Shown one piece after another: positions 1 through 64,000 of a DNA stretch of 64,000 bases. The translations under genes were made by a program, and so were the position numbers. The notes below the pieces were generated by a model. That model had not been told where the DNA came from and made no database searches. It saw nothing but the letters and a program-made list of their open reading frames with translations. This DNA comes from Andalucia godoyi And28 (lineage: Eukaryota; Protista; Jakobida), in NCBI GenBank assembly GCA_009859145.1, contig VRVR01000040.1, positions 35,211-99,210 of the forward strand, read 5' to 3'. How positions within the stretch are numbered: the stretch's first letter is position 1; each line of letters begins with the position of its first letter.

Positions 1-2873
1 TTAGAGGAAGGCGGCGAAAAGACGGTGGAAGAATACTTTGAGTCCGAACGATCGAACGTCTTCGAGCTTGATTCATTGAATGAGAATCGCATGGAAGCAG
101 ATCCCGAAGTGGACGAAGCGTCAGTGTAGTGATCCGACCGTGCTTGCACCACAATAACATCTGGACGAGTGTCGAGAAGCTCGACGAGAAACGCTTGAAA
201 TTCGCTCTGCATTAGTGTCCATACATTCCGCGGATTCAGAATACTTTCTGCGGAACTGCTCGCACCCGACGCCGACGCCGCGCCGCTTGATGTGACTAGC
301 CCAAGACAAGATCGCACAATCTCAACAAAATCCGATCGATCCTTGTCAAAAAGCCGCTCCCAAGAGCTGTCGTTCTTGTCGTACAAGCTGAGATACTCGG
401 CCTTGAGAGTGGCCTCAAAAATAGAAAACAAGTCTTGAACGAGAAAACCAGCCTTCCCATCCGATGCTTGCGTTGCGTGCTGCGCAGTCCAGAGATTGGG
501 GCGCTCGAGGAATGTGGTCCTGAATTGTACCAATGCTCGCTGGTTCGGCGTCCCTTCGTCCAATTCTTCTTCTCGTGACTGAATCTTCGATGAAAGCAAT
601 GGCTTAAACTGGGACATTTCGTCCTTTGTGAGCACATTCTTCTTCTTCTTGTCAGAGCCTGCAAAGTCATCTCGCGGCCTTGTAATATGCACAACCAACC
701 GATGAATTCGTCGCAGGATAGAGTAGTACCGCAGGCAAACGACAGAAGTGAACTTTCGAAGTCTGCATTCGTGGAGGTTGCCAGGAAGAAACCGTTTGAG
801 AGACCCTCCTCTTTCGTCTCCGACAATTTCCCATTCATTGTCTTGCCCATTTTCAACATCAAACGCGTCGAGCACGCTGCTGAAGAACTCGTCGTCGTCT
901 TCCTCCTGAAGAGACAGAAAATCCTCGAGACGGAGGACGGAAGAGCACTCCCGCAGAGTGCTCAGGATGACCCCACGAAGATCCCCCTTCATTGTTTTCC
1001 AAACGGCAGCAGAGGCATCCTCGACTCGTCCCAGCATGCGGAGTGCTTCTACTTGTTCTTCCACTTCCTCGTCATTCTCAAAAACGCGCGACGATAGTCC
1101 TCTGATGGCCGATTGCTGCAAACCACTGGTCTGACCTTCCACAGTGGTTCTTCGAATCGGATCCACCGAGAAAACTGCCCGCTGCAATTGGTTAATCATT
1201 TTTTCCACCATATCTTCTCGGACTTCCTTCATCTCGTCACGGATATCACGAAGCGCCCGGATCGGATGCAGTTCAGGAGAGTCCAGTCCCTGAATTGTGA
1301 CGAGCAACAGCGAGGCTGCACGCTTCCATTCTCGTTTTTCCAAGGCCTGCTTGACATGATCGGGGGCCTCGCACAATTCCTGCACTTGTTGCAAAATTTG
1401 CAAGCATCGAGATACATGAACTGACTGCAGCCACAGCGACCTAAGATCGTCCTGCTGCGCCGAAAGAATCGTTCGGGTCTTGACAGAATTGTTGTTTCGA
1501 AGTCCGCCAACAATGTTCTTTGCATCGTCCATTTTCGCCATCATTTGTGAAAAGTACCCAATCGAGGCGGAGAACGCTCCGTAATGAGACGTGACGAGAG
1601 CATTCACAGTGCGATCTGCAACTGCAAAATGTCGAAGAGACTCTGCAAGCTTCTTCTCCCGGTCCTTGTTGGAAAGGATCTCCATTACAAAGGGAATGGG
1701 GTCAAAGTCCTTGGGGTCCGCAATATACACTCTTGGAACGCTGTCCATATCCTTCAGCATCGCACGCAGCCTTTCTCTGGGTATTGTCTGGGCAGGTGCA
1801 TCCGCTCGCGCATCCGGAGGCGGCATGGGCAACTCTGCAGTCTCTGCAAGCTCTTCTAAGCGCTCCTTTCCCGATGCGATTCTCGCAGAAAGCGAAAAGT
1901 CCGGGTCATCATTCAGCAAGTGCGAAAAATCAAGCTCGTCGAGTTTCTCGACCTCATTTTCATCTTCGCCGTCTTCGTCGCTACCACTGCGTCCACGCCG
2001 ACGGCCCGCTCCTGCCTTCGTCTTGCCAGATCTGCCAGCATTTGCATACCCACCACCGCCACCATCCTCCTCCTCCTCTCCCGACTCTACCTGTTTCGGC
2101 TCTTCCGTGAACATTACGCTCCCTTTTCTCGCTCCTGCAACTCGAGACCGGATTCTCGAGCCACCCGACGCCTCGGAATCCTCCATGCCACTGCTATTTT
2201 TTATCTTGCTGATGTTTGACCGAACCTTCGACCAACTGCCTCCACCTGAGCCTTGCGCTGTCTCGTTTTTCTGCTGCTGCAACTTGGATTTGTATCGCGG
2301 ATGTGGCTCCGCACCACCACCGTCGTCATCCCCGTCTTCCTCCGCGTCCTCCTCTTCATGACGATCACGGGCGCCTGTACGGCTGCGGTGGGCATCATCG
2401 TCATCATCATGGTCATCATTACCATTACCATCACCATCACCATCACCATCACCATCACCATCACCATGGTCACGGCCACTGTCCCGGTTTCTAGCTTTCG
2501 ATCGCGACGGCCCATCTCGACTTCGAAGAGAAGACGTCGACCCCACAAACGTATTTCGACGAGTCAACGGCCCACCATGGTCTGCATCGTCACCATCATC
2601 TGCATCTCCGCCATGATTACCACCACCGTCGTCATTGTCGTCGTCATATTGAAACCTACTTGCTCCACCTGCTCGATCTTTTCGTCCCGCAAACGAAGCC
2701 GATCCTGCCGATCCCTTCAATGACGCAAGACTCGCTGGAGGCACAGGCTCTTCATCCAGTAACGACCGTCCGGGCTTCAGCTGGATCTCCGGCGCCTCAT
2801 CATCTCGATCTCGATCTCGAAGCAAGCGCCGATGACGACTTGCCGCCGTTGTATTCCGATATCCCGACCTCAT
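1..2873 (-). CDS. SEC8: Exocyst complex component Sec8/EXOC4, N-terminal part; runs off the window start
   Basis: Hand translation of one minus frame from ATG 2873 that appears open to the window edge; absent from the ORF track because it has no stop. After an acidic low-complexity N-terminus it reads DFDPIPFVMEILSNKDREKKLAESLRHFAVADRTVNALVTSHYGAFSASIGYF...LRSLWLQS...ILQQVQELCEAPDHV, matching the Sec8 N-terminal domain pattern. A short upstream exon near 3028 is possible. Confidence 0.72.
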   Translation of the reverse strand, partial: MRSGYRNTTAASRHRRLLRDRDRDDEAPEIQLKPGRSLLDEEPVPPASLASLKGSAGSASFAGRKDRAGGASRFQYDDDNDDGGGNHGGDADDGDDADHGGPLTRRNTFVGSTSSLRSRDGPSRSKARNRDSGRDHGDGDGDGDGDGDGNGNDDHDDDDDAHRSRTGARDRHEEEDAEEDGDDDGGGAEPHPRYKSKLQQQKNETAQGSGGGSWSKVRSNISKIKNSSGMEDSEASGGSRIRSRVAGARKGSVMFTEEPKQVESGEEEEDGGGGGYANAGRSGKTKAGAGRRRGRSGSDEDGEDENEVEKLDELDFSHLLNDDPDFSLSARIASGKERLEELAETAELPMPPPDARADAPAQTIPRERLRAMLKDMDSVPRVYIADPKDFDPIPFVMEILSNKDREKKLAESLRHFAVADRTVNALVTSHYGAFSASIGYFSQMMAKMDDAKNIVGGLRNNNSVKTRTILSAQQDDLRSLWLQSVHVSRCLQILQQVQELCEAPDHVKQALEKREWKRAASLLLVTIQGLDSPELHPIRALRDIRDEMKEVREDMVEKMINQLQRAVFSVDPIRRTTVEGQTSGLQQSAIRGLSSRVFENDEEVEEQVEALRMLGRVEDASAAVWKTMKGDLRGVILSTLRECSSVLRLEDFLSLQEEDDDEFFSSVLDAFDVENGQDNEWEIVGDERGGSLKRFLPGNLHECRLRKFTSVVCLRYYSILRRIHRLVVHITRPRDDFAGSDKKKKNVLTKDEMSQFKPLLSSKIQSREEELDEGTPNQRALVQFRTTFLERPNLWTAQHATQASDGKAGFLVQDLFSIFEATLKAEYLSLYDKNDSSWERLFDKDRSDFVEIVRSCLGLVTSSGAASASGASSSAESILNPRNVWTLMQSEFQAFLVELLDTRPDVIVVQARSDHYTDASSTSGSASMRFSFNESSSKTFDRSDSKYSSTVFSPPSS

Positions 2874-3443
2874 AATGCAATGCCCCAACACACTTTTTTC
2901 GTCCCTACGTCTCTTTTCGTTCACTAAAATCTATACAATGATCCTCTCTTGAATTTTTTCCTGCTTCAAAAATTAATAATAATTAACAAAAACAATCTCA
3001 CTCGATGAAAACAGCGTCTCGATCTCATGAAAAATAAAAGACGACGACGAGCTTCGAATGCAAATTTGCCGGACCATTTCCCCCACAATTGATATAGACG
3101 AAATGAATCGCAGGTTAGCGGATCGGAGGATACCGAGGACTTTCCCGCGAACGTTAATTTTTTTCTCCTATTGAATTTTCTGTTTTCGTTTTGTTAATTA
3201 TATTTTATCATAATAATATTTTTCTTGGCAAACTCGTGTCTTGAAAAAAGCGTGTTTTCCCATTATTTTCTCCATTTTTCCTGCTTTCCTTCTGCGCTTC
3301 TTCTTTCCATTGCTTCATATATTTTTCTTCCGTCTAATTTTTCTCGTCATTTATCCACACATTTTCTCGTCTCCCTACATTTTCACTGTATCTGCACGGC
3401 ATACAAAAAGAAAAAGAAAAAAAAACGAGTCTTACCTGGAAGC

Positions 3444-6400
3444 ATGTCTGCGATGAACACATCGACGGACAAGCTACGCCAGCTTCGCGAGCTTGCAGAC
3501 GACATGCATTCGAGAGTGCATGCGCTTTCACAACGGAAAATCGCACAGCCATCGCACTCCATCTCTTCCACGCCTCGCTTTTCACCATCGAGGTCAGCTT
3601 CCAGAAGGTATGATTGCTTGCTGTTTGTTGTTTTGTTTTTCGGTCTTCTTCGCACAATGTTCGTTCGCTGTGTACAATCAGTACGCTCTGACTACGAGTT
3701 ATAATGCGCCTTCTTCTTCTTCTTCTTCTTCTTCTTCTTTGTATTGACAATTTTGTTTTGCCGTGGGGCTTTTTGGGGGGATAGACCGTCTCCTCGGCAA
3801 GCTGTGTTCTCACCGGAGCGTCCATCGTACAAAGGAGCTCCTAGATCGCTTGACGAGTATCTCAGCAAATATGATCATTCGGCTCCTGCAACCGCATCTG
3901 CGCTTCCCACTGCTCGAGAACCGCGCAAGCTCACCGATGCCGATATCGACGTGCTCCTCAAGGCGTTTTCTTCTGAAAAGATCACTCCCCGAGTCGAGGC
4001 TGCCGCATCTCCGCCGAAGCGGTCCCTTGCGAATGATTCCATGATTCTGTTTCCTGTAGAAAACGACGCTGCCGCGGGGAAGGCGCCTGTACGGGACATG
4101 ATGCCTGTTCGAAGAAGAGACAGCACAGAAAGGCTGAGCGAACTTCTTGGGTCACGCGATCGATCGGTGGCGGTATCCTTGGAAACACGGCTTTCACGTG
4201 AGGGAGGGAAAGTCGTGCCCGCCATCGACTCGCTGGTCAGTCGAAAAGAGGAACGGACCGTAGAAACTGCGAATGAGAGCAAGGAGAAATCCGGGAGCGA
4301 AAAGGAAGTGTCCAAGAAGAAGAGCAAGAATATTGCAAAAGCCAAAAACGAAAAGGAAAAGAGACACAAGCTCAAAAGCAAGAGCAAGGACAAGGACAAG
4401 GACAAGGACAAGGACAAGGACACGGGTCGGGGAAAGAGAGTGGTTGGAAACAGCCTGTCCGATGACGGTTCGGATTCGGATATGTCCAGCGTTCCTGAAG
4501 AAAAGGTCTCTCGGAGCAGCCGTCGAATTCGGGAATTTGATCGGCGCATCAGCCTCTCCCATAAATCCAGGAGGACCCAAAACGATGATTCGTCGTCGTC
4601 GTCGTTGTCCGATTCGCGCTCTTCTGCGCTCTCAAGCTCGACTTCTCAGACAACGAGCGACTCGGATGCTACGGATGCATTAATTGACGACTCTCGCAGA
4701 CGTTCCAGCGTGTTTTCTCGAAGACATCCACTCCTGTCCAGCGTGAACACGAGTCTCCGACTGCCACCAGAAGCAGTGTCCGGACAAGGACAAGGACAAG
4801 GACATCCGATACCCATCGACAGCTCGAGACTGTCTCAGGCGCCGTCCACAATTGCAAGTGTACCGCCTTTTGCGTACGATTCATGGGTCCCCCGCCAGCA
4901 AGATGTGAATGTTCCTTTCCTCCACCAGCACCATACGCAGCCTCCTGCGGGAATGGTGTCGGCTCCCAACGGACATGCTGCATCTGCTCTTGTTCCGCCG
5001 CCACTTCCTGCGCAGATTGCGCGAGCTGTCATTCCGCAGCAGCAATCGACTCCTCGGACGGAGGATGTTTCGGGCGAATTAAAAGATATGAAGGAAAATC
5101 AACGGCGTTTAGAGCATCGGTTTGACGAAACGTCTGTGCTGTTGAAGCAGATGCTCGAGGTTCTCGTTTCCCGCGAAGTTTCACAGGCTCAATACCGCGT
5201 CGAGGAACGTGCTTTGGGTGACGATGAACGTCGTATGAGATCTCGGTCGAAATCGCCTTCTAAGGAGGGGAGAAATCGTAGCCCAGAACGACCTCCAAAA
5301 TCGGAAGATAGAAAGAGAAGCCCAAAGAAAGATCGAGTCGGCCATCGGAATCTCATTACCATGGAAGCATCCGAGCTGGAAGATCTTGAACGCATTATCC
5401 GCGAGAAAGTGTTATATGAAGAAGCAGAAAAACGTCGATTGGAGTATGAGGAGGAGCAGCGGAGGCTCGCCGAAGAAGAGAGTCGACTGGCCCGTTTCGC
5501 TCGAGAAGAAGAGGAACTGAGAGAAAGGCTTCGACTGGAAGAGGAGGAGAAGAACAGGAAGGAACAGGAGGAGGATGAAAAGATGAAACGCCTTCTGACG
5601 ACTGTGGTATCAGAAGTCATGTCGAGGCTGGCTCCGCAGCCGCAGCCACAGCCACTGATTCCTCTTCGCACCTCTGCGGATGCGCAGGCAGTCGCATCCA
5701 TCCCCGTTGCGGATGAAGAATCTTCTCGGATGGCGCACCATCAACAGCAGCAACATCAAGAGGAAGAAGGAGGAGGAGGGCGACAACTGACGGCTGTCGA
5801 GGCTTCCTTGGAGGCTCCGAGCAAGCCTGCAATCGTTTCACAAGCTGATGTTGTTCCGCATGCGCCGGTTGCAATGTCTCGTGGACAAAATGGTGTTTCC
5901 GCATCATCCACTGATATCAGCATTCGGTCCTCTTCTCCTACCGGCATGCTGATGTCAAATCCTGCCTTGCCTCCACAAATCATCCGGAAGGTCGTCGACG
6001 AAAGCGTTCTTCATGCATCACATTTGCCGAAAGCCTCGACGTTGCGCAGATCTCCAGGAACGTCCTCCTCCGCCGGGTCGTCCTTCCAGGCTTCGACTAC
6101 CGGAACACACGCGTCGTCTCACTCTATGGCTCCAAGGGTTCGCATGCCCACGTCTCCCAAACGACTCAGCATCAGCGGCAGCTTGGTGGAAAAGGTGCAC
6201 TCCTCGGACGCTAAATCGGTCCGCACGGCTCCTCCTCCTCCTCCTCCAGCAGCACCGGCGGTGCCTGTTGTCCAGCCGGATACAGTGTCGACCGTTGATG
6301 GCCCTTCCAAGAAGGCGTCTTCTCCGAAATCAACGACTGCGGAAGCTGATCCGGCCGGCCGACGAGATGAACATACGCAAACTCCTGGGAAAAAAGCGAA

Positions 6401-7229
6401 AAAACCGCAAACCCCCGCGTCCAGTGCAGCGAAGAATGCAAAGCCGCCCATCAAGAAGCGAGAAAAGGCGGGTGAAGGAGCGTTTGCGGCGGACGACGAT
6501 GTTCACATATCTGAGTCTTCCAGTTCTGTGCCGATCGACAGGGTCCGCAGCCGGACTGGACGGCATGACGACCCGCATTTGCTTTCGGACTCGAAAGCGC
6601 ACGGTGCCTCGGCATCCACCAGGTTGAGTGACGGACCTCGCGAACGCAGAATGGAAGACCACGGAATTGTTTCCGATGTCGATGCCAATTTCATGTCGGA
6701 GATGAATCGGCTCCTTGCTCGACTTGGGTCCACGTCAAAACATGCCGACGAATATTCTCGATATGACAAATCCTACAGGACAGGTGCGAATTCCCATTAC
6801 GACGATCAAGACCATGAGTGGTCATCTCCGATGCAGGTTAGTGATCGAGCGTTTCCCCTCCAGTCTACCTCGCTGTCCTCCTCCGTCGCATCTTCCATCG
6901 CTGCTCCGGTATCCGTCTCACTCCTGGATTCGCAGCCTGCATCTCGTCGCCAGTCATTTGGATTTCAGCCGCATTTCGTCCCGTCAACGAAAAGCTCAGC
7001 TGACATTCTAATCCCACGTACTTCATTTGTTGGAAGTGCTCCGTTTTCGCAGCAGGATGGTATTCGTCCGTCTCTGCACGGTTCATATATTCCTGTTCAT
7101 GGAGAGCTGCAGCCCCCTCTTCCTCGTGATGATGCGCCTGCGATTGAACTGCCAACTACGAGAAATGTTTCGCAGTATCAATTCTCAGAAAGTTCGCCAC
7201 TAAAGCGACTGTCTCGCAATAGCCGGTAG
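3444..7229 (+). CDS. Hypothetical ~1200-aa low-complexity protein with central Glu/Arg coiled coil; 2 exons (3444-3607, 3785-7229)
   Basis: Exon 1 MSAMNTSTDKLRQ...SASR; donor GTATGA at 3608 and acceptor ATAG ending 3784 join in frame to ORF 3744..7229. No recognisable domain. Confidence 0.75.
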
Positions 7230-7436
7230 TCGTTGATGGACTTTTGGCGACCGAACCGCACTGGTCGACGGACGAAGCATCGTGTCAAATAAACAAGCAA
7301 CCATAATATGAGAAGAAGAAAGAAGAAGAAGAAAGTTTGGCGGAGAGAACCTGAATGTTTACGAAATGTTAGTTGTTTTGTTCCGCGCACTTGCGTAATC
7401 TATGATACAGTGAATTGTCAAACGGAGGCGTCCTGC

Positions 7437-8934
7437 TTAGGACACTGGCTCTTCTTCAGCCACGCTCAGCAAAGATCTCTGTTTCTTCGCTTCGTTGTTG
7501 AACTCCGCAATTTGCTGATCCGAAAAACTGAAACCGCGTTTGCGATTCCGAGCGGGTTTTTCGTCTTCCGGTGACGTTGGAGAAAACGGAGGCGGTGGCA
7601 ATGTCGCCAAAGGCGCGACATCGGTAAAAGGCCGCGTTGGTGTAGGGACACGAACGCCAGCCTTGGCTGCCTTGTCCGCGAGGTTCTTGGAGTCGGACGC
7701 CAGAATAGGATCAATAGGGATTGGAGACAGCGGCTGTTTGGAACGATGCGATCCTCCGTAGTGCGTTTGCTGGCTTTGAGCACTCGAGAGCATGCCGTCA
7801 CCGGCCGAGTGGGCAGAAGACATGAACGACGTATTCTGAGACGAGAACGAAGTGTTTGCGGAAGACGGAGCAGAGCCCGTGGATCCCGCTTCTATCGACG
7901 GGACAACAGGGGTTCCATTCATTGCCAAAGACGACTGCGGACCATTTCCACCGTGGATCGACATCCAACTGGGTGGTTCCATCATGCCAATCCGGGACAC
8001 AGATTTCTTATGCGGCCCGGTGGAGTTGGTGAATCCCCACTTCAGCAGATCATCCGGCGAACAGCTTGGGTTCATCGCAGATGCATATCCGCCCCCAAGA
8101 TAGCCCGAGTCTCCCATCAGATCGAGCACCATGGGAGTTCGGGGAGAAGGATGCATGCGCCTTTGGAGTCCGTGGATCGAAGCAGGGGAGAATGACTGCC
8201 GTCTGAATTGAGAATTTGAGAAGCCCGACGCAGTTTGCGCATTCACGCTGGAAGACATTACTGGCCCCAATGCTGCGGTTCCAGAACTGGCATTAGCAGC
8301 TGCTGCAGACGAGGAAGACGACGAGGCCGTGGCGTTCGCACTGTTGTTCGCTGCGTACGCGGAAGGAGCATACGGATCCGAGTCTGGAGAGAAGATGGCG
8401 GAGCGAAGATACGGATTTGCTGACTCGGAATCAGCATGGGAGCCGCGTACCGGAGTCGCAGCTACGAGGATGGATGGGGTTCCGAGGGGGAGAGGGGCAT
8501 GGAAAGCGCCATTTGGGCTGGCCGCAAACGAGTGATGGGCGGACGAGCTTCCGGAGACTAGTCCCATTGATTGGGCAAGCCCCGAAGAACCATGTGAGGA
8601 CTGCTCCTGTTTGCTGAAAAAGACGACGCCTCCGTGGCCGGATGGCGACTGTGCCTCTGGGAGCAAGCGCAGCGGAGAATGATCGGGGTGCTTGGAAATG
8701 TGTGGCGGTGTAGGCAAGAACGGCTTACCGAGCGAACTTGACAGCATGTGTGATGAGTTCCGTGACGAAGACCCCGGCATGCCCGCGCTTCCTGGAATCC
8801 CCATACTTGCCAGGGACCCAGAGGACCCAGAGGACTTCATCAGAGACCACGAGTATAGCTGCAGTTGCGACTGAGGCTGAGACTCGACATGCTGAAATTG
8901 CCCATGCTGCTGCTGATGGACCAGCTGCTGCTGC

Positions 8935-8965
<31 letters not shown>

Positions 8966-9656
8966 CTTGTTGCAGCTGTTGGTGCTGATGCTTCACGACT
9001 GTTCGCTCACCTGCAAGCAGCTCGAGTCGGACTCCGACCTCGGACAAGACCTCGTTGGACGGAGCGACTTCCTTCTTCTCCGCCTTTCTCTTCAACGTCG
9101 AGTTCCAATGATTCTTGATCGCATTATCGGTTCTTCCATCCAGAAGCTTCGAGATTGTCGACCACTTGTTTCCAATCACGATATGTGCTGCAACAATCGT
9201 CAGGTCCTCCAAGTCGGTCCACGGCTCTTTTCTGATATTCGTATCGAGGTGATTGTGGAATCTCTCTCTGCACTGCTTCCCAATGCGTCCATCAAGCTGA
9301 CGCGCAATCAGCGACCACTTCTTAGTCCCGTGCTTCTTCACCAGCTCCAGCAGCCTCATGTCCTCTTCCTGCGTCCAAGGACCCTTCACCGTGTTTGTGT
9401 TCATCACTTTTGACCATCGATGCCGACACTGAACCGCCGTCCGTCCCTTCAAACACTCTGAAATCCGCTTCCAGTTCTTCCCTCCAAAATCCGACACCGC
9501 AGATTTAAGCAGCTCATCCTCCGCCTCCGTCCAGCGCCCCCGAACTCCCTCATCATCTGAACACCCTTCGTCGCTCGACCCGTCGTCATCCGATTCGCGC
9601 TCTCCAACCACCCCACAGTCCCCGATCAACGTCGGAAGTGGTGCTTCATGAGACAT
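7437..9656 (-). CDS. R1R2R3 (3R)-MYB transcription factor, c-Myb/B-Myb-like
   Basis: Three MYB repeats with regularly spaced Trp: [10 protein letters not shown]..., KGPWTQEED...[22 protein letters not shown]...[18 protein letters not shown]. Probable start MSHEAP at 9656. Confidence 0.93.
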
Positions 9657-9764
9657 TTCCTTCTTCTTCTTCTTCTTCTTCTGATACAATGTTGTTACAA
9701 TTATCAATGATAGTACTGAAGAAATTTGGTGTACAGCCGAACCAAAAAACTTGAACAACTACAA

Positions 9765-9819
9765 CTACTACAACAAGAGTAATAATAATAACAATAACAA
9801 TAACAATAACAATAACAAC

Positions 9820-9853
<34 letters not shown>
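9765..9853. repeat. (AAC/AAT)n trinucleotide microsatellite upstream of MYB
   Basis: Direct inspection. Confidence 0.9.
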
Positions 9854-9855
<2 letters not shown>

Positions 9856-10369
9856 GAAGGAAGAATTAATATTTTTATTAATAAAAAAACAGAGAGAAAC
9901 AAAACAGAGGAAATGCTAAAACGAAAGAAAAGGAGCGTTTCTATCGGAACGTTGCGATTTCCTAAAGGGAAAGAACACGATCGATGGAGGGTCCAATTAG
10001 TGCATGTGCTAGGGTACGAGCAGGCAGGATCGTTGAACTAGTGCTTACACACTGGACGAGTGCGAGTCGCGCGCTTTCAAAAACTCATAACGACATTCGC
10101 AAACTGGCGGGATTTTTCACCTTGGGCGTGTTTTGTTTATGCTCTTCTTTTATTGTTTACAACAGGCAGAATGGAAGGTGGTTTTTTTTGTTTTTTGCAG
10201 TCCTCAAACTCGAGAGAAACTCAAGCGAGATCGCTCTTAGATCAAAAATGCACGAAAGAGACCAAAACACACGCAGAGAAAAACAACAAGGAAAACGCAA
10301 GTGTACACCAACACAAGGAGAAAGAAGAAGAAGAAGAAGAAGAAGAAGAAGAAGAAGAAGAAACGCGAG

Positions 10370-11122
10370 ATGAGTGCGGTTAATGAAGACTTTGCGAAGC
10401 TCAATGTCGCGGCTCTTCGGATACGATGCCGTGAAAGTGGGCTGAGCACTGGTGGCAAAAAGCAAGAATTGATCGATCGTCTCGTTTCGTTGCATCGAGC
10501 ACAGTTGTCTGCAAAGGCCGCTGACGACCGGGTGTCTACCAACTCGAATGACGACGGTATTTCAGATTCTGATTCTGATTCTGATTCTGGCTCAGCTCGC
10601 AACAGCAGCAGCAGCAGCAGCAGCGGTGGCGACGATGTCGATGAAAGAGAAGAAGCACAGGGAGAGAAAGGTTGGTCAAGCTTCAAGCCGTCCGCTCGGA
10701 TTGACTCGATTGCTTATCTGGACAGGCAGTCCGTGACACCAGCGGTGCATGCGCTAGTCGAGCAGGAGCTCTCACGACGCCCACCGCACATCCACTCAAC
10801 TGAGATTCCTGAGCCCGTGCTCCTGTCCACCTTGACGCCGCGGCAATGGAGCGAAAAAGCAAGAATCACCTTTGAGATCATGCGCAAATCACCACGACGC
10901 ATCGGCTTCTCCTCCTCCTCAATGGCCGTAGAGCAGTGGAAACGTGAGGCCACCGAGTATCTCAAGGCTTTGGAGAAGCACGAAAGCCAGGTGCTGGGTC
11001 GCATCCGCAACGAACAGGCGGAAATCAATGCCATCAACCAAACTAGAATGGCCCTTGCCAAACATGTACAAACATACATCTTCAATCACCTCCATCGTCC
11101 CGGGCCTCGCAGCCCTCCGTAA
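10370..11122 (+). CDS. SAP-domain protein with C-terminal coiled coil
   Basis: N-terminal FAKLNVAALRIRCRESGLSTGGKKQELIDRL fits the SAP motif; ATG at 10370 follows a (GAA)n tract. Confidence 0.8.
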   Translation: MSAVNEDFAKLNVAALRIRCRESGLSTGGKKQELIDRLVSLHRAQLSAKAADDRVSTNSNDDGISDSDSDSDSGSARNSSSSSSSGGDDVDEREEAQGEKGWSSFKPSARIDSIAYLDRQSVTPAVHALVEQELSRRPPHIHSTEIPEPVLLSTLTPRQWSEKARITFEIMRKSPRRIGFSSSSMAVEQWKREATEYLKALEKHESQVLGRIRNEQAEINAINQTRMALAKHVQTYIFNHLHRPGPRSPP

Positions 11123-11465
11123 TCGAAAATGACCCAAATGGAAAACAAAGAGGAAAAACGCCCAGGGGATTTTACTGACTGTAAATAATAATAATAATAA
11201 TAATAATAATAATTCCATGTCGACGGCTGTCAACCTGTTTATTCACTTGAATCGGAGGGTTCTTGACTTGACCCGAGGCTGCTGCTTGTGTCGCTTCAGT
11301 ATTTGTCATTGCTTTGATTTTCTTCGTTCTTTGCTAATTTCTTACATATATTTTAATTTTTACTGTTGTCTTGTGTTTGGGTATTCCATCTCTCCTTTTT
11401 ATTATTATTATTATTATTAGTAGTAGTAGTATTGTTATTGCTTTCTTGAGGAAAAGAAGGTTGGC

Positions 11466-11468
<3 letters not shown>

Positions 11469-11500
<32 letters not shown>

Positions 11501-11520
11501 TGTGTGTGTGTGTGTGTGTG
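11469..11520. repeat. (GA)n(GT)n compound microsatellite just upstream of PSMB6
   Basis: Direct inspection; ends ~17 bp before ATG 11537. Confidence 0.9.
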
Positions 11521-11536
11521 ATTCAGAGAGAGAAAA

Positions 11537-12226
11537 ATGTCCGTGATTGCGTCGAATGTTCAGCATATTGATGATCCATTGTCGGATCTGTCGCAGCCGC
11601 ACTCGATGGGAACGACGATTATAGCCGCGGTGTATGCGGACGGAGTGATTCTTGGGGCCGATTCGCGGACATCGACGGGATCGTATGTCGCAAACCGCGC
11701 GTCCAACAAGCTGACGGAAGTCGCTCCGAACATCTATTGCTGCCGCTCGGGCTCGGCGGCGGACACGCAGGCTGTGTCGGACACGGTGCGCATGCATCTA
11801 GGTACGCTGCAAATGGAACTTGGCACGCAGATTGATGTCGCAACGGCCGCAAAGCTGTTTTCTCTCATCTGCTATTCCAACAAGGACAAGCTCATGGCGG
11901 GCATCATTGTTGCGGGATGCTCAGATGCAGAGGGTCCTGCGGTGTACAATATCCCGCTGGGAGGATCAATGCACAAGTTGCCATATGCAGTGGGTGGTTC
12001 CGGCTCCACGTACGTGATGGGATTCTGCGACGCGAATTACAGACAGGGAATGCAGAAGGACGAATGCATCGAGTTTGTCAGAAGAGCTCTGTCGCACGCC
12101 ATGGAGAGAGACGGCTCGTCTGGCGGAATCATGAGAACAGTCGTCATCACAAAGGACGGCGTTCAACGAGAAATGTTGCCCCTCGACAAGTTTGCATACG
12201 TCAAGACCATTCCCACATACCAGTGA
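11537..12226 (+). CDS. PSMB6: 20S proteasome subunit beta type-6 (beta1, Pre3)
   Basis: Propeptide then G|TTIIA catalytic Thr; ILGADSRTSTGSYVANR, CRSGSAADTQA, GGSGSTY and RDGSSGG motifs. Confidence 0.97.
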   Translation: MSVIASNVQHIDDPLSDLSQPHSMGTTIIAAVYADGVILGADSRTSTGSYVANRASNKLTEVAPNIYCCRSGSAADTQAVSDTVRMHLGTLQMELGTQIDVATAAKLFSLICYSNKDKLMAGIIVAGCSDAEGPAVYNIPLGGSMHKLPYAVGGSGSTYVMGFCDANYRQGMQKDECIEFVRRALSHAMERDGSSGGIMRTVVITKDGVQREMLPLDKFAYVKTIPTYQ

Positions 12227-12379
12227 TCCATAAAAATGCACCCCATAAGCAGTGGTAATGAACAAAACGAAAATTAAAAAAGTAATCAAAAATGACGGTG
12301 GGGCTTCAAAAGTCTGTACACAAATAGAACACAGAATCCTCTTTTTTTAATCATTCTGCTGCATGCTCTTGGTATCGTA

Positions 12380-13405
12380 CTACCACGCCTTCTTGGGCTT
12401 CGTGCTGGAAGCGGGCTTTGTCACTGCGTTGGATCTGCCTTGGTCAGCGGACTCCGGAAGCTCTTCAGCATCGCTCGCCTTCTTGCTGTTCCTGTTGTCG
12501 TCGTCACCATCACCATCACCCCCATCGTCATCGTCGTCGTCGTCGTCGCCGCAGCTAGAATTGACGTCCTCAGACAAAGATGCATTCTTCGTGGAGCCGA
12601 ATGACTTCAGGAGCTTCTGAGAGTCGGACAGCGCGGTGGAGTTTTGCTGCAGCATCGAGGCCAGGACTTCCGTGTCAAAGTGCGCAAACATCTTGCAAAG
12701 ACTTGCGGACAGCGACGCTCGGGCGTTGGCTAGCATGTTCTGCGACTTGGACTCGATCTGATCCCGCTCCGTTACAAGCTGCACATTGCGATCTGCAACT
12801 GTGGATGCAGTTTCAAACACTGCGTCTCTTTCAGCTCGTGTCGACACTCGTTGCGACATGAAGGCGCGGGTCGCGGTCCACATCTCCTTGAAGATGCCCG
12901 TTCCATACTTCCCAAACAGCAAGTCCACCTGGCCTTCGAGAGTCGCAAACGATGAGCTCCACGCTGCATCAACGCGGCCATCCAGATCGGCCTCCAGATT
13001 TCGGATCTCCACGTGCTGCACCGCAAAGTCATCCATCTTCACGAGAACAATCGTGCGATCCGACTCATAGAAACTGGATATTTTGTGAAGCGCGTCCTGA
13101 AACAAACAGAATGCATCCCGCATCTCAACGAGCGGTTGCAGAACGGTACGCGCCACCGATTCGCACAGCGTGGGGAACGCCTTTTCAACCACCGCCATGC
13201 GCGGACCATAGGCTTCCACAGTCCGATTGTTGGCGTCGAGCACGGCCCGGACCTTTTCGAGATCCTCACGCTTCAGTCTCCATTGCCTGATGAGCTCTTC
13301 GTATTCTTGAAACGTCGTTCGAAACGCCTCTCTCTTCTTCTTGCGCTCTTTTTCCTTTTCTTTCGCATCTGCACTGCTGGCAGGCTTTGAGACCGATGAC
13401 TCTGG

Positions 13406-13437
<32 letters not shown>

Positions 13438-14851
13438 TGCTGGTAGTGGTGGTGGTGGTCGAGAATGTACTAGTGACAGGAGGAAGCCCAATCAGCTCAG
13501 CATCATCGTCGTTCTCCAGGGCTTGGCTCGACGATTTGACGTACTGATCAAGCTTCAGCAAAAGGACTCTCGCCTGCGCCGATGCCGTGGACTTGTACTC
13601 TGCATACACAGCCCTGGCCTTGTCAAAGGCCGCAATATCTGCGCCATGCTGCTCTTTCGCAAGAGCCCCTTGGTTCCATTCGTGGAACTTGTCTGTGATG
13701 GACAGCAGCGACTGCACTGCAGCCTGGAAAATCGAACTATCGGTTCCAAACGGAGTGCTTTTTCCAGACTTTGAGCTCTTCAGCAGTTCCTGCGAACGAG
13801 CAAACACCGGTCTGTACAATGCCAGATCATCAAATCGCGAGAACGAACGCACGGATTCAAGACACGATACCCAGTCGCTGAGCATTTGAACAGAGTCTTT
13901 GAGATCTGGAATCGATCCCAACAACTTGCTCTCCTTCTTGAGGGCAATCCGGAGCTTCTCTACGTTTGTAGAGATCATTCTTCGGCCCGTCAGCACCTGC
14001 TCGACACGATCGGAAAACTCTCGGAGCATTTCGGCTCGTTCCTTCAGGGCTTTTTCAAACACCATGAACGACTCTTCGGTGCGGACCTTGTTAGACATTG
14101 CTTCGCACGTGCCGGAAAACTCCGAGAGGATCGGCATGTTTCTCTGGATCGACCACTTTTGCAGCGACTTTGCAACAGCTGATCGCTGGTCAAAATATGC
14201 TGCCAAAGACTGCTGCAGTGCAGTAACGGTCTCGACGAACTGCGAGGTTTCGCTCTCGAGGGACTTGCGAATTCCGGCATTCCATTCATCGAGCGAAGAC
14301 TTAGTACCTAACTGGGAGACGCCTGCTTTGGAGTCATTCGGAAACGAAGAGCCTCCGCTGGACTGTGGCGAACTGGTCCCGATCGTGGTGGCCAGCTTCG
14401 CCATGAACTGTGCATCAGCAATGCTGTTAAACGTCCGGCAGAGCTCCTGATCGCCGAGCAGGACGTCGTGCAACCCAGCATTGAGGTGCGACGACTTTTC
14501 AATCATCAGCAGCCGATACTGCACCTGCAGCGCATCTTTGTGTGTCGGATGTTTGCACGTCTTCCTAGCAAGCTTGATGACTTCGTCCACACGCTGCATA
14601 TATTTGGAAACGTGGTGCTGGAACTTCTGCAGAACATCTCGTCGGTTCGCAACCAGCCTCTTCACATTTGATTGAGCTTCGGTGCTGCATACCTTGAGAA
14701 GGACGTTATGAACACCACTCCATAGATTCGCAGACGTCTTTGCATCGCTCAGAATCCGCTGCAGCTCCTTCTTGGATGCCTTTTGAGATTCCCATATCGC
14801 TTTCGGATCCGTGTTTTCTTCACTGTGCACCTTGGATTCTGAACAGCCCAT
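12380..14851 (-). CDS. Predicted N-myristoylated/palmitoylated all-helical coiled-coil protein, 823 aa
   Basis: N-terminus MGCSESK (Gly2, Cys3, Ser6); long amphipathic helices; acidic low-complexity C-terminus. Confidence 0.75.
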
Positions 14852-15379
14852 CGTTTTCAGTGTTGTTGTTGTTTAAAGATGCTGCCACTCACGTATCCCG
14901 AAGTGCTGCTGGCCCATGCATGAAACGTCCTTTGCTTCTTCCCCTCCTTTTGTCTTTTAATTTTTAATTTTTGATGATTATTATTATTATTTTTCCTTTC
15001 CTCTCCTTGGTCCTGCCGCCTGTGTTTTCATTTTTATTATTTTACTTTTATTATTTTTGGGTTGATTTCCCTCCCAAAAAGAACTCGGTGAAAAATCGCA
15101 TTCAGCACAAGCATTAGCAGATCAAATCATCGGACGCTGTGCTGCAGACATCACTTGTCATCAACACGGTTTACTGTGCTGTGCTGACGTGCTGGGTTCG
15201 GGAAATTCTCCTCAATCGGGGGGAAGATCGGGGAATTCTCCGACGAGGAAGCGACGTGGTTATCATGTATACTTCCTTCCGTATGCATGACAATGACGTG
15301 TTATTATTCAACGGTACTGCCTGTTTCATTGTGCCAATGAAAAATTAAAAGTACTATTGGGGGCAGGCTGATTGATTAG

Positions 15380-16102
15380 ATGTATTTTCGACGAAGGAAT
15401 TTCTTCTATTTGCGAATTTCGAGGAGCCTGTGTCTTGCTGTGATTCTTCATATTGCAGATGGTGGAAATGGCGAATGGTTTACGAAGGATCATTTTGATG
15501 CTTTGCTTTCGATGATTAAGGAGTTTTTGCCGCTGAAGCTCTCTGAAACGCTGAAAGGCGAGATTTCTGTCCGCAAGATCAATGAAAAGGCCAGGTTTGA
15601 GCTGTTTCGTGGAGACGGCATGCAGTTTTCATACCAGTTTCGGATAATGAGACCGCGGCATTCGGTTCTGATCAGTCCACAAACCTTCGCGCATCCATTA
15701 ACTGCTGCGGAGAACATCACCGTCAGGACTAGCAACAACGATGATGATGATGGTGGTGGTGGTGCTCTTCACCAAGCACATGCAGAGCAGCCCACTATGA
15801 ACAACGAAGGAACAGACGATGTCTTTACGAATGGCGCGTCGTGGAGAGTGGTTCGAAGTGCTGGATATGCAATCACTGTCCGCGTTCGACAGTATCCTGC
15901 ACCTAATGGCAGCACCAACATCCGTGACAATCCCAGTTCAGCCGCTCCTTCTTCAGCTGCATCTTTCCCATCAACTGTATCATCAGGCCCGTCGGCATCC
16001 GCACACCCATCCGCACACCCACACTCGCAGATCCCGGTGAATCAGATGCTTGTTCCAACATCTTCTGGTCGTGGACTGCGAAAAAGAAGAATTGAAAGCT
16101 GA
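15380..16102 (+). CDS. Hypothetical protein, weakly SLX4IP-like N-terminal domain
   Basis: YLRISRSLCLAVILHIADGGNGEWFTKDHFDALLSMIKE...GMQFSYQF...RHSVL...ITVRVRQYP resembles the SLX4IP-type pattern from memory. The start may be altered by an upstream exon. Confidence 0.5.
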   Translation: MYFRRRNFFYLRISRSLCLAVILHIADGGNGEWFTKDHFDALLSMIKEFLPLKLSETLKGEISVRKINEKARFELFRGDGMQFSYQFRIMRPRHSVLISPQTFAHPLTAAENITVRTSNNDDDDGGGGALHQAHAEQPTMNNEGTDDVFTNGASWRVVRSAGYAITVRVRQYPAPNGSTNIRDNPSSAAPSSAASFPSTVSSGPSASAHPSAHPHSQIPVNQMLVPTSSGRGLRKRRIES

Positions 16103-16134
16103 GGCCTTCGTTTGTTCCCGACGTCTTGTACATG

Positions 16135-16335
16135 GACACCCGGCAGTACCGGGGCCTTTTCTTTAAAAAAATATCAGTAATAGTAATGAGCGAATGTGCA
16201 GATGGTCACTTCAGGGAGTTCACTTCAATCTCCCTCTTTTTGTTTGACTTAGGGCACACCCATGTAAATCAATGCAGGGATTCCAAGAACGGGAGGCGTG
16301 AAATGTCCGTTCAATCTTCATGAGTGCCCTACGCG
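16135..16335 (-). ncRNA. Candidate omegaRNA scaffold/guide region of the Fanzor1-like element
   Basis: Stem 16319-16331 pairs with 16250-16264 (13 bp with a 2-nt bulge) and encloses GAACGG/CCGTTC (16287-16292/16307-16312). Further stems: AGGGAG/CTCCCT (16213-16218/16230-16235) and CCCGG-N5-CCGGG (16139-16153). The region overlaps the ORF stop codon, as omegaRNAs often do. Confidence 0.5.
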
Positions 16336-16644
16336 AGACTCCAGCTCGCTTGGACTGGGAATACCGCGTGGATTCCGACACAAGAGCCGCGGTCGCCTGA
16401 GCCAGCACTGACGAATGTTCATCGCGGCGTTGGCATCGCGGCCCACGCACCGGCGGTCAGATGGACAGTTCACTGTGGCGCAGTGTCTCAACCCCCGGGA
16501 CACGAAGCGCTCACGACGCAATACCGGATTCTCGGGCATCCGCATGAAAAAGGGTACCACCAGGTCGCGGGTAGCCAGACGGTCCAGCAGCTTGGCCGTC
16601 GCCTGCTGCTTCTTGACACGACCGCGGAATCGGCGGCTGTTATG
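16318..16644 (-). pseudogene. Fanzor1-like C-terminal fragment (bridge-helix region fused to partial Zn finger and RuvC-III)
   Basis: One frame reads RRFRGRVKKQQATAKLLDRLATRDLVV-PFF...RGLRHCATVNCPSDRRCVGRDANAAMNIRQCW. RDxNAAxNI is the TnpB/Fanzor RuvC-III motif. RuvC-I (DPG) and RuvC-II (E) motifs are not visible. Confidence 0.8.
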
Positions 16645-16794
16645 TCACCTAAAATAATAATACCTATCTGATTTATTTTACGAACAAAAGAATAAAAGAA
16701 ACAAACCGTCGGTTACACACAAATAGCCAACACACACAAACGGACAAGTCCGTGTCGTTGTCGACATTTTTATCGACAACACTGCGACAGCTAC

Positions 16795-16972
16795 AACAGA
16801 ACGAATCCTTGAAATCGGGAAAGGGCAGGTCATTCTCCAACACAAGGGCGAGGTAGTGGTTTAGCAGGAGTGCACTGCGCCACGTGATGAACGGCGAATC
16901 GTTCACCCAGATCGGGAGGGTATCGTGCTGATCGGGATGGCGCAGCCGCTCTCGGAGCGCAGCTTTCACCAC
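16795..16972 (-). pseudogene. Fanzor1-like N-terminal fragment
   Basis: VVKAALRERLRHPDQHDTLPIWVNDSPFITWRSALLLNHYLALVLENDLPFPDFKDSF resembles the Fanzor1 N-terminus (V/T-VK-x-x-L ... R-x-SLLLN-x-YL ... P-x-PD). It is preceded by a possible acceptor (GGTGTAG|GTG). Confidence 0.62.
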
Positions 16973-17356
16973 CTACACCATCGGGTTCCGAAAATGTGCA
17001 AGTATGAAACTGACGGAACAGACAAACCGACAACGTGTGGCGAAGTGTGAGGAGGATGTGGTGCCAAATAAAAACGGTGAAATATCAAAATACGAACGCA
17101 GCAGTGTTTTATTCAATATTTTATTTGACACAACGAAGTCCAAGGTGAAACGAGAGAAACGGAAAGGGGAAAAGAAGAGCGGTTTAAGGAATTGCTGGAA
17201 TTTCTGAATTGAATTTTAGGGAAGCGCCCGTATTGTTCTTATTTATTTATTTTTAATTGTTTTACGATATCCAACACATGACAAGACAAACAGAAGAATG
17301 GATGGGACATGGGACATGGGGCACGGAACCATCGACTATTCTGAGAAAACGCGGGG

Positions 17357-18859
17357 TTATGCGTCCTTCGGTCCAAGCATATCTTCCGGACGGACCCATT
17401 TTTCAAAGTTCTCGGCGGTCACGAGGCCGAGTTCGAGGGCGGACTCGCGAAGAGTAATGCCCTTCTTGTGTGCATTCTTTGCAATCTTTGCTGCATTGTC
17501 ATACCCAATGTGCGGGTTGAGTGCAGTGACAAGCATGAGCGACTCGCGGACAATCTTCTTCAAGGTCTCCGTGTTTGCCTCGATTCCGTCGACGCAGTGA
17601 TCGACGAATGAGACAGAAGCATCTGCAATCAAACGAATCGATCGGAGGACATTCGACACCATGAGCGGCTTGAACACATTGAGCTCAAAGTGCCCCTGCG
17701 CTCCACCAATTGTAACAGCCACGTGGTTACCCATGACTTGTGCGCACACCATGGTCAATGCCTCGCACTGCGTTGGGTTGACCTTTCCAGGCATAATCGA
17801 CGAACCGGGCTCGTTCTCGGGCAGCGAAAGCTCTCCAAGTCCACAGCGCGGACCAGACCCCAAGAATCGAATGTCGTTTGCAATCTTGTTCAGCGAAACG
17901 GCAAGCACGTTCAATGCGCCCGAGAGTTCCACCATTGCATCATGTGCAGCTAGAGCTTCGAACTTGTTGGGAGCTGCCGTGAAAGAAAGTCCAGTCAACT
18001 TTGAAACCTCCGCCGCAACATACTCGTCGTACCCACGGTAGGTATTGAGTCCAGTTCCCACTGCCGTTCCTCCGATTGCAAGCTCGCAAACACGCGAAAT
18101 GCTCTGTTTCACTCGCAGAATCCCGTACGCAACTTGCTGTGCATACCCCGAGAACTCCTGCCCCAGGGTCATGGGAGTCGCGTCCTGTGTGTGCGTGCGG
18201 CCGATCTTGATGATGTCCACCCACAGTTTTGCCTTCGCGTCCAGCGCGGCCTGGAGCTTTTCCAGAGCGGGGAGAAGTGTCTGGGTCGTTTCAATTCCGA
18301 CTGCAATCGACATTGCGGTCGGGAAGGTGTCGTTGGAAGACTGCGATCGATTCACATGGTCGTTTGGATGCACAGGCTTCTTGGAACCCATCTGTCCGCC
18401 CATCATCTCAATTGCACGGTTCGAAATAACCTCATTGACATTCATGTTCGTCTGCGTACCCGAGCCCGTCTGCCAGATCTTCAACGGAAAATGCGAATCT
18501 AGTTTTCCAGAAATCACCTCATCGGCAGCCTTTTCAATCGCCGATGCAACCGCACCGTCCATTCCAAACTTTGCTGCATTCACTCGTGCACACGCCTTCT
18601 TGAGAGTTGCCATTGCATGAATCACCGGAATCGGCATCCGCTCCGAGTCTCCACCAATCGCAAAATGGTACAAAGAGCGTGCCGTCTGTGCGCCCCAGTA
18701 CTTATCTGCAGGTACTTGGATCTCGCCAAAGGAGTCTGTTTCAGCTCGAGAAGGACCATCCACTGTCGGCATTACATGGTGCGACGAAGACATGAGACGC
18801 AAAAGTGAACCTCGTGGAGACACAAACAAGCGCGAAACTCGAGATGCAGACACAAACAT
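17357..18859 (-). CDS. FH: Class II fumarate hydratase, mitochondrial
   Basis: [15 protein letters not shown] signature, [35 protein letters not shown]; Arg/Ser-rich presequence. Confidence 0.98.
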
Positions 18860-19479
18860 GAAACAAGAAACAAGAGAGAAAAACTTCAGAATAAATGAAG
18901 TGACTCGGAATGACTAGACCGCAATTTATAGAGGGGGAGTGAAAAGCGCTATTAAAAAGAAAAAGAAAAAGAAAAAAGAAAAAAGAAAAAGAAAGGAAGC
19001 ATAAGAGAAACTCAGTAACATCTAATAAAACAACATAAGAAAAGGTACGCGTTGTGCGAGTGGAGAGAATAGACAAAAGTTGAGCACAACAAAAGGGTTT
19101 TGCGTCACGCGTCGTCCAGCATCATGCGGCTGCATTCATGCTGTACGTGCAGTACCCCTGCATGTCAGAGCTGTGTGTGTGTGTCTCATAACGAATGACA
19201 TGTTTGGGAGGATGTTTTGTGTGAGAACGACTACGACCGCCTGTCGAACAGGACCCACCACAACGCGCGTTGTTCAAGTCGAGGTCTTCAAGTCAAATTC
19301 TCATTTCTCTCTCTTACTCTTCTCTCTTACTCTCTCCTCTCTAATCCAAATTTTAGGTTTCCTATTGCATTTCCCCCCGTTCTTGTTTTGCGTCTTTCAT
19401 TTTTGTTATTTTTTTTATTTATTTATTTAATTAAGAAAAATATTTTTTTGTGGAAGGAGGTGCTTTGGTGGTTTTGCAT

Positions 19480-21288
19480 ATGATGACCGTGGATAATCTT
19501 GCAGAAAAGCTTGAGCGGGCAGTCGAAATTGCAGATTCAAAGCCTGCTGCAGCCGCACAGTCTCTCTATGAAATCATCAATTCATCCAGTATGTCGCATT
19601 TCGTTCATTTACTTTTTCTTCGGGGGAGAAGGGGGCGGGGGGCAGAATCCTGCTTCCGTCTTCTTGCTGCCCCCTTCGCTCTTCTCTGTTTGCACGTTGC
19701 TTGACAATTCATGCTGGTGACTCTTGTCTTCTTTTCTATGTGACGTGGACTAATGGCTTATTTTGCTTCCCTGCGTTCCCTGCTTTTTCCCCTCCATGAT
19801 GAAATAGACACGGATGCTCAGTCCATCAAGTGCAAAGAGGACGCCATCACAAGACTCGCAAAACTCTACTCTTCCATTCAGTATGTACCATCTCTGCTTC
19901 CATGAGTGTTTCGCGATTATTGTCGTTCGAGCTTTTTCTTCTTTTTATTATATATATATTTTTTTTTTACATATCTGCTTTTGATACTAATTGGAGGGTG
20001 TTTTGTGTTTTGCGTTGTTACTGGAATGTAGAGATGCTCAAGGACTTCGAAACTTGTTGGTAGCGGTCCGACCGTTCTTTCTTGTCGTCCCAAAGGCCAA
20101 GACTGCGAAAATGGGTATGTCTTTCTTTCTCCTCTTGCACACACAAGCGATTTGTGCACCGAGAAAAATTATTTCTAAAAAGAGAAGAAAATGATTCAAC
20201 TAATGAATGATTGGTTTGGTTTTTTTCTTTTTCTTTTTTTTGGGACGAGGTTAGTTCGCATGATTATCGACATGTTGGGCAAGATTCCCGGGACGGGTGC
20301 GTTGCAAATGGAACTCTGCCGCGATTCAATCGACTGGTGCCGCGCAGAAAAGCGTACGTTCTTGCGCCAGAGAATTGAATCGCGACTTGCCGCCTTGTAT
20401 TTCGAAAGCAAAGACTACAATTCGGCGCTTCAGCTGGTGAATTCGCTTGTGCGTGAAGTCCGCAAGCTGGACGATAAGGCGCTTCTTGTCGAAATTCAAC
20501 TGCTGGAGTCACGCATCCACCATTCTTTGCGCAATGTCCCAAAGGCCCGTGCAGCGCTTACGGCAGCCAGAACAGCAGCGAACGCCATTTACTGCCCGCC
20601 TCTGCTGCAGGCACAAATCGATTTGCAGGCTGGCGTGCTCTGTGCAGAAGAAAAGGACTACAAAACCGCATATTCGTACTTTCTGGAGGCTTTCGAAACG
20701 TACCATGCGTCTACCGAGCAGATCCTTGTGGACTCTGAAATGTCCACCCGGCAGGCGGCGACACTGTGCCTGAAGTACATGCTTCTGTGCAAGATCATGA
20801 CCGACAATGCCAGCGACGTGTCGGCGATTCTCAGTGGGAAGAACGCGATCGAGTACACGGGAAGAAACATTGCAGCCATGAAGGCCGTTGCAGAGGCGCA
20901 TTTGCAACGGTCTCTTGAAGGATTTCACAAGGCACTCAGAGACTACGACGCCGAACTGCACGCAGATCTCATTGTTCACGCACATCTTTCTTCGCTGTAC
21001 GACAAGTTCCTGGCCCAGAACATCATCAAGTTCCTCGAACCGTACTCGCAGGTGCAGATTTCATACATTTCGTACCTGCTTGGTATGGAGGCTGCGGTGG
21101 TCGAGAGAAAGATTTCGCAGATGATTTTGGACAAAGTGCTCCTTGGAGTCATTGACCAGTCCACCGGGTGCTTCATCGCATACGCAGAGGACAAGGGAGA
21201 CAAGACGTTCGGCTCCATTGTCGAAACCATGGATCACATGGGCAAAGTCGTCGATGTCTTGTTTGAACGTTCCCAGAAGCTCTTGTAA
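19480..21288 (+). CDS. PSMD11: 26S proteasome lid subunit RPN6/PSMD11; 4 exons (19480-19588, 19808-19880, 20032-20114, 20255-21288)
   Basis: Three GTATG...AG introns give a continuous frame: KEDAITRLAKLY, RPFFLVVPKAKTAKMVR, WCRAEKRTFLRQRIESRL, EEKDYKTAYSYFLEAFE, and a C-terminal PCI domain. Confidence 0.96.
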
Positions 21289-21509
21289 GCTCGAGTCCTT
21301 TTTCGATCTGACAGCTGAAGCAGATGGACCAAGATGATTCCTGTATGAATATCCAAGAACGAAAAGAAAAAGAAAAAAAAAACACACACACACACACACA
21401 CATGAGCTGATCTGTTTTTTACATATTATTTGTTCTTCTTATTTTTAGTTACATATTTGACAATAAAGCACATGCGAAGGGAAGGGCGGCAGAACGCAAG
21501 GAAGCGTCT

Positions 21510-23417
21510 TCATAGACTCAAAATGGTGCCGTCATTGGACTGTGGAATCATGAGTACAAGAACACCCAATAAAATACCTCGAGAATCTCGGAGCCAAGAA
21601 ACAGATTGTGAGTACAGGATCTTGCGACCGTCTTTTCTGCGGAGCGGCGACGTGACTCCTGAAGCCTTGATGCGAGGATTGACATTCACTTCGTGGACAA
21701 GAGACAGGAACTCGTTGGTGTTTTGCTCATTCAAGTCCAACAGGTCCCAAATGAGAATGTCGTGCCCGTCGAAATCGCCCTTTGTGTACATTGACACCTC
21801 CACAAGTGGTCCATTTGCATGGTAGACGTGAGCTCTACAATCCAGAATGCAGCCTGGAAACGGAACCGAGTCAACGACCATCTTGCTTCGGTCAATCTGT
21901 TCGCGCAAGAAGGAGTCCTTTGCAATGAGCTCATCGTAAACAAAATGTGGAGTGCGAATGGCCTCCGGATGCGCCTTGTAGATGCTGTATTCTGCAGTTA
22001 GAAAGCGCTCTCTCCATTTCAAAAACGAAACCAGCACTTGCGGCGACAGTCTGTGCGCATTCCGTCGTAGAAATCGCGACATGGGCGAGGGTGAAATGAT
22101 GTTTTCATCCATCAGCGTCCGGAAAATTGCCTTCAGAGTCGCATCTGAGTCGGCAGACCCGGAGCCAGGAGCCCCAGCTCCACTGCTACTGATTCCCCCC
22201 AGACCACTCATTGAGCCAGATCCACAAGTCGCGGAGGAGCAGGACGATGCTGGATAGCCCACGTCAAACGAAAACGACGTATCCAGCGACAGCAAATCCA
22301 ACGGCTCAAATGAACTCCCTTCTCCCAGTCCTTGCCCTTGCCCTTGCCCTTGCCCTTGCCCTTGCCCTTGCCCTTGCCCTTGCCCTTGCCCTTGCCCTTG
22401 CCCTTGCCCTTGCCCCAGCCCAGAAACTGATCCAAAGCCCTGCTGCTGCTGGTGCTGCTGCTGGTGCTGAATGAATGACTGAAACTGTGCGGAAAAGGCG
22501 TCCGGAGTCAGTTGTGGAAGCGGCGAACTCACAGAAAACAAAATTGGAGAAGCGCATCTGTGAAGCTCTGCGACACTATTCCCACCAGTTGCTAATGACA
22601 ACGGAGGTGGAGACGATGATGACAATGACGCAGGTGGCAGTAACGACGACGATGCAAGTGAAACCGCTGATGCCGTCACATCAAGCTGTGATTTTGACCG
22701 CTCAATCCTCCGCGACTCCAACACAGCCATTGGGGTATATTTTCTCTGGTACTTCTTCGGCTTCTTCCGCGCAACATACACGCACTCCAAAGGAAACCCT
22801 CGCTCAACACATCGATCACAGGGCGTGTCTCCATTGCATCGCTTCTTTTGCATCCTGCAGAACGTACATGCCCGCGTAAGCCTTTTGATGCCTCCGCTGC
22901 CCGACTGCGCACCCACACCCGACTCTCTATCTTCTTCATCATCCTCCACCTCCTCATCCTCTTCATTCTCATTCTCATTTTCATTCTGTGGCCTTCTTCC
23001 ATTACGAGAGTCCATATTATGACTATAATGACCATGTGCATTCCAACTCTCCTCTGTGTTTCGACTCTGTGTAGGAGCAGTGCTGCTGTTGCTGCTGCTG
23101 CACCGAGTGTTGTTGCACCCCACGCTACCATTACTAATGCTACCAATGCTGCCGATGCTGCTGCTTACATTCTGGGAGTTGTGACGGATATGCTGGCAGC
23201 GAGGCCGTTTTCGCGGAGGCTGGAACGTCAGGCTCGAGGCCTGGGAAAGATTGGCAGGAGACGAAAGCGGAGACGGCGACAATGAAGACGGCACACAAGA
23301 ACTGGTTGTGGAAGACGTGCCGGTATGTGTGGACGCGGTCGAGAGAGCCAGCGGTAGAACAGGACCGCACGCAGCGACCGTAGTTGGAAATGAAGTCGAG
23401 ATGTGGCTCTGTAGCAT
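21510..23417 (-). CDS. Zn(II)2Cys6 transcription factor with C-terminal PAS-like domain (paralog 1)
   Basis: CTFCRMQKKRCNGDTPCDRCVERGFPLEC = CX2CX6CX5CX2CX8C. C-terminal PFPGCILDCRAHVYHANGPLVEVSMYT...LRRKDGRKI...WLRDSRG is PAS/PAC-like. Probable start MLQSH at 23417. Confidence 0.88.
   Translation of the reverse strand: MLQSHISTSFPTTVAACGPVLPLALSTASTHTGTSSTTSSCVPSSLSPSPLSSPANLSQASSLTFQPPRKRPRCQHIRHNSQNVSSSIGSIGSISNGSVGCNNTRCSSSNSSTAPTQSRNTEESWNAHGHYSHNMDSRNGRRPQNENENENEEDEEVEDDEEDRESGVGAQSGSGGIKRLTRACTFCRMQKKRCNGDTPCDRCVERGFPLECVYVARKKPKKYQRKYTPMAVLESRRIERSKSQLDVTASAVSLASSSLLPPASLSSSSPPPLSLATGGNSVAELHRCASPILFSVSSPLPQLTPDAFSAQFQSFIQHQQQHQQQQGFGSVSGLGQGQGQGQGQGQGQGQGQGQGQGQGQGQGLGEGSSFEPLDLLSLDTSFSFDVGYPASSCSSATCGSGSMSGLGGISSSGAGAPGSGSADSDATLKAIFRTLMDENIISPSPMSRFLRRNAHRLSPQVLVSFLKWRERFLTAEYSIYKAHPEAIRTPHFVYDELIAKDSFLREQIDRSKMVVDSVPFPGCILDCRAHVYHANGPLVEVSMYTKGDFDGHDILIWDLLDLNEQNTNEFLSLVHEVNVNPRIKASGVTSPLRRKDGRKILYSQSVSWLRDSRGILLGVLVLMIPQSNDGTILSL
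22330..22413. repeat. (CCTTGC)14 hexamer encoding poly-(Gly-Gln) in the transcription factor
   Basis: Direct inspection: 84 bp of perfect hexamer. Confidence 0.95.
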
Positions 23418-23974
23418 CCGTTGTTCCCAGTAAAATAAACAAGCCACACAGAAAAAGAAGAAAGAGACAGAGACAGAGAGGGAGGGGGACAGAGAGAGAG
23501 AGAGAGAGAGAGGAAAAAAAGATGTATATGAAGGAAAAAGAACCAAAACTTTGAGAAGGATAAAGAGGCCAAAAGAATGTCGCTGACTCGAAACTGAGAC
23601 GCAATAAACTGGCAAGACAAATACAGAAATCAGCATTGTCGTACACGGCAAACAGAGAGGAAAGCACTGAAACTCAAATTGGCAAATCAGCGGGCAATTT
23701 CAGAAATTGTCGTCGTCAGTGGTCGACACTCAACAGTGTTAATCATTTTTTTGGAATTTAAAAACGCCCGACTCAGAATTGCCGATAAAGGAGATGTTTT
23801 TCTTCTTTTTTACATTACGGCCGTTGGGATGAAAAGAATGGTGTTTTCTGCATGCAGGAAACAATAGGTGACAGGATTGGGCAAGTGCACGCAGACGGAG
23901 TATCTGCAAAGAAGCAAGCAAAGTGCGAGGGGGAAAAATAGAAAAACAAGATGGATCCACGGGGTTGTGCGAGA

Positions 23975-26792
23975 TTAATAGGATGCGATGAACGAAACGT
24001 CCGGTAAACTGGGTCTGCGACCGCTGGAGCTTGAGAACGAGCCTAACGATCCCGATCGAGACCTTGCAGCTGCGATTGCATTTTTGATTCTGCCGATTTT
24101 TCCTTGACGAACCGAGATCTCGTTCGTAACCACAACTTCTGCAGACGAAGCCTGATCAGAGACGAACCGTGGATCGTTCCAAAACAAGGGCAGCCAGATT
24201 CCAGCCCATCGACCCGGGTCCACATTATTGATTGTGCTCACATCGTCCCGGGCATGGAACCGCGCATTGTACTTCACGGACATCTTTCTCCACTTTGATT
24301 TTCCACGCTTTGATCGCAGCTTCTCCGACTCGACAACCCGCAATTTATGACCGTCAATCGCGACCGCAATAAACCACGGTAGCAGCACAGCAAGACTCTG
24401 CGACTTCTTCTCGTCCAGGTCCGTCACCGTTGTGTTGTCGTACGTATGGAACAGGAGTCCCTTGACAAACGCTTCGCGGGCTCTGCAACTTCCGAAACGA
24501 TAGTCTGCTGTGTTGACTGGGTTCACCAGCATTGCATTTTGTCCCCGGCGGCGCAGCACACCGTCCCAGTCAAACGAATCCGAGTCGACTGGCAGTGTGG
24601 TGTCATCGCGGAAGTTGAATGCCCATGTGTGGATCCACAACGCATTGAGTTCTGCAGTGCCCCACGGAAAGTCCCACATCACAAAAGATTCGAATCGCCA
24701 CACGTGGTGCATTCCAAGAAGGACTCTTTCGTACGACTGCACGTTGCCAGGCTCTGCAGCACCTTCTACCCCATGCATCAGAGCAGCCAGAGGCCCCACC
24801 TCGCCAAGCTGCAGATATTCATGATAGGTCGCAGACGACATGACGCACTGCGACGCCGGCCACTGCGAGGCAAGAAACCGCAGCTTGGGCACCGCATCTG
24901 CGTTGCAGAGTACTCCGGAAAACAAGAGATGGCCGTAACCATCCACAATCACCTGCGAGTTATCGTCGATCGTAATCGACTCCAACGACTTCAGCGTGTC
25001 GGTATCCAGCAGCACGATCACACCGCGTTGCACGTGGAGCCATCGCAATGAGCGCATTGCAGACACTCGGACAACCGCACAGTCTCGCGACGTCTTCCAG
25101 TTCACCCCAGGCATAGCAAAAGCGTGCTCCAGAAGCGCATGCTCGTCCGGCGGGTATGAGTAAAATGCAGTTGGAGGACACATGGCGCTGCTGGTGGAGA
25201 AGGCGCTGACGCAGAGGAACTCGATCCGGAATCCAGAGGGAGGATGAACAGTCTTCAAATCCACATGTAGCGACGCCTGTCTGATCACAACATTGCATAA
25301 CAGCACCTCCTTTCGTGCTTGTTCGTGAAGGGAACTGCTGCTAGTGGAATAAGGTGCGTGTTCGTATTGACCACCGTGATGTTTCGTGCTGTGTGTGCAA
25401 GCCGAATAGTAGAACACTGGGTCAAGCAGTGGTCGGATGAGCTCAATATCGACTGCATCTTCCATGACGGACGACGATACGAGTGCAACTTGCTCACCAC
25501 AATACTTGATCACCGGGAACGAATGGAAACAGAAGTCTCGCGCCCACAGGGCATGCCCAACGAGTCCGAGCTCGTTCACCACGCAGCACGGGTTTCTTCT
25601 TGAGAATCTCGAGCTTCCAACATCAACGCCAGTCCGGATCCGAAACAGCGGCGGCGGATACTCGACAAGGAGATTACATGAAACGGACACTTGCTGCAAC
25701 CGGCGGCACTGCATCAAGTCTGCTCGGAATGGCCGCATCATATCTGGCACACAGAACCGTACCACTCGCAACCTCGGCACATACTTGCCCACATCTACGC
25801 CTGGCGCCCCAAGGACGAGATCGCGATTATCTTTCGTCCTGACTATCATTCGTTCAAGATCGACCAAGCGCTCCAGCTGTGCACTCGAGTCCTCGTGCAC
25901 AATCAGACACGCATATTGATTCAACGCACAAAACACACCCCTCAATCTCGCACACTCCTTGATCACCACCACAATCGACTCCTCAGCTGCTTCCGCTATT
26001 CCCATTTCAAACCATTCTTCTGCCACACCATCGTCTCTACCATCTAACAATGCATTCGAACGATTGCGATGTCGAGGACGACGAGGAAGAACATTATGGT
26101 ACAGCCGGCGCCCCGACGATCCAGGTGATGATAGATAGGAAATATGTTGCAGCGGACGTTGAAAGTCGACGACGTGCAGCTCCTCGAGAAAGGGTAAGCG
26201 TTCAACATGCACTTCGCTCAATGCATCTGCAGCTAGCTTACCCGAAATCACAAGTCGAGTCAACATTTTCGGATCACACAATCGCGGGAGCCAATTATGC
26301 AGCGACGAAGCAGACGTTCCGCAGTCCACACGCACACTTGACGCACAAACGATTCGTTGCTGCTGCTTTTTCTTGTTGTTGTTACTGCTGCTGCTGCTGT
26401 TGCTCCTGCTGCTATTGCCGTTCTCCTCTCTTTCCACAAAACCCCCATTTCCTGCGTCAAGTGACGAGGGGAAAATGGGGAAGGCACGGGACAAGAGAAG
26501 AGAATCAACATCACAATGGACAGATTTCGGTCGAATCAGCTTGTCGAGGCCGTCGGCATGCAAGGTGCGCAGTGCGCGTTCATGCAGACACGAAATGAGG
26601 ATCAAGAGGTTTGGAAACTGCGTTCGCATGGCCTCGAGCGTCGGTCTCCAGCGCACATAGTTCTCCGCGGTCCTGTCTTCTGGCGCCTCCTCCTCCTCCT
26701 GCTCCACCCGCGCCACCAAACCAGTCGTCGTCGTAGATCCTGATGCAGATGATGATGGTGGTGATGAGGGTGTTGCAGAAGAAATAGACCCC

Positions 26793-26845
<53 letters not shown>

Positions 26846-27631
26846 CAAAGAAGAAGAAGAACCAAAAGAAGGAGCAAGATGCGTGGCTTCTTCGTGATCC
26901 CAAAAGCCAAGCGCACCGCAGAGATGCAGCTCGACCGACGCGTAGAACCCAGTGAGCAGTCGTAGATTGTGCATCCAGCTGTCCATGTCGACTGCCGTTG
27001 TTTTCTGCAAGAGCGCGTGGACATTGGGAAGAGTAGTGGGACAGTGGACGATAAGCTTTGATGCAGCAAGTCTTTTCGAACCGAGAGAATTGTACTGCGG
27101 TGCTCTGGAGCTGGAGTCTACGGCCGCGGGGACGTTCGTGGTTGTGGCCGAGAGGGCTTGGGCAAGCAAGGGGAGTGTGGCGAGGTGGATAGCGGTGGAT
27201 TTGGGGCAGTGTGCCAGCGGGGCGTAGGCATCGAGGACAGTGGCGTACTGGACAAGCGAGGTGCACAGCGAGGTGATGCGTATTCGTTCTGCGAGTCCCG
27301 CGCCAGACGCCAAAAGGTCCGGTGTGGACGCCGCGACGGCATGGAGATGACAGACACCGAGATCCGGCGCAAAATCGACGGTAGCCGCGGTTGGCGAGAT
27401 GCCGACGGTCGTTTGAGAAAACACAAGACGCGGGTACAGTTGGTGCAGAGAATGCACTCTCCACACCGGAACCACCGTATTGTCCGCATGCACATGGGGC
27501 GCAAGCCGGCACAGCGAGTCGTAGCGCCGATTGAGACTGTGCATCGCCGACAGATCCTCAAGAGGCAGGTACTGGAGAATGCGGAAAATCACTGAATCGG
27601 GAAGGTCTGACACGGCTGAAATGTCCGACAT
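23975..27631 (-). CDS. F-box protein, 1218 aa, with degenerate LRR-like region
   Basis: N-terminal SDLPDSVIFRILQYLPLEDLSAMHSLNRRYDSLCR F-box; later LxxLxL-type segments (LPFLEELHV, LRWLHV, LKSLESITI). Confidence 0.8.
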
Positions 27632-28097
27632 GTTTTCACTAAATATTTAAATTCTTTTTTTCTCAAGCAATAACGAACCACCTCTTTTTTTAAAATCTCC
27701 TCTCATACACAAACGAACAACCTCAGGTTTCAATCTTTCTTTCTTCCCGTTCTTCTGAATTTTTGAGAGAGAGAAGGGAGGGAATGAAGGGGAAAAAACG
27801 TAAGTGAAAAAGATAATAAACGTAAGTGGAAAAAAGAATCACGGATTTTTTTCAATTTATTTATTTTATGTTTTTGATTTGGTGAATCAATGGAGCAAAT
27901 GGTAAGAACGGCAGGCACGAGCAGAATCAAAAAAGGGAAGTCCCATTTCTCGGTAAGAGCATGTGATTCGGATATCGGATGGAACGTTGGTTGATATTCT
28001 TTTTACAGCCGGTAATAAGATATTTTTACCCGTTGTTTTTTGGATTTCTCCACGTTTCTCTTTTTTGCTCTGGGGCGTTGCTCGGTGTTTTGAAAGC

Positions 28098-29780
28098 TCA
28101 GCCCGCAAATGTAATCTTCTGTTTTCCGTTTTCTTTCGCGTCCTGGTTCTCCGTTGTCTTTTGTGTACTGGAGGTGGAGGTGGAGGTGGGGGCCGGGTGT
28201 GATAGTGAGGCGGTGCAAAAGAGTGGATCCGCCTGCAAACAAGCATCAATCCATCCGTAACAATGGTTCAGTGCGTCTTCGAGAGTCAGCAGTGCGAGAG
28301 CCGACGTGAGCGGATCCGTGGATTTTTCAGCAGCGTAGCACTTCAGCGGGAAAATCGCATTCTCATTGACCCCCGTTTCCTGCGACGCATACCGGATCAT
28401 GTCTCGCACGGCTGCACTGCAGAAGGTTTGTGCGAGATCCGCGGCGGGTTGCTCATCAGTGGATGTGAGCTCGTCAATGTGGGTTATGGCGAGCCCCACA
28501 AACGGCGCGCTGCATAGCAGTGACGACGACGACGAGGACGAGGACAGTTTTGAAATATGCGACACAACTCGCTTCAGTCTCTTACAGTACTCTGCATCGG
28601 GGAGGTCGGTGGCGGATGCAACGAGAAGCACGTAGTGCACTTGCTGTCCGATGTGCCGCGGCTGTTGTAGAAGAGCATGAGAGGCCTGAAGAATCGCGGT
28701 GGTGTCAAGGGGTCGCTCGAAGCTCGTTCCGTTGGGGAGAAGCCCCGCGATGAGGAAGTCCAGCTTGATGAGAAAGTCGTCGATGGTACTTGGCGACAGG
28801 CCCATCGTGTCCCAGAATCGGACGGGCAGCCGCCGTCGTCCGCCGCGAAAACTGGTGAAATACTGGTGAAGAGCGCGGGTCACCGAGCAGCTTGTGGAGC
28901 GCTCCGATCGCGCAATCGTCATCATACGACCGCTGCATGCAGATGCAACCGTGTTGATGAAGGACGACTTTCCCGCGCCGGTTTCGCCAACGAGAAGAAC
29001 ATTCAGGTTTTCAATTCCGCAGAGCTGTCTTTCTTCTGCTGCAAAATCGCGCAGCCGACCAAGCGTATCTTGCACCAGCTTGTCATAGTCGACATCGCTC
29101 GTCGCACTGAGTTCGGGGTGTGAAAACGGCGGGATGACCGCGGCGGCACCCTCTTCTCCAACGCTTTGGTGAAGCGAGTTGAAAAAAGAGCGGCGGATCG
29201 ACGGTTCTTTTCCTACGGCATAGACATCGACTCTGCAGATCCCGCTGGTTTTCAAAGCGGCGTGGAAGAGGGAGATTTGCGGGTGGAGGTAAGACTGCTG
29301 CGATCCCGTGATGGACCATGCGTGGTTGGAAAAGAACCCGGCGTCGATGGACCCGAACGTTGGTCCATGGTTGGGATGGTCGTAGATTGCGTGGCCCGCC
29401 GTCGACGGCGCCACGGGGATGTACATATCGGGTGCACTTGGATCGTCAACGTGGACCAGCATCAGAAACGCGCGCGGATCACACACGTACTGCCCAACCC
29501 CGGCAAACCCAACAGACGTATATCCAATGACGTGACATGTGCCTGCAGCGTTGCTCGCCACGACCAACACCGCTCCGCGCCGGTCGCACTGCGCGTGGAA
29601 CGCTTGCGGCGACGGGCCGCTCACTTGTGTCGTGAAGAGAAGCTTGAAGCTCCATCTGCACTTCACACACTCGCTTAGACTCAGCTGCGTGCCCACCCGC
29701 CCTTGCAGCTTCCGCGTCATCAGCACCTGCGATTGCGCCTGCGACTCCGATTTGGCAGTTCCAAAATTTAAAGTATTCAT
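28098..29780 (-). CDS. TLDc domain + IFI44-like P-loop GTPase, ~560 aa
   Basis: TLDc-like LLFTTQVSGPSPQAFHAQCDRRGAVLVV...IGYTSVGF...DPRAFL...GPTFG; then NVLLVGETGAGKSSFINTV (Walker A) and PVRFWDTMGL (G3). The ORF-track start is a GTG; first ATG is at 29780. Confidence 0.85.
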   Translation of the reverse strand: MNTLNFGTAKSESQAQSQVLMTRKLQGRVGTQLSLSECVKCRWSFKLLFTTQVSGPSPQAFHAQCDRRGAVLVVASNAAGTCHVIGYTSVGFAGVGQYVCDPRAFLMLVHVDDPSAPDMYIPVAPSTAGHAIYDHPNHGPTFGSIDAGFFSNHAWSITGSQQSYLHPQISLFHAALKTSGICRVDVYAVGKEPSIRRSFFNSLHQSVGEEGAAAVIPPFSHPELSATSDVDYDKLVQDTLGRLRDFAAEERQLCGIENLNVLLVGETGAGKSSFINTVASACSGRMMTIARSERSTSCSVTRALHQYFTSFRGGRRRLPVRFWDTMGLSPSTIDDFLIKLDFLIAGLLPNGTSFERPLDTTAILQASHALLQQPRHIGQQVHYVLLVASATDLPDAEYCKRLKRVVSHISKLSSSSSSSSLLCSAPFVGLAITHIDELTSTDEQPAADLAQTFCSAAVRDMIRYASQETGVNENAIFPLKCYAAEKSTDPLTSALALLTLEDALNHCYGWIDACLQADPLFCTASLSHPAPTSTSTSSTQKTTENQDAKENGKQKITFAG

Positions 29781-29826
29781 ATTTATCCTTTCTTTTCCTC
29801 TGTGTCTGTCTGTGTGTGTGTGTGTG

Positions 29827-29864
<38 letters not shown>

Positions 29865-30492
29865 GAGATTTCTGCAATCTGTGTAATGCGCTCCTTGGGG
29901 CTTCACATTTGAGCTTTTCACCTGTGTGACAGTTTTCACGGTTCGGTGTTTTTTTATGATGATATGGAAGTTCTGGACGTACGGGAACCAGCCGTGTACT
30001 GGAACCTGTCTTTCCCCCTCAGATCGGTCCAGAACGAATCTTCCGACTGGAATGCTCGATTGACAGGACGACGGGGTCGATGGCCTATGAGAGCTGTCGT
30101 TGCTGGACTGGTGCTCCTACTTTCCAGTTTCGACACACCAGTCGCGAAATACAGGCAAGACCTCCGCCTTCCATCCTCTCGTCCTGAGCGACGTTTCGTC
30201 CGTTTTGGTCCAACAAAACTGAACCTCGCTGCTGGTTTTTCACTTGTCCGCGGTTTGTTCTTTCATTTCATTTTATTGTATTCTACTATCTTATATTCTA
30301 CTTTTTATTATTATAATTTCTTATTCTCCTTCCCTTTTTTGTGTTTGAATGCCCTTCGGTTTGCGTGAAGAGTCGACTAAACCGTGAAAAAAGACCTGAC
30401 GAAGAGAAGCGACAGAAGGAAAAGAAAAGGGAAAAAAACAAGGGAAAAAACGCACTCTAACAAAACAAACTGAAAAAGGCGAGAAAATAGGA

Positions 30493-31842
30493 ATGGGCGC
30501 TTCTGACTCTCGACTTTCAAATTCGAATGGGACGGTGATGGGCCAGGAGTCGACGATGATGTTTTCCCCTTCGTCTTCGTCGCCGTCTCTGTTGGTGCTG
30601 TCGAATTCGAGGACGAACGAACTTGGTGAAGAGGGTTCCGGCATGGATGATCGAGATGCTGTGGTGAAGCATTGGAGACATATCGAGCAGTCGGCTGTGT
30701 CCATCTCTGTTCTTCGCGATCGGTTTGTGGAGATGGAAAAGGAAAACAAGGATTTGAGGGAGCAGGTCAAACGACTGAATGAGCTTCTGAGTGATACGCA
30801 AGCCGAGTTGGAGCAGGCCAGGCTTGCTTCTTCGTCGTACAGTACTCCGGCCACAACTCCCATGCATGGAAATGCCATTTCCCTGGGGCCCGGGTCATCT
30901 TTAGTTTCTCTGATGAACAATGCGGATGTGAGAGTACACCCCCCGGGCTACAACAACAACAATGGCAGCGGGATGTTCTTTTCGTCAAATGCAGGAATGG
31001 GAGCGGGAACAGGAACAGGAACAGGAATGGGAACGAGCACCTCGCCAAGGAACATGAATGGAAGTATGAATATGAGCATGAACATGATGAACACAAGCGG
31101 CAGTGGTCGATACGGGTCGGGAACGGGGTCTCGGTCACTGTCGCTTGAGCCTGTCTCGAACATCCACATGCAGACGTTTACAGACAGGCTTGCGAACGCC
31201 GTCCCGGTGGTACCAATCTCGGAACCGTACGTCATTCGGTACGAGTACATGGTCGAGGGAAGTTTGGGCAGTATTCCGCTGGAGTCCCTCATGGATATGG
31301 AACAGGCTGTGTCGGATGTCGTGAGTCGAATGCACCGTGGTGGCCCCGGATCCGGTGCTGGAACTGCGTCGGTGTTGGCACCGGATTCATCGGGCACAGT
31401 AGTACTCTCATCGAACGCGGCAACGAGCAGTGTGCTGTTTGACCGAGTCGAAGTGTACTCGGGAAGCAAGTCCGACCACTGCTTGAGCAGAGAGATGTTT
31501 CCACGGTTCCTGTTTGTGCGAAAGACCGGTCGAGTGGATACTGCAAACCTGCGAAAGCGAATTGCATCGTGGGAATCGAGAATCCCGGTGTTCGTCATTG
31601 TGTTGCATCCTGCTCGGTTCACGTCGACCAGCAGCCAGGCAAGTCAGTGGCTGCGCGAATCGTACGTCGCGGAAGATTTGGCTGATCTGTCCGTGATTAT
31701 TCTCGATGCGGTGTTTACAAACTCCACGTTGCAACTCATGAAACCGCTTCCGCAGAACGACAATTGCATCAAATCCATGGCCAGATACGCGTGCGAACAT
31801 TCTCGCAATCCAATCATCAAGGATATTTCGGGGTATCTCTAA
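30493..31842 (+). CDS. Hypothetical protein: coiled coil + C-terminal alpha/beta (possibly TIR/flavodoxin-like) domain
   Basis: 449-aa ORF; coiled coil at aa ~60-110; C-terminal alternating strands/helices (FLFVRKTGRV, PVFVIVLH, IILDAVF, QNDNCIKSM). Confidence 0.75.
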   Translation: MGASDSRLSNSNGTVMGQESTMMFSPSSSSPSLLVLSNSRTNELGEEGSGMDDRDAVVKHWRHIEQSAVSISVLRDRFVEMEKENKDLREQVKRLNELLSDTQAELEQARLASSSYSTPATTPMHGNAISLGPGSSLVSLMNNADVRVHPPGYNNNNGSGMFFSSNAGMGAGTGTGTGMGTSTSPRNMNGSMNMSMNMMNTSGSGRYGSGTGSRSLSLEPVSNIHMQTFTDRLANAVPVVPISEPYVIRYEYMVEGSLGSIPLESLMDMEQAVSDVVSRMHRGGPGSGAGTASVLAPDSSGTVVLSSNAATSSVLFDRVEVYSGSKSDHCLSREMFPRFLFVRKTGRVDTANLRKRIASWESRIPVFVIVLHPARFTSTSSQASQWLRESYVAEDLADLSVIILDAVFTNSTLQLMKPLPQNDNCIKSMARYACEHSRNPIIKDISGYL

Positions 31843-32188
31843 ATTGCGATGTTGGTTTGTTTTTGTTTTGTATTGGTCGGTTTTTGGTTTTTGGTTTTTG
31901 GTTTTTGGTTGGTTTTTTTTTTTTTGGTTACTCATACCACGTGCAACTCTTCGAAGCAAGAGTAAGTTATCCGTTGCGTCACATCCCGATGGGTAGCAAG
32001 ATGTGGCTTTATCTCTCCGGTTCGAATCAAAGGCAACCTGTGTAATTCCCTTTGTTTTGTTTTTTTCCCACTCCCGCCCATATTTAATTAAGTGATGAAT
32101 AATAATGATAAAAACAACAACAACAAACAACAAACAAGGGGGAAAAAAGAGAAAGATGAAGCACGTGTACCGTTTCTGGCCACGAGAG

Positions 32189-34201
32189 CTAGACCGTCAA
32201 ACGGGTATCTGTGGACGACGGGAGAGGAGTCATCAAGATCACGATCGCCAAAAAGGCCCCTTGCTTGTTACGTAGCCACCAGATAGCAGTGGAGTAAATA
32301 ACCTTCTTGCTGTCCTTTCTCCGTATGGGGCCCATCACAGCATTCCCACGGATGCGCGAATTCGACTTGGCATCGGAAACCATTGCAAGCAGATTTTTCA
32401 GGTTCTCTTCGTTCAACTCGAGAATGTCCCAGATCTGCAAGTCACCATCCTCGAGCTCCGTTCGGGTATAAATTGAAATCTCAATCAGTGCGCTGTTGGT
32501 GAAGAAGACGTCGCCAAAACAGCCAAGGATGCAGCCAGGGAACGGGTACATTTCCAAAAACGCCTTTGCTCGCTCAACTTGCTCATTAAGAGACGGATCC
32601 GACCGGACGATCGTATCAAACTTGGGGACAACAAAATTGCCGTCATTGTCCTGATCAACAGAACCTCCCAGATAGCCTGGTGTCTTTTTCCATTGTGCAG
32701 CACTTTGCAAAAACAGTTCCTTGACCTTCTCGTCCAGCCGACCTTCATTCCTCCGCACATAGTCGCACATAAACGAACTGTACTTGATCGTCCGCGTTTC
32801 CGGATATGGACGGCACTGATTGGACGACGAGACCATGAGCCGACTTGCACCGCGATCAATCGGCGGCCGTGTATCCGGTGATTTTTCTGATGACGCTGAA
32901 GAGCCCGACCTCGACTCGTAAATGAGATCCGAATTCGAATTGCCACTCCGGGAGCCGGAACATGCATGTGCACTATTTGTGCTCGAAGACTCTGACTCAG
33001 GCGTGTGTGCATTACGCAGTTCTTTCGCGGACCGACCGAAAGCGTCCTTGAGCCCCGGCCTTTTGCCTCGGCTTCCTTCTCGAGCTTGCTGCGCGTCGCT
33101 CTCAGTTTCATCGAGAACTTCGGCGAACTCTTCATGACTCTTCGACAAGGATGACAATGACGATGCAGCCAGATGATCTTGGAAAAGCGGTGTGAACGAG
33201 TGAATCAACGGAGAAAACTCGATTTGCGAAGTGAATGTACTTTCAACAGGCTTCTCCGATGATGATGATCCCGGAACAGCCAACGGAGTGAGAATATGCA
33301 ACGGTCTATTTGTGCCTAAGCTGCCGCTCCGGCTGGACGGCGGATTTGCAGAACTGTGCATGCTGGCCACCAGCGAGGAGCCAAGCGAGCTGTGACTGCT
33401 TGGATGGACAGCGCTGAATGGAGAAGTAGAAGTGCCCATGATCGAAGATGGAAAACAAAACGAAGACGGGACGACAGATGGAGTGGAAGGACCAGAAAAC
33501 AAAGGAGCCGGCGAACCCTGCTGCAGTTGTACACTCGTCGACGAGAACACAGAATTCCAGTTTGCGTTTGCGTTTGCGTTTGTCGTTGTTGCGGTCGTCG
33601 GGGTCGTAGTCGCAGTCGCAGTCGCAGTCGATGATGATGATGATGATGACGATGATGATGATGATGATGATGACGATAAGATGGTGGAGGAAACAAACTT
33701 GGAGCCATTCACAGATGAAAACGACGATGATGGAAATGCAGAAAACGGTGAAGAAGACGAAAAGACGTTTGGATGTCTAGAAGGTGGAGACTGATCGTTC
33801 CCCACCACCTCGGCGACATCGTCATCAGAATGTCCATGACAGACACGAGTTCGCTTCGGTTTTCGTCGCTCCACAAAGGAGCATTCATGTGGGACTCCGC
33901 GCTCGATGCATCGATTGCAAGGAAATTCTCCGTTGCATTTCTTTTTCTGCGATCGGCACTGAACACAAGCCTTTGGAAGTCTTCGTCGAGGAAATCCAGC
34001 CGCTGTGTGCGAAGCCGAAGACACGACTTGCTCGGAATTTGCGTATCGTAAGCTGGCGGCCGGAAGCGAGATGGGGTTCGCAAACCCTACAGTTTGCGGG
34101 CGCAGAAACTTGGAAGAATCGAGTGCAGCGGCAATAATCGGGATTTTTTGCATTTGCGAGTGCTGTTGACGCGATTGATGGATGCCATCTTGTAGCGACA
34201 T
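32189..34201 (-). CDS. Zn(II)2Cys6 transcription factor with C-terminal PAS-like domain (paralog 2)
   Basis: CVQCRSQKKKCNGEFPCNRCIERGVPHEC has the same Cys spacing as paralog 1; C-terminal PFPGCILGCFGDVFFTNSALIEISIYT...IRRKDSKKVIY...WLRNKQG aligns with paralog 1. Confidence 0.88.
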   Translation of the reverse strand: MSLQDGIHQSRQQHSQMQKIPIIAAALDSSKFLRPQTVGFANPISLPAASLRYANSEQVVSSASHTAAGFPRRRLPKACVQCRSQKKKCNGEFPCNRCIERGVPHECSFVERRKPKRTRVCHGHSDDDVAEVVGNDQSPPSRHPNVFSSSSPFSAFPSSSFSSVNGSKFVSSTILSSSSSSSSSSSSSSSSTATATATTTPTTATTTNANANANWNSVFSSTSVQLQQGSPAPLFSGPSTPSVVPSSFCFPSSIMGTSTSPFSAVHPSSHSSLGSSLVASMHSSANPPSSRSGSLGTNRPLHILTPLAVPGSSSSEKPVESTFTSQIEFSPLIHSFTPLFQDHLAASSLSSLSKSHEEFAEVLDETESDAQQAREGSRGKRPGLKDAFGRSAKELRNAHTPESESSSTNSAHACSGSRSGNSNSDLIYESRSGSSASSEKSPDTRPPIDRGASRLMVSSSNQCRPYPETRTIKYSSFMCDYVRRNEGRLDEKVKELFLQSAAQWKKTPGYLGGSVDQDNDGNFVVPKFDTIVRSDPSLNEQVERAKAFLEMYPFPGCILGCFGDVFFTNSALIEISIYTRTELEDGDLQIWDILELNEENLKNLLAMVSDAKSNSRIRGNAVMGPIRRKDSKKVIYSTAIWWLRNKQGAFLAIVILMTPLPSSTDTRLTV

Positions 34202-35245
34202 TGATACTTCCGAAAAATTCCCTCAAAACGTAGAGAGAGAGAAACTAACAGATAGACTGTCGAATGAAGCGACGGTGAACCTGGTCCACAAATGATGATA
34301 ATGATGAAGTGATGGTCACAATTGGCAATCCACAATTATGATAACTCGAGACAGACAGAAGCCCAAGCAGTCAGGGGAAATGAAACAAGTCGACAAGGAA
34401 CGCATCCGCCAAACATGCAGAATCGAGGGAATTGCCGAATGCCGACGAATGGAAAGCGGACTACAGACGTTAGCACAACCACGGGAGAAACGACAATAGG
34501 AAGTGTTTATCCTCCAACTCAAAACCTCTCTCCAAACATTTGGCTCGCGTGCTGCGCCTCAGACAGATTATTTGGCATAAAGTGACTTTTACAATCAGTA
34601 TCAGCGCCATCCAATGAAGTTCCTCTTTTGAGTGGGACATCCGTGGGTCTGCGCAACCCCAAAACAGAAACAACCTATTTTTCTGTTCAGAGCGCTCGAA
34701 ATGCTCAATTAGTGCATTCGTTCGAAACCATTTTGGACTTTGGGAACCAGGAAAATTCAACGAACTTCTTTTATTGCCATTCCGAGCGGATATTGTATTC
34801 ATTCTGTTGATTGGCAATGGTGTGCACCACAGAGAGACAGAGAGAGAGGCCGCGGTAGGGGAATCATCGATTACAAAGGAATCGGTTGTCAATATTCGAC
34901 AGTGTCTCTCATTGGACCTCCACCTGCACACCTACTCCGCCGCGGCAACGACAACAACAACGACGGCAACAACAACGACGGCAACAGCAACAGCAACAGC
35001 AACAGCAATCTGCCTTCATTCAACAGCAATTTCAACGGCTGTAAACATATCTGCCATACTGTCCGATGATACTGTACTTCGCCAGACGTTTTGAGTCGGA
35101 GAGTGTTAAAAATAACATCGTGTCTTCTGCACGCTGAGAGGTTTTGGGGCATCACAGCCCAGAATATAAAAATAGACGACTGTTTCGTTTTCTGTTTTCA
35201 GTCTTTTGATTTCCATGGCATTATCCATTTATAGTTATTATTAGT

Positions 35246-35278
<33 letters not shown>

Positions 35279-35427
35279 GCTGTTGGTGTTGCTGTTGGTG
35301 TGGTTGTAGGTGATTTTTTTTTGTTAATTTTATTGTTATTATTATTATTATTTTTTATTTTATTTTTTTTGGTAGCACCGAAAGTCTGCGTTCATTAAGG
35401 GGAGAAAAAAAAAGAAAAGAAAAGAAA

Positions 35428-36999
35428 ATGTCTCGAGCAATGTCGTCGAGCCGGACGTCGTCGAATGCATCAAGCAATGGAGCGGCGCCAAACATGTCGA
35501 TTTCCCGACCGCTGATCGAAGGTCTGGCGTCGAGCAAAGTATTTACAGATTATCAAGTTTCGACTCTGAATTCATCCGATGCGCTGGTTGCGTCGACCAA
35601 GCAGTTTGTGTTTGGAGCTGGGGGAAATGGTGCGGAAAAGTCAGTCAGTGTCATTGCGAAAGGGTCTCTGGAAGAAGCGGATGGACAGGCACTCGTGGGG
35701 CTCGTGGCAGAGCGCAGAACTGCTGAATCGCAGAAGATGAAAGGGCTGTTTAAGACGGTGTATCTCTCTCCTTGTGGAAGATCCGTGGTGTATCAAGCGT
35801 TCTCAGGAACTGTTCGGGTCATGGACTGCGAAGCAAAGGACAGGCAGCAAGATTTATTCGGCACTTCTCCAGACGCAACTCTCTTCGGATGTTTTTCGTC
35901 GAATGGAGAGTATTTTGCATGTGTGACGTCAACGACGATGCAGCTGGCGGTATTCAAGAGACAGACAGACGGGACTTTCGAAAACGTGTTTGCGTCAGGA
36001 TGCCCGCTGGACCCCGTGTCGGCGATTGCGTGTGAAACGACCGAGCACGACCACAGCTTGCTTGTTGCGCTTGCGGGAGGACGAGAGTTTTTGATTTTGG
36101 GAATTCGAAACCTGGGAAATGTGTCTGTCGAGCAGATCTGCGAACGACGATCTGCCGACAGCTCGTGCTCTGGATCCATCCGGAGCCTTGGGTTCGGACA
36201 CGAGGCCAAACTGCTTGCGATTATGATCGACAATGGGGGCATTGTATGGAATGTCCGGGACCAAATCAGGTTCTTCGAACTCGATCGTGGGGCGCCGTCA
36301 GCGCAGCAGTCTCCTGTCTCGAAGGCACATAACTTATCAGCACCGTATGTGCCATGCGCTTTCTCATCGGACGGATGGTATCTAGCAGCCGTCATTTCCG
36401 ATTCCAGGGTTTGCATCTGGACAGCAAACAACGGCGCATTCTCACGCATCTGTGATCACGGGAACGGATCCGTGGTATCCAGTGCACGGTTTCTGAATCA
36501 AACGGTGCAGCTGGTGACGACATTCAGAACCGTTGAAAACCAGGCAGATGGGCTTGGTCATCACAACAAGCTGAAAGTGTGGTCCGCGGACGACGGGTCC
36601 ACGTCTGCGCTCACTTCCCGATACCAAGCGACAGAGACAGATGCGGTTGTTTCCGCTGTTACGCTGTTGTGGGATTCTTCAGCAGTCGAATTGTGGCGTG
36701 TTTTCCGGGCTGCCGAGCAGGCAACCCTCACTCCCGAAACTCCTTGCTGCGTCTTGGCAAATTCAATCCTTCTCTTGGACGCTTCGCCGCTTCAGAAGAG
36801 CCATCATGAAGTGCGCGTGCATGTCTATCCTATCGAATCGACCAAGAATGTAATCAAAATGACGACAGACCGAGATGAGCTGCGCGATCAAGTTAAGAAA
36901 CTCGCGCAGCAGGCGCAACAACCGAATTTCGGTATCAAGGACATCCTTGTGGTCGTGTTGGCAATTGTTTTGTTCTACGTTTTGCTTGGGAAGAAGTAG
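35428..36999 (+). CDS. WD40/beta-propeller protein with C-terminal coiled coil and tail TM helix
   Basis: WD-like blades (LSPCGRSV, FSSNGEYFA, FSSDGWYLAAVISDSRVCIW); ends DILVVVLAIVLFYVLLGKK*. Confidence 0.75.
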   Translation: MSRAMSSSRTSSNASSNGAAPNMSISRPLIEGLASSKVFTDYQVSTLNSSDALVASTKQFVFGAGGNGAEKSVSVIAKGSLEEADGQALVGLVAERRTAESQKMKGLFKTVYLSPCGRSVVYQAFSGTVRVMDCEAKDRQQDLFGTSPDATLFGCFSSNGEYFACVTSTTMQLAVFKRQTDGTFENVFASGCPLDPVSAIACETTEHDHSLLVALAGGREFLILGIRNLGNVSVEQICERRSADSSCSGSIRSLGFGHEAKLLAIMIDNGGIVWNVRDQIRFFELDRGAPSAQQSPVSKAHNLSAPYVPCAFSSDGWYLAAVISDSRVCIWTANNGAFSRICDHGNGSVVSSARFLNQTVQLVTTFRTVENQADGLGHHNKLKVWSADDGSTSALTSRYQATETDAVVSAVTLLWDSSAVELWRVFRAAEQATLTPETPCCVLANSILLLDASPLQKSHHEVRVHVYPIESTKNVIKMTTDRDELRDQVKKLAQQAQQPNFGIKDILVVVLAIVLFYVLLGKK

Positions 37000-37416
37000 A
37001 GGCGGTGGAGTTTTGCAAAATCGGAAAAAAGGCACTGTTGTTTGCTACTTCACGAGTGAATAAATGGGGAATCAGAAGAAAGAGACTTGCATGGGTCATC
37101 ATCCGGTTTTCAGGGCGTGTGGTCACTGCGCAAGATTCCTCCTGGACTTCATGTTCACCATTCCGCTTTTTGTTTTTAATTATCCCCTGCAATTCAGCAT
37201 TCGCATCAAAGGAAACACACATCTCTGCGCAACGGATGAAGATCTTCTCTTCTGAGAATCAATAATAGAAAATAGAAAATAGAAAATAGAAAATAGAAAT
37301 TCAAATTAAAAAAATTTAATTTAAAAATAATAAAGAAGAGAAAGGAGGGAGGGAAGGGGGGGGAAAGGAAGGAAGAATCATGAGCAAAAACAAAAGAAAT
37401 CTCTCGTGTCATCTTT

Positions 37417-40311
37417 TTAAGCAGACAGCTTCAGCTTCGCGAACTGCTCGGCGGCGTCCAAAATCGGATTGACGGCGTCACAGGAAGCGGAGCCTTGTGC
37501 CTGGTCATCCTTTCCACCGCCACGACCACCAACGGTCTGCACAGATCCCGCAACCCATTCCTTTGCAGAAATTCCGGCAGTCTTGACATCAGACACCGAG
37601 GCAACGACCGTGCACTTTGCCTCCGCACCTGCCTTGGATACAACCAAGATGGGGACCGAGGATTTCTTGCGGAACGCATCGATCGCAGCGGTAAGATTCT
37701 TGCCGTCTCCATCCGCCTCGGGAATCGAGGCAATCACAAATTTTTGTCCGGATTCTTCAACCTGCTTGGCAGCAGTCTCGGCCCATTCAACAATAGCCTT
37801 CTTGCGCTGCTGCGCGAGTTGCTGTGCAGCATCCTTTAGTTTCTTTGACACATTCTCCAGGATACTCTCGATCTGAACCTTGAACGAGACCGGGATGAGA
37901 GACTTGCGGACAACATCCTGAAGAGCAGTGAAACGCCGTTGAAGCGACTCGTCTGCTGCAGGAGTGTTGTTCAGCAAGTTGGCCTCTTCCAAAAGGGAAT
38001 TGGCACGAACAAACGCTTCCTGCGCAGCTTCACGAGTCAAGGCAAGAATACGTCGGATTCCCTTTGCAATTCCTTCTTCTGAAACAATCGCAAATTCGAT
38101 GGCCTGGCCTGATTTGGTTAAATGAGTACCACCGCAAAGTTCGATCGAATATGCGAACCACTTCTCATCGGCAGATGCAGCAAGAACGTCATCCAAATCC
38201 GCACCAACGGAAAGAACACGCACCGGGTCTGGGTATGTCTCGCCGAACACTGCGCGGAGTGCGCCAATGGACTGCGCAGTCTTCAGCGGAATTACACGAG
38301 CAGACACTGGCACATTGAGACGAACTACTTCACGGCAGATGTTCTCGATTTCGACCAGCTTCTCGGCTGGAACAGGTCCATTGTGGTTGAAATCAAAGCG
38401 AAGTTTGCTCGGGTCCACAAGAGATCCTTTTTGATCAATGGAGTTTCCAAGGATCTTTCGGAGGGCAAAGTTGAGAACATGCGTTGATGAATGGTTAGCA
38501 GCCGTATTTCTGCGCCTGTCATAGTCAACACGGAGCGAAACGCGGCTGCCCACAGAAAGGCTTCCGTTTTCGACGACACCAACATGGACGACGAATCCGG
38601 CATAGGATTGCGAATCCTGAACCTGGAATTCGGGAATATCTGCATCTTTTCCGGATGATTCATTCAACATGGCACGGATCACACCGGTATCTCCAACTTG
38701 TCCACCAGACTCGGCATAAAAGTTGGACTGCGCACAAATCACCCCGTACTTGGTGCCCTCCTTGGCCTCTTGGACAAACTCACGGCCATCGAAGATTGCA
38801 ACAATCGTCGATTCGATATCCTCCCAGACATACTTGAACTCGTCGTTGGTGGGAGCAAGACGAAGCTTGTTCAACAAAGCGTCCGTCTGCTCAGCCTGGA
38901 GCACAAGGCGCGTGCTTTCGTTCTCGCCCTTCTTCTGCGCAGTACGAGAGCGATTACGGGCTTCTTCCAGTGCGGATTGAAACCCTCTGACATCAACAGA
39001 CAAGCCGGCTTCGTTTGCCATGATGACCGTCAAATCGATGGGGAAGCCCCATGACTGATACAGAACAAACGCCAAATCCGCAGGGAAGACAGTCTCTTTC
39101 TTCTCCTTGAGATCGGCCGCAGCCTTGGCAAAAAGGGCCTCGCCACGATCCAACGTGCGGTTGAACTGGCGCTCCTCGTCATCAATGACGTCATAGATCG
39201 TGTTGCGGTGAGCAACAAGCTCTGGGAAGAAGCCACCCATCTTGTTCACAAGGGCGTCAACAAGGGTGGTGAAGAACCCACGAGGCGCATTCAGTTTCTG
39301 GCGGCCATATCGCACACCACGACGCAAAACTCTTCGAAGGACATATCCGCGCCCATCATTCGATGGAACACAGCCATCAGCAATCGCAAATGACAAGGTT
39401 CGGATGTGATCGGCAATGACACGATATGCAGTATCCACAAAGTCTGTGTCGTTTGCACCAACCTTGCCCTCATATGGTCTCGCTCCCGTTGCCTTCTGGA
39501 TGGCATCGAACAGCGCCTGGAACATATCTGTGTCGTAGTTGGAAGTCTTGTTCTGCAAAATCGATGTGATCCGCTCAAGCCCCATACCGGTGTCCACATG
39601 CTTGGCAGGCAGGGTGCGGAGAGATCCGTCGGTTTCTCTGTTGAACTGGATAAAAACGTTATTCCAGATCTCGATAACCATAGGGTCATCAAAGTTGACA
39701 AGATGGGCTGCATTGCGTCCACCGAGTCGATCATAGTGGATTTCAGAACACGGGCCACAAGGACCGGTTTCGCCCATCTCCCAGAAGTTCTCCTTCATTC
39801 CAAATGGAAGAACGCGCTCGGTCGGCAAGTATCGCAACCAGATCTGGCGGGCTTCTTCGTCGGCAGGAAGTCCCGTCTTTGTATCTCCTCCAAAGTACGA
39901 TGCATACAGACGCTCGGGATCGAGGCCGTAAACCTTGGTAAGCAATTCCCAAGCCCACTCAATTGCTTCGGACTTGAAATAGTCTCCAAATGACCAGTTT
40001 CCAAGCATCTCAAAGAACGTATGGTGGTACGTATCCTTACCCACATCATCCAAATCATTGTGTTTACCTCCAGCGCGAATGCATTTTTGAGAATTGGCAG
40101 CGCGCTTCAAAGGAGCAAGCGGGGATGCCGGATCCACCTGGCCCAAGAAAATAGGCTTGAACTGGTTCATCCCGGCATTTGTAAACAGCAGAGTCGGATC
40201 AGCATGGGGAACAACCGCAGACGACGGCCAGTACACGTGACCTTTCGACACAAAAAAGTCGATAAACGTCTTGCGAACTCGGTCAATCGGCCAATCAGAA
40301 GCAGCAGACAT
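37417..40311 (-). CDS. AARS1: Alanyl-tRNA synthetase, eukaryotic cytosolic type
   Basis: DPTLLFTNAGMNQFKP, TYHHTFFEMLGNWSFGDYFK, HVDTGMGLERI, editing motifs NHSSTH and ELCGGTH, C-terminal GGRGGGKDDQAQG. ATG at 40311. Confidence 0.98.
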   Translation of the reverse strand: MSAASDWPIDRVRKTFIDFFVSKGHVYWPSSAVVPHADPTLLFTNAGMNQFKPIFLGQVDPASPLAPLKRAANSQKCIRAGGKHNDLDDVGKDTYHHTFFEMLGNWSFGDYFKSEAIEWAWELLTKVYGLDPERLYASYFGGDTKTGLPADEEARQIWLRYLPTERVLPFGMKENFWEMGETGPCGPCSEIHYDRLGGRNAAHLVNFDDPMVIEIWNNVFIQFNRETDGSLRTLPAKHVDTGMGLERITSILQNKTSNYDTDMFQALFDAIQKATGARPYEGKVGANDTDFVDTAYRVIADHIRTLSFAIADGCVPSNDGRGYVLRRVLRRGVRYGRQKLNAPRGFFTTLVDALVNKMGGFFPELVAHRNTIYDVIDDEERQFNRTLDRGEALFAKAAADLKEKKETVFPADLAFVLYQSWGFPIDLTVIMANEAGLSVDVRGFQSALEEARNRSRTAQKKGENESTRLVLQAEQTDALLNKLRLAPTNDEFKYVWEDIESTIVAIFDGREFVQEAKEGTKYGVICAQSNFYAESGGQVGDTGVIRAMLNESSGKDADIPEFQVQDSQSYAGFVVHVGVVENGSLSVGSRVSLRVDYDRRRNTAANHSSTHVLNFALRKILGNSIDQKGSLVDPSKLRFDFNHNGPVPAEKLVEIENICREVVRLNVPVSARVIPLKTAQSIGALRAVFGETYPDPVRVLSVGADLDDVLAASADEKWFAYSIELCGGTHLTKSGQAIEFAIVSEEGIAKGIRRILALTREAAQEAFVRANSLLEEANLLNNTPAADESLQRRFTALQDVVRKSLIPVSFKVQIESILENVSKKLKDAAQQLAQQRKKAIVEWAETAAKQVEESGQKFVIASIPEADGDGKNLTAAIDAFRKKSSVPILVVSKAGAEAKCTVVASVSDVKTAGISAKEWVAGSVQTVGGRGGGKDDQAQGSASCDAVNPILDAAEQFAKLKLSA

Positions 40312-40975
40312 TTTGACAATCGAGAACTGCCCTCCCAAAAAATGAAACAAACACGCAGAATAATTATTTAAAAGAAGGCGGGGAGAGGGAGGGGGGAAAT
40401 ATATAAAAAAACTTAAAGATTTTATTAGAAAAACCCTCAATATAACAACAAAATACGAGACAAAAATCAGTAATGAAAAGTATACCAAAAAGGTTTTGCG
40501 AGTGCGTTGGCGAACTTATGCGAGGTCAGGGTCGACCCAATTCACGCAATGACATTGGAAGATGGAAAAATGACATGACACGCAGACCGGGGTTTTCGCG
40601 GATGCAGATGTCTGCGGGTCTCCACGAGTGCCCTTCACGGTTAGAGAAGCAGACCTGCTGTAGAAGCTGTCTTTGAGATTCTACGACGGGCATACTGACG
40701 CCGAGATTTGGGGAATAATTCCCGCGTTTCCACATTCAAAACAGAGTTCCAACTTCCACCAATCTCTTAATCTCTTAATCCGGTTTATTTTCTTCTTCTT
40801 ACTATCTCCTTCTCTTCGTTTCCTTTGCCTTTTTTTTTGTTTTTTGTTTTTGTTTTCGTTTTCATTTTATGTGTGGTTTCTTTTTTTTCTTCCTGGGATT
40901 CACACGCATTCATTTCCTTCCTCTTTGTCTGTCTGTGTCGTTCGTTTGATCTTTGTTGGTTTGCTTGTGGTGGTG

Positions 40976-42409
40976 ATGGAGAGGCCTCTTCAGCGAGTGT
41001 TGTTCTTTGACCCCGAGGCTGATCTGTACTTTTCTAATCTCTCTCCGCTTCGAAAGAGGTTCGCCGCTGCGAGTCCGAGTGCAGGCCAAGACGCATGTTC
41101 CCTGTCCTCTGACTCGCCGCATTCATCGATCCCTCCTCCTCCAACGACAACAACCGCAACGACGACAACGACGACAACGACAACGACGCTGCAGCAGTTG
41201 CCTTCCACAGACCACAATCCACCCTTTTCACCGACAAACGGTCCTTCGAACTTGCCTTCTCCTTCTCCTTCTCCTTCTCCTTCTCCGTCGCTTACACTGT
41301 CAAGCCGCGGGAATAGGATCGGCAACGAGAGTGGCACACAGATGATGGCTGTTGACGAGTCGCTTTCGCCTACTGCGTCATCGGACCTCTCCGTCGATGC
41401 TTCGATCAACTCGGAAGACCTTGAAGTCGTGATTTCAAGAGCAAAGGACAGGGTGTCGGAATCCAGTCTCGCAGGCTCAGAGTTGTCGGATGTGGCTATG
41501 GAGGACTCGGCTGCAGTGTTTTCGTCCCTGCATGGCGGAATCGGGAGTATTGGACTCGCTGATCGATCCTTTGAATGGGATTCCCATCATTTTGAGCCCA
41601 TGGCGCTTTCTCACCACCACCACCAGCATCATCACCATCATCATCACCAACATCATCCTCGTCATCATGGTGTTCATCCTCGTCATGGACATGGTCACGG
41701 TCATGTGCATAGTCCTGCATTTGATACGCTCCCTACCGCAGAAGAGTATCCCGTGCAAGGAAGCCATAGTGGCATCAATGCCATCCGCAACATCACTGAT
41801 GGTAGGAGTAGCAGAAATGATAGAGGAGACAGCAAGGATGGGAGCAGGGCGATCCGTCCGTTGAGTGGGAATCTGTCATTTGGAGCATCTGCGAGCAACA
41901 CACCGTGTTTCATGGGCTCTGCTGTCTCCAGTCTTCCGCACTCACTGTGTTCGTTTTCAGTCGGCTCTGTCTCTCCTAAATTTCAATATACTGCGAAAAG
42001 CACGACGGATGATTTGGAAATGAAGGATGTTTCGGCCGGAGATCTGTTTGTGCAAGGAAAACCTTTGAGCACCGCATCATTTGCAGGTTCAAGCTCCAGT
42101 TCAAACAGTGCGAGCATGTTTGATTTATGGGTTCCAAGTGCAATGCCCAAGACCACGTCGCCGTCGTGGGATACGCAAACAAGAGCGTCTTCAGAAGACA
42201 GCAACAACACACAAGTCGTGGAGGGGCTTGTTGACGATGTGGTTGCTTCGTTTTTGTCTGCGTCGTTTTCCACGCACTCGGTATGTAGAAGGAACCAGAA
42301 GCGCAAGGATTTCCCTTCCTTAGACGATGGAACTGAGGAGGACCCTGTTGTCCGTTACCTAAAACAGAAAATTCGTCATGTAGAAGAACAATTGAATGGA
42401 ATCAATTGA
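40976..42409 (+). CDS. Hypothetical Ser/His/Thr-rich low-complexity protein, ~477 aa
   Basis: Long ORF; probable start MERPLQRVLFF at 40976 after a pyrimidine-rich leader. Confidence 0.65.
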   Translation: MERPLQRVLFFDPEADLYFSNLSPLRKRFAAASPSAGQDACSLSSDSPHSSIPPPPTTTTATTTTTTTTTTLQQLPSTDHNPPFSPTNGPSNLPSPSPSPSPSPSLTLSSRGNRIGNESGTQMMAVDESLSPTASSDLSVDASINSEDLEVVISRAKDRVSESSLAGSELSDVAMEDSAAVFSSLHGGIGSIGLADRSFEWDSHHFEPMALSHHHHQHHHHHHHQHHPRHHGVHPRHGHGHGHVHSPAFDTLPTAEEYPVQGSHSGINAIRNITDGRSSRNDRGDSKDGSRAIRPLSGNLSFGASASNTPCFMGSAVSSLPHSLCSFSVGSVSPKFQYTAKSTTDDLEMKDVSAGDLFVQGKPLSTASFAGSSSSSNSASMFDLWVPSAMPKTTSPSWDTQTRASSEDSNNTQVVEGLVDDVVASFLSASFSTHSVCRRNQKRKDFPSLDDGTEEDPVVRYLKQKIRHVEEQLNGIN

Positions 42410-42801
42410 CGGCATCTGCAAAAGAGTTTGTCAAGAGAGTCTCGGGAGACGGAAGTTTTTAGAGACTCGTATTGTTAGAAACCCCACCCGCCTCAGTTTT
42501 TTCTCTTTTTTTTTAAAAAGAAAAAAGAAAAAATTCTGTTGGACATCCTCGTGGTGAAAATGAGGACGATCGATCGAACAGTTGCTGATTCAGTCATCGC
42601 GGGATCGTGTATATTTGTTCATGTATTCGTGTATGTGATGCATGCATCCATTTGTATATAGGAAAGAAAGATATAAAATACAGTTCGTTTGCATGAATAC
42701 GTGCGGTCCATGTCCATGTTCACGCTCCTGTTTCAGCCCAAGAGACAAATGGCTCAAATAATGGGAGGCGGGGGCGAGGGAACATCGCTGATCACCCATA
42801 A

Positions 42802-43231
42802 TCAATGTTGCAACGCAACAACATGCATAGCATGATTGGGAAGGGGGTAGGCCGCAACACGCCCCTCGGCGTGAGAGACGTTCCCAAGATAGATATGGAT
42901 GTTGCGCGCGCCGTTCCAATCGCGGTCGACCATGCATTTTGCACGACGGGCAACAAAACACGCCTTGCTTCCACACAACTTGCGATGGATTTCCCCCCGC
43001 AACGGCGACACGCTTTAGATGTCCACTCCTCCGTCACAAGTCACAATCGACACCTGCCGCCCCGCGAATTCGCAGAACTGATCTCTGGCTTGTCGACGGG
43101 TGCATCTTCACTTTCGCTGCTCTCGCCGCGGGCTCTTTGCGTCAGTTTTCGGCGCTGTGCTGTCCGTTGTGGCGGGCAACGAAGCAGGTGGTGATGGTAA
43201 GAAGATCGTCTGCGAGGCAGCGCATGCGACG
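42802..43231 (-). pseudogene. Frameshifted Fanzor2 / IS607-TnpB-like nuclease relic
   Basis: Fragments across three frames: RRMRCLADDLLTITTCFVARHN (43231-43166), [25 protein letters not shown] (from 43037), [17 protein letters not shown] (42958-42938), [12 protein letters not shown] (DRD..NI at 42927-42898). Together these give RuvC-II E, a CxxC...CxxC ribbon and RuvC-III D. Confidence 0.85.
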
Positions 43232-43570
43232 GGACCCCGGCGTGGATGCTGCGGATCGTTCTGGCGGTGGTGGAGATTGTCACAACTCGTGCGCAGCGTT
43301 GCGGGCGTGACGTACATGGTGCGTTGCATGGACAATAAGAATAAAGAAATGAAATGAGCGTCGCTGTGCGAGAATGCCACGCGGCGGCGTGTGTTATAGG
43401 GATTTCATGATCAAAAATGTGGGGCGAAACGAATGAGGGCATTGTGTGACGGAGTTGCCAAGATAGCAAACGCATGGCGCGTGGCGCGTGGCAGTGTTTT
43501 TGTTTTTACGTGTGCTTTAGACTGCTTCATCATATCGCAATAAGTGGCAGCGGCACGCATGCTTCTGCGA

Positions 43571-46500
43571 TCAGCTCGACTTGACTTCAGGAGTATCAAA
43601 CGTAATTCGCTTCTTGGGCGGAGACTGCGTGGTGCCGGACACTCGATGGGCGGATCGTAGCTCGGGGATTGTCAACGGTTGGGGGGAGCTGACAGGTCGG
43701 CGAGGTGGAGAAGGTCGCTCATTCGGACCTGGTGATTTGCGAGAGGTTGGAGAAGTCGACAGAATCTTCGAATTTGGAGACCGCAACGGCGGGGAACTCG
43801 ACAGCTGTTTGGAAACGCGAATCGGCGATGCTCCTTTCGATGAACTTGCAATAGAACGGGAGGTCGACATAGAACGGACCCGTTCTCGAAATCCAGCGAG
43901 TTCTGCATCGTAGTATCGTTTGAGAACAGAGAGATCCGTCACATTGGACTTGTGGTCAAACGGAATCGGAGACTTGGACTTCTGTTGATTCGGAGATCGA
44001 GATCGTCCTGCACTGGAGGAAGAGAGCAGAGGAGGAGATGTGGAACGGCGATGCGCCCGTTCCTCGGTGCCAACCGCCCGGTACAAGTCCGTTAACGACA
44101 CATTCTGCAACATTGACCTGTTTGCATCCTCCTGCTGGGAAACATAATATGATGCAGAAGAGTTTGTAGCATCGACTGCGGATTTTTCAAAAAGGCGGGA
44201 TTCCGCGCCATTGCTGTCGGATCCAGACTCGCTGGCGGACATGCGATTGAATCTAGATGTCGACTGGGGCTCTTCCTTCCTATCGTCAGCTGCAATCAAA
44301 GGTGGAGACGGGCTGTGCGATTCAGAGGCATTTGGAGACTGGTTTCGGTCGTATTCCCAGGAAGCAACAACTCGGCGCGACTCTTGCGTGTCTCGAGTCC
44401 GCGAGTAGGTTGGCTCTTGTCGGGAGAAAATGCTTGTGCGAGGTGGGGATCCAGTGCCAATCGCATGTTTTGCTGATGGAGCACGGCCAACAGGAGAATC
44501 CGCTGAATCGCTCAAGGTCGTCCTGTCCAGACGATCGCGCAAATGTGCGTCCATCGAACGTCGAGAGAGCTCTGTCGTCAACTCTGCGGCTCGCTGTTCC
44601 AACTCTGCAATGCGTGCCTCTGCTTCATTCCGCTTCTCGCGTTCCGAATGAAGAGAGTCGCGAAGAACTTCAAGCACCGCCATTTGCTCATTGCCCAAAT
44701 CTTCAGTCTCCCGGAAGGAACTCTGCAGACGTTTTTCCAGCTTTCCAAGCTTCTTCTCGGCTTCTTCACGACGCTTCTGCTCCCTTTCAAGCGTTTTCTT
44801 GAGCCGATCCGTCTCCAGTTGCGCTGCTTGCTTCTCGGTGCCCAACTCCAGACGCGCTCGAAGGTCAGCATCCAGCTTTTTCCTCGCTTTCTGCAACTCG
44901 GCTTCAAGACGAGCACGTTGATCTTCAGCCTCCTTCTTTTCTTCTTGAAGCTTCCGGGAGACGTCTTCAAGACGCTGGCGCTCCTTCTCAGAATCACGGC
45001 GCATGTTCTTCATCTCTCGACGAAGCTTCGTTCCTTCTTCAAAAAACCCGTCCTTCTCCTTCATGCGAGAAGCATTCTCTTCCTCCAACTGCGCAACTCG
45101 CCGATTCCACTCTTGGCGCTCTTGCTCAACACTCTGTTTGAGTGCGTTGACTTGTCGACCCCACTCACTTTCTTTGCCTTCAATAAGGGAAAGCTGGCGC
45201 TCCATCTGCGACGTGAGCTCAGCGCAGCGCACCTCATTTTCCTGCGCCGCCTTTCTGATCTCTGCATTTTCGCGGATCAGCTGTTCATGACGGACAGCCG
45301 CCGCGTGAAGCTCGGACTGATACTTGTCAGAGACCGCACGAACTGCATCCTCCCTGTCCTTGTTCGCCTGTACGAGAGCGTCTCGATGCTGCTCAATAAT
45401 CATGTTCAAATCATCCATTCGGCCCTTCATGTCCTGCAGTGAACCCTCGGTGCGCTCCTGCACATGTTTGAGGCGGCTTCGAGCGTCCTTCTCGCGACTC
45501 TGCGCGTCAACTAGCTCGCGCTGCAGATTTTCGTTACGGATGTTCGCGTCCGCAAGACTGGTACCTTGCTGTTTCACGAGTTGCCGCAAGCCGTCCTCTG
45601 TTGACCGTGTGTTCTCAAGAATGGACTCCAACTCAGCCAATCGATCCTTCATGGTCCGGACGCGGCGCTCATTTTCGTTGGACGACATGTCCCCTTGGTC
45701 AATGCGGGATTTCAAGAGTTCCAGCTGTCGTCTGTGAGCCTCCTCCAGCATTTTCATCTTGAGCTCTGCTTCCCGCTCTGTGCGGTCGATCTCCCGTTTG
45801 GCCGACTGCGACAGCACGGTAGCGTCATGTGCTTGCCGCTTCAAGGCGTCCACCTCCCCGAGAAGCTCCAGCTCGCGTTGCCGAAAACTCTTCTTTAATT
45901 TGAGTTCGGTGGATTCCAGTTGGGCACTCATATTGTCCAACCGGGTTTCAAAGTCGCGACAATTCGAGACCAGCTTTTCATTCTCCGCTTGCACAGTCTC
46001 TGAAATTCGACGTTCAGAGTGAAGTTTGTCTGTTAAATCGGTCCTTGCACGACGCAGCTCGTCCGCTTCAGCTTGGAAGGCAGACATGCGTCCTGTCACG
46101 TCCTGGAGTCTCAGTTCCCACGTGTGGCTCAGGGAAGCAATCTGCTCGGCTCTCTCTCGCTGAGCCTTTTCGAGATCCGTGTTGACCCGATCCATGATCG
46201 ATTGCAAACGCGCAATTTCAGCCTCGCGGTCCGTAAGCAAGTCTCGCATGTCCTCCAGACCCTTGAGATGCCTGCGTTTTTCTTCCTCCATCACTGTCTT
46301 GTGCTTGGCGAGCAGCTGGTGCAGCTGAGAAATCTCATACTCCTTGTCCCTTTGAAAGTCTCGAAACAGCACTTCTTGGTCGATGAGCTGCGACCGATAC
46401 CGTTCAACATCCTGCCTCTCTGCATCGCTCGTGTGAGACTTGCGGGACAGATTCAAAATCACGGAGCTCACGTCGGTCACCGGCTTGTTGTTACTGGCAT

Positions 46501-47449
46501 CCGGTCGAGAAGACTGATCCTGCTCTGCAAGTTCATGCTCAAAATCGGCGTACCCCGCACGAGATACCTCCACCTCCGAACCCTGCGCCGGCCCACCAAT
46601 TGAAGATCTGGACGATCGAATGGTGGAGGAGCGCAGCGATGCCTTCAGCCTCTGCACTTCGTCTTCCATCAGAGACAGCCGCTCTAGCTCTTCATCCACA
46701 TCTTGCTGTGAAGCACGCGTCCGAGGCGACACCGTAGAGCCTCCTTTTTTGCCACCACCGTTCCTCAGATGCAGACTGCCTGCCTTTCCTGCAGACTGAA
46801 AGAACAGTTCATCCGCAGACTCTTCGTTCTCTTCTCCGTCATCAGCACCAGCACCAGCACCACTCTCCTCTGCATCCTCGTCATCATCCAACAAATCCAA
46901 TGAATTCTGCAAATTCCGAACGTCTTTGCGTGTCCGTTTCAACTCACGATCGATCGAGCTCACCAGATCATCGACAGAAAATGCCGAAGACGCGCTCTTA
47001 TTCCCTGCACGGACGCTGCCGCCACCATCTCCACCCTCCTCCTCCTCTGCAACTGCATCCCGAACCTTCCTCGATGCATACGAAGAAGACACAGAAGAAG
47101 CATGGCGATCTTCCTTTGACGATCTCGATTTATCCGACAGCCCGGTGGCTCGAGGAGTCTTTCTCCCATGACCACCAGCCCCTATTCCCGCTCCAGCTCC
47201 AGTGCCCGCAGAAACACTGGTGTTGTCCGAAGCCGTTGCGAACGAGGTGTCTGAAAGTCCATTCAATGCCTCTCGATTCCGACTGGCAACTGCAGCGGCT
47301 TTCCTGTGTCGCGGAGGAGAAACGACATTGGCAGTCATTCGTAAATCACGCAGTTTATTCTCAATCGAACTCAGCGAATCTCGAATTGGCGACAGTATAA
47401 CAGGCCTGAGAACATCCAACACATTGTTGTTAATCAAAAACATACACAT
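43571..47449 (-). CDS. Large coiled-coil protein, 1292 aa (centrosome/cytoskeleton-like)
   Basis: About 650 aa of continuous heptad-rich E/R/K/L/Q sequence flanked by Ser/Pro-rich tails; no specific family recognised. Confidence 0.8.
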   Translation of the reverse strand: MCMFLINNNVLDVLRPVILSPIRDSLSSIENKLRDLRMTANVVSPPRHRKAAAVASRNREALNGLSDTSFATASDNTSVSAGTGAGAGIGAGGHGRKTPRATGLSDKSRSSKEDRHASSVSSSYASRKVRDAVAEEEEGGDGGGSVRAGNKSASSAFSVDDLVSSIDRELKRTRKDVRNLQNSLDLLDDDEDAEESGAGAGADDGEENEESADELFFQSAGKAGSLHLRNGGGKKGGSTVSPRTRASQQDVDEELERLSLMEDEVQRLKASLRSSTIRSSRSSIGGPAQGSEVEVSRAGYADFEHELAEQDQSSRPDASNNKPVTDVSSVILNLSRKSHTSDAERQDVERYRSQLIDQEVLFRDFQRDKEYEISQLHQLLAKHKTVMEEEKRRHLKGLEDMRDLLTDREAEIARLQSIMDRVNTDLEKAQRERAEQIASLSHTWELRLQDVTGRMSAFQAEADELRRARTDLTDKLHSERRISETVQAENEKLVSNCRDFETRLDNMSAQLESTELKLKKSFRQRELELLGEVDALKRQAHDATVLSQSAKREIDRTEREAELKMKMLEEAHRRQLELLKSRIDQGDMSSNENERRVRTMKDRLAELESILENTRSTEDGLRQLVKQQGTSLADANIRNENLQRELVDAQSREKDARSRLKHVQERTEGSLQDMKGRMDDLNMIIEQHRDALVQANKDREDAVRAVSDKYQSELHAAAVRHEQLIRENAEIRKAAQENEVRCAELTSQMERQLSLIEGKESEWGRQVNALKQSVEQERQEWNRRVAQLEEENASRMKEKDGFFEEGTKLRREMKNMRRDSEKERQRLEDVSRKLQEEKKEAEDQRARLEAELQKARKKLDADLRARLELGTEKQAAQLETDRLKKTLEREQKRREEAEKKLGKLEKRLQSSFRETEDLGNEQMAVLEVLRDSLHSEREKRNEAEARIAELEQRAAELTTELSRRSMDAHLRDRLDRTTLSDSADSPVGRAPSAKHAIGTGSPPRTSIFSRQEPTYSRTRDTQESRRVVASWEYDRNQSPNASESHSPSPPLIAADDRKEEPQSTSRFNRMSASESGSDSNGAESRLFEKSAVDATNSSASYYVSQQEDANRSMLQNVSLTDLYRAVGTEERAHRRSTSPPLLSSSSAGRSRSPNQQKSKSPIPFDHKSNVTDLSVLKRYYDAELAGFRERVRSMSTSRSIASSSKGASPIRVSKQLSSSPPLRSPNSKILSTSPTSRKSPGPNERPSPPRRPVSSPQPLTIPELRSAHRVSGTTQSPPKKRITFDTPEVKSS

Positions 47450-47872
47450 AAAAGAACAAAATTAGAAAGAAGAAAACCTTCGAATGCTTTCGCATTGTTA
47501 ATTACGTAATGGAGATAAAGGAAGCCATACACATCGGATTGCCTCTTTGCAGCGCGCGACATCTTCTCTGCTTCTCTGATCTCTTCTTTTTCTTTCTTTG
47601 TTTTGCGCTCAGAAAAGGTAATGTTACAAAAATGAATGTTAATGATTGATAAATAACGTTCAGCAGAAGAAAGAAAAAAGTAAATAAGCCAGTAAATACA
47701 AGAAAACAATGATTTTATTGGAAGCTTTTGAAAAAGAATCGACGCCCATTCGACTGAGGTCCGTATTTTTTTGTTTTTTATTTGAATTTTTTTTATTTAT
47801 TTAACGACTTGTGTGAGTCGCCCCCCCCCCCCTTTGCATGACCGATGAAAGGTTGAGTTGTCACGACCCGGG

Positions 47873-47935
47873 ACAACTGACAACTGACAACTGACAACTG
47901 ACAACTGACAACTGACAACTGACAACTGACAACTG
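47873..47935. repeat. (ACAACTG)9 perfect heptamer tandem repeat in a divergent promoter
   Basis: Direct inspection. Confidence 0.95.
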
Positions 47936-48129
47936 ACAGAACCTCTGCCGGGTCTTTTTTCTACAATTATTACGATTTGCACTATTGCCGCTCATTTTAC
48001 ATATTTATATAGATATATAGATAATTTTTTTAACTGCTTCTCTTTTGGTTAGTTCGTTCGTTCGTTTTGCAGTGGTCGTATATAGAGAGTAGGTTGTCAT
48101 CTCCATCTTCATCTCCATCACTTTAGATC

Positions 48130-49392
48130 ATGTCGGATTCCAACTGGCATATTAAAGCTTCGATTGTGTCTCACCGGACGAGCAATCCAATCCGCAAGGT
48201 TGTGGATCAGTTGAAACTTCCGCCGAATCCGGAGAAGCAGATGATTCCATTGTCAATTGGCGATCCTACGGTATTTGGGAATCTTCCGGCGTGCCGTGAG
48301 CTTTTGAATGCGATGCACGATGCAATTGATGCTGGAAAGTGGAACGGATACGCTCACTCGTGCGGGTACTCGGATGCGCGGAAGGCGGTTGCGCTGCGAT
48401 ATCAGAACATGCTGAATCGGCACCATACAAACTCTCATCCTCGCTTCAAGGTGTTCGAGGAGGACGTGGTGCTGGGCTCTGGATGCTCGGGCGCTTTGGA
48501 CATGGTGATCTCTGTTCTCGCAAACGAAGGCGACAACATCCTGCTTCCTCGTCCTGGGTTCTCACTCTACAAAACACTTTGCGATTCAAAGGGAATTGAA
48601 ACGCGGTTCTACTCGCTGAAGCCAGAGGCCGAGTGGGAAGCAAATCTGGAGGAGATGAGAAACTTGATCGACGCAAACACGCGCGGGATCCTGGTGAACA
48701 ACCCGTCGAACCCCTGCGGCTCTGTATATAACCTGCATCATTTGAAGGCAATTCTGGAAATTGCACGCGAACATCGCCTTCCCATCATTGCAGACGAGAT
48801 CTATGCAGACATGGTGTTTTCTAAATCAGAGTTTTTCCCAATGGCGGCGCTTACAGACAAGGTTCCTGTTTTGCATGTTGGCGGGCTGGCCAAGCAGTAT
48901 CTCGTTCCTGGGTGGCGCCTAGGATGGGTGATTGTCTCTGATCCTGTGGGAGCCCTTGAGGATGTCCGTCGTGGTCTTCTGGCACTTTCGACTGTCATTC
49001 TTGGACCCAATACTTTGGTGCAGGGAGCGATTCCTCAGATCTTCGAGACGGTGCCGGAGTCGTACTATACAGAGCTTAACAAGACTTTGGAAGGGCACGC
49101 CGAGTACTCCGTCGAGCGGTTCCGCAAAATCCCTGGTCTTCGGGTCGTGGTTCCTCGTGGAGCAATGTATTTAATGGTAGGAATTGATACGGAGTACTTT
49201 GCGGATATCGCAGATGATGTGGATTTCTCGCGAAAGCTCATCACCGAGGAGTCCGTCATGGTTCTCCCTGGCCAGTGCTTTGGTATAACAAACTTCTTCC
49301 GCGTTGTCATCTGCCCGCCTATTGACAAGCTCGAGGAAGCGTACGATCGCATCGAGCAGTTCTGTGATCGTCATCGCCGAGATTTCGACTGA
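48130..49392 (+). CDS. TAT: Tyrosine aminotransferase (PLP-dependent, class I)
   Basis: IPLSIGDPTVFGNL, NGYAHSCG, VNNPSNPCGSVY, IADEIYADMVF, GGLAKQYLVPGWRLGW (PLP lysine). Confidence 0.95.
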   Translation: MSDSNWHIKASIVSHRTSNPIRKVVDQLKLPPNPEKQMIPLSIGDPTVFGNLPACRELLNAMHDAIDAGKWNGYAHSCGYSDARKAVALRYQNMLNRHHTNSHPRFKVFEEDVVLGSGCSGALDMVISVLANEGDNILLPRPGFSLYKTLCDSKGIETRFYSLKPEAEWEANLEEMRNLIDANTRGILVNNPSNPCGSVYNLHHLKAILEIAREHRLPIIADEIYADMVFSKSEFFPMAALTDKVPVLHVGGLAKQYLVPGWRLGWVIVSDPVGALEDVRRGLLALSTVILGPNTLVQGAIPQIFETVPESYYTELNKTLEGHAEYSVERFRKIPGLRVVVPRGAMYLMVGIDTEYFADIADDVDFSRKLITEESVMVLPGQCFGITNFFRVVICPPIDKLEEAYDRIEQFCDRHRRDFD

Positions 49393-49611
49393 AGAAGCTC
49401 CTTCCTCCCCTCGTCTTTCTTTTTTGGACCTTTTGTTTTTCTTTGGTTGCAACGATCGAAAATCAAGTTCGGGGGGCGGGGGAAATATTGCATGTTTATT
49501 ATGATAGAACCGGATGTGAGCCCCAACAAGACTCGTAAAAAAAGAAAAATTAAAAATTAAAAAGGAACACGTGGTGTCGCTTCATTTGATGTACACACAC
49601 TGTCTTTGAAA

Positions 49612-51165
49612 TCAAAAAACACCCTGTTCTTCCGGGGTCGTCCTCCTCCAGAAGTACTGACCTTGGACGTACATTGGTTTTAGGTATTTTCGAGAAACCA
49701 AGAGATCCAGCATGAGCTTGATGCGGTCTTGTTTGATCTCCGTAAGCGTGGTTAATTGCTCCATGGTGAACGCAACCACGGTGTTCTGAGATGAAGAAAC
49801 ATTTGGATCTGGATTGACAAAGAATATCGAATAAACCTCGACCAACTGTTGGAAGTTTGTGCCAGTCTGGAATGCTTTTGGGAATTTCGAGGTGTCGAGT
49901 CCGTGGCTTTCCTCGCTTTCAGCTGGATGAAGATGTTGTTGCCGCTGCTGTTTTGGTTGCTCCGGTTGCTGTAGTTGCTCTGATTGCTGCGGCTCACCTT
50001 CTCTGTGATGCTTGTCCTCTTCTTCGCGTTGCATCGGACGTACCTCTTCGTGCTGACCGTCTTCTTCGTTCGGGTCCCTCGCCACACCAAAAGACCGATC
50101 CATGTACTGGTACTGACTATTGTCTCCTTCTGTGAGCCCATACGACCGATCATTATCCAAGAGCTCGTCAAATCTCGCCATCAATCCACCATACGACGCA
50201 ACACTCTCCGCGCCCAAACTCCTTCTTGATGGCTTCAGTGCGGAAATCGCGATCACGGAAGAAGGAATGATGGACGCTTCAGCAAACGAGCGACCTCTCC
50301 CTGAATTCGGAGTATGGAAAATCTCCCCCCCGCTCTCCGACACAAAACTGTGTTCTGCAGCCATGGCTGCAGTCGGGGGTCCCATCAATCCTCCAACAGC
50401 AGTCGTCAACGCAGCGCTAGAATGGTCCGCTTGCTTTGTTCTTCCGCCAAGTTGATCCAAAATCGATGTGGTCTTCGGAGGCGAAGCCATGCGAGGGGTC
50501 GATCCCGTTGACGACGTATCCGACGAAAACGACAAGTTCGCAGCAGCTAGTACCGCACCGGCCACCGAAGACGACGGCATATAGCTTCCTCGCTGATGCA
50601 TCTTTCTTGTTGTTCTCGGTGGAGAGTTCATCCTTGGAGTCGAGTGCACAGCAGACGAATCGTCCGAAAGATCAAGAATTGCAACTGGTGTTTGTGGATT
50701 CGAAGATTGATAAATACGGTTCTTGAACAGCGGTGTAGTCCGAGGCGGCGACGGCATTCGTGGAGTCGAGTCCGTCGACCCCGAGATGTCATGGAACGAT
50801 CTCTTGAGCGGCGCTGTCCGAGGAGGCGACCCCAGCCGTGGAGTCGAAAGAGCGCTGGAATCTACGGCATCTTCCTTCAATCGAATGCGTCCCGAGTTGC
50901 AGTGTTCTGCGTTAGTCAAAGAAGAAGACGAAGACGGCTCCGAAACCGCCGTCGAACCTCCTGATGACCGCTTCTGCGAGTCAGAAAATGCCTCGAGAAA
51001 CTGAACCCACGATTGCAGACCCGTCGCAATTGCCCGTGTTTCAGCGTGAAACTGACGAACAGAAACAAGCAGTTGCTGGCTGCTCTCGCTCGCTTGGACT
51101 ATCTTGGCATCAATCGAACGAAGCGTAGCCGTTATTCGTGCATGAAGAGCATTCGAGTCTCCCAT
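49612..51165 (-). CDS. ASK1: Dam1/DASH complex subunit Ask1-like protein with C-terminal winged-helix-like domain
   Basis: N-terminal ITATLRSIDAKIVQA...LLVSVRQF...AIATGLQSWVQFLEA follows the Ask1 pattern (ITxTLQEID...W..FFEA); S/T-P-rich middle; folded ~80-aa C-terminus. Confidence 0.62.
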   Translation of the reverse strand: MGDSNALHARITATLRSIDAKIVQASESSQQLLVSVRQFHAETRAIATGLQSWVQFLEAFSDSQKRSSGGSTAVSEPSSSSSLTNAEHCNSGRIRLKEDAVDSSALSTPRLGSPPRTAPLKRSFHDISGSTDSTPRMPSPPRTTPLFKNRIYQSSNPQTPVAILDLSDDSSAVHSTPRMNSPPRTTRKMHQRGSYMPSSSVAGAVLAAANLSFSSDTSSTGSTPRMASPPKTTSILDQLGGRTKQADHSSAALTTAVGGLMGPPTAAMAAEHSFVSESGGEIFHTPNSGRGRSFAEASIIPSSVIAISALKPSRRSLGAESVASYGGLMARFDELLDNDRSYGLTEGDNSQYQYMDRSFGVARDPNEEDGQHEEVRPMQREEEDKHHREGEPQQSEQLQQPEQPKQQRQQHLHPAESEESHGLDTSKFPKAFQTGTNFQQLVEVYSIFFVNPDPNVSSSQNTVVAFTMEQLTTLTEIKQDRIKLMLDLLVSRKYLKPMYVQGQYFWRRTTPEEQGVF

Positions 51166-51303
51166 TCTCCTCGCGCCACAGCTCCCCCAATACGGAAATA
51201 GCAGCGTGTTTTAATAAATGTAAAACTTGAATAAGAAACAAAACGTGGAAAAAAAAAGAGGAAAAACTTTGGGGTTTTTTGTTGGTCTGACTTTTAATTT
51301 CTT

Positions 51304-51336
<33 letters not shown>

Positions 51337-51799
51337 ATTTTTAAATATAATTTTTCGGGGTTTATGAGACTCCGTTTTTTGGCGGGATCCGCTACAGTCG
51401 GTGACGCTTCAGAAATCGATATGCAGTTTCTCGGATCGGAAGGGGAGTATAGGGCACCAATACGTCGAAGCGTTCTTCAAAAAAACAGATATTGCGCACA
51501 CCATTCTAATCTCGATTCCGACATGCCAGACAGGGCGGGGACATCGGAATGGCGATGGACTGGCATGATTGGAAACAGGCGAACGGAGCAGCGCTGTCTG
51601 AAATTTTCTGAGTGATTGAGGCAGAGCAGGGTAAAGAGGGGTGGGTGATAAGGATGTAGAAAGCGTGATGTCATGCGATGTCATGTGGTTTGCTTATGTG
51701 CGTACAACTTGTTTGTTTGCCAACAGTTGCATGACGGATAAACGAACGACGGATGGAAGAAATGGCAGTGTGAGCATGGACAGAACAGGATGCGCCTCT

Positions 51800-51830
<31 letters not shown>

Positions 51831-51836
<6 letters not shown>

Positions 51837-54800
51837 AGAACTCGACGGGCTATCGAGAAGCGGAAGCTCCATAACTGCTTGTTTTCGCACACGACGGGTC
51901 GAAAAGATGGGACGGGTCGGGCGGTTTGCGTGAGCGGAATCCCGCCAAGTGACGGGGGTTCCATCGGATTCTGTTTGCCGCAACATCAGCTTCTTTTGTT
52001 TGGTGGTCTTGAAAAACTCCAGTCCGACAACAATGAGCACGTATGCAAGGACGGCAGAAAAGACAATGAAGAACAAAACCAGATAAAACCGGTACCGGTT
52101 GGAAGCATCTGCAGTGGCACTCTCAACGGAAATGGCATCCAGAGTAGAGAGAACAGAGAGCGCTAGCGTTCCGTAGAGGGAAACCGTCTCCAAATGATTG
52201 TCGAGGGCTTCGCGGAATGGGGCCATTTTAACATGGACTGTGAGAAAGAGGAAGCAGATTGCGATCCGCGCGGTCAGCGCTACGCGGATATCATTTGGGA
52301 ACATCGAAAAAAAGAGGATCGGGACACCCATGAATGAAAATCGGCGAATAAGAAGAAAGGATTCATAATACCAATATCGGTCTCGGTACGATTCAAACAA
52401 CGGACCAAGAGTGTACGTGGAGCGATTGACTCGAACATCGCTCGTGGAAATGTCGGCACCCAGGAAGATGCGTCCCCTTTTCTTGAGCACGAAGAGGTAG
52501 GCTGCAACAACGAACGGAATGCAGCCACAGAAAATGATCAGAACGAGCGCAAAGGGCTGCACGTACTTGCGATAGTCGGTACTTCGACAGTCGAACCCAG
52601 GATAGGAGTACACCACGCTCTTCGAAACAACGGGATACGGCTGACAGTCCAGAAATTCAAATGCCGTATTGCTGAGGGCCGGGAAAATCGTCAGACCGAG
52701 AAGGATGGACGTCCTCAGAAACGCTCGGACTCGGAAGAGAATGCGAATACTACGGATTGCAATCTGCTCGTGAAACCCTGTAAGACGGATCAGCAAGAAT
52801 AAAAGGAAGAGACACCCAAGAACAACAAACAAAAGGAATGGAATGATCAAGTTCGTCCAAAACACGCCCACAAACGTTCGGTAAAAAGGGCAGAGTGTCC
52901 CCGTTCGCAACTCAAACAACGCAATCGACAACTCTGACGACGAGATGACCAGAAGTGCCGACATCTGAATAAACGACATGATGATTTTGAACTCGGATCC
53001 TGCTGATTGAGACACATAGTGTGTGAACACCACATAGAAAAGACCTCCAAAGATGTAGCCCGCAATCACTTCGAGAGACCGTGTCTCACAGTTCACGCAA
53101 TTTCGTCCCCAGAACGACCAGTGATCCAAGCACTCTCCACAGAGGAATCCCATATGACCGGTCTGACACTGCGTTCGAACCTCGCCAGGAAGCAACAAGG
53201 ACCCGGCAGGAATATCATAGACGATATCTGACGAGTATCGAGGAAGATAGGAAACTGTAGAGACATCTGATGCGGATGCAAAGCCACCCACTCCAGTGCA
53301 AAAGGACTCGACGGGACACAGCAACAGATCCGTGAAACCAGACTGCGTGGCAACCGCAAAATATCCAGGACGCGCGATGATCGCGTCTCCATCAGGAGAA
53401 CACTGCGCTCGGTTACCCTTTTGGATCTCCGAGCACGAGAAGCATTGCTGGCTGTCAGAAAGAAGGGAGTATTCTCCAGAAGGACAATGCAAACAAAGGC
53501 GATTCGATAAACGGAAACCAGGGTCACACGGCATAAAAGTCAGATTCAGAGGCCAAGGAGAAAAGACGAATGAATCATCGGACACCAGGGACTCGACAAC
53601 CTCGGCCGAGGTTGCGGCAAAGATGAAAATAGACGGTGCGTGGGACTGCGGATACTGCGCTGAGAGACCTGTAAAACGTGCAATGCCGTTCTTGGAGAGT
53701 GATCTGCTGTCGCCTTCGAATGCACACGAGCCCACTTGCGAAGGATCGATTGAGGTGTACTCCTGAAGAAATGTCGATGTATTGAAATTAAGGACATTCC
53801 ACTGCGGCTTCAGAAACGTTCGCTGCGAAGTGCAGTACAAGTAGACAACAGTATCATCTTCGGGACCCGCAATAATTTGGTCAAACATGTCATAAAATGA
53901 GAACTCCACGGAAAATGTTTGGCCCGCAGTGAGCGACACAGAAGCATTCTGGCTCTCCGTGACAGGAATTCCATTCACCTTCGTTATTTGAAAATAGAAC
54001 AGCGGAGACCCAATTGACGGCCCATAAGAGGCAGCATTCCCAAGAGACCGCAAGAAATCTGAGAGACTCAGCATGCGCAAAAGTGCAGGCCGCATGGTGA
54101 AGTATACTCCGGCATCGGACACTTGGGCGATGTTGGCGATGAACAGAACTCCTCCTCCACCAAGAATCGCCGAGTTATTGGAAAACAAGACGTTGTTGGC
54201 AAGAAATCCTGAGTTATCCGAATACGATGGAGGATACAGAGAGGAGTCAATCAGGAGCGCACCGCCATTTTGGGCTGCGGTATTGTTCACAAACTCAGAG
54301 TTGAGTAACTGCAAATTCGGGCCAGTGTAAATCGCACCGCCCTCGCTGACGTCAAAAGGATTCCGAAATGTAGTCGAAGACACCGCCAGATTCACCGACG
54401 CAGAAAATATTGCACCACCTCGGAGTTGCACCGGCGCGGCAGTGCATCCAAAGTTACCATCAAAAGTGCAATTCTCGAGAGTCGCTTGTTGGGTAAACAA
54501 GTCAAAGAACGCTGCACCGCCTTCGTCAACCGCACAATTTCCAACAAATTGTGAATCAACAATCACAGTCGACACGCTGCCTGCGAGCACGTACAGAGCC
54601 CCGCCTCTTGCTGCAGTGTTCCCAAAAAACATGACGCTGCTCACAACGACTTCGCCTCTCGTCGCAACAGCACCGCCCAACCCTCCAGCCGCAGCACCAA
54701 CGAAACTTCCTGCGTTATTTGAACTGAAAACACAGCCCTCCAAAAGGAACAAGAAGGAATTGAAATCGCAGAAGATTGCTCCGCCCATTGAGACGCTTTG

Positions 54801-56894
54801 AACAAAGCCCGTTGCAGATCCACTCGACGGGGAATTCGCAACAAACGAACTGTTCGAGATGAATACGTCGGACTCGGAGACATACAAAGCGCCTCCAAAT
54901 CCCACAGCCCCATTGCCCTGGCAGTTGGAAAATGTGCTTTTGGAAATACGAACGACGTGGCCAGATCCAACGTACATTCCAACTCCTTCGCAAAATTGAC
55001 TCGACAATGGGACTGGCGATGCAAAGGGTAGCGCATTGCAAAAAGAGGAGTCCATCTGAACACTATCTACACGGAACGGATAACTCGATCCGGAGGCGAT
55101 GTAGGCGTCATCGAGGTAAACGGTGCCGCCTCGTCCCGAGGTGACTCCGTTGTTGGAAAATGACGACGCAAACAGCTCAAACGCCCCAACGGAACTCCCC
55201 ATCCAAATGGCACCGCCGTTTGCATATGCAGTGTTGTACAGAAAACTCGATGAACGGATGGAAACAAAAGGCGATGCATCTCCCGCAATTGCTCCTCCCG
55301 AAAAAGAAAGACAAGAATCGAACGAACAGCCGAGCACTTCCAAGCTCCCAGAAAACAACAGGGCCGATCCAAGGTATCCTCCTTGCGTGCTGCCGACGGT
55401 CGAGTTCTCGATGCGGACGTGCGTCAAGCCTGCGTCCAATGGGAGGCCCAAGGTCATTCTGGATATCAGCAAAACGCTGCCTCTGGAAACAAGAACCTGC
55501 ATACGCTTCCAAGAAACAAAACTGACACTCCACACATTAATCTGCCGTATCAACACAGTAAGAGGGGAGTCGGATTGGCAAGTAAAAAACGACGCGTCCT
55601 CTGGTGCCAGGCCCGAGTAGTTCGATACGATGATGAGCTGTGACGCAAGCACGGAAGAAAAGAAAATTGTGTTGTCGAGCGATGCTAACGCAGATCCGGA
55701 GACGTAGATGCCAAACACAGTGTGCTGCACAAACAGATCCTCCAAGGTGCCGTTGGAGATCGACAGCGTCCAGTTCCTTGGTAATCGAGGGTAGTGAAAG
55801 CGGAACAACGCAGAAGTGGGAACGGAAGCGAAACTATTTCCAAAATGCATCACCGAAAAATTCGACATCTTGAAACTCGATTGAATCGAGAGCAGTGACG
55901 TACTGGGTCCAACACATGAGGAGGCACTGAAATTCGTAATTTCAATCATGGAATTCGGATTGATGGACAAGATCCCCAGGATACCGGAGCGACCGTCCAT
56001 AATTGAAAAGTCTGAGAATGTGCCGGACGAAAAAAACGGAAAGCAGAATGCGCTGCCTGTTCCAAAGGAGGAAAAATCATTCAAAGAGACGTGGGTTGCC
56101 GACAATGTAGCATTCACTCCAACAGAGACAAGACAGCTGCTGTCGCTGACCACGTTGGAGGAAAACGACACGTGCCGAAACTCGAGCAGTGCGGAAGAAC
56201 CATTCAGCCAAAATGCACTGTCCGCATTCTGAAACGCATGCAAGTGAACTGCGGAGTTCATCAACGACACTGAACCAAGAGACACCACAACGCTTGGAAC
56301 TGGTATGAGCGGCCCTCCTCCCAGAAACTCACAGCCATCAAATGCGATGTGAGACGAAGCATCGGCGAAGACATGAAGCGGATTGGCACTGCTTGCTAGC
56401 AGCGAGGGCACGACAAACGTCACATTTGAAAACATCGCCAAGGTACGCAGTCCTAGAGTCACGGCGGTGAAGCTGCGGAGCGAAACTAGCGAGTCTGTGA
56501 TCGCAGCAGAGCTGTTGGGCGCAGCAGTGAGAGCTGGGCCAATTCCAAGCAAAGTGCACTGCGAAATGTTGAGAGATGCAGACTGTGCAACTTGAACCGC
56601 AGATCCGGATGAAAATGTCAGCGTATGGAACAAACAGTCTAGGGAGACGGACGTCGCTGCTCCCGGAACATTCGAACTTGCATGAACGGTCAAATTCGAA
56701 AGTGCGTACACTCGACAAGAGCTCACACCAGAGGCAGCACAAGATGCGAACGCTTTTGGCAGAGATGCAAAGGGGAAGCTGCGGGAAGTCCCATTGTTCT
56801 GGTCGGAACCCGAGTCGCAAACAAAATAGTCAGACGCGCCTTGTATGTGTGGAAGAAGGGACAATAACAGTATTCCAAGAAGCAATGGAGACAT
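51831..56894 (-). CDS. Secreted/multi-pass membrane protein with Pmp-like beta-helix (GGAI/FxxN) repeats, Cys-rich segment and ~7 TM helices
   Basis: Signal peptide MSPLLLGILLLSLLPHIQGA; about 12 GGA(I/L/V)-type and about 9 FxxN motifs; CDPG...CLHCPSGEYS ephrin-receptor-like Cys repeat; multiple hydrophobic helices near the C-terminus. Confidence 0.85.
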
Positions 56895-57258
56895 TCAACA
56901 AGGAAAAAGGAGTAAGGGAAAATGCTCTTCTGTTTGTGTGATGAATATGCTGCAAATATTATGTATGCATGTATGTATGCATGTATGTATGTACAAATCA
57001 ATCGACTCTTTTTTGTGGTGTTGTAGTTGATGATGATGATGATGGCGATGATGATGATGATGGTGATGATGAAATGAGAGGAAACGACAGTGCAAATTAC
57101 AAAAAGGTCTCACGTCGGTGAAAAAAGCGAAACCAAGATGAAGAGAAAATCGGGGGGCTGCATAGGAGCAGAGTCCATTACTTCCGACGCACAGGCACAC
57201 AGAAAGAGGAAGAGGCGGGAGAGAGAGGCGAAAGGCCTGGAGGCAATACCGCGCTTCT

Positions 57259-57992
57259 TCACCCAAGTTTCCTCTTCAAAAGAGGATTTTTATCCAAAAG
57301 AGATTCGAGAGAGATGAACAAGAACAACAGCAGCAGCCACGAAGGAAGGAAAAAGTCAAATGGATGATCCGCCACAGTACCTTCCATGTGCACATACTCT
57401 TTGCGAAAATACGCAAACGAAGAAATGAGCAGCACATATCGAGAAAACCGCGGAATAAGATTCAGATGACGGCGCCAGAACGGCCGAACACGGCGAATGG
57501 AAACGAGCTCATCTCTCAAAGACCCAATCTCACGCTCCAATCTGCTTGTTTTTGCAAACTCGCGATTCAGTGAACTTGTCGCAAGATGCATTTCCAGCTC
57601 TGCGATTCGTTTTGCGATTGCATATTCCGTTGACGTATACTGTACACATGACAGAGCCCAGTGCAGTGCGAATGAGCAGCCGAACAACGCAAAGAAGAAG
57701 AAACCAACATAAACACCGAGAAACGCATAGTTGAGAAAAAGATACATTAACAATTGAACGCAAACAGGTTTTTGGTGCGAAATCATCACCACCATCCACA
57801 TCATAATTTAAAAAATGATGCACACCTCGAAAGAAGACGAGGAGGAGGAGGATGATGAGGATGAGGATGAGGAGACAGAACACATACCCGGAGCCTTTCC
57901 ACCACAATGCGTATCAGAACCAGACAACCAAGGAGCATGAGTGTGGCAAACCCAATGGAAATGGTTTGCACTGCAGATTCTTCTGACAGCAT
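57259..57992 (-). CDS. GET1: GET1/WRB-like tail-anchored protein insertase; 2 exons (57992-57888, 57639-57259), ~161 aa
   Basis: Phase-0 intron GTATGT (57887) ... GTACAG (57640). The spliced product is TM, then coiled coil (RIAELEMHLATSSLNREFAKTSRLEREIGSLRDEL, cf. the GET1 EFAKWA.L.R motif), then two TMs. Confidence 0.7.
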
Positions 57993-58004
57993 CTTTTTCT
58001 TTCC

Positions 58005-58205
<201 letters not shown>

Positions 58206-60317
58206 ATGCGATCGATGTCGGTTTCCATGGCGACAACCATGGTGTTTGCAACTGCAGTGTGTTTGGGGGTGTTTTTAACTGCAGTTGAGGGTGCGTGTTC
58301 GACGCTGACTATGGACGTTGCATCTGGAATGATGCAGGCCGCCTATACGTATGCACGAACTGCGCATCCTGCAGAGCGTTTTAGCTTTGTCATTCTTGAT
58401 TACAGAGGACTCCCGATATTCCAGATGCGCCAGGACCGCGCAAAGCTGGCGGGCGTGGATGTGGCCATGATGAAGGCTTACACTTCCTTTTCGTTTGGCG
58501 CTCCATCTGCGTTCCTGTCGGGGTTCGGAAACCCAAACTACCCGAACGGACCGGTGTTTCACATCGAATACCTTGGATTGGACAAGCCATTCATCTTCTT
58601 GGCCGGTGGCTTGCCGTTGAAAGATGCGACAGGTGCTCTGTGTGGTGCTGTGGGAGTGTCTGGCGCCACGGATCCTATGAGCGATGCAAACATTTCCGCG
58701 ACGGCCGTGAACGCATGGACTAACCAGGTGACAGCCACATCCGTTTCCGTAAATGCGTCCGTTGACCCGATTCTCTCTGAAGCATTGGCTCGCTCGAATA
58801 TGGCTGTGCAGTCTGCACTCAGCATGAACGAAAAGGTCGGCATCCTCGTCTGCGATGGCATGGGAACGACGTTGGCGTACAGAGCGTTGGACGGTGCTTC
58901 TGCCGTTTGCTACACTGGAACCATTGCGAAAAGCAGAAGTGTCTGGATGTTTGCTCCCGTCATTACTTCCAGTGGCGACTTTTTGCAGTACGTTCAGCCT
59001 TCCAGTCCGTATTATACGATTGACAAGCTGCCACTGCGGCCCTCAGGAATCGCTGGGGCAGTGGCGTTTTCAAGACAGCCTGGAAATGCTGTTGTTGGAG
59101 TCGTGTCGATATCTGGAAGTCCGCAGGCGCAAACCGATGAGACGATTGCAAGGGCTGCTACTGCCTCGGCGAGCACAATGCCCTCACTTCGTCTTGCTGT
59201 GAATCTGGCGTTGGGGGCAGTCGACACCGCCCTGCAGTACAGCATTGATCATCTGAAGTTTGCGGCGACGGCGGTAGTGGTCGATCGGAGCGGATACCCC
59301 GTTGCGTTCTATCGCATGGATGGTGCTGAACCTGCAATCGCAGACACGCTGCTGCGAAAGGCTCGGGCTGCTCTTGGATTCGGATTGCCAAATTCGGCGT
59401 TGAATTTCGCAGTGCGTCCTAATGCTGCGTATGGCTTGGACATGGTGAACGGTGGCATCGTAACGTATGATGGTGCTTCTCCGCTTTTCGATAGCGATGG
59501 AACCCTGATGGGAGCTATCGCAGTGTATTCGAAGGACGCGGATGGCGTCTTTAAGGATTCAATGGCCGCTGCGGCCGCTGCAAAGTTTAAAGCCGGATAT
59601 TCGTTGGCGATTGCGGACATGAAGGCAGTTTCCAGGCAGTCTGAAGTAACGCGCGTTGCTCCATTGTTTATCGGAGACTTGGCTGTTCCTCTACAGGCTC
59701 TTCACAATGCGGCTGCTAAATTCGATTCCAACGGAGTTGCATTTGTCGGTTTGGATGCTGCCGCACTGCTGAAACTTGCCGTTGTTTCGGAACAAGCACC
59801 GCTGGGTGCTGGACATGCTGCGTTGGGTGCAGCCCTGTTTACTGCGAACCTAGCTGAATCTCCTGCAAGCTTGAAAGCGCAGCTGAGCCCTTATTTGAAT
59901 CTTGCCTCCGGAATGGGCACTCTGTACACGCTGCTGCATAGCAACCCTGGCATGATTGCCATTCCTGGTAGTGCTGCCGTTGTGGATCAGTCCGGAGTAT
60001 TGCGAAGCGCGATTGGAATCTCTCGCGGAGACTTCAATGCGAACGTGGAAGGCACGCTCGCTTCGACTGCACAATCGGTCGTCGCTGAAATGATACCTGT
60101 GCTTCCCATCGACCCCGTGGACACAAGCTGCAGCTCCAGTAGCGGTGACAAGAAGTACACCGCAGGAGATATGGCCGGTCTTGCCTTTGGTATGCTTGCA
60201 CTGGCGTTTCTCATTTCAGGCACGATCTGTTTCGTTATCGTTCGCCGACTGCGGGCTCAGCTGTCGCAAGCGAAGACTGTCTCATCCGCCGACTATGTGA
60301 GATTCGCTCGAGCGTAA
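58206..60317 (+). CDS. Type I membrane protein with four tandem GlcG/HbpS (heme-binding-type) domains, ~703 aa
   Basis: Signal peptide; four repeats of the GlcG pattern (V-V/L-D-x-x-G...R.DGA...KA....GG.P....G...GA(V/I)G(V/I)SG...D..IA), the 4th degenerate; TM helix; tail ending YVRFARA. Confidence 0.85.
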   Translation: MRSMSVSMATTMVFATAVCLGVFLTAVEGACSTLTMDVASGMMQAAYTYARTAHPAERFSFVILDYRGLPIFQMRQDRAKLAGVDVAMMKAYTSFSFGAPSAFLSGFGNPNYPNGPVFHIEYLGLDKPFIFLAGGLPLKDATGALCGAVGVSGATDPMSDANISATAVNAWTNQVTATSVSVNASVDPILSEALARSNMAVQSALSMNEKVGILVCDGMGTTLAYRALDGASAVCYTGTIAKSRSVWMFAPVITSSGDFLQYVQPSSPYYTIDKLPLRPSGIAGAVAFSRQPGNAVVGVVSISGSPQAQTDETIARAATASASTMPSLRLAVNLALGAVDTALQYSIDHLKFAATAVVVDRSGYPVAFYRMDGAEPAIADTLLRKARAALGFGLPNSALNFAVRPNAAYGLDMVNGGIVTYDGASPLFDSDGTLMGAIAVYSKDADGVFKDSMAAAAAAKFKAGYSLAIADMKAVSRQSEVTRVAPLFIGDLAVPLQALHNAAAKFDSNGVAFVGLDAAALLKLAVVSEQAPLGAGHAALGAALFTANLAESPASLKAQLSPYLNLASGMGTLYTLLHSNPGMIAIPGSAAVVDQSGVLRSAIGISRGDFNANVEGTLASTAQSVVAEMIPVLPIDPVDTSCSSSSGDKKYTAGDMAGLAFGMLALAFLISGTICFVIVRRLRAQLSQAKTVSSADYVRFARA

Positions 60318-60691
60318 TTCCGACAAGTCGCACGCCTCGGGTTTTGTGTAATGTCTATAAACAAATACCGAATGTGCACTCGACGAGTTGTTATTGTTGT
60401 TGTTGTTGTTGTTTTTCTGTGTGTGTGCTGTGCGTCGCTTGAACCCGATGGAGTGGGAGTTGCTCCGACGTCTGACGTTATTCTTCACACTGTTGGAAAT
60501 TTTTGACAATGTGCACAGTACGTGTGAGAGAAACAAGACGAGGAAACTCCTCAACAAAAAAAGGGGGGAAATATATTAATAATCGAAGATTTTGATTTTG
60601 TTTTCATCTTATATAGGAATCGGGTTTGGTCGGGTTTGTTTTTTGTTGTTGTTTTTCTTTTTTTCTTTTTTTCTTTTTTTGAGAGGGCTTC

Positions 60692-62614
60692 TTACGGAGA
60701 CTGTGTGATGGCTTGCTCGGCATAAAACTGCACGTCCACATCCGCGTCTTGTCGCAATCTTTCCAGTACGGGTCGTACTTTCCCAGTAGCCTGAACAGGA
60801 GACACGTAAGGAAGCAGTGCGCCAAGTGTTCTGGCAACATTGAAACGCACATTGGGAACAGGGTCGCGAGAAAGTTTCTCGCCCAACAACGCAATGATCG
60901 GTCTAAATGAGGTCTCGTTCTGGAGCGCTCCTCGAGCACCGAGGATTGGTGCCAAGGAACGAATCAAAAACAAAAGAGTCATTCTATGCAAATAGTTCTG
61001 ATGACCTGCAAGCAGCTCGGATGCCCTGGGAACGAGCACAGAGTGTGCCCATTCTGTTCCGAAGTGCTTTTCGGCAACGGTTTTTGCCCCTTCAACTGCG
61101 GCTTCGCGAACAGAAAACACAACGTCTGAGAGCCACTGCAGAAGCAGTGGCATCAGCTTGTCATCGAAGAACGGACGACCGAGCTGAGCAGCGAGCAACG
61201 GCAGCTGGTCCACCGTGGCGAGCCTCACTCTCCATTGCTTATCTTCTGCAAGGTCGACGACAGCAGGCAACAGCGATTGGCTCAGTGCATCGACACCTAC
61301 TACAGCCTGAATGGCATCCAGCTTCGACAGCAAGTTCAGTCGAACTTCGTGGAAGTCGTCTCGCAACAGAGCCATGATCAGCGGAAACAGATGCTCCAAC
61401 GACAGCGCACGTCCCAAGACGGGGGCGATAATGGGAAGAGATCCAGCAAGCGCAGCTCTAACATGCTGCGACGGATCCACTACCAGTTCCCGGCAGGCCG
61501 GAAGAACATCTCGAGTAAAATATCCGAGCACAAATTCGTTGCCGGTCGGAGTGGCAGAGGGCGCAGGAGGGTTCGAACCCTGAGACGCTGAGAAAATCTG
61601 CAAAACATCCGCAAGTCGATTCGCGGCAGCAGTGCGCACCTCTGCTTCTGTATCCTTCAGCAGTCGCACAAAGTATGAAAGCACTTCCGACCGAAATGTT
61701 TCCATTGGCAGCGCCTTTCCAAGCTCTGCAAACTTGTCGGCGACCACGTACCGCACACGCCATGCGGCATCCGATCCACACATTTTGATGGTTGAGACCA
61801 CTTGCGTGAAAGCCGGTCCATTACTGCTACTACTACTGTTACTGCTGCTGTTCCCGCTACTACTACTGCTACTGCTGCTGTTGTTCTGTGAAAAAGCACG
61901 GGCCAGTGCAAGGGCTGCGTCGATCGCAAGCAACCTAACGGAGTCCTGGTCATCCCTTGCAAGCTTCGTGAACATTGGCAGCACATGCTGCGTTATCACG
62001 CTTCGTTCCTGCACGTTCGCCACCAAAACCGCCATCGCCGTGTATGCCGACCTGCGGACAACCGCCGTCACATCCTGACAAAGCGCCCCAAACGTCAACA
62101 TCAACTGCTCCCGCTCCGAGGAAGGCATTCCCGGCTTCAGCGGTGCAAGCAACGGGTACAAGTGGGCAACAAGCGCAGCAGCCGAGCACCGTGCCGCTTG
62201 CCAATCGCCCTGTGCCAGCCGTGCGAGAGCAGGCACCATGTGCGCCCGGATATCCGCAGGGCTCATCTGCAAAGCTACGGATCTCAACGACTCGACAGCA
62301 TGCTCGCGAACCACCGGCTCTTCGACGGACGCAAGCAGCACAAGCGGCTCTAGGAGAACATATGCATGTGACGGTCCGCCGACATACTGTACAAACTTTC
62401 CGAGCTCATCTGCCAGCGCAACCAGAACATCCTCCTCATCGTCCAAGGAATCAAGAAGAAACGGAATCAGTTCAGACCGAGTCCGCTCCGTGTCCAACGC
62501 GACAGCAATCGTCGAGAGCCGGCGAACCGAGTTCAGACGAAGAGCAATGTCCTCGTTCTTGAGCTCATCAATCAGTATCGCAATCGGGTACAAAGGATCG
62601 TCGCTTGCAGCCAT
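60692..62614 (-). CDS. PPP2R1A: Protein phosphatase 2A scaffold subunit A (PR65, HEAT repeats)
   Basis: DDPLYPIAILIDELKNEDIALRLNSVRRLSTIAVAL...RTRSELIPFL; DDQDSVRLLA; AWRVRYVVAD; KQWRVRLA; DPVPNVRFNVA. Confidence 0.97.
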   Translation of the reverse strand: MAASDDPLYPIAILIDELKNEDIALRLNSVRRLSTIAVALDTERTRSELIPFLLDSLDDEEDVLVALADELGKFVQYVGGPSHAYVLLEPLVLLASVEEPVVREHAVESLRSVALQMSPADIRAHMVPALARLAQGDWQAARCSAAALVAHLYPLLAPLKPGMPSSEREQLMLTFGALCQDVTAVVRRSAYTAMAVLVANVQERSVITQHVLPMFTKLARDDQDSVRLLAIDAALALARAFSQNNSSSSSSSSGNSSSNSSSSSNGPAFTQVVSTIKMCGSDAAWRVRYVVADKFAELGKALPMETFRSEVLSYFVRLLKDTEAEVRTAAANRLADVLQIFSASQGSNPPAPSATPTGNEFVLGYFTRDVLPACRELVVDPSQHVRAALAGSLPIIAPVLGRALSLEHLFPLIMALLRDDFHEVRLNLLSKLDAIQAVVGVDALSQSLLPAVVDLAEDKQWRVRLATVDQLPLLAAQLGRPFFDDKLMPLLLQWLSDVVFSVREAAVEGAKTVAEKHFGTEWAHSVLVPRASELLAGHQNYLHRMTLLFLIRSLAPILGARGALQNETSFRPIIALLGEKLSRDPVPNVRFNVARTLGALLPYVSPVQATGKVRPVLERLRQDADVDVQFYAEQAITQSP

Positions 62615-63041
62615 TTTCTGATTATCCGACAATAATAACACGCATCAATAACGAAAGACAAAGCAAATAAAACAAAACCCAAGACGAGTGTCAATTCGGG
62701 ATGGACAATAGAAGAGAAGACTGGGAAAATCGAACAGACTACCGAGCTAGGGTTGAGGTGTTTTGTATTCTGCTCCACCCACCCCAATCCTGTATTTTCT
62801 TTTGTTCTGCTCTTTTGGGTTGTAACGTTCATATTTTCCCCGAAAAGTCCCCGCATACAACAGCGGTGTGCACTGCGAAATGTGCTCCTGATGCCGATGC
62901 GTACTCTGCATTCTGCTGTATGAATTTCGTTGCTTCTTCTTTTCTCTTCATTTATTGTCAATCGTGATCTCACCAGGATTAGCACCAGATTAGGCCTTGA
63001 AGACGGAAGAGACCCAAAGGGAAAGAAAGAAAGAAAGAAGA

Positions 63042-63896
63042 ATGTCAGTGATTTTGGATCCGACAACCAAGAATGTGCAGTCTGAGTACAATGTTGTATC
63101 GCACAAGCATCCTCGGCATGTGTCCATTTTGGCGCACAGGTCGACGAATGTGGACATTCAGACTGTTCGGCCTTCTTCGTCCAAGGTCATTCATCCGCAC
63201 AACTACTTTGGCTCGACGTCGATTGCAACCGGCAAGGAAAACATTGCTGTGCAGCTGGAATCAGAGCGATCGAAGCACGAAATTGCCGAAAAAGAACGCA
63301 AGCTTCGAGAATTTCAAAGCCGAGTGGTGAAACGAGTGCACGAAAAGGTCGCTTCGGAAAAACTCAGCGAGTCTCTCGATGCTCTCAACGAAAGTATTGC
63401 AGTTCATGGAGAAGACACCCGACGCAGAATGAAAGAGTTTGAAGAGAAGCGAAAAGCAACCTTTAAAACAAAGTCTGCGCTGAAGCCCTCTTCTTCCCCA
63501 AAGGACAGCACATCGCTGTCTCCATCGCCACGGCAACAAGGAGAAGAAGAAGGAGTCGGAAGAAGAAGAAAGGCGCAGCATAGAGTCCGTATTCAGGAAG
63601 ATGGAAAAGAGGTGCTTCAAGTACATGCAGACTCGGATATGGTAGAACCCCCGCAACCATGTGCCGTTGTTCCGGAGCCGACGGTCGTTCATAAGCTGCA
63701 AAGGACTGCGACTGCGACTGCGACCGCGACCGCGGATCTTCAGCTCATTGCGGAAATGTGTTCGCACAATAATGATGGCGCTGATGATGTCGATAGCGCG
63801 CATCTATTCGGAGCATCATCACGGTTGCTGATGCGGGTTCGACGAGAAGCGGATTCGCTGTTTTCTCGATTGTCATTCGATACACTTCGTCTGTAA
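63042..63896 (+). CDS. Hypothetical coiled-coil protein, weakly CCDC15-like; may continue via an intron
   Basis: ATG at 63042; EKERKLREFQSRVVKRVHEKV resembles the conserved CCDC15 helix from memory. Confidence 0.5.
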   Translation: MSVILDPTTKNVQSEYNVVSHKHPRHVSILAHRSTNVDIQTVRPSSSKVIHPHNYFGSTSIATGKENIAVQLESERSKHEIAEKERKLREFQSRVVKRVHEKVASEKLSESLDALNESIAVHGEDTRRRMKEFEEKRKATFKTKSALKPSSSPKDSTSLSPSPRQQGEEEGVGRRRKAQHRVRIQEDGKEVLQVHADSDMVEPPQPCAVVPEPTVVHKLQRTATATATATADLQLIAEMCSHNNDGADDVDSAHLFGASSRLLMRVRREADSLFSRLSFDTLRL

Positions 63897-63968
63897 AAAA
63901 ACCGACCGATCCTTTTTATATATATTTTTCCGTTTTATCTTGCTTTTCCTTTTCCTAACTATGCTTTA

Positions 63969-64000
<32 letters not shown>

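Follow-up and report, generated by a model that had tools for sequence, protein, structure and literature searches.

What remains in the short spacer beside a fumarase gene of Andalucia godoyi, and does it still do anything? This species is a free-living jakobid flagellate, and jakobids are a deep-branching lineage of Discoba. Fanzor1 proteins form a eukaryotic branch of the TnpB/Cas12 superfamily and are omegaRNA-guided RuvC DNA endonucleases. The nuclear genome of A. godoyi is intron-poor and compact, at ~20 Mb (genome paper). The window analyzed here is the whole 64-kb stretch (64,000 nucleotides) of contig VRVR01000040.1, in which a minus-strand region at 16135-16972 had been predicted to be an internally deleted Fanzor1-like element. 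The region occupies part of a 1.25-kb spacer into which a class II fumarase gene and the next ORF both point with their 3' ends; the genes around it are of ordinary host types (fumarase, Myb, RPN6, and Zn2Cys6 proteins). Our analysis indicates that 16314-16981 on the minus strand is very probably a dead pseudogene, the twice-deleted remnant of a Fanzor1-type gene. The predicted extent holds as far as position 16314, where DNA homology to a second copy ends, and the remaining 16135-16313 lies outside the relic. In the features given below, A3 is the profile and alignment of eight full-length relatives (578-687 aa), P0005 is the closest of the relatives, and L002 is the second A. godoyi copy, on contig VRVR01000063.1.

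16314-16981, minus strand: the relic, ~670 bp, its 5' boundary tentative
16981-16979, minus strand: possible original start ATG, followed by GTG and then by an in-frame TAG at 16975-16973
16972 to ~16778, minus strand: N-terminal fragment VVKAALRERL...WRSALLLNHYLALVLENDLPFPDFKDSF, A3 positions 17-83, P0005 residues 39-98
16777-16638, minus strand: AT-rich filler at the large deletion, without a match to family proteins or L002
16637-16557, minus strand: helical segment RRFRGRVKKQQATAKLLDRLATRD, which precedes the (I/V)IAYG strand in intact relatives
16563-16558, minus strand: deletion junction (a), at CTGGTG, with ~169 bp gone
between 16546 and 16545, minus strand: deletion junction (b), with 30 bp gone (RFHQHPKRVR)
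16544-16318, minus strand: C-terminal part, with the second zinc-finger half RGLRHCATVNCPSDRRC, VGRDANAAMNI, tail, and stop
16314-16317, minus strand: AGAT, the last 4 nt of homology to L002 and, putatively, where the repeated unit ends on the right
17357-18859, minus strand: class II fumarase ORF, 500 aa, an exact match to a gene on VRVR01000040.1 (assembly GCA_009859145.1)
15380-16102, plus strand: the other neighboring ORF, its 3' end facing the relic spacer
21510-23651, minus strand: Zn(2)-Cys(6) ORF (PF00172)
32189-34201, minus strand: Zn(2)-Cys(6) ORF (PF00172)

The last two are long ORFs that carry, in a jakobid, the "fungal" Zn(2)-Cys(6) binuclear cluster of PF00172 (E ~2e-7 each). About 1.5 kb from the relic, a minus-strand ORF of 823 aa (12380-14851) has no Pfam match; it contains runs of serine/threonine, and its C-terminal tail is acidic and rich in D.

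Both minus-strand translations on which the original prediction was built are present exactly as given there. The two raw fragments have no Pfam match; the N-terminal one found nothing in a word-indexed search of 5.8 billion proteins and is absent from all annotated A. godoyi proteins, and the close protein matches of the C-terminal one (its C-terminal part is 91.5% identical in amino acids to P0003 and P0026) are all A. godoyi proteins. Homology of the N-terminal fragment emerged only after P0003 had been run with HMMER, exhaustively, against 1.84 billion representative proteins, a search that gave the full-length relatives P0005 (43% identity, E 7e-24) and P0009-P0017, all of 578-687 aa. Against A3, hmmsearch matched the N-terminal fragment at E 3.6e-10 (positions 17-83, window 16975-16778) and the C-terminal fragment at E 2.5e-16 (positions 529-574), and hhalign gave probabilities of 96.5% (E 9e-10, columns 22-78) and 98.2%, respectively. 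The N-terminal fragment is 44% identical to P0005 over 59 aa (BLASTP, E 8e-7), and the C-terminal fragment likewise matches this same full-length relative; in tblastn, P0005 matched the 64-kb window at 16972-16799 (E 1.7e-6) and 16542-16372 (E 9.6e-12), and P0015 independently matched the N-terminal fragment (E 5.6e-6). The N termini of the relatives follow the pattern ...(V/I)(V/I)K(C/M)CL...(S/R)xSL(I/L)xN...LE...(L/I)P(D/N)..., which is that of the window (VVKAAL...WRSALLLNHYLALVLENDLPFPDF). The original prediction had staked itself on profile matches and related copies elsewhere in the genome, and both matches and paralogues were found.

By its sequence, the A. godoyi family is filed under Fanzor1. 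Searched against PDB, A3 gave a single match, to SpuFz1 of Spizellomyces punctatus (8gkh), at E 5.4e-24 over positions 222-571, which bears out the predicted Fanzor1-like identity; neither ApmFz2 nor TnpB was matched at E<=1, and P0005 alone matched only the Parasitella Fanzor1 (E 0.6). The Cas12f1-like TNB domain PF07282 was detected in seven of the eight A3 members (best E 9.6e-11); a composite A. godoyi sequence gave PF07282 at E 0.008 and NF040570 (guided_TnpB) at E 0.001, both below the curated cut-offs, and no PDB match in phmmer. A further alignment, A2 (MAFFT, deletion derivatives), was left out as a profile because it mis-aligned non-homologous segments.

The motifs point in the same direction. 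The Fanzor fingerprint pairs a RuvC-I DPG with an alternative glutamate that precedes the zinc finger by six residues, and Fanzor1 additionally has a characteristic TDG in its WED domain (Yoon et al. 2023, PMC10711439). The A. godoyi proteins P0001, P0003, P0004, and P0026 carry ...PQTAKTDGV...LVGIDPGRANILTAF...WYH... and GIDPGR(A/T)N, and DPGR is invariant in A3; TDG, read as KTDGV in P0003, P0004, and P0026, occurs in seven of the eight A3 members. The L002 copy carries ...RFIIAYGDTSFGPTG..., then a 1-nt frameshift, and then ...VEPIDEYCTTKKCC...RGLRHCATVNCPSDRRCVGRDANAAMNI...; its alternative glutamate lies in IDE-YCTTKK-C, six residues before the Cys, and the upstream strand FIIAYGD has no glutamate. 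The A3 equivalents are DEFRTxxxC and IAYG. For the first zinc-finger half, A3 members have CxxC, and L002 has KKCCAG, without the second Cys of this first pair. In the window, the segments with DPG and TDG and the equivalents of DEFRTxxxC and IAYG are deleted. Likeness of the family to SpuFz1 (PDB 8gkh), PpFz, and GtFz1 thus comprises the profile match, the length of the full-length relatives, and the order of the motifs, which run TDG, DPG, alternative glutamate, and RDxNAAxNI as in Fanzor1, although identity to SpuFz1 is only 13-15% in structural alignment. An AlphaFold2 model of P0005 from the eight-row alignment was poor (pLDDT 50, pTM 0.37); with this low-confidence model, Foldseek placed SpuFz, PpFz, and GtFz at the top over ~660-780 columns with a TM of only 0.3-0.45, and aligned Fanzor2, Cas12f, and TnpB over ~250-260 columns only, the RuvC core. 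As to the enlarged REC with its REC2 kinked helices, part of the Fanzor1 architecture, A3 positions 84-284 are covered by no A. godoyi copy. Fanzor2 and the IS607 TnpB proteins (ApmFz2, NlovFz2) have in common with the family the superfamily, the DPG and alternative-glutamate fingerprint, and the RuvC/zinc-finger core, but Fanzor2 proteins are shorter and TnpB-like, and TDG marks Fanzor1 (Yoon et al. 2023, PMC10711439).

How much of such a gene is left in the window? As predicted, the element is internally deleted with both ends kept, namely the N terminus and a C terminus with the second zinc-finger half and RuvC-III. Unlike Fanzor1 genes, the window copy, a pseudogene, retains ~65 N-terminal and ~100 C-terminal codons (~165 of ~600-690). 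It has no REC, WED, RuvC-I, or RuvC-II, and RDxNAAxNI is the only Fanzor fingerprint kept. The absence of RuvC-I had been foreseen, and GIDPGR has no match anywhere in the window. The ATG at 16981-16979 may possibly be the original start of the gene, which is plausible because the relative P0014 begins directly with MIKASL, and the TAG stop at 16975-16973 directly precedes the conserved VVKAAL motif. The N-terminal fragment ends in ...PFPDFKDSF. After it, a filler of ~140-160 bp, in which only two short hairpins were seen, replaces ~400 codons that comprise REC, WED with TDG, the RuvC-I DPG, and the helices after it. The filler contains a stop in the frame of the N-terminal fragment (16675-16673) and another in that of the C-terminal fragment (16647-16645), and the two fragments are out of frame by 1. 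Because of the stops and the frame change, the relic cannot make a nuclease. A GT...AG intron joining the fragments was considered and rejected; behind the one good acceptor, tttag|GTGACAT, the C-terminal frame is closed immediately by a TGA.

The frame difference and the unrelated DNA between the fragments would also fit two independent remnants that came to lie 140-160 bp apart by chance, and no second A. godoyi copy with an N-terminal part bears on their continuity, since the window copy is the only one seen with an N terminus. We regard this as extremely improbable. Both fragments lie on the same strand and are collinear, with N ahead of C; the 64 kb contain no other family match and no second copy; and both match full-length P0005. 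Filler DNA at deletion junctions is, moreover, common in transposon decay. The reading of a single deleted gene is accordingly retained below.

The C-terminal fragment (RRFRGRVKKQQATAKLLDRLATRD...RGLRHCATVNC...RDANAAMNI...stop, 16644 to 16318 on the minus strand) is itself composite. Its RRFRGRVKKQQATAKLLDRLATRD segment has protein matches to P0001, P0002, and P0004. The DNA lost at junction (a) carried the codons for the IIAYGD strand, for the alternative glutamate of RuvC-II (IDEY), and for the first half of the zinc finger; what had been taken for an "LVV strand" is this junction, where ...ATRDQ and DLVSPLF... have been fused to RD|LVVPFF. Only the window copy has junction (b). Beyond it follow the kept second half of the zinc finger and the RuvC-III motif RHCATVNCPSDRRCVGRDANAAMNI (~16494-16420, aligned to A3 positions 529-574), with the RuvC-III aspartate within VGRDANAAMNI, and a tail ...ELESRVGHS that ends at the TGA stop 16320-16318.

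The family is multi-copy in A. godoyi, and all six loci seen are deleted, truncated, or frameshifted, with annotated copies that are fragments of 131-287 aa. Comparison at the DNA level was made with one other copy, L002, in turn truncated at its 5' end and frameshifted; P0001, P0003, and P0004 are known as EukProt proteins only. In blastn, window 16637-16557 corresponds to L002 10221-10301 with 94% identity and window 16546-16314 to L002 10481-10713 with 91% identity. Between these, ~169 bp of L002 (10302-10480), which encode FIIAYGD...IDEYCTTKKCC, are missing from the window, and the predicted loss of RuvC-II is confirmed at the DNA level.

The surroundings of L002 hold several observations of their own. 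The relic ORF there (L002 10001-10516; KAF0852141.1, ANDGO_04702) is labelled "putative mitochondrial protein" in NCBI and UniRef, which is very likely a mis-annotation because its start is arginine-rich. The ORFs around this relic, at 8488-9435 (plus strand), 9706-10023 (minus strand), and 10795-11475 (minus strand), include two inverted adenylate/guanylate-cyclase-like ORFs that flank it (...FPEEVA.QLK...FTDIAGFT... and ...LFSDIADFT...) and an opposite-strand C3HC4 RING-finger ORF that adjoins it, and the 5' truncation point of the relic overlaps the start of the RING ORF. The family protein also contains an internal near-repeat, encoded at L002 10070-10245 (GRV-REILDELSAL and GRV-KKQQATVKLRDRLAT), and the two GRV codon blocks (GG(C/T)CGTGT) are the exact limits of the deletion in ANDGO_02339 and ANDGO_05534. 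The ANDGO identifiers had no match in the supplements of the genome paper.

Junction (a) gives some access to the history of these copies. In the window, P0001, and P0004 (ANDGO_02339, ANDGO_05534), RD(L/Q)V(V/A)PFF agrees in both length and register; it would therefore stem from one deleted progenitor that gave rise to copies at three loci or more. A different deletion, FTNHQ|GLRHC, is common to ANDGO_03127 and ANDGO_03149. The progenitor with junction (a) would already have been without RuvC-II when it was copied, and the window copy would afterwards have lost ~400 codons, gained the filler DNA, and lost a further 30 bp. For the extent and order of these deletions, the reconstruction draws on foreign relatives (22-43% identity) and the one DNA copy, L002, and the deleted form could have been copied by segmental duplication instead of transposition. 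A sister-copy deletion (GRV|KKQQ) lies at the short repeat GG(C/T)CGTGT and the window junction at C(A/T)GG, and deletions at such short repeats fit microhomology-mediated repair. DNA transposons whose gaps or breaks are repaired in an error-prone way typically show such microhomologies at the junctions.

Whether the copies are transposons is a separate matter. No convincing terminal inverted repeats (TIRs) were found in 16000-17400; a TIR search in locus L003 gave short or low-complexity pairs only, as in the window; and neither a target-site duplication nor, among the window ORFs scanned, a transposase was found. "Transposon" is an assumption by analogy for these reasons, and "autonomous", the term that had been used for presumed intact copies, is the wrong word for Fanzor copies because Fanzor is not a transposase. 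Missing inverted repeats (IRs) are compatible with Fanzor membership, as some bona fide Fanzor loci have none (Saito 2023, PMC10432273). In SpuFz1, 30-nt IRs are present, and ~80 nt with the omegaRNA lie between the stop and the 3' IR (Saito 2023, PMC10432273), whereas no IRs were found for the window copy and A. godoyi DNA homology stops 4 nt past the common TGA stop; after ...TGAAGAT, the flanks of the window and L002 diverge completely, a boundary that is provisional at n=2 copies. The intact ancestor may have worked like SpuFz1, which cleaves DNA that matches a guide RNA transcribed from the element's 3' end.

The 3' end raises the question of a remaining use. The 3' end of the ORF is kept in all copies seen; P0004 is without RuvC-III, yet its last ~24 codons are kept in another frame. 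In S. punctatus, partial Fz loci and the "ghost" Spu-1 are multi-copy, have a partial ORF or none, and keep terminal sequences (Saito et al. 2023, PMC10432273), and the six A. godoyi loci resemble them in being all partial and all with the 3' end. The relic might accordingly be a useful non-autonomous "ghost" element, whose right end and coding-embedded omegaRNA (with the scaffold in the last 70-230 nt of coding sequence and the flank beyond 16314 as guide) would guide an intact Fanzor1 in unassembled subtelomeres. Retention of the extreme 3' end, P0004 included, and the abrupt end of both the window copy and L002 4 nt past the stop agree with this, as do the known ORF-less omegaRNA loci of SpuFz1 and the omegaRNA/ORF overlap of GtFz1 (Saito 2023, PMC10432273); moreover, subtelomeric "transposon/viral-like" scaffolds were omitted from the A. 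godoyi assembly, according to the genome paper. However, folding of the last 233, 92, and 72 nt at the relic 3' end was no more stable than that of shuffled sequences (z 0.33, -0.59, and 0.34, all within +0.6 to -0.6), and alifold gave no compensatory changes in 71 predicted pairs, a comparison of n=2 DNA copies with little power. Any omegaRNA end kept in the relic is putative: the 3' terminal sequence is kept in all copies, but with no excess RNA stability and no covariation. The kept 3' end of the six copies could also reflect descent from few progenitors. The Spu-1 ghost loci are IR-bounded, ~550 nt long, and have an experimentally active 75-nt omegaRNA (PMC10432273), whereas neither IRs nor RNA evidence was found in A. 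godoyi.

The partner gene is the other difficulty. In contrast to the S. punctatus ghosts, the A. godoyi genome has no known intact partner gene. No intact A. godoyi Fanzor was found in the protein collections searched, and full-length matches among the 1.84 billion representatives reach 43% identity at best, none of them A. godoyi-like. The expectation of intact copies elsewhere in the genome is therefore left unsupported by what was seen, although such copies could exist, because the subtelomeric scaffolds were omitted from the assembly. Taken together, we judge it decidedly unlikely that an active Fanzor1 system persists here through hidden subtelomeric master copies and dispersed ghost guide-RNA loci that keep the last ~70 nt. 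If it did, an omegaRNA scaffold wholly inside former coding sequence would be an arrangement undescribed for Fanzor1. On the reading as a dead pseudogene remnant, the relic most likely does nothing today.

Where the gene came from can be asked independently. Fanzors are known from giant viruses, the relatives P0016 and P0012 lie on virus-like metagenome contigs, and the genome paper mentions "transposon/viral-like" subtelomeric sequences, all of which would suit an arrival with integrated giant-virus (Nucleocytoviricota) DNA that then decayed. This origin seems unlikely, though, as the relic has ordinary host genes for neighbors (fumarase, Myb, and RPN6) and no viral ones, it is only ~670 bp, the L002 copy is likewise among host-like genes, and the closest relative, P0005, adjoins a SPRY-domain gene and not viral hallmarks. 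It concerns the source only, and the identity of the relic as a Fanzor1-type remnant is unchanged by it.

Two of the relatives deserve a description for their own sake. P0016, on ENA ERZ25039481 contig_36938 (481 kb; L004 8001-17255), adjoins an intein-interrupted Rpb2 that is split into several ORFs and is also near a GIY-YIG/zf-CCHC ORF, a context that looks like a giant virus (Nucleocytoviricota) genome. P0012, on ENA ERZ28653421 scaffold_1834 (83.8 kb; L005 6393-9737), has TDG, DPG, and the alternative glutamate all present, and its contig of ~84 kb is gene-dense with short ORFan genes. P0012 lies 174 bp downstream of a same-strand serine recombinase of 477 aa (PF00239 Resolvase, E 1.3e-22, aa 224-368), an observation of adjacency only. 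No Fanzor1 was found in serine-recombinase (IS607) transposons by Yoon et al. 2023 (PMC10711439), and for this reason the pairing could be an intermediate.

Within the portions of the Fanzor survey papers considered here (main texts and supplements), neither Andalucia nor jakobids are mentioned, and Naegleria (Fanzor2; NlovFz2 of the discoban Naegleria lovaniensis) is the only Discoba lineage named. To that extent, the original prediction of an uncharacterised Fanzor1 family stands, with a family that is multi-copy in A. godoyi. The surveys probably overlooked it because every annotated copy is a fragment of 131-287 aa. Fanzor1-type genes are now placed in a jakobid, so that a known kind of element gains a lineage, seen in decayed copies only. 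As the relic is non-functional, its practical value is limited to an annotation correction and a data point on the distribution and decay of Fanzors. Beyond the relic, the search brought to light a little-studied Fanzor1 subfamily of 578-687 aa in environmental assemblies, some of it on giant-virus-like contigs, and for A. godoyi itself the relic family makes the unassembled subtelomeres worth a search.
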